From Eledone cirrhosa (lineage: Eukaryota), in the NCBI GenBank assembly GCA_964016885.1, contig OZ024747.1, positions 10,416,001 through 10,480,000 of the forward strand: a stretch of DNA of 64,000 nucleotides. The letters run 5' to 3'. Of the stretch, positions 1 through 64,000 are shown piece by piece; position 1 is the stretch's first letter, and the number at the start of each line of letters is the position of its first letter. The notes beneath the pieces were generated by a model that had not been told where the DNA came from, searched no databases, and was given only the letters and a program-made list of their open reading frames with translations. Position numbers and translations under genes: made by a program.

Positions 1-60
1 GCAAATTCCTGACCCTATTAGAGACGTATATGAATGTATTGACAGTATGTTTATAGATAA

Positions 61-181
61 TTGTTTCTACTTTAGGCACAAGGCCAGCATTTAACCAGTA
101 CATTACTGGTACTTTATTTTATCGACCCCGTAAGGATGAAAAGCAAAGTTAACCTCAGCGGGATTTGAACTCAGAATGTAA
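61..181 (-). mobile_element. tRNA-derived SINE fragment, family A (CORE-like)
   Basis: Shares ..ctgagttcaaatcccgctgaggttaactttgc..tcatccttacggggtcgataaaataaagtaccagt..ggccttgtgcc..gtagaaacaa with about ten other copies in the window. Confidence 0.8.
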
Positions 182-475
182 AATATGTTTATAGATAATA
201 AACATATATTAGTCTCACATGGCTGCGGAAGTAACTGTAATCATAGCTTACGGTAACATATCGAGACTTATGTAGGTTTATTATACATAAACATAGTGTA
301 TATATTTTCATATACACCTCTAATATGAATGACGCTATGTTAGTCTACTACTAATTAATGTACGTGCGTATGGTTTTTTTTTTTTAGCCATAGAATCTTT
401 TTATTATGTGTAATGATATTTATATATCATTACAAATCCTTACAGAATGAAATATAAACACAAAGAATACAATTA

Positions 476-614
476 CCGTATTTCCCGGCGCCGAAGACGC
501 ACCCTAATTAAGACAACCAAAAATAATAAACAACCTTCGTTCTCCAGGACTCATGGTAGAATTTTGAGACTTATTTTAAGGAAAAAGTAGCGTCTTCGAT
601 GCCAGGAAATACGG
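476..614. mobile_element. Tc1/mariner-superfamily (Tc2/pogo-like) MITE
   Basis: 25-bp TIRs CCGTATTTCCYGGCRYCGAAGACGC, TA on both flanks. Confidence 0.8.
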
Positions 615-716
615 TAAATATTGCCAGGCACCTGAAAAAGGAGAAGCAAAAACAAAGACGGAAACGACCATCAATTCACCACCAAGTGCGATGTGAATTT
701 GTCTTAGTGAGAGAGA

Positions 717-921
717 TGAGGGTCGACTGAAAAAGTTCATTGGCTGACCAAGATACTCTCACGGAATGACTAAATGAGGTTTATTTTTCATTTTCAACAT
801 AGTCCCTGGACAGAAACAATACAGTTATTAATAAAAAGAGTTGAAATTAATATATGCAAGATTTCACACCTCTAACATCACTCCTTCACAGTCAGCCTAT
901 GAACTTTTCAGCCGACTCTCG
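717..921. mobile_element. Mariner-like MITE
   Basis: About 30-bp imperfect TIRs (gagggtcgactgaaaaagttcattggctgac / gtcagcctatgaacttttcagccgactctcg), TA at right end. Confidence 0.75.
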
Positions 922-1039
922 TATGTGTTTGAGTATTTCACTTTTAAAAAGCAACTTTATTAATTTCTTAAACTTGCGATCATAAGCAGTAGACGAAATA
1001 AATGTAAACAAACAAATCACCATAAACAGTTTTGCCCAT

Positions 1040-1222
1040 ACGGTTTTGCCCGTAAAATCTGTCCAGCATTTTTTCCCTGAGACATTCTAACCACATGCCC
1101 ATAGTATCGGAGTTGTGATCTCCCAACTCGGAGAAGTCGCGGCTCTAGCTGGAGCGACTCTCTGATCTCCAAATTACGCACTCTATCGAGTAACATTACT
1201 GCAAAGACCCTTCAAGGGAACC
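1040..1222 (-). mobile_element. RTE-like LINE ORF2 3' remnant
   Basis: Homologous to 57570-57745; degenerate QLRYYGHVVRMSQ-type C-terminal LINE motif. Confidence 0.65.
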
Positions 1223-2574
1223 CCATAAAAGGGTTTCGGCCCCATAAAGGTGTAGCCCGGGGCGGACCGCCCCACTCACCTCCCTCTAGGTACGCTACTG
1301 CTCAGTGTAGTTGTTACTGTTGTTGTAGCTAGTCTTGTTTCTTTCTCCTGCTGTTTTCAATTTAATGTTCCAATGTTCAATGGAGAGTGATCAGTGTCAG
1401 CTTTTATTACCTATCTCTCTTTAAGTTGATTAGTTATCCAAATGATGTTGTGTGCTGGCAAGCGTAAAGCGACATGGGTGTTAAATGGTTTTCTCTGATG
1501 GCGGTGTTGTTTTTAGGTCTCGTATGGTATTGAGACACACTTAAGGCTACAACCCTTCTTATGTGGCAAATATAATTTGACAATCCTAGCAATACCGAAT
1601 AGTTTGTGTGTTGTCATTGAATTCTTGTAGTCGGCAGCTCAGAAAGCCAAGTGTAACCATAACGATCTAAGAAGAGAAGAAAGGAACACACTTCTCGTGG
1701 TCACAGGTTGTGGAAAAGTAACCATATACTTGATCTACCACACAACACTCTATACAATAAATCACTGTATGCCAGAGTACACAATGTGTTATACGTACAT
1801 ACAGATAGGTGAAGGAATGGGATATTTAGAACAATTGATCTGTGAATCATACTTAATCGTTCTCTCTCATATCTAGCTGTGTTCGATCGGGTCTTTAACC
1901 ACATCACAACTACATAACACACAGTGATTACATTCGTAAAACACATACTTTGATCAATGTATACAGACACAAAGAACATTAAGCAGTAAGTGGAAACTGT
2001 TACACACACATATACACGCATTCCTTTTACAAACATTGACATTGCCACAACAACAAGCTGTCATAGTATCTTAAAGGTGTCAGAGGCATGTTTACACACC
2101 ATTAAAGTAACCAGGATTTTTTCATCAAACTGTTTTCAATTAATTGATATAAAAACCAGTCAATTCTTTCCCTTTTCCTTTAATCCAGCGTAGTTTTCCG
2201 AGAAAGGCACCTTGACCTGTTTAAAGCAGTTTATATATGTCATTCATTTAAAAACTTTTATATATTCAAACAATGCAATGTTTTCTTGGTTATGTATATG
2301 TCTTTATAAGTCATCTCACGTTTATTATATATAAATATATTAAATTAAATTACGAGATCAATCAAATCGGCATTCAATGAATCTATGAATCAAATGGTAT
2401 TCAGCATTTAACACTCTATTTTGTATCCGGCTTCAAACGGTGAAACAGAAAACTTTTCAAAAATTTAAACAAGTAAAAAGCATGACTTAAAAATTATTTA
2501 TTTGTTGAAAGACAGTAAAATGTTTCCTTCTCGGGTTGTTCTGTACCACTTGTAGAGAAAATTGTTGGCAGAGG

Positions 2575-3025
2575 TTCTTGAGGTGAGCCAGCACACTCGC
2601 AGCGTTGCCTCGGGTGGTGGCGAGGCTAACGCACTGGAATAACCAAGCGCCCTCGCGAAATTCGCCAGTTACCTCTATTAGGCGAGCCGCCAGTGAAGAG
2701 ACGAACCCCGCAGTCAGCGGCCCGACTGTCCCAAACGTCTCGAAAGCCACAGGCTGAAAAATGTAGCTGGCCGACAGATCACAGTATTTGAGGGTCTTAC
2801 TCCGCTCGGCTGCGGAAGCTGTGGCTCTCGCCCTAACCGCAGCATCCAGGATGAGGGAAGAAGCAAAAGAGTCACTAATAGTGACGTCCCAGATAAGGCA
2901 CCTGCCTCTCGACCAAGGGGACAGGGTAAGTCCGTCATGTCTTTTGCCGTCACTTCTGGACAACCCAGATGGTTCTAAGATTGAGGTGATGTTCGCCTGG
3001 GCCAAATCTCTCTTGAGAATAAGGT
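2575..3025 (-). mobile_element. 5'-truncated CRE-like non-LTR retrotransposon (restriction-like endonuclease domain)
   Basis: EPSGLSRSDGKRHDGLTLSPWSRGRCLIWDVT..AAERSKTLKY..FQPVAFETFG..WLFQ..RGNAASVL: RxDG..WDVT..K..KY endonuclease signature. Confidence 0.85.
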
Positions 3026-3365
3026 TTTAAAAACTAGATATCGCTTGTTTCGTCCGGTTTGTAAAATATTGACATATACAACCATACACTCTCGCTAACC
3101 AGCCTTGCTGGAGTTGACACTAGCTGAAAAAAATTTACCAACACAAGTCGGGTCAGTTAAATATTACTACATTTGCACACATCACACACTACAACTATAC
3201 ATATATTCTTTTCCATTGTTCATTGTTGCACATGATTTCAAAGACAATATTTTATTATGAAATAGCATTTGTATAACTCATTGAATAATAATGATAAAGA
3301 AAAAAAGGGGAGAGGGGCAATTCACCACCAAGTGCGACAATCGGCTGCACCTCACGTCTTAGGGG

Positions 3366-3545
3366 TTAACTAAACACTTTGAGGCAATCCAACATTCTCG
3401 CAGCATTACCACGGGTGATGGCGAGACTAAGGCGCTGAAATAACCATGCACCCTCACGGGCATCAGTAAGGTAAGCCGCCAGATTTGACAAGAATTTCGG
3501 CCCAATTCCACCAAACGTCTCGAACGCCACAGGCTGGAAAAAATA
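3366..3545 (-). mobile_element. Second CRE-like 3' fragment
   Basis: FFQPVAFETFGGIGP..EGAWLFQRLSLAITRGNAA. Confidence 0.8.
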
Positions 3546-3814
3546 ATTATTAGATAAATCCAGGTATTCAAAGTAAATCATGTATGTTACAAATAAAAAT
3601 GTTAAAATTAGCGATGTCTTGTTCATTTGGTAATTCTTATCCATGTGATATGGTAAAATCATCTTCCCAATGGTAATATCATATCACACCACAACAAACG
3701 AGTACAACGTCGTTTCCTTGAATATGGCAAAACTTCTCTCGACTCACTCATCAACTTCACACTTCACCACCACCATAACTACTACTACTACTACTACTGC
3801 TGCTGCTGCTACTG

Positions 3815-3847
<33 letters not shown>

Positions 3848-3849
3848 GT

Positions 3850-4667
3850 CCATCAAACCCTATCTGGAATAAAGCACTGGGCAGCATATCTGGACAGTAT
3901 CATCGTTGCAACTCTCTTTTTGGTAATTCTGATCAATTTTCTATGTGCTGCTTATTTTCTGCAAACGCAAAGTTCTCGGGGGACTGGATTGATGCTCTAC
4001 TTGTGGCCAACATTGATGGATGGTCTTCTTCTCAGTCAGGGCGAGCTCTGAATCTCCAATGCACTCCGAGTAGGGGCCGATGTCTGTTGGGGTCTGAGAT
4101 GTCGCTGTGGTAGGTCCCATGACTCCACAAACCTCCATGATTTGTCCTGCCACCTGAATGCTGGTCACTTCGCCCGTCACACCTGATCATTAAGCGGGCT
4201 CTAGCTCGGGTAAATATCACTTCAGTTCTGGAGCCGGCTAGATTATCCAGAAGTAATGGGAAGAGACCAGACTTCCTTACCTTTTGTCCCTGGTGTTTCA
4301 TCTTGGACATCACAGTCAGTGACTCATTTGCTCCCTCATACATCATGGATGCCGCGGTAAAAATGAGGGTCACTGCTTCCATTGCCGAATGGAATAAAAC
4401 CCGAAAATACCTGGAACTATCAACAATTATTTTTTCCAGCCTGTGGCGTTCGAGACATTTGGTGTAGTTGAGCTGCTGACAGCGAAGTTCTTGTCATCGT
4501 TGACAGCTCGGCTTACTGATGTGTCAGGTGAAGCTCCGGGTGAGGGTGCCTGGCTGTTTCACCGCCTTAGCCTTACCCGTGCTAATGCTGCCAGCGTATT
4601 GGCTTGCCTTAATTGGCTTGAACAAGTTGTAACGTTATTTATACAACTGTGAATAAAATGAATAAAA
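3850..4667 (+). mobile_element. Third, frameshifted CRE-like copy
   Basis: SGDWIDAL, a Cys/His segment, IIKRALARVNITSVLEPARLSRSNGKRPD and AFETFG..EGAWLFHRLSL across frames; AATAAA pair at about 4652-4666. Confidence 0.8.
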
Positions 4668-5470
4668 TTTCTTTTAATTTAAATATTTTATCGGTTAAGA
4701 TTATGTCATGACATGTCATAAAGAAATAGATTTTTTTTGTTTTGTTTTCCATGTAAAAGAAATCGATTAGTTTAACTGTACTACTATCTCAAATTATTGA
4801 TGAAAGTTTTGATAGATTGTTGGTGACTACTCAACAAACTGAATGAGTCACAAAGTCTGATGTTAATATTATTCAAATTAAACAATTCGTGGATAATAGA
4901 GACGAATATTCAACAGGATATTCGATAAAACACGATGTGATTAATTATCATGGAAATAAAAACAAAAATTGCTAACCTGTCTTCTCCAAGTATTCCAAAA
5001 TAAAATTTTAACTCAAATGCATGACACTGATTGAGTAATAGGCTGAAATACATCGTTATATTGATATGATAAGGTCAGACCTGTCAACTCTCCTCGTCCG
5101 ACAAGGAGATCTCCCACCCACTTTGGGGTGGGTGAGAGATGTTTTCTCTTGTGAAAATGGGTATAGCTTTCATTATGTAATCTCCCCATTTTGCTTAATT
5201 TCTCTCCCTTTTGGGGAACTTTTTTCATGGTACTCCCCGTTTGGGTTTTTAGAGGTTGGCAGGTCTATAAGGTCACACAGTGTCACGTTGAATCTCCCTG
5301 AGAACTGCGTTAAGGGTATACGTGTCTGGAAAACTCGGCTACTTACAGGTTGATTCTCTTGATCGAATAACTGGAATACTCATAATATACTAATAATAAT
5401 AATGAAATTGTGTACAGTGCTCAGGTGCACTACCACTCATCAAAGGTGCATGTATAGTACATAGAATAAT

Positions 5471-5661
5471 TGTTTCTACTTTTTGGCACAAGGCCAGCAA
5501 TTATCCAGCGCATTACTGGTACTTTATTTTATCGACCCCGTAAGGATGAAAGGCAAAGTTAACCTCAGCGGGATTTGAACTCAGAATGGCAAGGGCCGTA
5601 ACTCTATGCGTCAAAGCATGGGGTCCGACCCCTCTACCGATACTGCCAATCCACCGCCATT
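5471..5661 (-). mobile_element. Full-length SINE family A with 16-bp target-site duplication
   Basis: TAGTACATAGAATAAT at 5455-5470 and 5662-5677; A/B-box-like head (..ggcagtatcggtagag..gagttcaaatccc). Confidence 0.88.
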
Positions 5662-6082
5662 TAGTACATAGAATAATGTACAAATGTCAGGAAAATGAAC
5701 ACATCGAAACCAACTGATGTCCAACATACATACATACATACGTGGTTGCTCGACCTGCTAAACATAGTAGCGAAACTTCTCTCAGACCACATCCCGCCAT
5801 CTTAACTAAGGAGAAAAAAAAACTTTAGATATTGTAATGCTATTTTGTAGTAATATGACGAGATGGTAACGACTGGATTATAGGTCTGCTTGATCTGGGT
5901 TCACCTGAGGCTAAATAACAACTAACAACAATTTACCCCGCTACAAAGGTGACCGTCCTGTTAGACAAGGCCGGACTTTCACCTGCTGAGGCCCTAAGTT
6001 ATATGAAATTTGAGGCTCTACAACAAGGTATCCCTTCCCCTATATCGAAGCCCACACACATTAACATCCATCTCGGCACCAA

Positions 6083-6133
6083 CCAATCAACGAGAAGAAT
6101 TCTGTTATTTTCTGATACTTCACGAAGATGGCG
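6083..6133 (+). promoter_or_regulatory. Putative SGCB proximal promoter: CCAAT box and YY1-like AAGATGGCG over the start codon
   Basis: CCAAT at 6083-6087; AAGATGGCG at 6125-6133. Confidence 0.35.
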
Positions 6134-6142
6134 TCACGTCGG
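6128..6142 (+). CDS. SGCB: Beta-sarcoglycan exon 1 (MASRR)
   Basis: aagATGGCG start context, 15 nt, then GTAAG donor at 6143; phase 0 joins exon 2 in frame. Confidence 0.7.
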
Positions 6143-7394
6143 GTAAGAACTTTCTTGGAAATGTTTTCTACGTCAACAGTTTGAAATTCTGCAACAATTC
6201 TCTTCTTTTTAAAAATTATCTATTTATTCCTGTAATTAAACAATAGCTGCAAGCGATTATATTAACCTTTTTAACTGTTTAGAAGCTAGTTTGAAAAATG
6301 TGTTTTTGGTTTCCGCCGACGGTACCATTCCCTCGTAGAAGTAGCATGCATATTTAACTCCTGCTGCCCAACCACGAATATATTCTAACCCAAATTTTTG
6401 GGGGTCAGTTTCAATACAAAGGTCTGCGACTCTTACAAAAGCTTCTCATTTTCATTTTTTTTAAATGACATATTTTTTTATTCCAACAACTCAACCGACC
6501 GAGAAATTTCTTGGTGAACTTGTATTTTAGTTGTAGGAATAAGAAATTATAATAAACGAAGAAAGAATATCAGTGAAATAATTATAGAAGATTTATATGA
6601 ACTGAAGGAATAACCACGTCCAGTGTCATGATTATATTGATGATTAGTGGTACTAACAAGAAGTCTTTTATACGAGTATTCTTCTTGTTTACGATATACA
6701 AATCTTACCAACATAAATGAAGAATTTTGACGTTCTTGTGTTTTGACTCCGGAAATTGAAAACTATGTCAACACCCGCGCACACACGTGTATATATATAT
6801 GTGTGTGTATGTTTGTGTGTTGAATAATGCTTTCTTTATTAACCACAAGGGTTGACACAAAGTATAAGGGCAACACAGGACAATACAAATGAGCATTTCT
6901 ACGTGTAAAAAAAACAAAAACAGAGTATGTGACAAAAAAAGGAAACTACGAAAAAATTTCCTAATAGGGGGGAGACCTCCGAGGGTCGCTCGTGGAGAAA
7001 GCTTACAAGAAAAGCCACGGTTACTCTGGAAAACAAAAGGAGAAGTTTAGTGCTTAATCAGTTCAGTGTTTTATGATCGTTTCAGGTGGTTGATTGATCA
7101 TGATAAATCGATAAAATGATTAATCAATAGTAGTTATGTAACTCCAAATACAATTCTCCATACAACAGATGTATGAAGATGTGAAGAATAAAGTGGTCGG
7201 TTGTACAATAGGGTTTATTCAAAGTATTAACAATTGTTTCATTAGTCCGGTGTGTCTGAAAATCGCTGTTCGCAAGATGTTACGTCACTCGATTTTAATT
7301 ACAGTCGATACCTGACCAAATCATATTGATCTGTGTATGATACAGTGCGCTAGTATTTATAGATACATGAAAAAAATAACATTATTCCTGTGCT

Positions 7395-7573
7395 GTGGAT
7401 TAGCACTATCGGTAGAGCGTCAAACGCCATGCTTTGTAGCATAGAGTTGTGGCCCTTTACGTTTTTAGTTCAAATCAAAGGTTAACTTTGCCTTTCATCC
7501 TTATGGGGTCGATAAAATAAAGTACCAGTGTTGCCCATGGATAATTGCTGGCCTTGTGCCAAAAGTAGAAACA
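7395..7573 (+). mobile_element. SINE family A
   Basis: Same consensus; flanked by near-identical attattyctgtgctg. Confidence 0.8.
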
Positions 7574-7698
7574 ATTATTTCTGTGCTGACTTTTACCATT
7601 GTTATATTGTTAATATTATTCAACAAAACATAAACAATTTCAATAAAATAAATACATTTGACTACACGAATTAAATACATACTATTTATAGGACACAG

Positions 7699-7729
<31 letters not shown>

Positions 7730-8023
7730 ACTATTTATAGGACACAGTCAGCATCATCATCATCATACTATTTATTGACCATAGTCATCATCATCATCAA
7801 TTCTTCTGACTCTTTGTTTAGCTGGTTTTCTATGACTGGACCCTCTTTCAAACACTAAGGACAGTTACTAAGAAGAATGTGATGAGAGGGTAGAGTATTG
7901 GTGGTGATGGGGGGGGGGGGGTAGTGTCGACAGGTGGAGGTTATTGTGCTGAGCATACAAACTTCTTGCTCACTTTTATACTTGGTTACCTGGATGTAGA
8001 GGACTGAACTACACCCACCCCAG

Positions 8024-8291
8024 GTATTCTGCCAGAAGTAGGGTACCTCAGCCCACTTTGTTCTGGCAGAAGTAGGGTACCTCAGACCCCTTCGTTCTGG
8101 CAGAAGTACAGTACCTCAGACCCCTTTGTTCTGGCAGAAGTAGGGTACCTCAGACCCCTTTGTTCTGGCAGAAGTAGGGTATCTCAGACCACTTTGTTCT
8201 GGCAGAAGTACAGTACCTCAGACCCCTTTGTTCTGGCAGAAGTAGGGTACCTCAGACCCCTTTGTTCTGGCAGAAGTAGGCTACCTCAGAC
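8024..8291. repeat. 34-bp minisatellite, about 8 copies
   Basis: Unit gttctggcagaagtagggtacctcagaccccttt. Confidence 0.9.
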
Positions 8292-8981
8292 ATTTCTAAA
8301 TGGAAGACAATTTAGACATATAGATGAAAACTTGCAACAGGGTGAGCAGACAGCAGAAGGATCTTGAGAGGAAGAATTCCCTGCAAACATGTTTTGGGTC
8401 CTTGATTCCTCCTAACAGTGAAAGGGAGCCAGGTCCTCCTAGGTCATGTTTCCTAGGGGTTCTCTTGCTGTTTTTTTCTCCTCCAGCAGGTGAGAAATTG
8501 TTTGCTATTCCTGTGGTTTACACAACACAGCCACAAAGACCATCTGTAGAATACTTCATATCTATTTAAACAGCAACCAATGTCTGCGACGATGTATATA
8601 ATTTCATTTGGCTACGTGTGTGTGAGCATACATACACGTGTATATTTATACACACAAACACACACATGTATATTTATACATATATATGTGTGTGTTTGTA
8701 TATGTGTATGCATAAATATATCTAGACATAGACATAGCCATTACTGGAGATGTTTCATTGTGTAGATAAAACAATATAGGAATAGATCGTAGATCATCTA
8801 GAAATGTTAGACCAGTGTCCAAACCTCCAAGAATCTATCCATTCCTAGCACTAAGAAATACACCTCTTTCTTTAAAACTTTCTTTTGTACTTTGATATCA
8901 TCCACATCTAGGGGCTTCCTACAATCTACTAACTAGCCTTTATTAAAATGTTCTTAATTAGTTTTTGTACTTATTCCACAG

Positions 8982-9188
8982 AACCATGCAACCAACCAAC
9001 AGCTGAGCATGCGAGACAAGGCCCAGAGGAAACAGCAGGGCAACCATGAACATCGTTCAAACTTCCGAGCAGGTTTCATCCCGATCAATGAAGAATATCT
9101 CCACAAAACTGGCATTAGGGGAAAGAAGAAGAAATTTCTCTACTGTTTTGTTGGCTTCCTTCTGATGGTTGCTGTAGCCAACATTGTG
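8982..9188 (+). CDS. SGCB: Beta-sarcoglycan exon 2 (cytoplasmic domain and start of TM helix)
   Basis: ttccacag acceptor, GTAAGT donor; SMRDKA..EHRSNFRAGFIPINEEYLHKTGIRGKK resembles vertebrate SGCB SMREKA..EHNSNFKAGYIPIDEDRLHKTGLRGRK. Confidence 0.95.
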
Positions 9189-9332
9189 GTAAGTTTTATC
9201 ACTTTAATTCTTTGTATTATATTGTATGGTCCAGTAACTCCTGATAGAGTCATAAGGGCGCTGTATTGACATATGGCGATTCTTGGGCATTTTAAGCCTG
9301 GCGGAGCCCACCCCTCTCCAGGTTTAGTTCCT

Positions 9333-9484
9333 TAAGAAGGTACTAAAGATTTGTTGCTGTAGCCAACATCGGGATAAGTTTTATCACTTCAGGTTCTTTA
9401 AGAAGGTACTAAAGATTTGTTGCTGTAGCCAACATCGGGATAAGTTTTATCACTTCAGGTTCTTTAAGAAGGTACTAAAGATTT
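9333..9484. repeat. 66-bp tandem duplication containing a copy of the SGCB exon 2 donor region
   Basis: gttgctgtagccaacatcgggataagttttatcactt twice. Confidence 0.85.
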
Positions 9485-9976
9485 AGTTTACTGGCTGAAT
9501 ATCATCATCATCATCATCTTCGTTTAACGTCCATTTTCCACGCTAGCATGGGTTAAAAGGTAATTCATATATATATGATATATATGTAGCAGTGACATGT
9601 GAAAATAATGCTAGGGTAAGGTAATGAAATGTTGTATATTTGGGAGACAATAGCCATATACAATGATACCATCTCTTACAAAACAAAATCAAATACATTC
9701 TCAACAATTATATAACATTGCTCCAAATAGTTTTTTACCATTGTTCTAAACAGTTTTTTCACCATTGTTCTAAAACAGTTTTTTTAAAACTATTATTCTA
9801 AACAGTTTTTATCATTATTCTAAACAGTTTTATACCATTGTTATAAACATTTCTTATCACTGTACTCTATTGCAGGTGACAGCTGTGTCTAGTACTGTAC
9901 TATAGGGGTTAGTTCTAACAGCTGTATCTAGTACTGTACTATAGGGGTTAGTTCTAATCACTGTACTCTATTGCAG

Positions 9977-10162
9977 GTGACCGGTCTACTGATGTCTGTA
10001 TTGAAGCTGACACCATTTGGACTGCAGTCTTTTGAATTTATCCCTGGAGGGAAATTGCTGCGGCTAATTGTGAACGGAATTTTACCAAACATTACCCTGA
10101 CCACTGGACTACTGGGGGGCCGGATGTGGAGTGGAATTAACTTCACAGCTGACCAGTCAACA
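9977..10162 (+). CDS. SGCB: Beta-sarcoglycan exon 3
   Basis: ttgcag/GTAAGT, 186 nt phase 0-0; VTGLLMSVLKLTPFGLQSFEF..GKLLRL..LLGGR aligns with ITLVIWAVIRIGPNGCDSMEF..GLLRF..TVGGR. Confidence 0.9.
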
Positions 10163-10500
10163 GTAAGTGAACTTTCAGTTTAAAATGGCTGTATCTTTTC
10201 ATGTCTATCTTATCAAATATGTCCTTCAAGACCTGAATATCATTAAATTTTAAATGATTTCATCTCTGTTTCTTTTTGGAAGCCATCTAGTTCCACACTC
10301 TAAATGTGGTTGGTGTTAGGAAGGGCATCCAGCTGTAAAAACCCTGGCCAAATTTACAGTCCTGTCAGAGCAAGGTACAGTGTGGCCAATTCTGGCCCGA
10401 CTTGTCTCTCAATGTGGACAACCCATCTAACCTATGCAAGCATGGAAAATTGATGTTAAACGGTGATGATGATATATATTCGTTATTTCTTTATTTCCAG

Positions 10501-10531
10501 GTCAATTTTGGTTCTGCAGAAACTTCCATGT
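10501..10531 (+). CDS. SGCB: Beta-sarcoglycan exon 4 (31 nt, VNFGSAETSM)
   Basis: tttctttatttccag acceptor, GTAAGT donor; phase 0-1 bridges exon 3 (phase 0) to exon 5 (phase 1). Confidence 0.85.
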
Positions 10532-11684
10532 GTAAGTAACTAAACATTTTATAGATTACTTCAGACAGAAACTTTACTTACTTATCAAACCCTATATTAA
10601 CTTATTTTGTTAAATGATTGTGGGGAAATAACGACTATGAAATTACAATGTTAGACTATTAACAATGTGGATATTATAAAGATCTTTAAAGGAACCCGCA
10701 GCTGTGCTTTATACCTGTAGACAATACCTTAAACTCTGCCTCTCTTTACCTCCTCTTCACTATAAAGTAGTAGTTGTTGTTATTATTGTAGATTGATTGA
10801 TAACTGCCATGTTTTGGGGGAAGAATATAATTAGGTAAAAGGGATTTGTGTGTTAATTGTGTACCTTGGGTTTATAATGGATATTATGACTGGGGTGGTT
10901 GATAACTACCTCTAGAAAATATCTGTCAAAACATAAAAGAAGTAAAAGTTTGTTGAATCATTTAGTTACCAACCTGACCATAACTAACCCCGATTCTATG
11001 AAATAAAACCACCCATTTTAAAGGTTTTCAATTTAAATTTAAATCTTTCAACATAATTTTATATAAGAACCTTACATTAAGTTACTATCTCAGTAATTAT
11101 ATAATTTATAATTTTAGTAAATCCCTCAAAATTGTTCATTAATTGATTAAAATAGAGTGTATTTTATTAGAAATGTAGTCATGAAAGAGTTAAGTTACTA
11201 TCTTAGTAAAGTAATGAAATAATTAACACTTTTAGTAAATTCCTCAAACTTCTTCATTAATTAATTAAAATAGAGTGTATTTCATTAGAAATGCAGTCAT
11301 GACAGGATTAAATTTTGTGGCTTGTCTGGATTGTGAAATCCCAAACTACTTTAAACCTGTTCTTTTCAACAACACCTTCTGTTTAGTGTTGATACCATTT
11401 GCTGCTCATTTCAAACTTTAACATAAAATGTCCCACTGTAGAGCCTTAGTTACAGAATAATGGCCTCTCTTATATTTTTTCTCTGACAAGAACTACACCA
11501 ACTTATAATGTCGCTCTCAAATATTCTACATTTGATATTCTCACTAGTTTTATATATTTTGTTGGTAAGGCTTGTGATTGGGGGTGGCCATGGTTAGACC
11601 TGTTTCTTACCTCCTCCCTCCTCCTCCACCAGTAACATAGAAATATAACACTGTTGTCTTCTATCTTACTCTTACTTCCCCCAG

Positions 11685-11842
11685 TGTCCGTAGATGAAAG
11701 TCAAAGTTTGTTCACCACGGATGCTTTTGATGTTATTGATGCTGACAGTAATGAGCTGATCTTTTCAACTGATCCAAACAAGGAATGGTCATTTCCAAAA
11801 ATGCCAGAGAATCTGCAGACAGATAAAGTAGAAACAACCAAT
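11685..11842 (+). CDS. SGCB: Beta-sarcoglycan exon 5
   Basis: cttcccccag/GTAAGT; LSVDESQSLFTT..ELIFSTD..EWSFP..ENLQTDK resembles LSVENNKTSITS..NILFSTD..EFHLP..KSLNVQK. Confidence 0.9.
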
Positions 11843-12104
11843 GTAAGTTTATTTCATGCCATCTTATTGTTGTTGGGAGGACTCTTCTATTGTGTCAAAG
11901 ACATGATATCCTTCCTATATATATTTATTAGAGAGAGTTGGGGTCCCACGGATAAGCTCTTGCCATTTTGACAATCTGGAATTAGATGTCAAAACAGCAG
12001 GAGCTCAGCCATCGGGCCCCAACTCTCTCTAATATATTTACACTTTACTATCCCAAAACTTTCAGTCCACACTATAAAGTGGTCATGTAGGAGACACAGC
12101 AAAA

Positions 12105-12287
12105 AGCACCCAGTACACACTGTAAATGTGGTTGGGTTTAGGAAGGACATCCAACCGTAGAAAACCAGTCAGAAACAGTCCTATACGAGCGAGACACGAT
12201 CACCCGACACAACTTGCTTCAAATGGGACAAACCCATCTAACCCATGCTAGCATGGAAGATAGACGTTAAACGATGATGATGATGAT
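12105..12287 (+). mobile_element. SINE family C (Meta-domain-like core, (GAT)n tail); further copies at about 10290+, 17155-, 18985-, 28215+, 34040-, 40240-, 41845+, 61490-
   Basis: tgtggttgg..ttaggaagg(g/a)catcca..cgtagaaaacc core; tail acccatgctagcatggaa..gacgttaaacgatgatgat; superfamily named from recalled consensus. Confidence 0.7.
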
Positions 12288-12659
12288 ATCCCAAGTATCA
12301 AGTACTCTGCTGGATAATGATCTGACAAGATCAAAAAATCCTGATCTCTCTCTCTCTCTCTATATATATATAATGTATTAGTGTGTAATGTTTAGTTACC
12401 GATGATTCATCAGTTTAAGCACTCAATGCTAATATTTTGGTCCGGCTACTGATGTGGGATTCCATGTTTAGTACTTCACCATTATCCGTATCCTTAAGAA
12501 GCAGAATCCACAAGTCTGATGAGATATTAATTCCAGAATCAGGCCAATCATACCTGGAGCTGATTGACTGTGAAACACATGTCACATGTGAATAAATATA
12601 TTGATATTATATTGATACTTCGTTCCTGCTCCTTATTATATATATATATATATATTTAA

Positions 12660-12956
12660 AGGTCCCCAGCAGTCACTAATGACCATGATTTTGCACCTAG
12701 AAAGTGTCCCTTTGAGGCACAAGTTTGGGCAAAGCTTGTTTGTGAAAGACCAGCAGTCGACCATGCAAACCAGTCTCCCCTCTCCACGCCACTAATGAGG
12801 TTGAAGGGAAAAGCAATGGCCGACACAGCTTGGCACCAGTGACGTCGCAACTCATTTGAGTGGACTGGAGCAACGTGAAATAAAGTGTCTTCCTCACGCA
12901 CCATCAGTTTGAGAATCAAACTCCCAATGCTCAGCCACTAAGCCATGCACCTTCAC
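12660..12956 (-). mobile_element. tRNA-derived SINE family B
   Basis: Reverse-strand homolog of 20581-20920. Confidence 0.75.
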
Positions 12957-13404
12957 ATATGTATAAATGTATATATAATATAATATATATATATATCTTT
13001 GTTTTGGAACCGTAACTCCTGGTGGGGTTGTAGAAGCACTGTAGTGGTCTACAGAATTTCTCAGGTAGGGAAAACTTGGCAGAGCCGATCCCCTCTCCAG
13101 GTATGAAGACAGCTGATATCTTCCAGAGAAGGAGAGAAAATGATAGTTAGAAAGTGGTACTTTTATAGAGGTACTTTTTTATCCTGGAATGAATGAAAGT
13201 CAAATTAGACCTCGATGAGATTTGAACTCAGAGTACTGAAAGAAATACCACAAGGCATTCCATCTGATGTTCTAATGACTCAGCTAATTCATTGCCTTAT
13301 TACACACACACACATACACATACATACATGTATATATGTGTATATGTATGTGTGTGTGCATATATATATATATATACAAACATAGGCCATCAATTTGGCA
13401 GAGT

Positions 13405-13806
13405 TGTCTCTCTCTCCCCTCCCTCACCTCTCCTCTCTCCCTCACCTCCTCTCCTCTCTTCTCCTCACCCCCTCACCTCTCACCTCCTCTCTCTCTCCTC
13501 ATCCTCTCCCCCTCACTCTCTCCTCATCCTCTCCCCCTCTCTATCTCTCTCCCCTCCTCTCCTCTCTCCCTCACCTCCTCTCCTCTCTCCCTCACCTCCT
13601 CTCCTCTCCTCTCTCCCTCCTCTCCTCTCCTCTCTCCCTCACCTCCTCTCCTCTCCTCTCTCCCTCACCTCCTCTCCTCTCCTCTCTCCCTCACCTCCTC
13701 TCCTCTCCTCTCTTCTCTCCCTCATCCTCTCCCCCTCCCCTCTCCCTCACCTCCTCATCCTCTCCCCCCTCACCTCCTCCTCTCTATCTCTCTCACCTCC
13801 TCTCTA
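13405..13806. repeat. CT-rich low-complexity polypyrimidine tract
   Basis: (ctctccctcacctcctct)-type units. Confidence 0.9.
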
Positions 13807-13841
13807 TGGCTCTCATTATAGAAGAAATCAGTTGTGTTTAG

Positions 13842-14402
13842 ACCAGGAGAGAAGAAGGACAGGCTTCAGCAGAGTATAAAGTGCTCAAGACACACATTAT
13901 GCCAAAAGATCTTCCCTACAACTCTTCCTCACATTACGAGATCCCGTCTGTCTCAACACCCTCCCCACAACTCCACGAGGAATTAGGGATCACACACCAT
14001 ATGTCAAAACAGCCTGACTACACCCCATCCAGGAATTACATGTTCCCGTCTGTTCCAATATTCTCCTCACAACTCAACGAGGATGTAGGGGTCACCCGCC
14101 ATTTCCCAGATCAGCCTCCCCACAACGCTTGCAGGCGTTACAGGATCCTGCGTGTCCCATCATCCTCTCTACAGCACTACAAGAAAGAAGGGATCCCACT
14201 GGTTATGTCAGAAGAGGTTTGCTACAATTCTACCGGTGAAGAAAGGTTCACATATGTCCCAATACTCTACGAAGAACCCCACAAGGAATTAAGAGTGAGA
14301 CACCATATGCCAGAACAGCCTACCTACAACTCTTCCACACATTACAAGCTCCCGTCTGTTCCACCATCCTCCTCCTCCTCCTCCTCCTCACAACAACATT
14401 AA
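13842..14402 (+). CDS. Unknown repeat ORF (5 x 34 aa) in SGCB intron 5; candidate alternative terminal exon or nested gene
   Basis: 186 open codons after tgtgtttag; five 102-nt units in register; ATTAAA overlaps the stop. Confidence 0.5.
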   Translation, partial: TRREEGQASAEYKVLKTHIMPKDLPYNSSSHYEIPSVSTPSPQLHEELGITHHMSKQPDYTPSRNYMFPSVPIFSSQLNEDVGVTRHFPDQPPHNACRRYRILRVPSSSLQHYKKEGIPLVMSEEVCYNSTGEERFTYVPILYEEPHKELRVRHHMPEQPTYNSSTHYKLPSVPPSSSSSSSSQQH

Positions 14403-14528
14403 AAGTTACAGATTCATACACAGTATGTCACGTCTTCCCTACAACTCCACACATGAACAACATTTAATTAGACAAATCATAAATGTCCATTTTCTTGTTA
14501 TTTTCTCTCCATTGTCTGAACAAAACAG

Positions 14529-14672
14529 ATGAAAAGTCGAACAAAATGGAATGACATTGTCCTAGAATCTTTCTCTAAACTTGTCGTAAAAGGAGATGAA
14601 AGTGTCAGCACGGAAGATTACATCGACAAAGTCTATATCCAAGCCAGCAAAGGGATCTCCCTGAATGCCAAG
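14529..14672 (+). CDS. SGCB: Beta-sarcoglycan exon 6
   Basis: aacag/GTAAAG, 144 nt phase 0-0; NDIVLESFSKLVVKGDESV resembles SDLNIKVDGRAIVRGNEGV. Confidence 0.85.
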
Positions 14673-15065
14673 GTAAAGTACTTTGTTATTGTCTTTAACC
14701 CTTTCTGTTTCATTGTCAACAGCCTGGGTGTGTGCACAGTTGATAGAATAGCTGTGTGAATGAGTTCTGGGTGTGTGCACAGTTGATAGAATAGCCATAT
14801 AACTGAGTCTTTTGTAATGAATGAGTACTGGGTGTGTTCTCAATATGTAGAAAAGGCATAGGCATAAACTCCATACAATGTACACAATGTAAATCTTGGA
14901 ATAACGAGTGGAATGACAGGAAGGGAAAACTTTGCTTGTAGAAGATGCACAGGAGAGATCAAGAGGAAGACTGCTAATGATATAAACCTTTTCCTGTCAC
15001 AGGAAGGATCCATAGATGTGGTTGATAGCTTTTGCAAGCATGGAAAAATGGACGCTAAATGATGA

Positions 15066-15100
<35 letters not shown>

Positions 15101-15226
15101 CCTTATATCTTATGATCTGCCATGTTTTTTTTATTTTATGCTTTGCAAAACTATGTACACACATGCATGCATACATACACACGTAACAAAACATTCTGTT
15201 TTGATTTTTTTTGTTGTTATTTCTAG

Positions 15227-15430
15227 AAAGGTAACCTGACATTTGATGCCAGTAATGGAGACATAATAATTAACAAGAAGACACTGCGTCCTATCAAAGT
15301 TGACAATAATGGAGTAAACTCAACAGGCGAGACGTTCATACTGTGTATCTGTACCCCAAGTGGCAAACTGTTTGCTATACCAAACACCTTAAATTGTCTT
15401 TCACCAAAGGATGCATGCAACGATGCATAG
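15227..15430 (+). CDS. SGCB: Beta-sarcoglycan exon 7 (terminal, C-terminal Cys cluster)
   Basis: T-rich tract ending ttctag; FILCICTPSGKLFAIPNTLNCLSPKDACNDA* shows the sarcoglycan LCxC..G.LF..C..C motif; TAG at 15428-15430. Confidence 0.92.
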   Translation, partial: KGNLTFDASNGDIIINKKTLRPIKVDNNGVNSTGETFILCICTPSGKLFAIPNTLNCLSPKDACNDA

Positions 15431-16340
15431 ATGTGTCGTGGTGTGTCAGACATTGAAACAAGTTCAGACAATGGAGGTTTTTGTAGGGGTGGGGTGGGGG
15501 GGTCGAATGACCTTTACTCCTCCCCTTACCATCAGTTGCCTCCCTTCCTTTGTTTTGTTTTGTTTTTTTGCAAATATTTGTTCACCGAATGTTTGTTTGA
15601 TTCACACAAAGTAATTTAATATTAAACAATTAATTGATGATAATTAAGCTATATATAATCAATGTGTGATTAGAGAGAGAGAGAGAGTTACTACTTCCTT
15701 AGGCTATGTGAAGTGTGTTTGGTTCTACCAACTACTCAAATTTCTATTTCCTTTCTAATTCAATTGTTTCTGTAAATGCAATGTCTATATTTACATTAAC
15801 CATGTGGTGTGTGTGTGGTGTATGTTAAATTTGAGGAGATCAGATGTGTCAGAGTTCAAAACAATAACGATATGAATAGAAATATGAGATTACAGTTGAA
15901 CAATAGTATTGTTTCTATAGAATCTAGTTACAGCCAGAGACCAAATAATGTCACAAGATAGAACTGTCCAAGCCATGGAATATAATGTACATGGTAGTTT
16001 GGAGTCTAATATTTCAATGGAATGTTGTATATTTATTATTTCTGGGCTTAAAAACATTTTTGTGAATCCTTTTTTCCTGATCGATCCACTTTGGAGGCAG
16101 GTCCTAAAGGGATAATTACTGGTATGGTGTCATCTTGTGTAAAGTCCTTCCTTTTCCTAAATTACAAATAGAAACTTCTAAAGAACATTAGCGAAACCAT
16201 AACTAATTATATAATTTCTCTAGGTGTATTTCCTTAATATTGGACATACCTTTTTCTCTAGTTCTTGGGTGTGTGTGTGATCTATACAATAGGTGTGAAA
16301 GTCTGTCTGTGATTAAATGTGATGAAGTTATCATGTATGA

Positions 16341-16346
16341 AATAAA
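16341..16346 (+). terminator. Candidate SGCB polyadenylation signal
   Basis: AATAAA about 0.9 kb after the SGCB stop; usage unverified. Confidence 0.35.
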
Positions 16347-17097
16347 CATTAAGACAGAAGCTACATAATCATATTTATTATACGTATTTCTGTGACACCG
16401 GAGCTGTTATACAATCGTTACATGTTAGCATTAACCCACAACATATCAAGCCACTCATATAATTATGTTAACATCTGATAACATTACATTGATGATGGTT
16501 ACTGTTGCAATGATTGCAAACAGCTTCATGCTGGGACCACAGACATATGTATAATATATATATATATACACACACACATACATATATATACACACACATA
16601 TACATACATACATATATATATACACACACATACTCAGGCATGTTATTTGTAGTGATATTATCGGTTCCTAACCATACACAAGTGCCTTAAAACAGCGATA
16701 TTACTAGTTACTAACCCCCAGGATGTGTTGCTAGTCACTCATTCAACCCTATCAGCAATAACAGTAAACATTGCCTGTTAATATTATATGTATATATATT
16801 CAAATTTATGACCAACAACTTGGTTGCTAATCCTTTCATAAGAAGTGTGTTGACAATAACATTATGTTGCTAACTAGAAAAGTTTGTTTCTCATTAAATT
16901 TATTATTGAAATTACTTGTTATCTTTCATTCATAATTACTTTTGCTGTTTAACAATCTTTTCTCACCACCTTGTCCAGGATTTATTCTATTTCTTTTCTG
17001 GCTGAATTTAGGTCAGATTCATCATCGTTTTATATATAAACAGAACACCAGCATCAACAGTTTTCCAAGAGATGGCAACATGAATGGGCATACATAC

Positions 17098-17130
<33 letters not shown>

Positions 17131-17772
17131 CAAATACAATCATCATCACGATCATCATCGTTTATCTTCCACGCTAGCATGGGTTAGATGGGAGTTGTCC
17201 CACTTGAGGCAAGATTGGTCAGGTGATCGTGTCTTGCTCATATAGGACTATCTGGCAGGTTTTCTACGGCTGGATGCCCTTCCTAACACCAACCACATTT
17301 ACAGTGTGTGCTGGGAACGTTTTACCGTGTTACCTACACGGTCACATATAGACAGACAGACAATGAAATACAAAATAAAAAGAGAACTTTCTTTTTTCTT
17401 TAATTTTATTTTAATTTTTGAATTTGTTGTTGTTGTTGCAGTAGTTGTAATTGTTATCTGTTACAGTTTATAGTAGTAGTAGTAGTAGTTCATACTACTG
17501 CTGTAGTAGTAGTAGTAGTTATAGTTGTTGTTATTGTAATTGTTTATTTGAAAGCATGTGTTCATTTCTGCTAAAATATGTGACACTGTGTTTGTGAGAC
17601 ATTATATATATGTATATACATATATATATGTATATACATACATATATATATGTGTGTGTGTATGTATACATGTGTGTGTGTGTGTGGGAGGACAAGGAAG
17701 AGTTGGAGGGGTGGTGGTGGAGGTGGAGGAGGTGGTGGAAGAGATGGAGAGTCAATGAAACGGATGCTTGAA

Positions 17773-18002
17773 TCAATTCATCCATGGAATTAATCGAGTT
17801 GGTCGAGGATCACTTAGTGGCATTGCTTGTAGGACTTGGTCGAGTAACTGTAGAGGTCGGTGGAGCTGCACTTCAATCCAGCATGGCGTCTCCTTGATGC
17901 TGGCACGTGGGTAGTCAGGGCCCCAGCCTTTCACAAAACTTAATCGCAGGATGCACAGGCGACGTAGATCATCAACCCCTATCCCAGCCACAGCAGACAA
18001 AC
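17773..18002 (-). CDS. SMAD4: SMAD4 last exon (MH2 C-terminus)
   Basis: [57 protein letters not shown], near-identical to SMAD4/Medea; no C-terminal SSxS, so a Co-Smad; tttcag acceptor. Confidence 0.97.
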
Positions 18003-18019
18003 CTGAAACATTAACAATA

Positions 18020-18237
18020 GTTTCTGATTTAGGCACAAGGCCAACAATTTGAGGGGAGGGGAGAGTCAAATTAAATTAAATCGACCCCAGTGTATTACTG
18101 GTATTTTATTTTATTAATCAGTAAGGATGAAATGTAAAGCTAACCTTGGTGGGATTTGAACTCAGACCGTAAAGGGCCATAACTCTATGCTGCAAAGCAT
18201 GTTGTCCAACACTACTGATACTGCCAATCCACCGCCC
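18020..18237 (-). mobile_element. SINE family A about 20 nt from the SMAD4 last-exon acceptor; another copy at 18581-18765
   Basis: Family consensus match. Confidence 0.75.
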
Positions 18238-19705
18238 ATACATAATAATAACAATAATATGAATGGACTAGTAACTCCTGATGGAATCATAGGGGGCGCT
18301 GTAGTGACATATGACATGTCTTAGGCTCTGTCAGATTTAAAAAACTATCTCCACTCCATGTCTGAACACAACTGATTTCTACCAGAGAAAGGGTGATAGG
18401 AAGTGAGAAAGAGATTCTAGAGGAAGAATTGACCCCAGTAGTGAACTGGTATATTTTTTATTGGCCTAAGTTGATCTCAAAGCACAGAAGCTTGAATCAA
18501 TACCGCAAAGCATCCTATCTGATGTTCTAACAACTCGGCCAATTTGCTGCCTAGTGACGATGATGATGATGATAATAATAATTGTTTCTACTTTTTGGCA
18601 CAAGGTCAGGAATTATTCCAGTGTATTACTGGTACTTTATTTTATCGACCCTGTAAGGATGAAAGGCAAAGTTAACCACGGCGGGATTTGAACTCAAACC
18701 ATAAAGGGCCGTAACTATATGTTACAAAGCATGGTGTCTGACCCTCTACCAATACTGTCAATCCAACGTGATGATGATAATGGATTCTGATTTAGGCTCG
18801 AGGTTTAACCCTGTGATGGTCTGGCGGCCTGTCCAGGGGGAGGTCTTATACTCTCAGTCTCCTAGTGCCACAGAAACCAGGATAAGTACCAGCCTGATGA
18901 ACCTTTGGACTTGAGACAAACATTAAACTTCTTGTGACATCTCACATGTATAAGAAACGAATCTACTTATGAATCATCATCATCATCATCATTTCATTTT
19001 ACGTCCGCTTTTTCCTGCTTGCAAGGGTGGGACGGGAACTGATTCTGGCTTGATTTCTACAGCTGGATGCCCTTCCTAACACCAACTTCATTTACAGTGA
19101 GTGCTGGGTGCTTTTTTGCCGTGGCACCTACACGACCACTTTGCAGTGGAATGATAGGGACCCCAGTCCCTATCATCTCATTTCTACAGCTGAGTAAACT
19201 GGAGCAATGTGAAATAAAGTGTCTTGCTCAAGGAAACAATACATCACCCAGTCTGAGAATTGAACTCACAACCTTTCGATTGCAAGGCCAATGCTCTAAC
19301 CACTAAGCCATGTGCCTCCATATCTAAACTAATATTTATAGTCTCTACCTTCAACTTGTCACAAGTTTTACAACATCACATCAACTGGGACATTAGTTCA
19401 AACTTTCGTTTGATTGACAATTAATCAATGTAAAAAACTTGCCAATGTGTCTGTGTGGGGAAGCGGGCTAACAAAGTCCATTATACCCATTCAATGAGTT
19501 ATTTGGTTTGTTGATTATTCAACTAAGTTAATTTACAACAGATTAGAAGCACTGAACAGTATTTTCCGGAGTATCATTATCAATAATATTAATAAATGGA
19601 AAATATCTTTATAAAACCATATTTATTTATACGTATAATAAAATAAATATGGTTTTATAAAGATATTTTCCATTTATTAATATTATTGATATATATATAT
19701 CTTAC

Positions 19706-19729
19706 ATAGATGAGCCAGTGAGGGGGCTT
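19706..19729 (-). CDS. SMAD4: Candidate 24-nt SMAD4 microexon (EAPSLAHL)
   Basis: tgtatag acceptor, GTAAGA donor, phase 1-1, open; 62-nt upstream intron. Confidence 0.45.
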
Positions 19730-19791
19730 CTATACAGGTAGACTCAATGTCCTGTGAAACAGTGAAGTGTGTGTATGCAGTTGTTACTTAC

Positions 19792-19930
19792 CTACAGCAG
19801 GAGCAATACCACCAACAGAAGCAGGTCCTGGCACATTACCTGCAACTGCAGCTGCTTGAGCTGCTGCTGCAGCCTGGGCAGTGGCTGCCTGTTGTTGCAT
19901 TTGACAATGACACTGTCGGATATCAAATAC
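19792..19930 (-). CDS. SMAD4: SMAD4 MH2 exon (Ala/Gln-rich insert)
   Basis: [46 protein letters not shown]; 139 nt; tttacag/GTAAGT. Confidence 0.97.
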
Positions 19931-20024
19931 CTGTAAATAGAAAATAGAGACTCAGGTCACTAACTGTGTGTGTGTATGTGTTTATCTATGGCAAGAGAGA
20001 TATGATATAATAGCTTGCATGAGA

Positions 20025-20232
20025 TATGGTCCAATACATCTGGTGTGATACAGCTCAACACATCTGGTGTGGCACAGCTCAATACATCTGGTGTGATACA
20101 GCTCAATACATCTGGTGTGATATGGTCCAATACATCTGGTGTGATACAGTCCAATACATCTGGTGTGATACAGCTCAACACATCTGGTGTGATACAGTCC
20201 AATACATCTGGTGTGATATGGTCCAATACATC
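20025..20232. repeat. 24-bp minisatellite
   Basis: Unit gatacagctcaatacatctggtgt, about 8.5 copies. Confidence 0.9.
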
Positions 20233-20339
20233 ACACAGGATACAACATGGTACACCACATTATGTTTAACATATTGTATTACAGGGAAGACAGAACACAG
20301 TGTAGTAAGATATAATGAGGTAAGAGAGAGAGTACTTAC

Positions 20340-20508
20340 TTTGATATACGCTACGGGATATATCTTGTGGACAGCATCACCAGGAGCGCGACCAGCCTCC
20401 CTGTCGAGGTAATATGATTGCACAAACACACTATGATCACTCAGACACTTAATCCAGACGTCACCTTCACCCCGACAATCCAGTTGTACACCCTTCCCTA
20501 TATGTAAC
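20340..20508 (-). CDS. SMAD4: SMAD4 MH2 exon
   Basis: [56 protein letters not shown]; 169 nt; gacag/GTAAGT. Confidence 0.97.
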
Positions 20509-20580
20509 CTGTCAATAGAAACAGAGAGAGATATGTTAATGTTACAGATAAAGAGTCACAGTTACCTATATGTAACCTGT

Positions 20581-20920
20581 GAAGGTGCATGGCTTAGTTG
20601 TGAGAGTGTTGGGCTTGCAATTGAGAGGTTGTGAGTTCAATTCCTGGACTAGGCAGTGTGTGTGTTCTTGAGCAAGACACTTTATTTCAGGTTGTTCCAG
20701 TTTACTCAGCTGTAGAAATGAGTTGCAACATCACTGGTGCCAAGCTGTATCAGCCATTGCCTTTTCTTTGGACAACATTGGTCCCATGGAGAGAGGGGAA
20801 GCTGGTATGTATGAGTGACTGCTTGTCTTCTACAACCTTACCCAGACCTGCACTTCAGAGGGGAACTATCTAGGTACAAATCCCATGGCCATTTGTGACC
20901 AAAGAGGAGGGTTTTTTTTA
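20581..20920 (+). mobile_element. tRNA-derived SINE family B; related heads at 19176-19321 (-) and 21530-21810 (+, with a V-domain-like cctgtgatggactgg body also seen at about 18810)
   Basis: A box tggcttagttg, B box gagttcaattcc, then ttcttgagcaagacactttatttc. Confidence 0.75.
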
Positions 20921-21236
20921 CCCGTAACCATTTTGGTACATAGCTGACCATAAATATTTTTCCAAAACAATATTTTTTATTTAAATCTAAAAACTTTAAA
21001 ACAAGAGATTTGTCATCCTAGAATTGGAGCAGTTTGGGGCTGGATTCATATCTTTATTTCATTGTATTCCTTGAAATTCTTCATTTTTTTCAAAATTAAT
21101 TAAAACATAAAGACTGTGTGTTTCATTAGAAATATGGTAATGAAAGTGTTAAACAAAATATTAATTTAAACATGTAGACTGTGTTTAATTAGAAATATGG
21201 GAAATGATAAAGGCACTTCTTTACATTTTTACTTAC

Positions 21237-21420
21237 CGAGCACGTTCTGAAGCTTCAGTCCGATGTACATTGGACAACTGACCGAGGCAAAAGCGGTCAA
21301 TACTTGATGGATCAGTGTAGCCATCTACTTTAACACTTGGACATCCTGAAGGAACTTTAAAGGTTTCACCAACTTGTTGGTCCAATTCAAAGTAGGTTAT
21401 GGTACACCAAAATTCTGGAG
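21237..21420 (-). CDS. SMAD4: SMAD4 first MH2 exon
   Basis: [61 protein letters not shown]; 184 nt; gacag/GTAAGT. Confidence 0.97.
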
Positions 21421-21874
21421 CTGTCGTTTGATGGAGAACGAAAAGAATTTATCAGATTAATTAGAAAAAACTGAATATAAAGACTGGTTGTTGACTGTGT
21501 TTTATTATGTTCTTTGTTTTTAAAATATGGGAGGCATGTGGCCTAGTGGTAAGGGTGTTGGTCTTATGATCATCATGTTGTAGGTTCAATTCCTAGACTG
21601 GATTGTGTGTTGTGTTCTTGAGCAAAACACTTCATTCCACATAGCTCCAGTATACTCAGCTGAGAATGAGTACCAGCTATAGCTGGGGGTTTAATCCTGT
21701 GATGGACTGGAGTCCAGTCTAAGGGAGAGTCTTGTACTTTCAGTCGCCATGGAAACCGGGATAAGCACCAGCCTGGTGAGCTTCCGGGCTTGAGAGAGAC
21801 TTTAGACTTTTAAAATAGGAAGTGACGTCTAAATTAGTATTCTTCACCTCAAACTAACTTACTCTGCTCCTCTG

Positions 21875-22052
21875 GGTGCTGGCCGACAGGATGGAGAATA
21901 CATTGCCCCGGAAGATGGCAAGGATGACATGCTAGAACACCTTGTGGGGCTCACACCTGCAGGCAGCCAACTCCACTCTGATAGCAGTGAGTAGGGATGT
22001 AGTCCAGGGCCCAAAACACCGGAAGTCTCCACTGCTACAGGCTCTACCACAA
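21875..22052 (-). mobile_element. Decayed CRE-like endonuclease C-terminal fragment in a SMAD4 intron
   Basis: EPVAVETSGVLGP and, after a frameshift, LAIFRGNVFSIL. Confidence 0.6.
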
Positions 22053-22729
22053 ACCTATCCCAGCCCAGTACTGGGGTTGATTCTTTCTCTATAACCCTTT
22101 CTCACTTCCTCTCTCTCTCTCCTTCTCTGGAAGAAATCAGCTGAGTTCAACCTGGAGTGGGATAGGCTCCACCAATATTAAAATACCAAAGAAATGCCAT
22201 ATGTCACTATGGTGCCACCCTTATGACTCCACCATATGTTACAGGATGATGAGTAGGATGATGATGAAGATGAAGATGATGATGATGGTGATGAGGGTGA
22301 TATGATGATGAAGATGGTGGTATGATGATTATGCTGATGGTGGTATAGTGATGGTGATGATGATGACAATTCAACAGCTGGCTCATTAATCATTTTACGG
22401 CCACTATCCAATTGTCAATGTACTCGTTTGTTTCATTAACAATAATCTCTTTAATGAAACAGATTAACTTCTAATGTCAGTTATGTGAGATTAACTTAGT
22501 TTAAAGGTAAACCTTTGTAAGCTACGTTACAGTCAAGTACATTTGTTTGTATATACAATACCATTTCACTAAGGGGTTGTATATTCCTGTAAATATACAT
22601 ATTACTGACATATTACTGAATGATTCACTCTTAACTCTTTCCTGAGCATATTTCTAACAATAATATACTACCTTTCTATTTTAATTATCAAAATAATCAC
22701 CCATATGTGTGTGCATGTGTCTATGTTAG

Positions 22730-22781
<52 letters not shown>

Positions 22782-22789
22782 ATGCATAT

Positions 22790-23077
22790 GTGTGTGTTAG
22801 AACTATATATATTGCTAATGGTACATATGTCTCTCTATTGTTAATAGTACATATGTGTGTCCCTCTCGCTCTATATGTGTGTGTGTTAGGACTATATATA
22901 TTGCTAATGGTACATATGTCTCTCTATTGTTAATAGTACATATGTGTGTCCCTCTCGCTCTATATATGTGTGTGTTAGAACTATATATATTGCTAATGGT
23001 ACATATGTCTCTCTATTGTTAATAGTACATATGTGTGTCCCTCTCGCTCTATATGTGTGTGTGTTAGGACTATATAT
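22790..23077. repeat. About 90-bp tandem repeat, 3 copies
   Basis: gttagaactatatatattgctaatggtacatatgtctctctattg.. repeated. Confidence 0.85.
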
Positions 23078-23394
23078 TGGTAATGTAATGTAAGTAATAT
23101 TTTAATGTTTTACTTGATTCAATGTTATTTATTTACAAGATATAAAATGTTGTATCCATAACATATTTTTTATATAACTGTCCTCTGTTTTGGGGTATTT
23201 TTGTGCCAAATTTACAGATTTATTGTGATTTTTCCATGGTAGTGATTTTGGTGTGTTTTATGGCTAGATGACCTTTTTAACCCCAACCATTTTACAATTC
23301 ATCTATTTACGTGTGTGTGTGTGTATGTGAGAGATAGAAAGAGAGCGAGGGTAGGAATGTAACTATGTGATTAAGCTCAATCCATGTTGAAAGC

Positions 23395-23438
<44 letters not shown>

Positions 23439-23463
23439 AATGAAAAAAATATATTCAACTTAC

Positions 23464-23502
23464 GTGGTTGGTTTGTCAGGGGAGGTAACTGATTGCTATT
23501 CC
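23464..23502 (-). CDS. SMAD4: SMAD4 linker/SAD exon (39 nt, WNSNQLPPLTNQP)
   Basis: ttttaaccag/GTAAGT, phase 1-1; PPLTNQPPPEFW resembles human PPISNHPAPEYW. Confidence 0.9.
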
Positions 23503-23712
23503 CTGGTTAAAATAAGAGACAACCACATTGATGTCATTTCAAACATGGTCAACATTGTTTACAGATATAATAATATTAGGAGGTGGAGGTGGTGGTGGTA
23601 ATGGAGTGGTAGTGGTGGTGGTCAGTAATGGAGGTATTGAAATAATTATAGCAAAGATAACATTATCAGACTATTATTTAATGGAAGAACATAAGAGAGA
23701 GAAATGGGTGAA

Positions 23713-23767
<55 letters not shown>

Positions 23768-24549
23768 AAGACTGAGTGTAAAAGAGATAAACAAAGTGGA
23801 AGAGAGAGAGAGAGAGAGAGAGAATAGCTGTGAAAGAGATAGATAGATAAATAGATAGAGAGAGAAAGAGAGACTATGAAGTGTAATTTTTATTAAGTAG
23901 AAGTAGTTGTAGAGATAACAATTATTTACAAAAGACTAATTTATAAAGGTCTGCAGCTAATCTTGCAGCTAAAAATGTTAGTGCCAAATAAAGAACTACT
24001 TGATGGCTACAGGCAGATCCCTTCATCAGAGAATGACAAACTACCAATAGTTAGACAATTTTACTATTTTATATCACTGGCTTGAAATGTGTATTTTGGT
24101 GGATTATTGTAATCTGTTAAACTAGAGAGGCTTAAAGGGAAATATCTTTAGGTTGGTCCTCTTCTGTTAATCAGGGCTTTGTCTTTTATACAGGTATTGT
24201 GTAATTACAGGTATTGTCTGTCTATAATTACATTATTCAATATGATTTTTTTCTTTATTGAGATGAAGTGTAAAATGAGTGATTTGGCTGCTATTTCTAG
24301 CTGGTTGAGAAACTGTAATGAGGCTCACTTGTTGGCCGAAATGATGGTTTTTAGGGGGAGGCTCCAACTTAGCCTTGATATAGCAGACTTATAAGTAAAC
24401 CATTCTAGCGCTACTACTGCTGCTACCACTACTACCACCACCACCACTACTAGTAATTAACTCCACTGATGCAGAGGGTAACAGGGGGAGGGGGGAGGGC
24501 ATTAAACCTTGAAACAATAAGCAAATATTTAAAAAGTCAGGCATTTCAC

Positions 24550-25706
24550 TTGGATTTAAAGAAAAAATAGATTTAGATGAAAATTGGATTTAAAGAAAAA
24601 ATAGATTTAGATGAAAATTGGGTTTAAAGAAAAAATAGATTTAGATGAAAATTGGATTTAAAGAAAAAATAGATTTAGATGAAAATTGGATTTAAAGAAA
24701 AAATAGATTTAGATGAAAATTGGGTTTAAAGAAAAAATAGATTTAGATGAAAATTGGGTTTAAAGAAAAAATAGATTTAGATGAAAATTGGGTTTAACGA
24801 AAAAATAGATTTAGATGAAAATTGGGTTTAACGAAAAAATAGATTTAGATGAAAATTGGGTTTAAAGAAAAAATAGATTTAGATGAAAATTGGGTTTAAA
24901 GAAAAAATAGATTTAGATGAAAATTGGGTTTAAAGAAAAAATAGATTTAGATGAAAATTGGGTTTAAAGAAAAAATAGATTTTGATGAAAATTGGGTTTA
25001 AAGAAAAAATAGATTTAGATGAAAATTGGGTTTAAAGAAAAAATAGATTTAGATGAAAATTGGGTTTAAAGAAAAAATAGATTTAGATGAAAATTGGGTT
25101 TAAAGAAAAAATAGATTTAGATGAAAATTGGGTTTAACGAAAAAATAGATTTAGATGAAAATTGGGTTTAAAGAAAAAATAGATTTAGATGAAAATTGGG
25201 TTTAAAGAAAAAATAGATTTAGATGAAAATTGGGTTTAAAGAAAAAATAGATTTAGATGAAAATTGGGTTTAAAGAAAAAATAGATTTAGATGAAAATTG
25301 GGTTTAAAGAAAAAATAGATTTAGATGAAAATTGGGTTTAAAGAAAAAATAGATTTAGATGAAAATTGGGTTTAAAGAAAAAATAGATTTAGATGAAAAT
25401 TGGGTTTAAAGAAAAAATAGATTTAGATGAAAATTGGGTTTAACGAAAAAATAAATTTAGATGAAAATTGGGTTTAAAGAAAAAATAGATTTAGATGAAA
25501 ATTGGGTTTAAAGAAAAAATAGATTTAGATGAAAATTGGGTTTAAAGAAAAAATAGATTTAGATGAAAATTGGGTTTAAAGAAAAAATAGATTTTGATGA
25601 AAATTGGGTTTAAAGAAAAAATAGATTTAGATGAAAATTGGGTTTAAAGAAAAAATAGATTTAGATGAAAATTGGGTTTAAAGAAAAAATAGATTTAGAT
25701 GAAAAT
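24550..25706. repeat. 34-bp minisatellite, about 34 near-identical copies
   Basis: Unit ttgggtttaaagaaaaaatagatttagatgaaaa. Confidence 0.97.
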
Positions 25707-26941
25707 AAGGAAAGAAAAACATGAAACAAATAAATAAAGAAAAAACATGATTAATTGGTTAAAATAAACTTAACATCCTGTAGTGAGTAAATATCTAAAC
25801 ATGGAGTTGTTAATTCAAATGTTTATAGTGTCTTTAATATTGAACAAATTGTGAAAGTTTGTAGTAAAGACTTTAACTGGTAACTGAATCGCGACAATAT
25901 TTCTAATAAAATATATTTTGTTTTAATTATTTATTGAAAGATTGACCAAAACAATTATTTCTTTACCAAGACACTAAATGTATGGTTTGTATATAAAATT
26001 CTGTTGGAAGATTTTAATTTAAATTGGAATCCTTTAAAATGAGATTTGGTCAGGGTTAATGTAAATACAGTCATAGTGTTGCTTTGTACATCTCAAGAAT
26101 GTCTTGGAAACATAGTAGCATGCAGTACAGGATGTTAAGAGGATAAAACAGAATAGAAAGGTGCAAAGCTTGGAGAAAAAAAAAAAGGATCATTATTAGA
26201 TTAGGGTGTGTGATTTGATGAGAACTGAGTGGTGCAGTTGAAATAAAAATAAGGGGGGGAGGGGTGAATGTTTTTTTTTTTCAGTAGAAAAGTTAGTGAA
26301 AGTGTTGTAAAGATTGGAGAAATGAAAGCAGAAGACATTTTAAAAGAGAGGAAGAAAGATGGATGGGGGTGAGGGAGGGGGAATATATGATTGAAATAAG
26401 AATAAAAGAGTTTTATTTAGATATAAAACTGACTATAAATGTGTGTTTGTGTGTGTACTCGTACAAACATACATCTCTCTCTCTCTCTATATATATATAA
26501 TTGTTTCTACTTTAGGCACAAGGCCAGCAATTACCCAGTGCATCCCGTGACCTTTCCCTTATACATAAGTAGCACAAACATGACCTTTTAGCCCTGCCAA
26601 GGACTTAGATTCCTATCTGCATATACTGCAGCAAATGAAAAAAGAAAAGGCTATGATCATGCAACACACGTGAAAGTCATTTAGATCAAGTGATGTTTGT
26701 GTTTGAAGCTGTTTTAAGTGAAGAAAGGCCTTGCACTGGACCTATCCTACTTTCTGAACAACAGTGACAAGAATCCAAAAAGAAGAACAGGTCAACATCA
26801 TTGGTTGCCATCGTGTTGCAGGTTTTACATCAAAGTATTCCCCCTCCTAGCATGATGTCCTTACAAGAACTAGAGCTCTTTTCCTCCCGGTAGGCTAACC
26901 ATGCACTTGGGCATCAAACTGAGTATTCCCATGTCCTAGCG

Positions 26942-27300
26942 CATACACACACACATATGTTCAAATGTGAATACACACACACACATATGTTCAAATGTGA
27001 ATACACACACACACACATATGTTCAAATGTGAATACACACACACACATGTTCAAATGTGAATACACACACACACACACATATGTTCAAATGTGAATACAC
27101 ACACACACATGTTCAAATGTGAATACACACACACACACACATATGTTCAAATGTGAATACACACACACACATGTTCAAATGTGAATACATACATACACAC
27201 ACGTTCAAATGTGAATACACACACACACACACATGTTCAAATGTGAATACACACACACACATGTTCAAATGTGAATGCACACACGCAAATGTGAGTACAT
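26942..27300. repeat. Composite repeat gttcaaatgtgaat + (AC)n
   Basis: About 11 units with variable AC length. Confidence 0.9.
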
Positions 27301-27429
27301 ACATAGATATATATTAACAATTTCACATATTTTGGCATTTCAAAATGGTTTTGTGCACATAAATATGCCCAGCTTCTTCAGTTGCCTTAAAATATGACTT
27401 ATAAATATTGGGTAATAAGTGAAACTGTT

Positions 27430-27484
<55 letters not shown>

Positions 27485-28046
27485 TCAACTCCCACATTAT
27501 GTTGCTTGCCCTTTTCTTTCATTTGTACACCCACAGTTGTATCTATCTACACACACACACATATATATGTGTGTGTATATATACATGCATATCGTTATAG
27601 CATTATTAAGATGTAGAGGGTCGAATGCCATGCTTTGCAGCAAAGAGTTACGACCCTTTATGGTCTGAGTTCAAATCCTGCCAAGGTTAACTTTGTCTTT
27701 CATCCTTACGGGGTCGATAAAATAAAATACCAGTAATACACTGGACTAATTGCTGGCCTTGTGCCAAAAGTAGAAACTATTATTCTATATATTATACATG
27801 CTACTTTGATGAGTTGTAGTGCTCCTGAGCATTGTACACAATTTTCATTATTATTTTAAATATAACGTACCAAAATATATGACCAGAGAGAGAGAAGAAT
27901 GTTGCGTTTCTGAAGTTGTAGTTGATATTTACACTGTTATCTCCAATAACATTAGATGTAATTGTTGTAGTATAAAGACGCCATTTAAAGAACAGAATTT
28001 AATATCTAATTCCTTGAGTCAATACTCAGAAGATTGTAATATAATT

Positions 28047-28172
28047 GTTTCTACATTTTGGCACAAGGCCAGCAATTACCCAGAACATTACTGGTACTTT
28101 ATTTTATCGACCTCTGTATGGATGAAAGGCAAAGTTAACCTCGGCGGGATTTGAACTCAGATCGTAAAGATT
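28047..28172 (-). mobile_element. 5'-truncated SINE family A with TSD; an opposite-strand copy lies at 27613-27780
   Basis: gaagattgtaatataat on both flanks. Confidence 0.8.
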
Positions 28173-29092
28173 GAAGATTGTAATATAATGGAGTTTAACT
28201 ATAAAAATAGTGCCCAGTCCAGCCTGTAAGGTGGTTGCTGGAATGGTATCTGGCTATTGAAAACCAAGCCCAAAACACTGTATGAGAAAGGCATGGTCAC
28301 CTGATAGGTCCAGCCTCAGTAAGTGACAAACTATCTAACCTATATAGGCATGGAAAATAGACATTAAACAATGATGATGATGATGATGATGATAATGTCT
28401 AAGTGTCCATCTTTTAACTGAATATAATAAAAGAAGTTATGAATGTTATTGTAATAGAGAAAGAGGTCCAGAGGAATGGAAGAGGTTGAGAGAGAGAGAG
28501 AGAGGAAATGGATGAGGCTGAGAGAGAGAGAGGGAAGATAAGATGGAATAAGAAGAAAAGATAAAGGGTAAAAAAAAATATTTAAAATAAAATAAAATAA
28601 CTAAACTAAACTAAACTAAACTAAAATATAATTAAAGAGAATTAGGGTGAGAAAAGGTGAGAGAAATGTGTTGTGCAATAGAAGTTAATTGTAGAGTTTA
28701 AAAGGTTGAAGGGATAGGAATTAGAGAAGTTGAAAGATTTGAAGAGATAGATGTAGGAATTAGAGAAGGTTGCTAATTTCTAGGAGAGTTAGACAGCAAC
28801 TTGAGAAGACATTAGTAAGGTAGGACAGAGATTTTCTTGGTTCTTTTTCAGATTGGGTGGCAAAAATGAAGGATATATATAGTAATAATAATTATGAAGG
28901 CCAAAATTCGAAGAGGGCTCGATAAGTATTATATATATATATATACACATACATACATACATATAAAAGTATATATAAACTCGTAGAGTAAATATTAATT
29001 ATTACTACACAAGATTCCGTAATAGGGTGAAAGCAGAAATTCTTTGCTTAAACTTTAATCTGTACTAATAATAAATATATTTGTATATATAT

Positions 29093-29137
<45 letters not shown>

Positions 29138-29606
29138 TATATTATATATATACACACACACAAGAAGTGTGTGTTTGAATTTATATATAGAGGGGAAGAA
29201 GGACTTTTTGGTATTCCAAGCTTAAGCCTTCTTTTGTTGCTACTTTAAAAGCAGTTTTACCCTGAAAAATGACGAAAACCTGGATTTCAGAGTAGCAAAT
29301 GCTTGTAATACAATTAATATGTCTGTGTTGATGTCTAATTTCTAGTTGACATGGTTCGTTAACAGCCACAGATACCGCAAGTTATACAGTCAATTAATTA
29401 ATTATGGATAAGAGAGGGGGGGGGGGGTGTCAAAAGATACTAACATCAAGTTCCTTTACTACTATACCCTGACCATATACATACATATATATATGTGTGT
29501 GTGTATACAATTATATATATATGTCAGTCAGTCTGCCTTGTGGTACCTACTTACAGACATTGTCATAGTTAACTGTTCTTGGGTCACAACCTCAGAATAA
29601 CCAGCA

Positions 29607-31789
29607 TTTTGGTCAGTCAGTCTGACCTGTGGTACCTACTTTGGTCAGTCAGTCTGACCTGTGGTACCTACTTTGGTCAGTCAGTCTGACCTGTGGTACC
29701 TACTTTGGTCAGTCAGTCTGACCTGTGGTACCTACTTTGGTCAGTCAGTCTGACCTGTGGTACCTACTTTGGTCAGTCAGTCTGACCTGTGGTACCTACT
29801 TTGGTCAGTCAGTCTGACCTGTGGTACCTACTTTGGTCAGTCAGTCTGACATGTGGTACCTACTTTGGTCAGTCAGTCTGACATGTGGTACCTACTTTGG
29901 TCAGTCAGACAGACCTGTGGTACCTACTTTGGTCAGTCAGTCTGACATGTGGTACCTACTTTGGTCAGTCAGTCTGACATGTGGTACCTACTTTGGTCAG
30001 TCAGTCTGACATGTGGTACCTACTTTGGTCAGTCAGTCTGACCTGTGGTACCTACTTTGGTCAGTCAGTCTGACATGTGGTACCTACTTTGGTCAGTCAG
30101 TCTGACATGTGGTACCTACTTTGGTCAGTCAGTCTGACCTGTGGTACCTACTTTGGTCAGTCAGTCTGACCTGTGGTACCTACTTTGGTCAGTCAGTCTG
30201 ACCTGTGGTACCTACTTTGGTCAGTCTGACCTGTGGTACCTACTTTGGTCAGTCTGACCTGTGGTACCTACTTTGGTCAGTCAGTCTGACATGTGGTACC
30301 TACTTTGGTCAGTCAGTCTGACATGTGGTACCTACTTTGGTCAGTCAGACAGACATGTGGTACTTACTTTGGTCAGTCAGTCTGACATGTGGTACCTACT
30401 TTGGTCAGTCAGTCTGACATGTGGTACCTACTTTGGTCAGCCAGACAGACCTGTGGTACCTACTTTGGTCAGTCAGTCTGACCTGTGGTACCTACTTTGG
30501 TCAGTCAGTCTGACATGTGGTACCTACTTTGGTCAGTCAGACAGACCTGTGGTACCTACTTTGGTCAGTCAGTCTGACATGTGGTACCTACTTTGGTCAG
30601 TCAGTCTGACATGTGGTACCTACTTTGGTCAGTCAGTCTGACCTGTGGTACCTACTTTGGTCAGTCAGTCTGACCTGTGGTACCTACTTTGGTCAGTCAG
30701 TCTGACATGTGGTACCTACTTTGGTCAGTCAGTCTGACATGTGGTACCTACTTTGGTCAGTCAGACAGACCTGTGGTACCTACTTTGGTCAGTCAGTCTG
30801 ACATGTGGTACCTACTTTGGTCAGTCAGTCTGACCTGTGGTACCTACTTTGGTCAGTCAGTCTGACATGTGGTACCTACTTTGGTCAGTCAGTCTGACAT
30901 GTGGTACCTACTTTGGTCAGTCAGTCTGACCTGTGGTACCTACTTTGGTCAGTCAGTCTGACCTGTGGTACCTACTTTGGTCAGTCAGACAGACATGTGG
31001 TACTTACTTTGGTCAGTCAGTCTGACCTGTGGTACCTACTTTGGTCAGTCAGTCTGACATGTGGTACCTACTTTGGTCAGTCAGTCTGACCTGTGGTACC
31101 TACTTTGGTCAGCCAGACTGACCTGTGGTACCTACTTTGGTCAGTCAGTCTGACATGTGGCACAGTCTGACATCTGTCAATCAGACTGACCTGTGGTACC
31201 TACTTTGGTCAGTCAGTCTGACATGTACCTACTTTGGTCAGTCAGTCTGACCTGTGGTACCTACTTTGGTCAGTCAGTCTGACCTGTGGTACCTACTTTG
31301 GTCAGTCAGTCTGACCTGTGGTACCTACTTTGGTCAGTCAGACTGACCTGTGGCAGTCTGACATCTGTCAATCAGACAGACCTGTGGTACCTACTTTGGT
31401 CAGTCAGTCTGACCTGTGGTACCTACTTTGGTCAGTCAGTCTGACATGTGGCACAGTCTGACATCTGTCAATCAGACTGACCTGTGGTACTTACTTTGGT
31501 CAGTCAGTCTGACCTGTGGTACTTACTTTGGTCAGTCAGTCTGACCTGTGGTACCTACTTTGGTCAGTCAGTCTGACCTGTGGCACAGTCTGACATCTGT
31601 CAATCAGACTGACCTGTGGTACTTACTTTGGTCAGTCAGACTGACCTGTGGTACCTACTTTGGTCAGTCAGACTGACCTGTGGTACTTACTTTGGTCAGT
31701 CAGACTGACCTGTGGCAGTCTGACATCTGTCAATCAGACAGACCTGTGGTACCTACTTTGGTCAGTCAGTCTGACCTGTGGTACCTACA
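29607..31789. repeat. 32-bp minisatellite, about 65-70 units
   Basis: Unit tttggtcagtcagtctgacctgtggtacctac; variant units towards the right end. Confidence 0.97.
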
Positions 31790-32348
31790 TTCTGAGATGG
31801 TGACAGTCAACAGTTCCTGGGCCACCACCTCAGAATAACCAACCTTTCCCAATCAGTAAGAACATATCCACTCTTCTACAGAGAGTACCTTTATAAATCT
31901 GACTACTTCTTCCTTCCAAACAGAAACTGTAAGTTTTATTGTACAATTCAACATTGAATCATCATCATCATCATCATCATCTCTCCACACGGTGCGATCC
32001 TTTGCCATCTCCACTATTATATATATATATATATTGCATCATCTGAGTTTGTTGAAGGACAATTACCATGTGTATGTACCTTTCTCATGGCTACTAACAA
32101 ATGCTAGTAGCCATAGCTTTATAATAAGCCACTAATGCAACTATAGTACCGTCCTAGCATTGAAACCAGATCTTGTAACCTATAGTAGGTGACTGATGAG
32201 GCAAGTATTGTTTCCCATGTTGTCCCCATGTGCCTGTGACTTTGTTGTGTTATTCATTTATATATAATGTCTGTGTATGAGTGCATAAATATACAGATAG
32301 CTGTGTGTGTTTATCTATTGGATATAACTTTATAGTTACTTCTTAGTT

Positions 32349-32387
<39 letters not shown>

Positions 32388-32811
32388 AAACTTGTTTTTG
32401 TGTAGATCCTGTGATTTCTGTTGGAGCAGATTTTTGGTTAGGATGAAATCACAGATCTAGAAATATATGATTGTTTGTACTTCATGGTCCAGTCTTCATT
32501 CTGGTGGGTGGAATATTCAAATTTATGATATAAGAGCCATGATACCTTCATTTTAAAGGCTGTATAAGAAGTAGGTAGCCTATTATGTTGAGTGAAGGGA
32601 AGTTGACAGTGTAGTCTTTGGGAATTTAGTGAAGCTTTGGCTAATATATTGAGTATGTGAAGTGACCATGGCTGGTATGTGATTCCCAGTTATTGCTAGG
32701 AAATGTTGAAAAAAAGGGAAACCCAGACTGAGGCACCACCTGGAAGCTTCCTTGGTAAAGTTGCTTGTGTGTGTGGACCTCATTTTAAAGATGGTGGGTA
32801 GGATTAATTAA

Positions 32812-33010
32812 CCATTTTGTGACCATCTTTCTAATGAAATAAATTTCATTTCAATTAATTAAATTAAGAGATTTACTAAAATTATAAATTATTTCATTAC
32901 TAAGATAGTTACTTAACATTTGGTTCTTATATAAAATTATGTTGGAAACTTTTAATTTAAAGAAGAACTCTCTAAAATGGCTGGTTTTGGGTAGGTTGGT
33001 AAGAAAAGGA
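32812..33010. mobile_element. AT-rich piggyBac-like MITE
   Basis: TTAA on both sides, degenerate CCCTTT/AAAGGG ends; homologous to 34436, 40501 and 44152. Confidence 0.55.
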
Positions 33011-33359
33011 TTAATATAATTGAACAGATAGAAACTTTGTTTTAGATTCATAGGGTCCACATTTTAAAGAGGATAGAGAATTTTCAGAGAAGAGGTAGAA
33101 GGGGCACTTATCGACAACACAAAGCAGGTTCAGTAACTATATACTAATTATCTGGCTGGTTTGACTAATTAAAAATATTTGATGGGTATCTGTGGCTTTC
33201 TTTAACACCATGGGTATCATTGTAAAATATAACTGCACTCCCCCCTAAAGTAGATAAAGCCATTTTCATTGCCCACCCTGCCAAAAGATCAATGTCCTGC
33301 CTTACAAAGACTGTTGAGGGTCATGCAGAGTTGATTGAGCTGCCCGAGCACTTACTTAC

Positions 33360-33431
33360 AGTATTGACTATCTTGGGCAACTGTTTGTGTGTATGTGGCG
33401 GTGTTATTGCCGGCCCAACTTGTGGTCGTAC
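33360..33431 (-). CDS. SMAD4: SMAD4 linker exon (72 nt, TTTSWAGNNTATYTQTVAQDSQY)
   Basis: ttttgtattgcag/GTAAGT, phase 1-1; SWAGNNTATYT resembles human TWTGSRTAPYT; YW forms at the junction. Confidence 0.88.
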
Positions 33432-33768
33432 CTGCAATACAAAACTAAGCATTCAGAAACACAAAACTCACAAGTGCCATGAGGCTGGGCTTCATTTTTC
33501 CTGTCGACGACAACGACAAAACAAAAATTTGTGAACACTGCTGGTAATGGATGGATGGTTGGAAGAGGTGGGGTTGGTGGTGGTGGAGTGCTGGAGGTTG
33601 GTGGTAGTGGAGTGCTGGAGGTGGGGGTGGAGGAAGAAGAGGGCAGGAAGGAAAGAGAGTGTAGTAGATATGTGTAAAGAAATGTGGCAACATCTCTGAG
33701 CCTGGAACGTTCCATTAGAGAAAGACACGAGATGAGATGGGAGGTGAGGACAGAGATATATATATATT

Positions 33769-33832
<64 letters not shown>

Positions 33833-34435
33833 AGAGCAAGAGAGAGATTAAAGAAGATTCAAGATATATGAAAACTGGGTGAAATGGGAGTGGAGAGGCT
33901 AAATCAATTTAGATTAATAAATATACCCCCCCCCCCCCATTAAACCGTTATTTGGCAACCATACAGACTGAGAGAAGATGAGTTACATGGTCATTGTTTG
34001 CCCAGGGACACAATACAATGGATTGCAGAAGTAGTCATCATCATCATCATCATCATTGTTTAACGTCAATCTTCCACGCTAGCATGGGTTTGGACGGGAA
34101 TTGTCCCACTTGAGGCAAGATTGGTTGTCTTGCTCGTATAGGAATGTCTGGCGGGTTTTCTACGGCTGGATGCCCTTCCTAACACCAACCGCGTTTACAG
34201 TGTGGACTGGGAGGTTTTTACCGTGTTACCTACACGGCCACATTACAGTGTGGACTGTGTGTTTTTTTGTTGTGACACCTACACAATCTCATTTATTTAG
34301 GACTGGATGTTGTGGTACCAACATAACTTTACATCAAAAGGGGTAGTGTAGATGGGGGTGGGGGTAGGGATAGTGGGACGGGGGTGTATTTTGGTTAAGA
34401 GGTGCCTACTGACTGTAGGTTTCGCTAGTTGTTAA

Positions 34436-35216
34436 CCCTTTCATTACCATATTTCTAATGAAAGGCATTACCTATGTCATTAACCCTTTCATTACCATAT
34501 TTCTAATGAAAGACACTGTCTATGTCATTAACCCTTTCATTACCATATTTCTAATGAAAGACACTGTCTATGTCATTAACCCTTTCATTACCATATTTCT
34601 AATGAAAGACACTGTCTATGTCATTAACCCTTTCATTACCATATTTCTAATGAAAGACATTACCTATATGATATTCAAATAATTAAGAATTTGGGAAGAT
34701 TTAGTAATATCGGTAACTCTCACAAAATTATGCTGATGTGTGGACCATAACATAACCAAGTTTCTTACATAAAATATGATAGGTTTTCCAATAAATATAA
34801 ACACTTCAAAATAAACAGTTTTGTTCTGTAGATGTATTTCTTTCATTATAAAGTTATTATTTGAAACAGTAAGGGCAGTGGATTGGCAGAGCCGCTAGAG
34901 CATCGGACACCATGCTTTGTGGCATAGAGTTATGGTCTTTTGTTTTCTGAGTTCAAATCCTGCCGAGGTTAGCTTTGCCTTCATCCTTACGGGGTCGATA
35001 GAATAAAGTATCAGTAATCCACTGGGATAGATTTAATCAATGTTTGCCCTTCCCCAAACTTGCTGGCCTTGTGCCTAAATCAGAAACAATTATTTGGAAC
35101 ATAACTTGATAAAATAAAGTTTTTACTAGAAGTTTAAATGTAAATATGAACACATTAAAATAAAGTTTAGTATTATAAAATCTGGGTAATTTCAGATGAG
35201 GTTGTTAGTAAAAGGT
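34436..35216. mobile_element. piggyBac-like MITE with its left end amplified as a 57-bp x4 array and a SINE A insertion (about 34872-35090)
   Basis: TTAA|CCCTTTCATTACC ... GTAAAAGGT|TTAA. Confidence 0.6.
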
Positions 35217-35239
35217 TTAACATTGTAAAAACACTGGCC

Positions 35240-37498
35240 TAAGACTAAGTAGTGGTGTTAAACTGAGTGACATATTAAGTCCACTACCCAAGGACTAAGT
35301 GGTGGTGTTAAACTGAGTGACATATTAAGTCAACTACCCAAGGACTAGGTGGTGGTGTTAAACTGAGTGACATATTAAGTCAACTACCCAAGGACTAGGT
35401 GGTGGTGTTAAACTGAGTGACATATTAAGTCAACTACCCAAGGACTAAGTGGTGGTGTTAAACTGAGTGACATATTAAGTCAACTACCCAAGGACTAGGT
35501 GGTGGTGTTAAACTGGGTGACATATTAAGTCAACTACCCAAGGACTAAGTGGTGGTGTTAAACTGGGTGACATATTAAGTCAACTACCCAAGGACTAAGT
35601 GGTGGTGTTAAACTGGGTGACATATTAAGTCAACTACCCAAGGACTAAGTGGTGGTGTTAAACTGGGTGACATATTAAGTCAACTACCCAAGGACTAAAT
35701 GGTGGTGTTAAACTGGGTGACATATTAAGTCAACTACCCAAGGACTAAGTGGTGGTGTTAAACTGGGTGACATATTAAGTCAACTACCCAAGGACTAAGT
35801 GGTGGTGTTAAACTGGGTGACATATTAAGTCAACTACCCAAGGACTAAGTGGTGGTGTTAAACTGGGTGACATATTAAGTCAACTACCCAAGGACTAAGT
35901 GGTGGTGTTAAACTGAGTGACATATTAAGTCAACTACCCAAGGACTAAGTGGTGGTGTTAAACTGGGTGACATATTAAGTCAACTACCCAAGGACTATTT
36001 GGTGGTGTTAAACTGGGTGACATATTAAGTCAACTACCCAAGGACTAAGTGGTGGTGTTAAATTGGGTGACATATTAAGTCAACTACCCAAGGACTATTT
36101 GGTGGTGTTAAACTGGGTGATATATTAAGTCAACTACCCAAGGACTATTTGGTGGTGTTAAACTGGGTGACATATTAAGTCAACTACCCAAGGACTAAAT
36201 GGTGGTGTTAAACTGGGCGACATATTAAGTCAACTACCCAAGGACTAAGTGGTGGTGTTAAACTGGGTGACATATTAAGTCAACTACCCAAGGACTAAGT
36301 GGTGGTGTTAAACTGGGCAACATATTAAGTCAACTACCTAAGGACTATTTGGTGGTGTTAAACTGGGCGACATATTAAGTCTACCACCCAACGACTAAGT
36401 GGTGGTGTTAAACTGGGTGACATATTAAGTCTACCACCCAACGACTAAGTGGTGGTGTTAAACTGGGTGACATATTAAGTCAACTACTCAAGGACTAAAT
36501 GGTGGTGTTAAACTGGGTGACATATTAAGTCAACTACCTAAGGACTATTTGGTGGTGTTAAACTGGGCGACATATTAAGTCAACTACTCAAGGACTAGGT
36601 GGTGGTGTTAAACTGGGTGACATATTAAGTCAAATACCCAAGGACTAAGTGGTGGTTGGTGTTAAACTGGGCGACATATTAAGTCAACTACCCAAGGACT
36701 AAGTGGTGGTGTTAAACTGGGTGACATATTAAGTCAACTACCCAAGGACTAAGTGGTGGTGTTAAACTGGGTGACATATTAAGTCAACTACCCAAGGACT
36801 AAGTGGTGGTGTTAAACTGGGTGACATATTAAGTCTACCACCCAACGACTAAGTGGTGGTGTTAAACTGGGTGACATATTAAGTCAACTACTCAAGGACT
36901 AGGTGGTGGTTGTTAAACTGGGTGACATATTAAGTCAAATACCCAAGGACTAAGTGGTGGTTGGTGTTAAACTGGGCGACATATTAAGTCAACTACCCAA
37001 GGACTAAGTGGTGGTGTTAAACTGGGTGACATATTAAGTCAACTACCCAAGGACTAAGTGGTGGTGTTAAACTGGGTGACATATTAAGTCAACTACCCAA
37101 GGACTAAGTGGTGGTGTTAAACTGGGTGACATATTAAGTCAACTACCCAAGGACTAAGTGGTGGTGTTAAACTGGGTGACATATTAAGTCAACTACCCAA
37201 GGACTATTTGGTGGTGTTAAACTGGGCGACATATTAAGTCTACCACCCAAGGACTAAGTGGTGGTGTTAAACTGGGTGACATATTAAGTCTACCACCCAA
37301 GGACTAAGTGGTGGTGTTAAACTGGGTGACATATTAAGTCTACCACCCAAGGACTAAGTGGTGGTGTTAAACTGGGTGACATATTAAGTCTACCACCCAA
37401 GGACTAAGTGGTGGTGTTAAACTGGGTGACATATTAAGTCTACCACCCAAGGACTAAGTGGTGGTGTTAAACTGGGCAACATATTAAGTCTACCACCC
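35240..37498. repeat. 50-bp minisatellite, about 45 copies
   Basis: Unit aggactaagtggtggtgttaaactgggtgacatattaagtcaactaccca. Confidence 0.97.
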
Positions 37499-37702
37499 TT
37501 CACCTCAACCTAATGAATAAAAATAGAATGCTTACATAGAAACAGGACCAGAGGTGAGAGGAGAGAGGAGAATGAGTGGTTGTGATGGTGATGGTGGTGG
37601 TGTGGTAGAAAGAATGGTTGACAATGATAATGGTGGTGGTGATGATGATGGATCAGATATAATAGGTGATGAACAGAATGTATAGAAGAATTTGCTGATG
37701 TG

Positions 37703-37800
<98 letters not shown>

Positions 37801-38716
37801 AAGCAATAAAGGCAAAAACAAATACTTTCAGGTCCCAAATAAGAGGGGGTGGGGTGGAATAAGCATGGGGGACGGGTGTGAGGTGAAAAATTGGTAATTT
37901 TTCGATGTTGTCTCCGTTGATTTTTTAAAAACCAGAATTAGTTATTTAGTTTACATATTGAGACCCCATCCTATTTATTTTGTAACGTATGGGGCTTCTA
38001 GTAATGTACTTTTATGTCATGTACAATGTTTTTAAATGTCTAAAGAAAATTAATTATCACAAATGCTACCACTTAAAATAAAAGGGGGGTGGGGTGGGGG
38101 ATTATTCGAGACCCGAGACTAGTGGTGATGAGAGGGTAGTTCTCCATTTCAAATTCACTACTGGTATTGGTAACTTTGTAGGGAGGCAAAGAGACCCCCC
38201 CCCCCCCCACACACACACATGTAACATAACACACAACACAGATGTGGAAACTGACAATAGAGATGGCTAGATAGAGAGATAGGTAGGTGGATGGATGGAT
38301 CGCTAGAGAGATAGATAGATAGGTAGATGGATGGCTAGATAGATAGATAGGTAGATAGGTAGATGGATGGGTAGATAGGTAGATGGATGGCTAGATAGAT
38401 AGATAGGTAGATGGATGGCTAGATAGATAGATAGGTAGATAGGTAGATGGATGGCTAGATAGATAGATAGGTAGATAGGTAGATGGATGGCTAGATAGAT
38501 ATGATGTGATAATTATGATTGCAGTTGTGATGATGATAATGATGCATAGCAACAGTTAAGATGCAGAGCGAGAGAGAGAATAAAATAAAAAAACAAACAA
38601 GCGGTAGCAACAACAACAACAAAATGAGTGGCGGTGGTGAAAACTGTAAATAAAATGGTAAGTTAAGCAACACTGGAGCATAGAGAGATAGAGAGAAGTG
38701 AGAAAGAGGAGGGGGG

Positions 38717-38796
<80 letters not shown>

Positions 38797-38864
38797 AAGC
38801 AAATAAACAAGAGAGAAAAAAGAGAGGAAAGAAAAAACTTTGTTGATGGAAAATGGCAAATTTG

Positions 38865-39357
38865 CACATTGTAAACCATCTGCCCTTAACCCTTTCGTTA
38901 GGATATTTGGACATTGTAAACCATCTGCCCTTAACCCTTTCGTTAGGATATTTGGACATTGTAAACCATCTGCCCTTAACCCTTTAGTTAGGATATTTGG
39001 ACATTGTAAACCATCTGCCCTTAACCCTTTAGTTAGGATATTTGGACATTGTAAACCATCTGCCCTTAACCCTTTCGTTAGGTTATTTGGACATTGTAAA
39101 CCATCTGCCCTTAACCCTTTCGTTAGGATATTTGGACATTGTAAACCATCTGCCCTTAACCCTTTAGTTAGGATATTTGGACATTGTAAACCATCTGCCC
39201 TTAACCCTTTAGTTAGGATATTTGGACATTGTAAACCATCTGCCCTTAACCCTTTAGTTAGGATATTTGGACATTGTAAACCATCTGCCCTTAACCCTTT
39301 CGTTAGGTTATTTGGACATTGTAAACCATCTGCCCTTAACCCTTTCGTTAGGTTATT
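38865..39357. repeat. 45-bp minisatellite, about 11 copies, at a piggyBac-like MITE end
   Basis: Unit acattgtaaaccatctgcccttaaccctttcgttaggatatttgg; last unit runs into MITE body tatttctaatgaaa. Confidence 0.95.
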
Positions 39358-39679
39358 TCTAATGAAAAACATTGCTTAGCATGTCCAAATAATTTTGAAA
39401 AATAATTAAGAATTAGGAGGGATTTTATAATATTATTAGGCTGGTGTTTGGAACATAACTTAACAAAGGTGCTTATATGAAATTATGATAAATACAAATA
39501 CTTTTACCTTCTCCTTACCATGCTTTTAGTGAAAAACATGGTTTTCAAAAAATTTTGATAATGAAGAATTTTGAGAGATTTAGTAACATAAACTTTTTCC
39601 AGTATTAAACCGGAGTTTGGAACATAACTTAAAGGTTCTAATATAAAATTATGATATAGAATATTGTTAAATAAATATA

Positions 39680-39855
39680 CCATATATACTCAAATATAAT
39701 CCCCCACCCCTGAGAAATGGACAAAATCCAAACCCCATTTATAAGCCGAGGTTGTTAATCAACACATTGTTTAGCTGGCATATATGACCCCACAACAACC
39801 TTTACCATCAATGTTTTGGTAACATATTCCTTGGCTTATATTCAGATATATACGG
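39680..39855. mobile_element. Tc2/pogo-like MITE
   Basis: TA|CCATATATACTCAAATATAA ... TTATATTCAGATATATACGG|TA imperfect TIRs. Confidence 0.6.
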
Positions 39856-40500
39856 TAAATACTTTAACCCTTTAGCATTTACATTACTCTATATATACTA
39901 TTGTATTTTCACAGTAAACACTTTATCTCACATAATATCGAATCTATGAGATTTTGATGTTATTCATTTTGAGAACAATACCCTAGCATCAGTATGAGCA
40001 GCCGATCAAGGCCAGTTTGAACAGAAAGAGATGTGAGAATTCTGGCTGGATATAGCCAGTTTAAATGCTAGTGTTAAAATAAACAACTCTGTTGCAGAAC
40101 GAGAGGTAACATGAAGGAATTGCGTTTGAAAAGGGTTAAACATTTCCTACCATTTCCCCCTCTCTCTAATAAAATATATTTTCATCTTGTGTAGAAACCA
40201 TTAAAATGTGGGATGGATTCTCCAAATGCTGGAATATATCATCATCTTCAACGTTTAATGTCCATTTTTCAATGCTAGCAGGGGTTAGACAAGTTGTCTT
40301 GCTCATGCAGAACTGTTTCTGACTTCGTTTCTACAGTGGGATGCCCTTCCTAATGCCAACTACATTTACAGTGTGGACTGTTTGGGAGATTAAAAATCTA
40401 GAAAATGTGAGTTATGGGTCCATAGACACTCCATGAGCAGCTTTGTGAGAGAGATATATATCAGAGGATAGAAAACTCCAATTCGTAACCCTCTATCTAA

Positions 40501-40707
40501 CCCTTTCTTTACCATATTTCATTATAAAAATTTGGGAGGGATTTAATAAAATTATTTATTTGTTTATTTCATTATTATGTCATATTTGTAACAAGATTTT
40601 TGAATAAATTATGTTGGAAGATTTTAATTTAAATAGGAACACTTTAAAATGTGTGGATTTATTTCATAGAACCAGGGGTGGTTTTAGCCAGGTTGATATG
40701 AAAAGGG
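40501..40707. mobile_element. piggyBac-like MITE
   Basis: CTAA|CCCTTTC ... GAAAAGGG|TTAA. Confidence 0.6.
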
Positions 40708-40849
40708 TTAAGAAAAATTCAAACACAGTCCTACAGTAGGTGCAGGATCAAGACTTTGGGGCAGTGGGTTAAAATAGGAAAGTTTACTACCTCACTGAGT
40801 ACTTCAGTGTTGATAGTGAGAAGTTGAGGGAGGGAGTGGGAGAGAAAGG

Positions 40850-41060
40850 AAGGGAAGGAGAGGGATGAGAGAAGGGAGAGAAGGAGAGGGATGAGAGAAG
40901 GGAGAGAAGGAGAGGGATGAGAGAAGGGAGAGAAGGAGAGGGATGAGAGAAGGGAGAGAAGGAGAGGGATGAGAGAAGGGAGGGAGAGGGATGAGAGAAG
41001 GGAGGGAGAGGGATGAGAGAAGGGAGGGAGAGGGATGAGAGAAGGGAGGGAGAGAGTGAG
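40850..41060. repeat. GA-rich 22-26-bp tandem repeat
   Basis: gagagggatgagagaagggaga units. Confidence 0.9.
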
Positions 41061-41112
41061 AGAGAGATGGTGGTGCAAAGCAGAGAGAAAGAGAGAGAGA
41101 AGGTTGTCTTAC

Positions 41113-41187
41113 TTCGAGAGTATGCTGAAATTCCTGCACTGTAACTATCATATCCTGTGCCCATAGATGCTCCCATTCCACTGGTCC
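41113..41187 (-). CDS. SMAD4: SMAD4 linker exon (75 nt, GTSGMGASMGTGYDSYSAGISAYSR)
   Basis: gtttctctcctag/GTAAGA, phase 1-1, open, non-repetitive island among repeats. Confidence 0.75.
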
Positions 41188-41254
41188 CTAGGAGAGAAAC
41201 AATGATAATAATAATATTAATTAAGATAATAATATTAATTATAATAATAATAAT

Positions 41255-41635
41255 GGTTTTTGATATAGGCACAAGGCCAGCAATTTTTTATTTTTATTTT
41301 TTTGAAGGGGAAGTCGATTAAATTGACCTCAGTGCATTACTGGTATTTCATTTTATCGACCCTGTAAGGATGAAAAGCAGAGTTAACCATGGCAGGACGT
41401 GAACTCAAAATGTAAAGGGCCATAACTCTATACCACGAAGCAGGGTGCCTGACACTCTACTGATTCTAATATTTACTGTAGGCACAATGCCGGCAATTTT
41501 GAGGGAGAGGAAAGTTGATTAAATCGACCCCATAAGGATGAAAGGTAAAGGTAAAGGATTTGAACTCAAACCGTAAAGGGCCGTAACTCCATGCCGCAAA
41601 ACATGGTGTCCGATGCTCTATTGATACTGCCAATA
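41255..41635 (-). mobile_element. Two tandem SINE A copies
   Basis: Family consensus twice. Confidence 0.75.
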
Positions 41636-42287
41636 ATGCTTAGATGAAAGTATATATATATATATGTGCGTGTAGTTGACGGCTGAGAGAAATGAGTACT
41701 CAATACTGAAGTAGAGTTTAAATATACATTTTGTTAAGGCTAAATAGTGAGACTTTTTACTGTGGAGTTTCACCTGTTTACCACAGGTACTCTAGAGAGG
41801 GTAACAAGACTCACTACTTAGCCGTAACAAAATGAATATATATAAATGTGGTTGGCGTTAGGAAGGGCATTGAGCTGTAGAAACCTAGCCAGAAACAGTT
41901 CTATATGAGTAAGGCATGATCACCTGACCCAACTTGCCTCAAATGGGATAACCCGTCTAACCCATGCTAGCGTGGAAAATGGACGTTAAACGATGATGAT
42001 GATATATATTACTGTGAAAGATTAAGAAAAAAAAAAGCCTGAATATTTTTCACTTCTATTTTACCAAAATTTCTTTTATATTGCACATATATATCCTCGA
42101 CACCCATTTTTCTTGTCAACACACCGAGAAAGAAATATTAAGTAATTTTTTTCCTCAAACTTAAGTGAACTGAATCAGAGTTATGTACCTTAGCCATAAA
42201 AAACAACAAACGAACTAACAAAACAAACAAAACTAAACACGATGATTGCGTTAATCTCAAGTTATAACTATAAAGTCGATAGTACAA

Positions 42288-42595
42288 CCCCGCCGAGGTT
42301 AACTTTGCCTTTCATCCTTACGGGGTCGATAAAATAAAGTACCAGTAATGCACTGGTGGTTTGCTGGCCTTGTGCCAAAAGTAGAAACAATTATATTATA
42401 CAATAACAGGGCGGTGGATTGGCAGTATCGGTAGAGGGTCGGACGCCATGCTTTCCAGCATAGTTACGTCCCTTTACGATCTGAGTTCAAATCCCGTCGA
42501 GGTTGACTTTGCTTTTCATCTTTACGAGGTCGATAAAATAAAGTACCAGTAATACACTGGTTATTTGCTGGCCTTGTGCCAAAAGTAGAAACAAT
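42288..42595 (+). mobile_element. Two tandem SINE A copies; the second is flanked by a duplicated attatattatacaataacag
   Basis: Family consensus plus direct repeat. Confidence 0.8.
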
Positions 42596-42852
42596 TATAT
42601 TATACAATAACAGATTTTAAGGTACTGAATTACTAATCATGTAGATAGTTGTCGGACAACTAAGTTTATAATTTACTAAGTTATCGTGTTTAGAGAATCT
42701 TTCATCTAAGCAAGGGATGTAACTCTGCTTCAAGTTTGCCTGCCCAGTAAAATACTCCTAGCTTTCCCCACTAATTGCTGAAGGGAATCCGGCCATAGAA
42801 AACCAAGCTCAATACGGAGTTTACGCACAAGACCGGATCAACTGAACTGTCT

Positions 42853-43150
42853 GGGGATGTGACCATAATGGAATGGCTTATGGTAGGAACAACTGTCCTT
42901 ATTGTGGTGGGGATGTGACCATAATGGAATGGCTTATGGTAGGAACAACTGTCCTTATTGTAGTGGGGATGTGACCATAATGGAATGGCTTATGGTAGGA
43001 ACAACTGTCCTTATTGTAGTGGGGATGTGACCATAATGGAATGGCTTATGGTAAGAACAACTGTCCTTATTGTGGTGGGGATGTGACCATAATGGAATGG
43101 CTTATGGTAGGAACAACTGACCTTATCGTGGTGGGGATGTGGTAAGAACA
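42853..43150. repeat. 56-bp minisatellite, about 5 copies
   Basis: Unit ggggatgtgaccataatggaatggcttatggtaggaacaactgtccttattgtggt. Confidence 0.92.
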
Positions 43151-43925
43151 ACTTCTATATCAGACAGACGAATCTCACAAATACTGAAGCTAAAGATCAG
43201 AATTAGTTCATCGTAGTGGTGAGGTGATGGAGGAAATCTTAACATTACAAAATTTAACTAAAAGTGAAAGTCAATAAAAACATAATCAATCTCTTCGGAG
43301 AAACACACACACACACATATATATACAGAATAAGATGTGCTCCCTCCTCTCATCTAGGTAAACACTGGCTCCAAGAAAGAACTCATTTGGTCAGTAATCC
43401 AACCCATACCAACATGAAAAAAGGGGATGTAAAATGTTAGTAATAATTATGATGATGATGATGATGATATGTGTGTGTGTGTGTGTGTGTGTGCCTGTGT
43501 GTAAAAATGAAAATACCAGCAGGTATATGAAAAAAATGTTCCAAAAAAACAAAATTGGACTATAGTTAAGTCATGAACACACATATGCACACACACACAC
43601 ACATGTATATACACATACATACATGTATATACACACACTTACATGTATATACACACACACACATACATGCGTACAACAATATTCCTCCTCTCATTTAGCA
43701 TGCACAAGTGATTTGGGATAAGTTTACATTGTTGGATAAACTGTACAAAACAAAACTAGAAGTCAAGCAAACCATGTATGTATATATATATATGTGTATG
43801 TATATACACATATATATATATATTTAGACACATACATATATATATATTGTCATATAACTCCAGCATATTGGACAGAGAGCGAAACTGAACAGACCACCAC
43901 AGACCACAAGTTACAGTTGACCATT

Positions 43926-43978
<53 letters not shown>

Positions 43979-44890
43979 CAGGTGCGATGCAGAAGCCAGG
44001 ATGAAGAAGAGGATGTGGTGGGGGAGGCAGTAAAGAGGTTATTACACTGCATCACAATACACACATATACAGAGAAGCATAGTATTACCATGCCACATAC
44101 ATTGATATTTGGCAGAGTTGTTGCTTCATTTCAAAGAGATACCAATTTTAATCCTTTCATGACCATATTTCTAATGAAATACACTCTATTTCAATTAATG
44201 AAGAATTTTTTGGGGTGGGATGGGGGTGGGGGGATTTACTAAAATTATCAATTATTTCATTACTAAGATAGTAACTTAATTTAAGGTTCTTATATGAAAT
44301 TATGTTGGAAGATTTTAATTTAAATTGGAAACCTTTAAAATTGGGTGGTTTTATTTCATAGAACCAGAGCCAGTTTTGGTAACTAAAGTGTTAATCTCCT
44401 GTACCACATGAAACCACAACAAGACATTCTTAAAAAATACCAAACAGTACTGAAACTGCATCACATTAACTGTTAACCTCCTGTACCACATGAAACGAAC
44501 ATTAGCAAGATATTGTGAAAAAATAACAAACAGCACTAAGTCTTTCTTTTAATTTACTGTAAATTTTCACAACTATCTGTCCATTTTAAATTAACAAGCC
44601 CTATCTTTTTATAGAAAGTTTCTGCTTAATCATTGTAGGATGTTAAGAGTTAAACACTAATTTATTCCACTGACACAAAGACATAGGTAGGGGTCAATTC
44701 TATTGATTATACCCTACCCTAACACTATAATACAAGGAATTCATTGCTGCTTCTTTAAAATCAAAAGTGGAGTTTTGGGCTTAGAGCAGAAGTATCTGGA
44801 ACTACATACTGTGAGGTATTTAGTCGTCAGTCTGTCAATTGTTCCGACACCTGTGTACACTTTTTACACCTTATTTATTGATATACTTAC

Positions 44891-44917
44891 CCACAACACC
44901 TGAAGTTATCATGTTAA
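44891..44917 (-). CDS. SMAD4: Candidate SMAD4 linker microexon (27 nt, VNMITSGVV; internal 9-nt alternative acceptor)
   Basis: gttgttttctcag/GTAAGT, phase 1-1, open. Confidence 0.6.
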
Positions 44918-45574
44918 CTGAGAAAACAACAGGTAACTACTAACATCAGTAAAAGATTTAGTTGTGTCTGGATAGAGTTGTTACTAGAATGGTGAATATC
45001 TATTAGAGAGTGTGTGAATGTGGATTAGTTATGTCTAACACTATTAGAGAGCATGTGAATATGCATTAGTTATGTCTGACACTACTAGAGAGCGTGGATA
45101 TGGATTAGATAAGTCTGGAACTGTTAGAGAGTGTGAATGTGGATTAGTTATGTCTGATACTATTAGAGAACATGTGAATATGGAGTCAAAGATCATAGTT
45201 GTCACCTTGTACAAAGATGGTTACACTGTTAATGACAGAAAGATCATGGCATAGCCACACCTCTCTCCATCACATGTAACTTTTGAAAATCATAAAACTG
45301 TGAAACTGGTAAGGATATTTTAAATAAATCTTAAAGACTCAAATTACATTTTCAACTTATATATATATGTGTGTGTGTGTGTGTGTTTGAGACCCGGGTT
45401 CAATTGAGGGTAACCACAGTAAGTAAGATACTCAATACATTAGTAGAGTGTAAACACCAAATTTAATATAGAAATGGCTTCTACAGGACTAGAACTGGTA
45501 TATATATATATATAAGAAAGTGAGGTTTTTTTTACAAAATGAAAAATAACCGAGGTGTCCTACACGAGTGAAAG

Positions 45575-46090
45575 TATAAAGAAAAAAAGATGAAATCAAA
45601 AATGCAACTGGAGTCTTATTTAAAAAAAAATATATATATTTATTTGGTTCCTTTACCGGTTTCGCAGTTCTTCTGCTTTTCAAAAGTAGAGTTGAGATGG
45701 AGGGTCTGTGGTTTTTCTCACATCTGGTTGGTCTTTGAATGTTAGTTGTTTTATATGGAAAAAAGTGGCTCGAAACGCCAGGTTTTTAGAGAAGTAATTT
45801 GATTGGTTGGTCAATAATTATAATAAATTTCGCAAAATTTATTATAATTATTGACCAACCAATCAAATTACTTCTCTAAAAACCTGGCGTTTCGAGCCAC
45901 TTTTTTCCATATAAAACAACTAACATTCAAAGACCAACCAGATGTGAGAAAAACCACAGACCCTCCATCTCAACTCTACTTTTGAAAAGCAGAAGAACTG
46001 CGAAACCGGTAAAGGAACCAAATAAATATATATATTTTAAAAAAAATAAGACTCCAGTTGCATTTTCGCTTTCATCTTTTTTTCTTTATA
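45575..46090. repeat. Near-perfect long inverted repeat (arms about 256 bp, 4-nt loop)
   Basis: Symmetry centre aaattt-cgca-aaattt at 45825-45840. Confidence 0.95.
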
Positions 46091-46854
46091 TATATATATA
46101 TATATATAATATTCTTAGAAGACGTAAGAATCCCAAATGCAGAAAATAGCTGTAGTCACAGTTGATTGTTATAAATAATAGCTTAGAAAATTGGGTAAAG
46201 TACCCCTAAAGACAGAAAAACATGGGGAGCAGCCACAATGAAGAATCAAACTTTAGAGGTACAGAGTTCAATTCTTCATAGTGGCTGCTAGCCACTTTTT
46301 TTTACATCTATAGGGGTACTTAACCTTATTTTCTAATGTATTGTCCATAGCAATCATCTGTGGCTACAGTTGTCCTCTGTGTTTGAGATTCTTACATCTT
46401 CTAAGGATTTTGAACTTAATGACACGCTGAACTAGTTCCTATTTACAATGTATTCGATCGTCAAGTATGAAATTTGTAGAAATTTGTTTGTTTTTTTCTA
46501 CAGATTTCTACAAATTTCATACTTGACGACTCAATATATATATATAAAGCATATGTATACATTACTGTAACTACCTTGGACTCTCACAAAGGGAAAAAAC
46601 ATCAAAATGAATGATAATGATTATAATAATAATAATAATAAGATTGATGATGATGATTATGATACATTGAAACAGATATCATCAGAAGACCTCAACAGAC
46701 TACAAAATACAGAGGAATAAAACCAAGATCAAAGTAGTAATAATAATAATAGTAATAATAATAATAATAATAATTAGTCTGTCCAAGGTCCTTGTTGAGA
46801 CCTGACAGAGAGTAGAAGATCCAGTAATGATCATAGTCACTGTGCAAACGGTAC

Positions 46855-46908
<54 letters not shown>

Positions 46909-47026
46909 GTGCAATAACGAGGGTTATAATGAGAATGATATTTACACAAGAAAACCAAATAGATGAAAACATCAACGACAACAGCGATGACGACAACAAC
47001 AACAACAACACTAAACAAAGACTTAC

Positions 47027-47044
47027 CGACAAGAACTGGAATCA
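47027..47044 (-). CDS. SMAD4: Candidate SMAD4 linker microexon (18 nt, MIPVLV)
   Basis: atttttctctcctcag/GTAAGT, phase 1-1, open. Confidence 0.68.
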
Positions 47045-47309
47045 CTGAGGAGAGAAAAATGTGAAAAAGAGAGAGAGAAGGTAGATTATCACTAGAGTGT
47101 TATATTTGGTGGTGTGGTTGGGTAAGTGGATTGATTTGAAACAAACTACAGTTTTGTCATGCACAAGTCAGTAAGGAGTGACCACTATTAGCAACTGCTG
47201 GACACAGAATCAGTGAGGTGGTTGACCACTTAGTTAGCAGGAAGGGTGGATGTCAGTATTTTACAAGATGCTAGAGAAAAAAAATGGTTATGTTGCTTCT
47301 TAGACCACA

Positions 47310-47340
<31 letters not shown>

Positions 47341-47476
47341 CATACATAAATGGGCATGTGTGTGTGTATAAATATACAAAGAGATGTGTGTGTGTATGTG
47401 TATATATATATATATACATACATACATAAATGGGCTTGTGTGTGTGTATAAATATACAAAGAGATGTGTGTGTGTG

Positions 47477-47514
<38 letters not shown>

Positions 47515-47564
47515 CATAAATGGGCATGTGTGCGTGTATAAATATACAAAGAGATGTGTGTGTG

Positions 47565-47602
<38 letters not shown>

Positions 47603-47724
47603 CATACATAAATGGGCATGTGTGTGTGTATGTGTATATATATATATATATATATACATACATAAATGGGCATGTGTGCGTGTATAAATATACAAAGAGA
47701 TGTGTGTGTGTGTGTGTGTGTGTG

Positions 47725-47782
<58 letters not shown>

Positions 47783-48175
47783 CACACACATAGATGGAGA
47801 CCAGAATAGACCTGTTTTTTTTCTCAAAGAAATATTTTTTTAGTTTCTGGCACTGCTCTCTCTCCTCTATCTTTCTATTTTTCTGATGAAGGACTAGCAT
47901 CTGAAACGTTGAGACTCTTTTCCTACTATAACAAGCGTAAAATTAATATATTTCTTCATTGTACTGTATTGTTTACTTCACTATTTCTTTATACATTTTG
48001 TTTACATGTTTGTATGTATATATCTATGTACATTTGTATGTATATATCTATGTACATATGTATGTATATATGTATGTATGTGTGTGTATATATATATACA
48101 CTAGTAGAGCTAATATATGATATAACATTATTGCAATAGAAGAAACCCAACCAATCAGAAACTCTGATTGAGTAG

Positions 48176-49500
48176 TGACCAGTGTGGGATAACATGTTCA
48201 CCACTGACCTGTGTGAGATGACATGTCCATCATTTAGTAGCAGTACTGACCAGTGTGAGATGATGTGTCAACTGACCAGTGTGTGATGAGATGTCCATCA
48301 GTAGCACTACTGACCAGTGTGTGATGACACGCCCATCACTGACCAGTGTGAGATAACACGTCCATCACTGACCAGTGTGAGATAACACGTCCATCACTGA
48401 CCAGTGTGAGATAACATGTCCCACACTGACCAGTGTGAGATAACATGTCCCACACTGATCAGTGTGAGATAACATGTCCCTCACTGACCAGTGTGAGATA
48501 ACACGTCCCACACTGACCAGTGTGAGATAACATGCCCCTCACTGACCAGTGTGAGATAACATGTCCCTCACTGACCAGTGTGAGATAACATGTCCCTCAC
48601 TGACCAGTGTGAGATAACATGTCCCACACTGACCAGTGTGAGATGACATGTCCCTCACTGACCAGTGTGAGATAACATGTCCCTCACTGACCAGTGTGAG
48701 ATAACATGTCCCTCACTGACCAGTGTGAGATACACTGATCAGTGAGGGGCATGTTGAGATAACATGCCCCTCACTGACCAGTGTGAGATAACATGTCCCT
48801 CACTGACCAGTGTGAGATAACATGTCCCTCACTGATCAGTGTGAGATAACATGTCCCTCACTGATCAGTGTAAGATAACATGTCCTTCACTGATCAGTGT
48901 GAGATAACACGTCCATCACTGACCAGTGTGAGATAACATGTCCCTCACTGATCAGTGTGAGATAACATGTCCTTCACTGACCAGTGTGAGATAACATGTC
49001 CCTCACTGATCAGTGTGAGATAACACGTCCATCACTGACCAGTGTGAGATAACATGTCCCTCACTGATCAGTGTGAGATAACACGTCCATCACTGACCAG
49101 TGTGAGATAACATGTCCCTCATTGATCAGTGTGAGATAACATGTCCCTCACTGACCAGTGTGAGATAACATGTCCCTCACTGACCAGTGTGAGATAACAT
49201 GTCCCTCACTGATCAGTGTGAGATAACACATCCATCACTGACCAGTGTGAGATAACATGTCCCTCACTGACCAGTGTGAGATAACATGTCCCTCACTGAC
49301 CAGTGTGAGATAACATGTCCCTCACTGATCAGTGTGAGATAACACATCCATCACTGACCAGTGTGAGATAACATGTCCCTCAATGATCAGTGTGAGATAA
49401 CATGTCCCTCACTGATCAGTGTGAGATAACATGTCCCTCATTGACCAGTGTGAGATAACATGCCCCTCACTGACCAGTGTGAGATAACACGTCCATCACT
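48176..49500. repeat. 29-bp minisatellite, about 45 copies
   Basis: Unit cactgaccagtgtgagataacatgtccct. Confidence 0.95.
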
Positions 49501-50344
49501 TGCTAGCAGGGAAACTGATATGAACACATACACCCCCCCCCCCCCTTCAAGTATCTCGGAGCTGGGTTCACGAGTGGTGAAAGGCAGGAGGCTGAATTAA
49601 GTGCAACAATTGCAGAAGCTGGTGCAGTGATGTACCAGCTTCAGTGTTCAGTAACCATACATACAACCACATACATATATATACTCACACACACAGTCAC
49701 ATACATACGCAAACACGTACATACATACATACACTCAATCACATACATATACACACACAACCACATACATACACAAACACGTACATATATATACATACTC
49801 ACACACACAGCCACATACATACATACTCACACATACACAGCCACATATATACATACTCACACACACACAGCCACACACATTACAAAGGAGATGGAATCAT
49901 GTCACGGTTTAATGATTGTCAACATTCCTATAAGTCTTTATTGATCCCTAGAAGTATGTATGATTCTTAGCTGTCTGTATTGATTCCTAGATGCCTGTAG
50001 ATGGAATTCCATATTTAAATATTGATTGATTGGACAGATGAATGGAAATAGGTCATGGTTTAGTAATGTTTAAATAGGTCATGGCACAATAAAGACTAAT
50101 AGGTAACTGGGTCATGTTTACAACTAGAGGGGGGGGGGGGCAACTACATCAATTAATGAGTCTAGCAAAAGTAGATGTAAAAAAATATTCTTGTTTAACT
50201 CTTATATATTGTTGATATAGAAGTGACCAGGATGTAACTCCTTTATGAAGACACCAATGTATTACTGGTAAGTAATTTATTGCTTACTAACCTCACCTAT
50301 CAAGAGTGGATGGCTGTAGTAAAAACAGATCAAAAAATATGCAA

Positions 50345-53300
50345 GTGGAAGGAAGCTGTAGTTGAGGTAGACCAAGGAAGATGACAGTGGAAGGAAGCTG
50401 CAGTTGAGATAGACCAAGGAAGATGATAGTGGAAGGAAGCTGCAGTAGAGGTAGACCAAGGAAGATGACAGTGGAAGGAAGCTACAGTAGAGGTAGACCA
50501 AGGAAGCTGCAGTAGAGGTAGACCAAGGAAGATGACAGTGGAAGGAAGCTGCAGTAGAGGTAGACCAAGGAAGATGACAGTGGAAGGAAGCTGCAGTAGA
50601 GGTAGACCAAGGAAGATGACAGTGGAAGGAAGCTACAGTAGAGGTAGACCTAGGAAGATGACAGGGGAAGGAAGCTGCAGTAGAGGTAGACCAAGGAAGC
50701 TACAGTAGAGGTAGACCAAGGAAGATGACAGTGGAAGGAAGCTACAGTAGAGGTAGACCTAGGAAGATGACAGTGGAAGGAAGCTACAGTAGAGGTAGAC
50801 CAAGGAAGATGACGGTGGAAGGAAGCTGCAGTTGAGGTAGACCAAGGAAGATGACAGTGGAAGGAAGCTACAGTTGAGGTAGACCAAGGAAGCTACAGTA
50901 GAGGTAGACCAAGGAAGATGACAGTGGAAGGAAGCTGCAGTAGAGGTAGACCAAGGAAGATGACAGTGGAAGGAAGCTGCAGTAGAGGTAGACCAAGGAA
51001 GATGACAGTGGAAGAAAGCTGCAGTAGAGGTAGACCAAGGAAGATGACAGTGGAAGGAAGCTGCAGTAGAGGTAGACCAAGGAAGATGACAGTGGAAGGA
51101 AGCTGCAGTAGAGGTAGACCAAGGAAGCTACAGTAGAGGTAGACCAAGGAAGATGACAGTGGAAGGAAGCTACAGTAGAGGTAGACCAAGGAAGATGACA
51201 GTGGAAGGAAGCTGCAGTTGAGGTAGACCAAGGAAGATGACAGTGGAAGGAAGCTACAGTAGAGGTAGACCAAGGAAGATGACAGTGGAAGGAAGCTACA
51301 GTTGAGGTAGACCTAGGAAGATGACAGTGGAAGGAAGCTACAGTTGAGGTAGACCAAGGAAGCTGCAGTAGAGGTAGACCAAGGAAGATGACAGTGGAAG
51401 GAAGCTACAGTTGAGGTAGACCAAGGAAGCTGCAGTAGAGGTAGACCAAGGAAGATGACAGTGGAAGGAAGCTGCAGTAGAGGTAGACCAAGGAAGATGA
51501 CAGTGGAAGGAAGCTACAGTTGAGGTAGACCTAGGAAGATGACAGTGGAAGGAAGCTACAGTTGAGGTAGACCAAGGAAGATGACAGTGGAAGGAAGCTA
51601 CAGTTGAGGTAGACCAAGGAAGATGACAGTGGAAGGAAGCTACAGTAGAGGTAGACCAAGGAAGATGACAGTGGAAGGAAGCTACAGTTGAGGTAGACCA
51701 AGGAAGCTGCAGTAGAGGTAGACCAAGGAAGATGACAGTGGAAGGAAGCTACAGTTGAGGTAGACCTAGGAAGATGACAGTGGAAGGAAGCTACAGTAGA
51801 GGTAGACCAAGGAAGATGACAGTGGAAGGAAGCTGCAGTAGAGGTAGACCAAGGAAGATGACAGTGGAAGGAAGCTACAGTTGAGGTAGACCAAGGAAGC
51901 TGCAGTAGAGGTAGACCAAGGAAGATGACAGTGGAAGGAAGTTGCAGTAGAGGTAGACCAAGGAAGATGACAGTGGAAGGAAGCTACAGTTGAGGTAGAC
52001 CAAGGAAGATGACAGTGGAAGGAAGCTACAGTAGAGGTAGACCAAGGAAGATGACAGTGGAAGGAAGCTACAGTTGAGGTAGACCAAGGAAGCTGCAGTA
52101 GAGGTAGACCAAGGAAGATGACAGTGGAAGGAAGCTACAGTTGAGATAGACCAAGGAAGCTGCAGTAGAGGTAGACCAAGGAAGATGACAGTGGAAGGAA
52201 GCTACAGTTGAGGTAGACCAAGGAAGCTGCAGTAGAGGTAGACCAAGGAAGATGACAGTGGAAGGAAGCTACAGTTGAGGTAGACCTAGGAAGATGACAG
52301 TGGAAGGAAGCTACAGTAGAGGTAGACCAAGGAAGATGACAGTGGAAGGAAGCTACAGTGGAGGTAGACCAAGGAAGATGACAGTGGAAGGAAGCTACAG
52401 TTGAGGTAGACCAAGGAAGCTGCAGTAGAGGTAGACCAAGGAAGATGACAGTGGAAGGAAGCTACAGTAGAGGTAGACCAAGGAAGATGACAGTGGAAGG
52501 AAGCTACAGTAGAGGTAGACCAAGGAAGATGACAGTGGAAGGAAGCTACAGTTGAGGTAGACCAAGGAAGATGACAGTGGAAGGAAGCTACAGTTGAGGT
52601 AGACCAAGGAAGATGACAGTGGAAGGAAGCTACAGTAGAGGTAGACCAAGGAAGATGACAGTGGAAGGAAGCTACAGTTGAGGTAGACCAAGGAAGATGA
52701 CAGTGGAAGGAAGCTACAGTTGAGGTAGACCAAGGAAGATGACAGTGGAAGGAAGCTACAGTTGAGGTAGACCAAGGAAGATGACAGTGGAAGGAAGCTA
52801 CAGTGGAGGTAGACCAAGGAAGATGACAGTGGAAGGAAGCTGCAGTAGAGGTAGACCAAGGAAGATGACAGTGGAAGGAAGCTACAGTTGAGGTAGACCA
52901 AGGAAGATGACAGTGGAAGGAAGCTACAGTTGAGGTAGACCAAGGAAGATGACAGTGGAAGGAAGCTACAGTAGAGGTAGACCAAGGAAGATGACAGTGG
53001 AAGGAAGCTACAGTTGAGGTAGACCAAGGATGATGACAGTGGAAGGAAGCTACAGTTGAGGTAGACCAAGGAAGATGACAGTGGAAGGAAGCTACAGTTG
53101 AGGTAGACCAAGGAAGATGACAGTGGAAGGAAGCTACAGTGGAGGTAGACCAAGGAAGATGACAGTGGAAGGAAGCTGCAGTAGAGGTAGACCAAGGAAG
53201 ATGACAGTGGAAGGAAGCTACAGTTGAGGTAGACCAAGGAAGATGACAGTGGAAGGAAGCTACAGTTGAGGTAGACCAAGGAAGATGACAGTGGAAGGAA

Positions 53301-54677
53301 GCTACAGTTGAGGTAGACCAAGGAAGCTGCAGTAGAGGTAGACCAAGGAAGATGACAGTGGAAGGAAGCTGCAGTAGAGGTAGACCAAGGAAGATGACAG
53401 TGGAGGTAGACCAAGGAAGATGACAGTGGAGGTAGACCAAGGAAGCTACAGTGGAGGTAGACCAAGGAAGCTGCAGTAGAGGTAGACCAAGGAAGATGAC
53501 AGTGGAAGGAAGCTACAGTTGAGGTAGACCAAGGAAGCTGCAGTAGAGGTAGACCAAGGAAGCTACAGTTGAGGTAGACCAAGGAAGATGATAGTGGAAG
53601 GAAGCTACAGTAGAGGTAGACCAAGGAAATGACAGTGGAAGGAAGCTGCAGTAGAGGTAGACCAAGGAAGATGACAGTGGAAGGAAGCTACAGTAGAGGT
53701 AGACCAAGGAAATGACAGTGGAAGGAAGCTGCAGTAGAGGTAGACAAAGGAAGATGACAGTGGAAGGAAGCTGCAGTAGAGGTAGACCAAGGAAGATGAC
53801 AGTGGAAGGAAGCTGCAGTAGAGGTAGACCAAGGAAAATGACAGTGGAAGGAAGCTACAGTAGAGGTAGACCAAGGAAGATGACAGTGGAAGGAAGCTAC
53901 AGTAGAGGTAGACAAAGGAAGATGACAGTGGAAGGAAGCTGCAGTAGAGGTAGACCAAGGAAGATGACAGTGGAAGGAAGCTACAGTTGAGGTAGACCAA
54001 GGAAGATGATAGTGGAAGGAAGCTACAGTAGAAGTAGACCAAGGAAATGACAGTGGAAGGAAGCTGCAGTAGAGGTAGACCAAGGAAGATGACAGTGGAA
54101 GGAAGCTACAGTAGAGGTAGACCAAGGAAATGACAGTGGAAGGAAGCTGCAGTAGAGGTAGACAAAGGAAGATGACAGTGGAAGGAAGCTGCAGTAGAGG
54201 TAGACCAAGGAAGATGACAGTGGAAGGAAGCTGCAGTAGAGGTAGACCAAGGAAAATGACAGTGGAAGGAAGCTACAGTAGAGGTAGACCAAGGAAGATG
54301 ACAGTGGAAGGAAGCTACAGTAGAGGTAGACAAAGGAAGATGACAGTGGAAGGAAGCTGCAGTAGAGGTAGACCAAGGAAGATGACAGTGGAAGGAAGCT
54401 ACAGTTGAGGTAGACCAAGGAAGATGACAGAGGAAGGAAGCTACAGTTGAGGTAGACCAAGGAAGATGACAGTGGAAGGAAGCTACAGTTGAGGTAGACC
54501 AAGGAAGATGACAGTGGAAGGAAGCTGCAGTAGAGGTAGACCAAGGAAGATGACAGTGGAAGGAAGCTACAGTTGAGGTAGACCAAGGAAGATGACAGTG
54601 GAAGGAAGCTACAGTTGAGGTAGACCTAGGAAGATGACAGTGGAAGGAAGCTACAGTAGAGGTAGACCAAGGAAGAC
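50345..54677. repeat. 42-bp (with 25-bp deletion variant) minisatellite of 4.3 kb, LINE-derived
   Basis: Unit gtggaaggaagctrcagtwgaggtagaccaaggaagatgaca. Confidence 0.97.
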
Positions 54678-54829
54678 CTGAGCAGAGGTGGTAAGATCTG
54701 ATCTCAAATCACTGAAACTCGCAGAGGAGATGATGAAGAAATGTGGTGAGTGGAAAGATGCTGTCTTGAAAAGGACCCGTCCAGCCCATGCAAGTGTGGA
54801 AGAACAGACGTAAAAACGATGATGATGAT
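54640..54829 (+). mobile_element. RTE-like LINE 3' end with (GAT)n tail
   Basis: VEGSYSRGRPRKT*AEVVRSDLKSLKLAEEMMKKCGEWKDAV, then cccatgcaagtgtggaa..gacgtaaaaacgatgatgat. Confidence 0.75.
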
Positions 54830-55684
54830 AATTTCCAGTGAAATACTTTATATTTTTATTAATTAATGAAGAATTTTGGAAGGATTTAGTAAAATAACAA
54901 CTTCATTTAGATGGTATTTCTAACATAACAAAATTTTCTTACATAAAATTATGTTGAAAGGTTTCTAATTTTAATAGGAACCCTTTAAAATGAGTGATTT
55001 TGTTTCATAGAAACAGAGGTAGTTTGGATGGGTTGATGGGGTCCAATTAGTTGACCTAGGTGAGCCCTGGAAACTGATGTCTGACCTTGGTCAGGTGAAA
55101 AACAAGAAGCTGAGACAACAACAGCCTCATACACAAGAAGAAGGGTTTGTTGGTATCGAAAGTGTTAAACTGAGAACAAGAGGGAATTAGTTATGTTAAC
55201 ACTCCAAATTTCAATATTTTAAGAATTCAACAACAGCAACAACATAACAACAACAACAGCTGCTTTAGTAGCAATAACAACAACAACAGCTGCTGTAGTA
55301 GCAATAACAACAACAGCTGCAGTAACTGCAACTACTACAACAATAACAATAGCTGCAGTACCTGCCACCAACGGATACCTTTAGGTAAACTAACTAATTC
55401 AAGAACAAGTGTAATTAGGGTTTTTATATTGTCACCAGTGTGTTTTTGCTAGTGCTAAAATAAGTGTATATAAGATGTGTTGGGACAATTCTTTAGTTTT
55501 TGTTTGAGATATGGTCATGTACAGTTGACACTTCAGAATATTCTAGGTAGGCTCTCAGAGTTTCAAAATAAGCATATCATTGTAAATTTTCTCTATCTGA
55601 GGGTTCACCATTGGGGCAATGCTATCATGTGCTTAATCTCAAGTTGCTTAAAATATTTCATCAAAAATGTTTGACCAATGAATC

Positions 55685-55891
55685 ATGGATCACCAGCAGT
55701 TAAATGCCTTAGGCATGTCATGTGTGGCTAAATTCCGGATCACCAGCAGCTAAAAGCCTTAGGCATGTCATAATGTGTGGCTAAATCAAGGATCATCAGC
55801 AGCTAAAAGCCCTAGACACATCATATTTTGTGGCTAAATCAAGGATCACCAGCAACTAAAAGCCTTAGGCACGTCATAATATGTGGCTAAA
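55685..55891. repeat. About 52-bp tandem repeat, 4 copies
   Basis: ggatcaccagcagctaaaagccttaggcatgtcat..gtggctaaa. Confidence 0.85.
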
Positions 55892-56319
55892 CTATAAACA
55901 TCTACAACAGTTTATCTGCAGTCTGTAATTAGGACAGGATCTGTGAAATAAACCGAAAAAAAGATACAAGGACTGCATGAAAAACAAAAACCTAAAACCT
56001 GGAGAATACATATGAATGATTGGGAAGAGATGGCAATAAAGTGGAAGAAATGAAGACATTCTGTTAAAAGAAGGAATTGAACATGCTCAGATGAAAGAAG
56101 TTTTAATAAAGTTTTAAGTAAACCTGCCTGATAATAAGCTGAAGAGCTGGAAGTATGATACCTGTGAGCGTGTGTATATATATGTGTGTATGTGTGTTCT
56201 GTCAATAGCAAGCTATTATTAATCACATGGAACCACACACACACTCATAGAAACGTTATATGAAGGATATTTACCAAATAAATTTAGAAAAACAAATATA
56301 TACACACACATATATATAT

Positions 56320-56377
<58 letters not shown>

Positions 56378-57394
56378 GTGTGTGTAAATCATGGGTTCAA
56401 TTGGGCATAACCACAGTAAGTAAAGTACTCAATACATTAGTAAAGTGTAAACATCATATTTAATATAAAAATGGCTTCTACAGGACTAGAACTGTTTCAT
56501 TGAAAAGAAATTGTCAGGAAAGCTTTCCTTATTTCTTTTGAATGAAACAGCTCTAGTCCTGTAGAAGCCATTTCTATATTAAAACATTATATATATATAA
56601 AAACAAAACTACTTGTTTAGAGAAAAGAAAAATGTTAAGTGCGGGGGCGGGGGTGGGGGGTGAGGTGCAGATTTAGAAAGAAATATTATGGTTGTTAGAC
56701 AAAGAAAAGCAAAAGACAACATGTTTAATGATTTATAACTAAATTATGTTATATATCTAAGTTTCATACTAGTGGACAGACAGACAGACACTGAGTGGAA
56801 AGGTGGTGGTGGTGGTGGTGGTGGTGGTGGCTTCTTTAGGTTGATGTCTGTAACATTATTATGGAAAAGAGGTGGGAAGGGATGATGTATTGTTAGTAGT
56901 AGCAGCAGTATTAGTAATATTAATATTAGTAGTATTAATAGTAAAGATTGATGTTAAATTAAAGTTCAGGCTGAAGAGGAAAAATACAAGGACGGGTGGT
57001 GAGGGTGGGGGTGGAAGACCAGCAGTAAATGATTATATATATATATATATATATATACATACACACATATATTTTATAATATATATATATCACACATATA
57101 TATATATATATACACACATATTTTATAATATATATATATACACACACAAATATATGTTATATTATAAACACAACTCTATTTTAGTTTAACGATTTCTATC
57201 AAAGATCTTTCATATTTCCTTATTAGTTGTTTATGTTTAGTTTAGAACAATATTGTTCCTTAATTCATGTCTTAACATTTCAGAGCTTTCACAGCCCCAT
57301 CATCAGAATGGTCACAATAGTCACATCTTCTTCATGTACTTAGCAGTAAAGGATTATGAGGTTGGGGGTAAATTATGGATGCTTCTTCTTTGCC

Positions 57395-57765
57395 CATATA
57401 TTCTTGAGAGTGTTGTGGGGGCAGAGTTCTCAAGCAGGCCTTCCAGTGGATCCTGTTAGAAGCAACCATCTCCAACTGATCCAGCTGGATCCCCAAGTGT
57501 AACCAGCCAAACTCATAGATGTTATCCAAACATTTTGCTTGGGGTGCACCCCTGGGTCTCCTGCCAGTTGGCTTTGCCTGTAAAATCTGTCCAGCAATTC
57601 TTTCCTGAGACATCTTAACCACATATTCATAGTATCGGAGCTGTGCTCCCCCAATTTGGAGAAGTAGCAGCTCTACATGGAACTACTTTCTGATCTGTGA
57701 GCTATGTACTCTATTGAGCAACATTACTCCAAAGACCCTTCGCAGGAACCTCGTTTAAGATGCTT
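57395..57765 (-). mobile_element. RTE-like LINE ORF2 3' fragment
   Basis: VVKMSQERIAGQILQAKPTGRRPRGAPQAKCLD..VASNRIHWKACLRTLPP, a typical G.RP.G.P..W LINE C-terminus. Confidence 0.75.
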
Positions 57766-58323
57766 CAGTTAAAATTTGTCAACAATTGAGGCATGACAAT
57801 TATTATAATTGGTTTGACATATGTTGTATCCATATGTTAATGTTTGGTTTATATTCTGATGTTAATAAAGCATTAATAGTTATTCCCCTTGTCTTCAGCA
57901 GAATTCTATATAGAATTATAGTTGCATATACTACATGAAGATGTGTTGAAATGACACCTAGTTGTAAGTGCATAGTTAAATATTGGGAAAGTGTAGTGCT
58001 TGTGTGATCAGTATAACAGTGTAACAGTCACAAAGTTCATAACATACATTATCTGTGTGTATATATAAACCTATATATTTGTTCTTCTTAATATCGATGT
58101 CTATGTCTAAGAATGAAGATGGGGCTGTGACAGCCTTGAAGCATTAAGTAAGACACACATTTAGGAACCACATTGTGTTCCAAACTAAACATAAAGAACT
58201 AATAAGGAAATATGGAGAATTCTTAATAAAATGATCCAAATGGAACACAGTTGTGTTTTGTGTCATACTTATACACACACACACACATATATATATATAT
58301 TATATATATATATAATATATATG

Positions 58324-58359
<36 letters not shown>

Positions 58360-58460
58360 TATAGAGAATGGGAGAGAGGGGTTGGGAAAGTTGTAAGAAG
58401 TTAGCTTTGAAAAATACATGTGTGTGGCCATGTGAGAATTAGTGTATGTATGTGTGTGTT

Positions 58461-58509
<49 letters not shown>

Positions 58510-58876
58510 CTGTGAGTATAAACAAACCCACATACACACTAACACATGCTTACATGCATTTAGAGATTATGTGTGTGTGTGTGTGTGTGTATAAGTATGT
58601 GTGTGTGTGTGTATATATATATACATATAAACATACACACATGTATATAAATATATATATATATACACATATAAACATACACACATGTATATAAATATAT
58701 ATATATACACATATAAACATACATATATATATATATATATACATTACACACACATATATACATACGTACGTACATTCATATATGTGTGTATATGTATGAA
58801 TTTATATGTAGTAGGTGATGATGATGAAAAAGATGATGATGCTAATGATGATGATGATGGGGCAGGAAGGACTCAC

Positions 58877-59140
58877 TAGGTCGGTTCAAATCAAACGTGG
58901 TCGCAGTCTGTACTGTGGGTGAGGAAACGGGTTGCTGCTGCTGCTGCTGTTGCTGTTGTTGTGGTTGTTGGTGGTGGTGGGGCGGAGAAGATAGGGATAG
59001 TTGCTGCAGTGGGGGACCCGGCATGCCCACTGCCCCAGCACTCGCTCCACCAGCACCCCCTGACGACACAATGCCACCACCACTGCCACCCTGCTGCTGC
59101 TGCTGCTGCACAGTAGCCTGAGGGGTGGGGGATCCCTGAC
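58877..59140 (-). CDS. SMAD4: SMAD4 linker exon with polyQ and Gly tracts (264 nt)
   Basis: gcacag/GTGAGT, phase 1-1; QGSPTPQATVQQQQQQGGSGGG..PPHHHQQPQQQQQQQQQQPVSSPTVQTATTFDLNRP; GC-rich island; assigned to SMAD4 by strand, phase and position. Confidence 0.8.
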
Positions 59141-59937
59141 CTGTGCATATATAAAAACAATGTGGGAAAAAAAAACAATAATAATAATGAGGGTAATGAT
59201 GAAGATGATGGTGAAAAAAAAGATTTTAATAATAATAATAATGATTTCTTTATATAATAATAATAATAGTGATAATAATAATAATAATGATAATAAATAT
59301 TACTGAAAACAGAGTTAGGTACCAAAAATAAGGAAACATGTATTGATGTTCTGGCTGTCCCAGTAATAGTTGTAATAATCATATTGGAAGTCAATTAGTA
59401 ACATGAGACAAGAGCACAAAGAAATAATGACTGCATTTAAAATAGACTGCCTAAAATCATACATACAAAGAAATATATTTACCACAGATACAGGGAGGTA
59501 GGGGTCTGCTGCAACTACAAGAGAAACCACTATAAATAGCTACAAAATATGAGCACGCAACAACTATTTTATGTCTTCAAGGAACGCAACAAATATAGAA
59601 AAAAATATCTGAAGTAAAGGACATTTCTGAAGAGGGGCTAGGAAAGTGTAAAGGACATTATTAAACAAACTAAAAATAGGACTACAAAATATCTTGCTAA
59701 GACGTTTGCAGCAAATGTCTCTAGATGGCCAATATCTTACAACAGGGAACACGGCAGAAGAAGGGGATAAGAAGAGAACTGAAAAATCCCTAGATGGCCA
59801 ATATCTTACAACAGGGAACACAGCAGAAGAAGAGGATAAGAAGAGAATTGAAAACTGAAATTGAAGGATATTTTGGTTTCCCCAGAGCAGAAGACCAAAG
59901 CCATCAGAAACAATCAAAACTATACAATAAAGATTAT

Positions 59938-61217
59938 ATATGTAGAATATATTGAAGGATATAACATATGTAGAATATATTGAAGGATATAACATATGTA
60001 GAATATATTGAAGGATATAACATATGTAGAATATATTGAAGGATATAACATATGTAGAATATATTGAAGGATATAACATATGTAGAATATATTGAAGGAT
60101 ATAACATGTGTAGAATATATTGAAGGATATAACATGTGTAGAATATATTGAAGGATATAACATGTGTAGAATATATTGAAGGATATAACATATGTAGAAT
60201 ATATTGAAGGATATAACATATGTAGAATATATTGAAGGATATAACATATGTAGAATATATTGAAGGATATAACATGTGTAGAATATATTGAAGGATATAA
60301 CATATGTAGAATATATTGAAGGATATAACATATGTAGAATATATTGAAGGATATAACATATGTAGAATATATTGAAGGATATAACATATGTAGAATATAT
60401 TGAAGGATATAACATATGTAGAATATATTGAAGGATATAACATATGTAGAATATATTGAAGGATATAACATGTGTAGAATATATTGAAGGATATAACATG
60501 TGTAGAATATATTGAAGGATATAACATGTGTAGAATATATTGAAGGATATAACATGTGTAGAATATATTGAAGGATATAACATATGTAGAATATATTGAA
60601 GGATATAACATATGTAGAATATATTGAAGGATATAACATATGTAGAATATATTGAAGGATATAACATGTGTAGAATATATTGAAGGATATAACATGTGTA
60701 GAATATATTGAAGGATATAACATATGTAGAATATATTGAAGGATATAACATATGTAGAATATATTGAAGGATATAACATATGTAGAATATATTGAAGGAT
60801 ATAACATATGTAGAATATATTGAAGGATATAACATATGTAGAATATATTGAAGGATATAACATATGTAGAATATATTGAAGGATATAACATATGTAGAAT
60901 ATATTGAAGGATATAACATATGTAGAATATATTGAAGGATATAACATATGTAGAATATATTGAAGGATATAACATGTGTAGAATATATTGAAGGATATAA
61001 CATATGTAGAATATATTGAAGGATATAACATGTGTAGAATATATTGAAGGATATAACATATGTAGAATATATTGAAGGATATAACATATGTAGAATATAT
61101 TGAAGGATATAACATATGTAGAATATATTGAAGGATATAACATATGTAGAATATATTGAAGGATATAACATATGTAGAATATATTGAAGGATATAACATA
61201 TGTAGAATATATTGAAG
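59938..61217. repeat. 28-bp minisatellite, about 46 copies
   Basis: Unit tatgtagaatatattgaaggatataaca with one a/g variant site. Confidence 0.97.
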
Positions 61218-62075
61218 TTACGAAGACATAATCAACCATATTGTTGTTTCTGCCAAATCTTAACCAAAACGGAATTATTACCATTATTATTTAACACCTG
61301 TTTTTTCATGTTGGGATAGGTTGAGGGGTTGTCTTGGACCAAATCAATACTTAAAGTTACTGTCCTCTCAGTGAAAGGGTCAGGAGCCCATCCATATCAA
61401 CAACCACTATACAGAGTATAATAGGTGCATTTTATCATGGTACCACACTAGAAAGGTGCCATGTGCTTCACACAATCCTTTGTTTGCCATAGTTTCTATA
61501 GCTGGATGCCCTACCTAACACCAACCACTTTACAGAGTGTACATGGTGCATTTTATCATGGCACCAGTTCTAGAGAGATTGTCAGCCATTTACTTGACTG
61601 AAGAGATCTCTATACCCTATTGAGGCAGGAGAGCAGGAGTACCTTGTCCCAAGACAGATGTGCTTACAGGGAGAGAATATGAGAGGGGAAAGGATGACAA
61701 ATATGATGTCATAGATGTATGTCAAGTGTGATGGGATTTAATGGGGGATGTAGGGAGGGATCTAGGATAGAGTGAGGAGTGGGGGTACAATGATGATGAG
61801 AACAATTACTAATGATTACCAGAGTTGCCTAGGATACATAGTTATGGAATATATATACACACATACATACATATATATGCATAAAACACACAAACATACA
61901 CGCATATATGTAAATCTCAATACCATCCTCTCTATTTTATGTCCCCTTTCCATGCTGGTATGATATATAAGTTATTTATAGCTAGTTGAAAATAGGGGAC
62001 ATTTCAGAAGTATGAATGTCAGCCCCATCTGATAGGCCCTTAAGAATGTTAAAGATCTTTTTACACAATTCAGAT

Positions 62076-62372
62076 ATCATCACCATCATCCACGCTTTTA
62101 CATCCATTTTTCTATCCTTGCGTGAGTTGGATGGGTCCTTTTTAGCATCTCTTGTTTGAGTCTAAACGATTTCAGATCAGCTCTCACTACCTCTGCCCAA
62201 GTCTTTCTTAGTCTACTGGGATCTCCTGACACATCTTCACCCAGCGGTTATCATCCATACACATCACATATCTGTACCAATGCAGTTTTCTTTGTTGCAC
62301 ACTACTTCGGATTCCTTTTAAACCCAGTTTCTCTCTCAGTTCAACCAAGCTCTGCTTTTCTCTCACAGTGTA
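62076..62372 (-). mobile_element. RTE-like LINE 3' fragment, same family as 54640-54829
   Basis: ELREKLGLKGIRSSVQQRKLHWYRYVMCMDDNRWVKMC, then a homologous 3' tail. Confidence 0.7.
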
Positions 62373-62959
62373 ACTAAAATGTGTGATTGGAATATATAAT
62401 CTTGATTCACCCTCAGAATAAAAGAATTCCATTCCCATGAATCTAATATTTATGTGGGAACCAAATTTGAATACATAATACTTAATCCTTCCATAACTAT
62501 ATTTCTTATAAAATACACTCTGTATGCTTTGGTTATTCTTTGAAAATGAATGAGAACTTTAAAGGATTTAATAAAATAACTTCTTCATTATTACTAAAGC
62601 TAGCGTTAGGAACATGACATAGCAAAAATATTCTAAATATAAAATTATGTGAATATGTGTTGGGCTCAAGTTGACCCCAGACAGGTTGGAATTGAAAAGG
62701 TTAACACAAAAAAAGACATATAGCATAGAGCTGCAATGAAAGGGGTTGGTTGGAATCTGAGGGTGTTTTGCATATATTTTATATTTTAGAATCAGCATTT
62801 GAAATAAGAGACAAGAGATGGAGGCAAGAATTTCATTAAAATGCACCCCCTCCCCCAATCTCTCTAATTTGATGATGATGATGATGATGAAGAATCGACC
62901 ACTTCTTTCAACATACATCATACAGATGAGGATAATGTATATACAGGTCACGACAACCT

Positions 62960-64000
62960 AGACACACACATAAAGACACACAAACACACATACATGCCAA
63001 TACACACACAGACACCAACACACACACACATACAACAACACACACACAGACACCAACACACACAGGCACCAACACACACACAGGCGCCAACACAGACACA
63101 GGCTCCAACACACACACGGACGCCAACACACACACAGACACCAACACACACACAGACACCAACACACACACAGACGCCAACACACACAAACGCCAACACA
63201 CACACAGACGGCAACACACACACAGACATCAACACACACACAGACGCCAACACACACACAGGCACCAACACACACACAGGCGCCAACACACACACAGACG
63301 CCAACACACACACAGGTGCCAACACACACACAGACACCAACACACACACAGACACCAACACACACACAGACACCAACACACACACACAGACATCAACACA
63401 CACACAGACACCAACACACACAGGCGCCAACACACACAGACACTAACACACACAGGCGCCAACACACACACAGACACCAACACACACACAGACACCAACA
63501 CAGACACCAACACAAACACACACACAGACACCAACACACACAGGCGCCAACACACACACAGACACCAACACACACACAGACACCAACACACACAGACACC
63601 AACACACACAGGCGCCAACACACACAGACACCAACACACACACAGACACCAACACACACACAGACGCCAACACACACACAGACGCCAACACACACACAGA
63701 CGCCAACACACACAGACACCAACACACACAGACGCCAACACACACAGACACCAACACACACAAACACACACAGACGCCAACACACACACAAACACACACA
63801 AACACACACACAGACGCCAACACACACACATACACCAACACACACACACAGACGCCAACACACACACATAAACCAACACACACAGACATAAACACACACA
63901 CAGACGCCAACACACACACAGGCGCCAACACACACACACACAGACACCAACACACTCAGATGCCAACACACACACAGACGCCAACACACACACACAGACA
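62960..64000. repeat. CA-rich 16-20-bp repeat running off the window
   Basis: cagacaccaacacacaca / caggcgccaacacacaca units. Confidence 0.95.

What the first reader, a model, noticed from the sequence alone, without database searches (positions are those of the whole stretch)
13842..14402. Hidden 5 x 34-aa repeat ORF in SGCB intron 5 with a diversifying-selection-like pattern; splices in frame as an alternative C-terminus
Seen: five 102-nt units starting at 13890, 13992, 14094, 14196 and 14298 (THIMPKDLPYNSSSHYEIPSV.., THHMSKQPDYTPSRNYMFPSV.., TRHFPDQPPHNACRRYRILRV.., PLVMSEEVCYNSTGEERFTYV.., RHHMPEQPTYNSSTHYKLPSV..). They are heavily diverged yet in register, with no frameshift and no stop for 186 codons; the other frames I checked are closed. 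By hand tally, invariant columns are 5/34 at codon position 1, 16/34 at position 2 and 17/34 at position 3 (columns 26-34 from four units), with only about 6 synonymous columns. Neutral decay would hit positions equally and purifying selection would favour position 3. A 400-nt pyrimidine tract and tgtgtttag precede 13842 in phase 0, matching the phase-0 donor of SGCB exon 5, and ATTAAA overlaps the stop. Inference: a beta-sarcoglycan isoform whose extracellular Cys-cluster tail is replaced by a hypervariable repeat domain, or a nested orphan gene born from a ~51-nt minisatellite dimer.
Basis: partly seen in the sequence, partly recalled or inferred. Interest (0 to 1): 0.82.

Follow-up and report, generated by a model that had tools for sequence, protein, structure and literature searches.

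The report
SINE-born fast-evolving repeat exon in sarcoglycan
Inside an intron of the beta-sarcoglycan gene of a likely octopod, the end of a common dispersed repeat has been multiplied into five stop-free 34-codon units whose amino-acid-changing sites differ about three times faster than silent ones, likely a rarely used alternative last exon that would swap the outer tip of this membrane protein for a fast-evolving one.

Summary
In detail: five in-register 102-nt units, 186 open codons, invariant columns 5/16/17 of 34. dN/dS between units is 3.2 (about 1.7-7.5; p 0.0003), rare in neutral simulations and robust to dropping any unit or modelling sequence context. New here: the acceptor, the 16-codon leader and both halves of the unit derive from the 3' part of an abundant dispersed repeat, likely a tRNA-type SINE (E 6e-24). 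Its dispersed copies show no codon-position bias (pN/pS 0.68 against 1.88 in the array), so the signal is not column mutability. One run that behaves as RNA holds the canonical exon 5-6-7 transcript and two unspliced contigs over the repeat (13876-14061, 14127-14482); no junction to exon 5 was seen, and RNA passes the proposed poly(A) point. An upstream AG (13822) looks like the better acceptor and gives another frame. No paralogue or homologue was found. Best reading (0.45): SINE exonization, tandem amplification and diversifying selection in a minor terminal exon of beta-sarcoglycan. Coding selection in this frame about 0.8; splicing to SGCB is unproven.

The parts
6128..6142 (+). SGCB coding exon 1 (MASRR)
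   Evidence: same start in Octopus proteins P0007/P0008
8982..9188 (+). SGCB exon 2 (cytoplasmic part and start of transmembrane helix)
   Evidence: 86% identical to O. bimaculoides beta-sarcoglycan
9977..10162 (+). SGCB exon 3
10501..10531 (+). SGCB exon 4
11685..11842 (+). SGCB exon 5, ends at a phase-0 donor
   Evidence: its last 30 nt are the loose end joined to 14529 in run X4
13407..13815 (+). CT-rich tract, no AG from 13403 to 13819; its right end is the pyrimidine-rich part of the dispersed repeat, likely expanded
13774..13941 (+). Relic of a dispersed repeat (likely 3' part of a tRNA-type SINE, sense to SGCB); covers both candidate acceptors, the leader and the first half of unit 1
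   Evidence: 72.1 bits, E 6e-24 against a profile of 47 other copies; B-box-like motif upstream in 23 of 46 copies
13820..13821 (+). Competing acceptor AG (exon start 13822); first AG after the tract; derived in this copy; from exon 5 it gives a 54-aa tail in the +1 frame
   Evidence: GG in 35 of 47 copies
13840..13841 (+). Proposed acceptor AG (exon start 13842), ancestral in the repeat family; use not shown
   Evidence: AG in 30 of 47 copies
13842..13889 (+). 16-codon leader, repeat-derived; differences from the family majority 5/6/1 by codon position
   Evidence: p 0.06
13890..13991 (+). Unit 1 (34 codons; first in-frame ATG at 13899; N-S-S sequon)
13992..14093 (+). Unit 2
14094..14195 (+). 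Unit 3
14196..14297 (+). Unit 4 (most diverged; N-S-T sequon; possible phase-0 donor after 14294)
14298..14402 (+). Unit 5 with in-frame TCC (poly-Ser) expansion, N-S-S sequon and TAA stop; ATTAAA at 14398-14403
14403..14455 (+). Rest of unit 5 and a partial sixth unit after the stop, shifted by one base and with two 3-nt gaps
   Evidence: read by eye from the sequence and alignment
13876..14061 (.). Unspliced contig in run X4, no mismatches
   Evidence: record 25
14127..14482 (.). Unspliced contig in run X4, no mismatches; ends inside CATAAA (14478)
   Evidence: record 26
14529..14672 (+). SGCB exon 6
15227..15430 (+). SGCB exon 7, cysteine cluster and stop
   Evidence: (GT..AG joint)

Best explanation
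The stretch is a five-unit coding-type repeat built from the end of a dispersed, likely SINE-type element in intron 5 of beta-sarcoglycan, and it is likely a minor alternative last exon that would replace the protein's cysteine-bearing outer tip with a rapidly diversified tail. Steps: (1) shown: an element copy lies at 13774-13941 and supplies an ancestral AG at 13840-41; (2) shown by homology: its last ~52 nt were doubled into a 102-nt unit and amplified to at least six units; (3) shown statistically: in the frame that starts at 13842, replacement sites diverged about three times faster than silent sites, without stops or frameshifts up to 14400; (4) inferred: exon 5 is spliced in phase 0 to 13842 in a minority of transcripts or in an unsampled tissue, with a 3' end before exon 6; (5) inferred: the 385-aa product keeps the cytoplasmic part, the membrane helix and the proximal beta-helix strands (199 aa) and shows a Ser/Pro/Thr-rich (32%), probably unfolded and glycosylated tail outside the cell; (6) inferred, weakest: the tail is a surface recognition or decoy region in a molecular conflict (pathogen, parasite or gamete), which would explain divergence between units.
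For: dN/dS 3.2-3.3, p 0.0003-0.0005, 2.5-3.6 after dropping any one unit (IQ-TREE LRT agrees). Neutral simulation: pN/pS >= 1.78 in 1-2 of 10,000; best of six frames 0.0005-0.005; open frame 0.013-0.050. Rate ratio 2.6-2.7 (p about 0.001) after allowing 12 mutation types, CpG and both neighbours. Dispersed copies: differences 161/140/137 by codon position, pN/pS 0.68; array first halves 1.88, reached by 0.13% of 3,000 random sets of five copies; array pS 0.21 is below and pN 0.40 above the dispersed values 0.39 and 0.27. 35 of 42 dispersed copies have a stop in the matching frame. The leader upstream of the first ATG shows the same third-position sparing, 5/6/1 (p 0.06), the stretch upstream of the acceptor does not, 9/3/6: this favours entry by splicing at 13842. 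The first frameshift lies just after the stop. Run X4 holds 542 nt of 13876-14482 in two exact contigs. Sequons at the same column in units 1, 4, 5. Exon 5/6 boundary maps to residue 207/208 of 318 in solved beta-sarcoglycan 9c3c_b.
Against: In X4 the long contig joins exon 5 directly to exon 6 and exon 6 to exon 7, so the main transcript skips the repeat; contig depth figures are 102.5 against 2.6 and 3.5, though the tool warns that contig depth cannot rank parts of a gene. The two contigs are unspliced and of unknown strand, so pre-mRNA, intron retention or DNA carry-over fit as well. RNA runs 60 nt past the proposed end near 14420. AG 13820-21 is first after the tract, has a branch-like motif 26 nt upstream, is new in this copy and would divert splicing to the +1 frame. 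The +1 frame has dN/dS 0.46 (p 0.003-0.005) and no new stops (0 against 3.5 expected); one of two regression set-ups did not separate the frames (p 0.07 against 0.13). A uniform dN/dS model predicts equal divergence at positions 1 and 2 (0.40, 0.41), observed 0.49 and 0.31. The indel argument depends on the control: about 10 frameshifts expected from 18 interspersed pairs, but 34 of 43 family copies keep frame length over the 51-nt segment, which gives about 0.12 for nine half-units by hand. The control copies are closer to the family majority than this copy is (89% against 73% upstream of the acceptor). No repeat-tailed isoform among the 5 beta-sarcoglycans found or the cluster members. In vertebrates the C-terminal disulfide loops stabilise the trimer (PMC12871233) and nonsense variants lose surface expression (PMC10266784), so such an isoform may not assemble. 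The finding was picked from a large scan, so the p-values carry a look-elsewhere cost.
Confidence: 0.45

Rival explanations
1. Nested same-strand orphan gene: a separate short transcript (own start in or near the CT tract, or a non-coding exon spliced to 13822) is translated from ATG 13899 into a 167-aa repeat protein without signal peptide, under the same diversifying selection.
For: No ATG lies between 13822 and 13899, and 13899 is in the selected frame; the RNA-type contigs span 13876-14482 without a splice joint; the better-looking acceptor would then be harmless.
Against: The leader upstream of the ATG shows the same codon bias (5/6/1, p 0.06); the ATG is inherited from the repeat family; the open frame starts exactly at a phase-matched AG.
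Confidence: 0.15
2. Non-coding SINE-derived minisatellite; the codon pattern is a chance extreme picked out by the scan, and the RNA cover is retained intron or pre-mRNA.
For: Repeat-derived minisatellites are common (PMC9659126, passages); 50 stop-free frames of 120 aa or more in this window; no junction seen, contigs unspliced; no homologue.
Against: Neutral simulations matched ratio and open frames jointly in 0 of 6,000; dispersed copies lack the bias; context models do not remove it.
Confidence: 0.15
3. Dead or dying exon: once coding and positively selected, now truncated (stop in unit 5, frame-shifted unit 6) and silenced by the new AG at 13820-21.
For: Homology continues past the stop with in-frame 3-nt gaps and one frameshift; the competing AG is derived.
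Against: No stop or frameshift in 186 codons; the DNA contigs of X1-X3 show only two replacement variants in the leader (one contig) and none in the units.
Confidence: 0.12
4. Cassette exon 13842-14294 (151 codons) spliced on to exon 6 in frame, inserting four units into the middle of the ectodomain and keeping the cysteine cluster.
For: Phase-0 donor-like site after 14294, matching 6 of 9 consensus positions; exon 6 begins in phase 0.
Against: The X4 contig 14127-14482 reads through the site unspliced; unit 5 beyond it is also open and biased (3/2/1).
Confidence: 0.08
5. The constrained frame is +1 under purifying selection: entry at 13822 or at the TAG in column 32, which would serve as stop of one unit and acceptor of the next, giving a set of alternative 33-54-aa tails; the high dN/dS in frame 0 is its shadow.
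For: dN/dS 0.46 in +1; no new stops in +1; 13822 leads into +1.
Against: Joint simulation fit 0.0005 (dN/dS 0.46) or 0 of 6,000 (0.3) against 0.0135 for frame 0, whose dN/dS was fitted on the same data; leaves frame 0 open only 3% of the time; the internal acceptors are C-rich and have an AG 7 nt upstream.
Confidence: 0.05

Closest known systems
SINE exonization (Alu, MIR, B1 exons; PMC2394776, passages read)
   Same: An intronic short repeat supplies a cryptic 3' splice site in frame with the host gene; the original isoform stays dominant.
   Different: Here the element is in sense orientation (that paper reports an antisense tendency), its end is tandemly amplified, and the units show dN/dS near 3; use of the splice site is not shown.
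TE-derived minisatellites (PMC9659126, passages read)
   Same: Tandem array made from part of a non-autonomous element.
   Different: The passages read describe non-coding arrays; this one is diverged to 49-80% identity yet in register and open.
Tandem-repeat proteins with positively selected units, e.g. Pot II protease inhibitors (PMC2259423, abstract read); PRDM9 zinc-finger arrays and abalone VERL (recalled, no call)
   Same: In-frame tandem units with replacement rates above silent rates, some columns conserved (Met4, Tyr10, Asn11, Tyr16, Val21, Pro22).
   Different: No cysteine scaffold or known fold, no family hit, single copy, born from non-coding repeat DNA, target unknown.
Beta-sarcoglycan of Octopus, Argonauta and mammals (P0007, P0008, P0002; PDB 9c3c_b, 8yt8_B)
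   Same: Host gene product 314 aa, 256 and 257 of 314 residues identical to the two Octopus proteins, 224 to Argonauta.
   Different: None of the retrieved proteins has a repeat tail.

Membership tests
Beta-sarcoglycan (host gene) | Sarcoglycan_1 domain and best similarity to beta subunits | tested here: met
   3 of 5 host exons scanned hit PF04790 below the curated cut-off as fragments; 82% identity to P0007, which hits PF04790 at 1.8e-38 and PDB beta-sarcoglycan at 5e-30
Beta-sarcoglycan (host gene) | Spliced transcript ending in the C-terminal cysteine cluster | tested here: met
   exon 5-6-7 contig in X4; exon 7 translation
tRNA-derived SINE (source element) | Short, dispersed, high-copy, non-coding repeat | tested here: met
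   806 candidates, 40 of 40 scored matched; 12 hits in 264 kb; about 220 columns
tRNA-derived SINE (source element) | Pol III internal promoter at the head | tested here: inconclusive
   B-box-like motif (recalled consensus) upstream in 23 of 46 copies, downstream in 3; none before the array copy; A box not tested
tRNA-derived SINE (source element) | Target-site duplications, tail shared with a partner LINE, identity with a named octopus SINE family | not tested
   no repeat library on hand; octopus tRNA-SINEs are cited in PMC9223172 (passage read)
TE-derived exon (exonization) | Exon and splice site lie within the element | tested here: met
TE-derived exon (exonization) | Splice junction to the host exon in transcripts | tested here: inconclusive
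   one RNA-type run, contigs only, exon 5 outside the laid stretch; no loose end at 13842
Alternative terminal exon | Own poly(A) site before the next exon | tested here: inconclusive
   ATTAAA 14398 and CATAAA 14478 present; contig passes the first and ends in the second; contigs cannot show ends
Positively selected tandem-repeat protein domain | In-frame units with dN/dS above 1 | tested here: met
Positively selected tandem-repeat protein domain | Conserved folded scaffold or known repeat family | tested here: inconclusive
   no Pfam hit, no atlas hit, single-sequence model pLDDT 39.7
Positively selected tandem-repeat protein domain | Translated protein with a binding partner | not testable with these tools
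   needs proteomics, ribosome profiling, binding assays

The most novel reading that the evidence does not exclude
A SINE end was turned, by splice-site capture, tandem amplification and strong diversifying selection between units, into a brand-new hypervariable extracellular domain that is mounted on beta-sarcoglycan, giving a core muscle-scaffold protein a second, recognition-type isoform in one octopod lineage.
Probability: 0.3. Interest if true: 0.82.

Novelty: new variant of a known kind. Interest (0 to 1): 0.64.

Why it matters
If true it is a complete, datable record of a protein domain arising from non-coding mobile DNA: the ancestral sequence is available as many dispersed copies, so each step (splice capture, doubling, amplification, selection) can be measured against a neutral outgroup. 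Positive selection on a repeat-born exon is direct evidence that such exons can become adaptive rather than tolerated noise. It would also point to an unexpected conflict-driven role for a sarcoglycan in cephalopods. One RT-PCR decides the main question.

Tried and rejected
Expression: no RNA holder listed by record (4 runs, 1 study); X4 is taken as RNA only because its contig has exon joints. In X4 there is no cover at 13816-13875, 14062-14126, 14483-14528 and no loose end at 13842 or 13822; with contigs of depth near 3 this shows nothing either way. The laid stretch began after the CT tract, so the exon 5 junction was not directly testable. Paralogues: DNA search found only the locus and three poly-TCC matches; protein searches of G000 found the locus and one stop-ridden E 0.5 match, single unit only the locus. 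Homologues: none among 725 longer and 113 near-length candidates; exact sequences absent; one hit in 1.84 billion representatives, P0006, rejected as summed weak matches (25.8 bits each) to a 61-aa near-identical repeat; no atlas hit; no viral relative; the metagenome scan with P0007 gave one 27%-identity locus, L008, not examined further. Rfam gave only sub-threshold matches, 19 of 20 on simple repeats; no tRNA. Structure prediction uninformative, no fold search run. Antisense coding rejected: 8-11 stops per frame. Hidden compensating frameshifts rejected. CpG or neighbour-dependent mutability rejected. TPR identity (34-aa period) considered from memory and not supported by Pfam. Earlier scan notes gave nothing relevant. 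Rows dropped: 3 tandem pairs of 21 in the indel control; unit 5 columns 24-34 in all statistics; 4 of 47 family copies lacking the 51-nt segment. Literature: nine searches found no report of a repeat exon in a mollusc sarcoglycan or of a positively selected SINE-derived coding array; the library lacks most subscription papers and no supplements were read.

Full report
HOST GENE. Reading 6-15.5 kb on the + strand gives seven coding exons with GT-AG boundaries (6128-6142, 8982-9188, 9977-10162, 10501-10531, 11685-11842, 14529-14672, 15227-15430) that make a 314-aa protein. It is identical at 256 and 257 of 314 residues to Octopus beta-sarcoglycans P0007 and P0008 and at 224 to the Argonauta protein, so the animal is likely an octopod (inference). 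P0007 matches solved beta-sarcoglycan 9c3c_b at 5e-30, and the exon 5/6 boundary falls at residue 207/208 of 318. The repeat lies at the 3' end of intron 5, with its stop 126 nt before exon 6.

OBSERVATION. Five 102-nt units in register, an open frame of 186 codons from 13842, and the invariant-column counts 5, 16 and 17 of 34 are all as reported. Pairwise identity is 49-80% in DNA and 15-52% in protein. Gaps improve only 1 of 10 pairs, slightly. Unit 5 carries an in-frame TCC expansion, so its columns 24-34 were left out of all statistics. Homology continues after the stop into a partial sixth unit that is shifted by one base. The locus is single-copy as an array.

IS THE CODON PATTERN MORE THAN CHANCE? 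A codon model gives dN/dS 3.2-3.3 (profile interval about 1.7-7.5), p 0.0003-0.0005, and 2.5-3.6 with any unit removed (one search gives the same likelihood ratios). Neutral simulation on the fitted tree reached the observed pN/pS of 1.78 in 1-2 of 10,000 runs (20,000 runs per setting), 0.05-0.5% when the best of six frames was taken (4,000 runs), and left the frame open in 1.3-5.0%. Counting only single-base codon changes, 6 of 49 are silent against 27% expected (p 0.012). Allowing 12 mutation types, CpG and both neighbours leaves a ratio of 2.6-2.7. One misfit remains: position 1 is more diverged than position 2 (0.49, 0.31), whereas a uniform model predicts 0.40 and 0.41. Lack of frameshifts is strong evidence by one control (655 mismatches, 67 frame-breaking gaps in 18 interspersed pairs; about 10 expected for 97 changes; 2 pairs had no gap) and weak by another (34 of 43 family copies keep frame length over 51 nt).

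THE +1 FRAME. Because frames overlap, the +1 frame shows dN/dS 0.46 and has no stops other than those at column 32 and one behind it. I tested whether it is the selected frame. Simulated joint fit was 0.0135 for frame 0 at dN/dS 3.2 (fitted on these data), 0.004 at 2, 0.0002 for stop avoidance alone, 0.0005 and 0 for purifying selection in +1, and 0 of 6,000 for neutrality. A regression favoured frame 0 in one set-up (p 0.004 against 0.45) and did not separate the frames in the other (0.07 against 0.13). Frame 0 is preferred but the rival is not excluded.

ORIGIN (new). The leader and first half of each unit align with four other places in the window. One of these finds 806 candidates genome-wide, 40 of 40 scored matching at 72-87% apart from itself. 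A profile of 47 copies, built with the array masked, matches 13774-13941 at 72 bits (E 6e-24), and its last ~52 positions match, weakly, the second half of unit 1 and the first halves of units 2, 3 and 5 (E 0.001-0.005 within an 831-nt target). A B-box-like motif lies upstream on the same strand in 23 of 46 copies and downstream in 3: likely a tRNA-type SINE in sense orientation; such SINEs are known from octopus (PMC9223172, passage read). The family is not named here.

THE FAMILY AS A NEUTRAL CONTROL. In the columns homologous to the unit's first half, dispersed copies differ 161/140/137 by codon position, with pN/pS 0.68; the array gives 1.88, reached by 0.13% of 3,000 random five-copy sets. 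The units are closer to each other than dispersed copies at silent sites (0.21 against 0.39) and further apart at replacement sites (0.40 against 0.27). Column variability in the family does not predict that in the array (rho 0.22, p 0.11). 35 of 42 copies have a stop in the matching frame. Caveat: the control copies are mostly top search hits and lie closer to the family majority than this copy does even upstream of the acceptor (89% against 73%).

HOW IS IT ENTERED? The AG at 13840-41 is ancestral (30 of 47 copies) and in phase with exon 5; the leader before the first ATG differs from the family at 5/6/1 positions (p 0.06) while the stretch before the acceptor does not (9/3/6). That favours translation through the leader, hence splicing at 13842. 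Against: AG 13820-21 is the first after a 417-nt AG-free stretch, is new in this copy, and from exon 5 gives a 54-aa tail in +1; acceptors at 13825, 13832 and 13847 give 53, 15 and 10 aa.

RNA. Four runs of one study hold the stretch. X1-X3 cover introns evenly and behave as DNA. X4 has a 1,537-nt contig whose loose end before 14529 is the end of exon 5 and which skips intron 6 at GT..AG: it behaves as RNA and confirms the canonical model. X4 also has two exact, unspliced contigs at 13876-14061 and 14127-14482 (depth figures 2.6 and 3.5; 102.5 for the spliced contig; contig depth cannot rank parts of a gene). So the repeat is present in an RNA-type library, the main transcript skips it, strand and ends are unknown, and at least some molecules pass 14420. 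One DNA contig shows two other letters in the leader (13866, 13876), both amino-acid changing by my reading, and none in the units.

LIKELY PRODUCT. Exons 1-5 plus the repeat would give 385 aa. Beta-, gamma- and delta-sarcoglycan co-fold into a beta-helix whose C-terminal disulfide loops stabilise the trimer (PMC12871233, passages read); nonsense variants of human SGCB score as non-functional for surface delivery (PMC10266784, passages read). The isoform would keep the grip and proximal arm and lose the head, so it may assemble poorly or act apart from the complex. The tail is 32% Ser/Thr/Pro with N-x-S/T at the same column in units 1, 4 and 5; a single-sequence model is uninformative (pLDDT 39.7). 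A surface recognition or decoy role is my inference from dN/dS above 1 and topology; no partner is known.

COMPARISON AND NOVELTY. Each ingredient has precedent: SINE exonization with low inclusion (PMC2394776, passages), TE-derived minisatellites (PMC9659126, passages), positive selection in tandem protein units (PMC2259423, abstract). Sarcoglycan is confined to cnidarians and bilaterians (PMC4582122, passages). Nine library searches showed no report of the combination or of such an exon in a mollusc. I file it as a new variant of a known kind. It works like an exapted TE exon; membership awaits a junction read.

VERDICT. Coding-type selection in the 13842 frame, now or in the past: about 0.8. 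Live alternative last exon of beta-sarcoglycan: 0.45. Nested gene 0.15, non-coding 0.15, dead exon 0.12, cassette 0.08, +1 frame 0.05. Interest 0.64.

Noticed in passing
window 17780-21439, - strand: A Smad gene (MH2 domain, Pfam E 1.6e-17 for 21239-21439; Smad4-like by recall) converges tail to tail on SGCB; the X4 contig from 16070 onward could be either gene's 3' UTR.
   Followed up: partly
window 14489-14499: An 11-nt deletion allele in all three DNA runs lies in the pyrimidine tract of exon 6, whose acceptor is itself purine-rich next to the AG; it could shift the balance between isoforms.
   Followed up: no
window 9327-9484 and 9879-9970: Tandem copies that duplicate the end and donor of exon 2 (66-nt period) and the acceptor of exon 3 (39-nt period region), leaving decoy splice sites in intron 2.
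   Followed up: no
window 50344-54676 and 59564-61290: Large minisatellites with stop-free frames of 400-555 aa on the - strand and no Pfam hit for the two tested; probably shadow frames.
   Followed up: partly
window 14839-15035: A very high-copy repeat fragment in intron 6 (summed DNA depth above 20,000).
   Followed up: no
L008:438-764: A metagenome contig with 27% identity to residues 171-293 of P0007; not examined.
   Followed up: no
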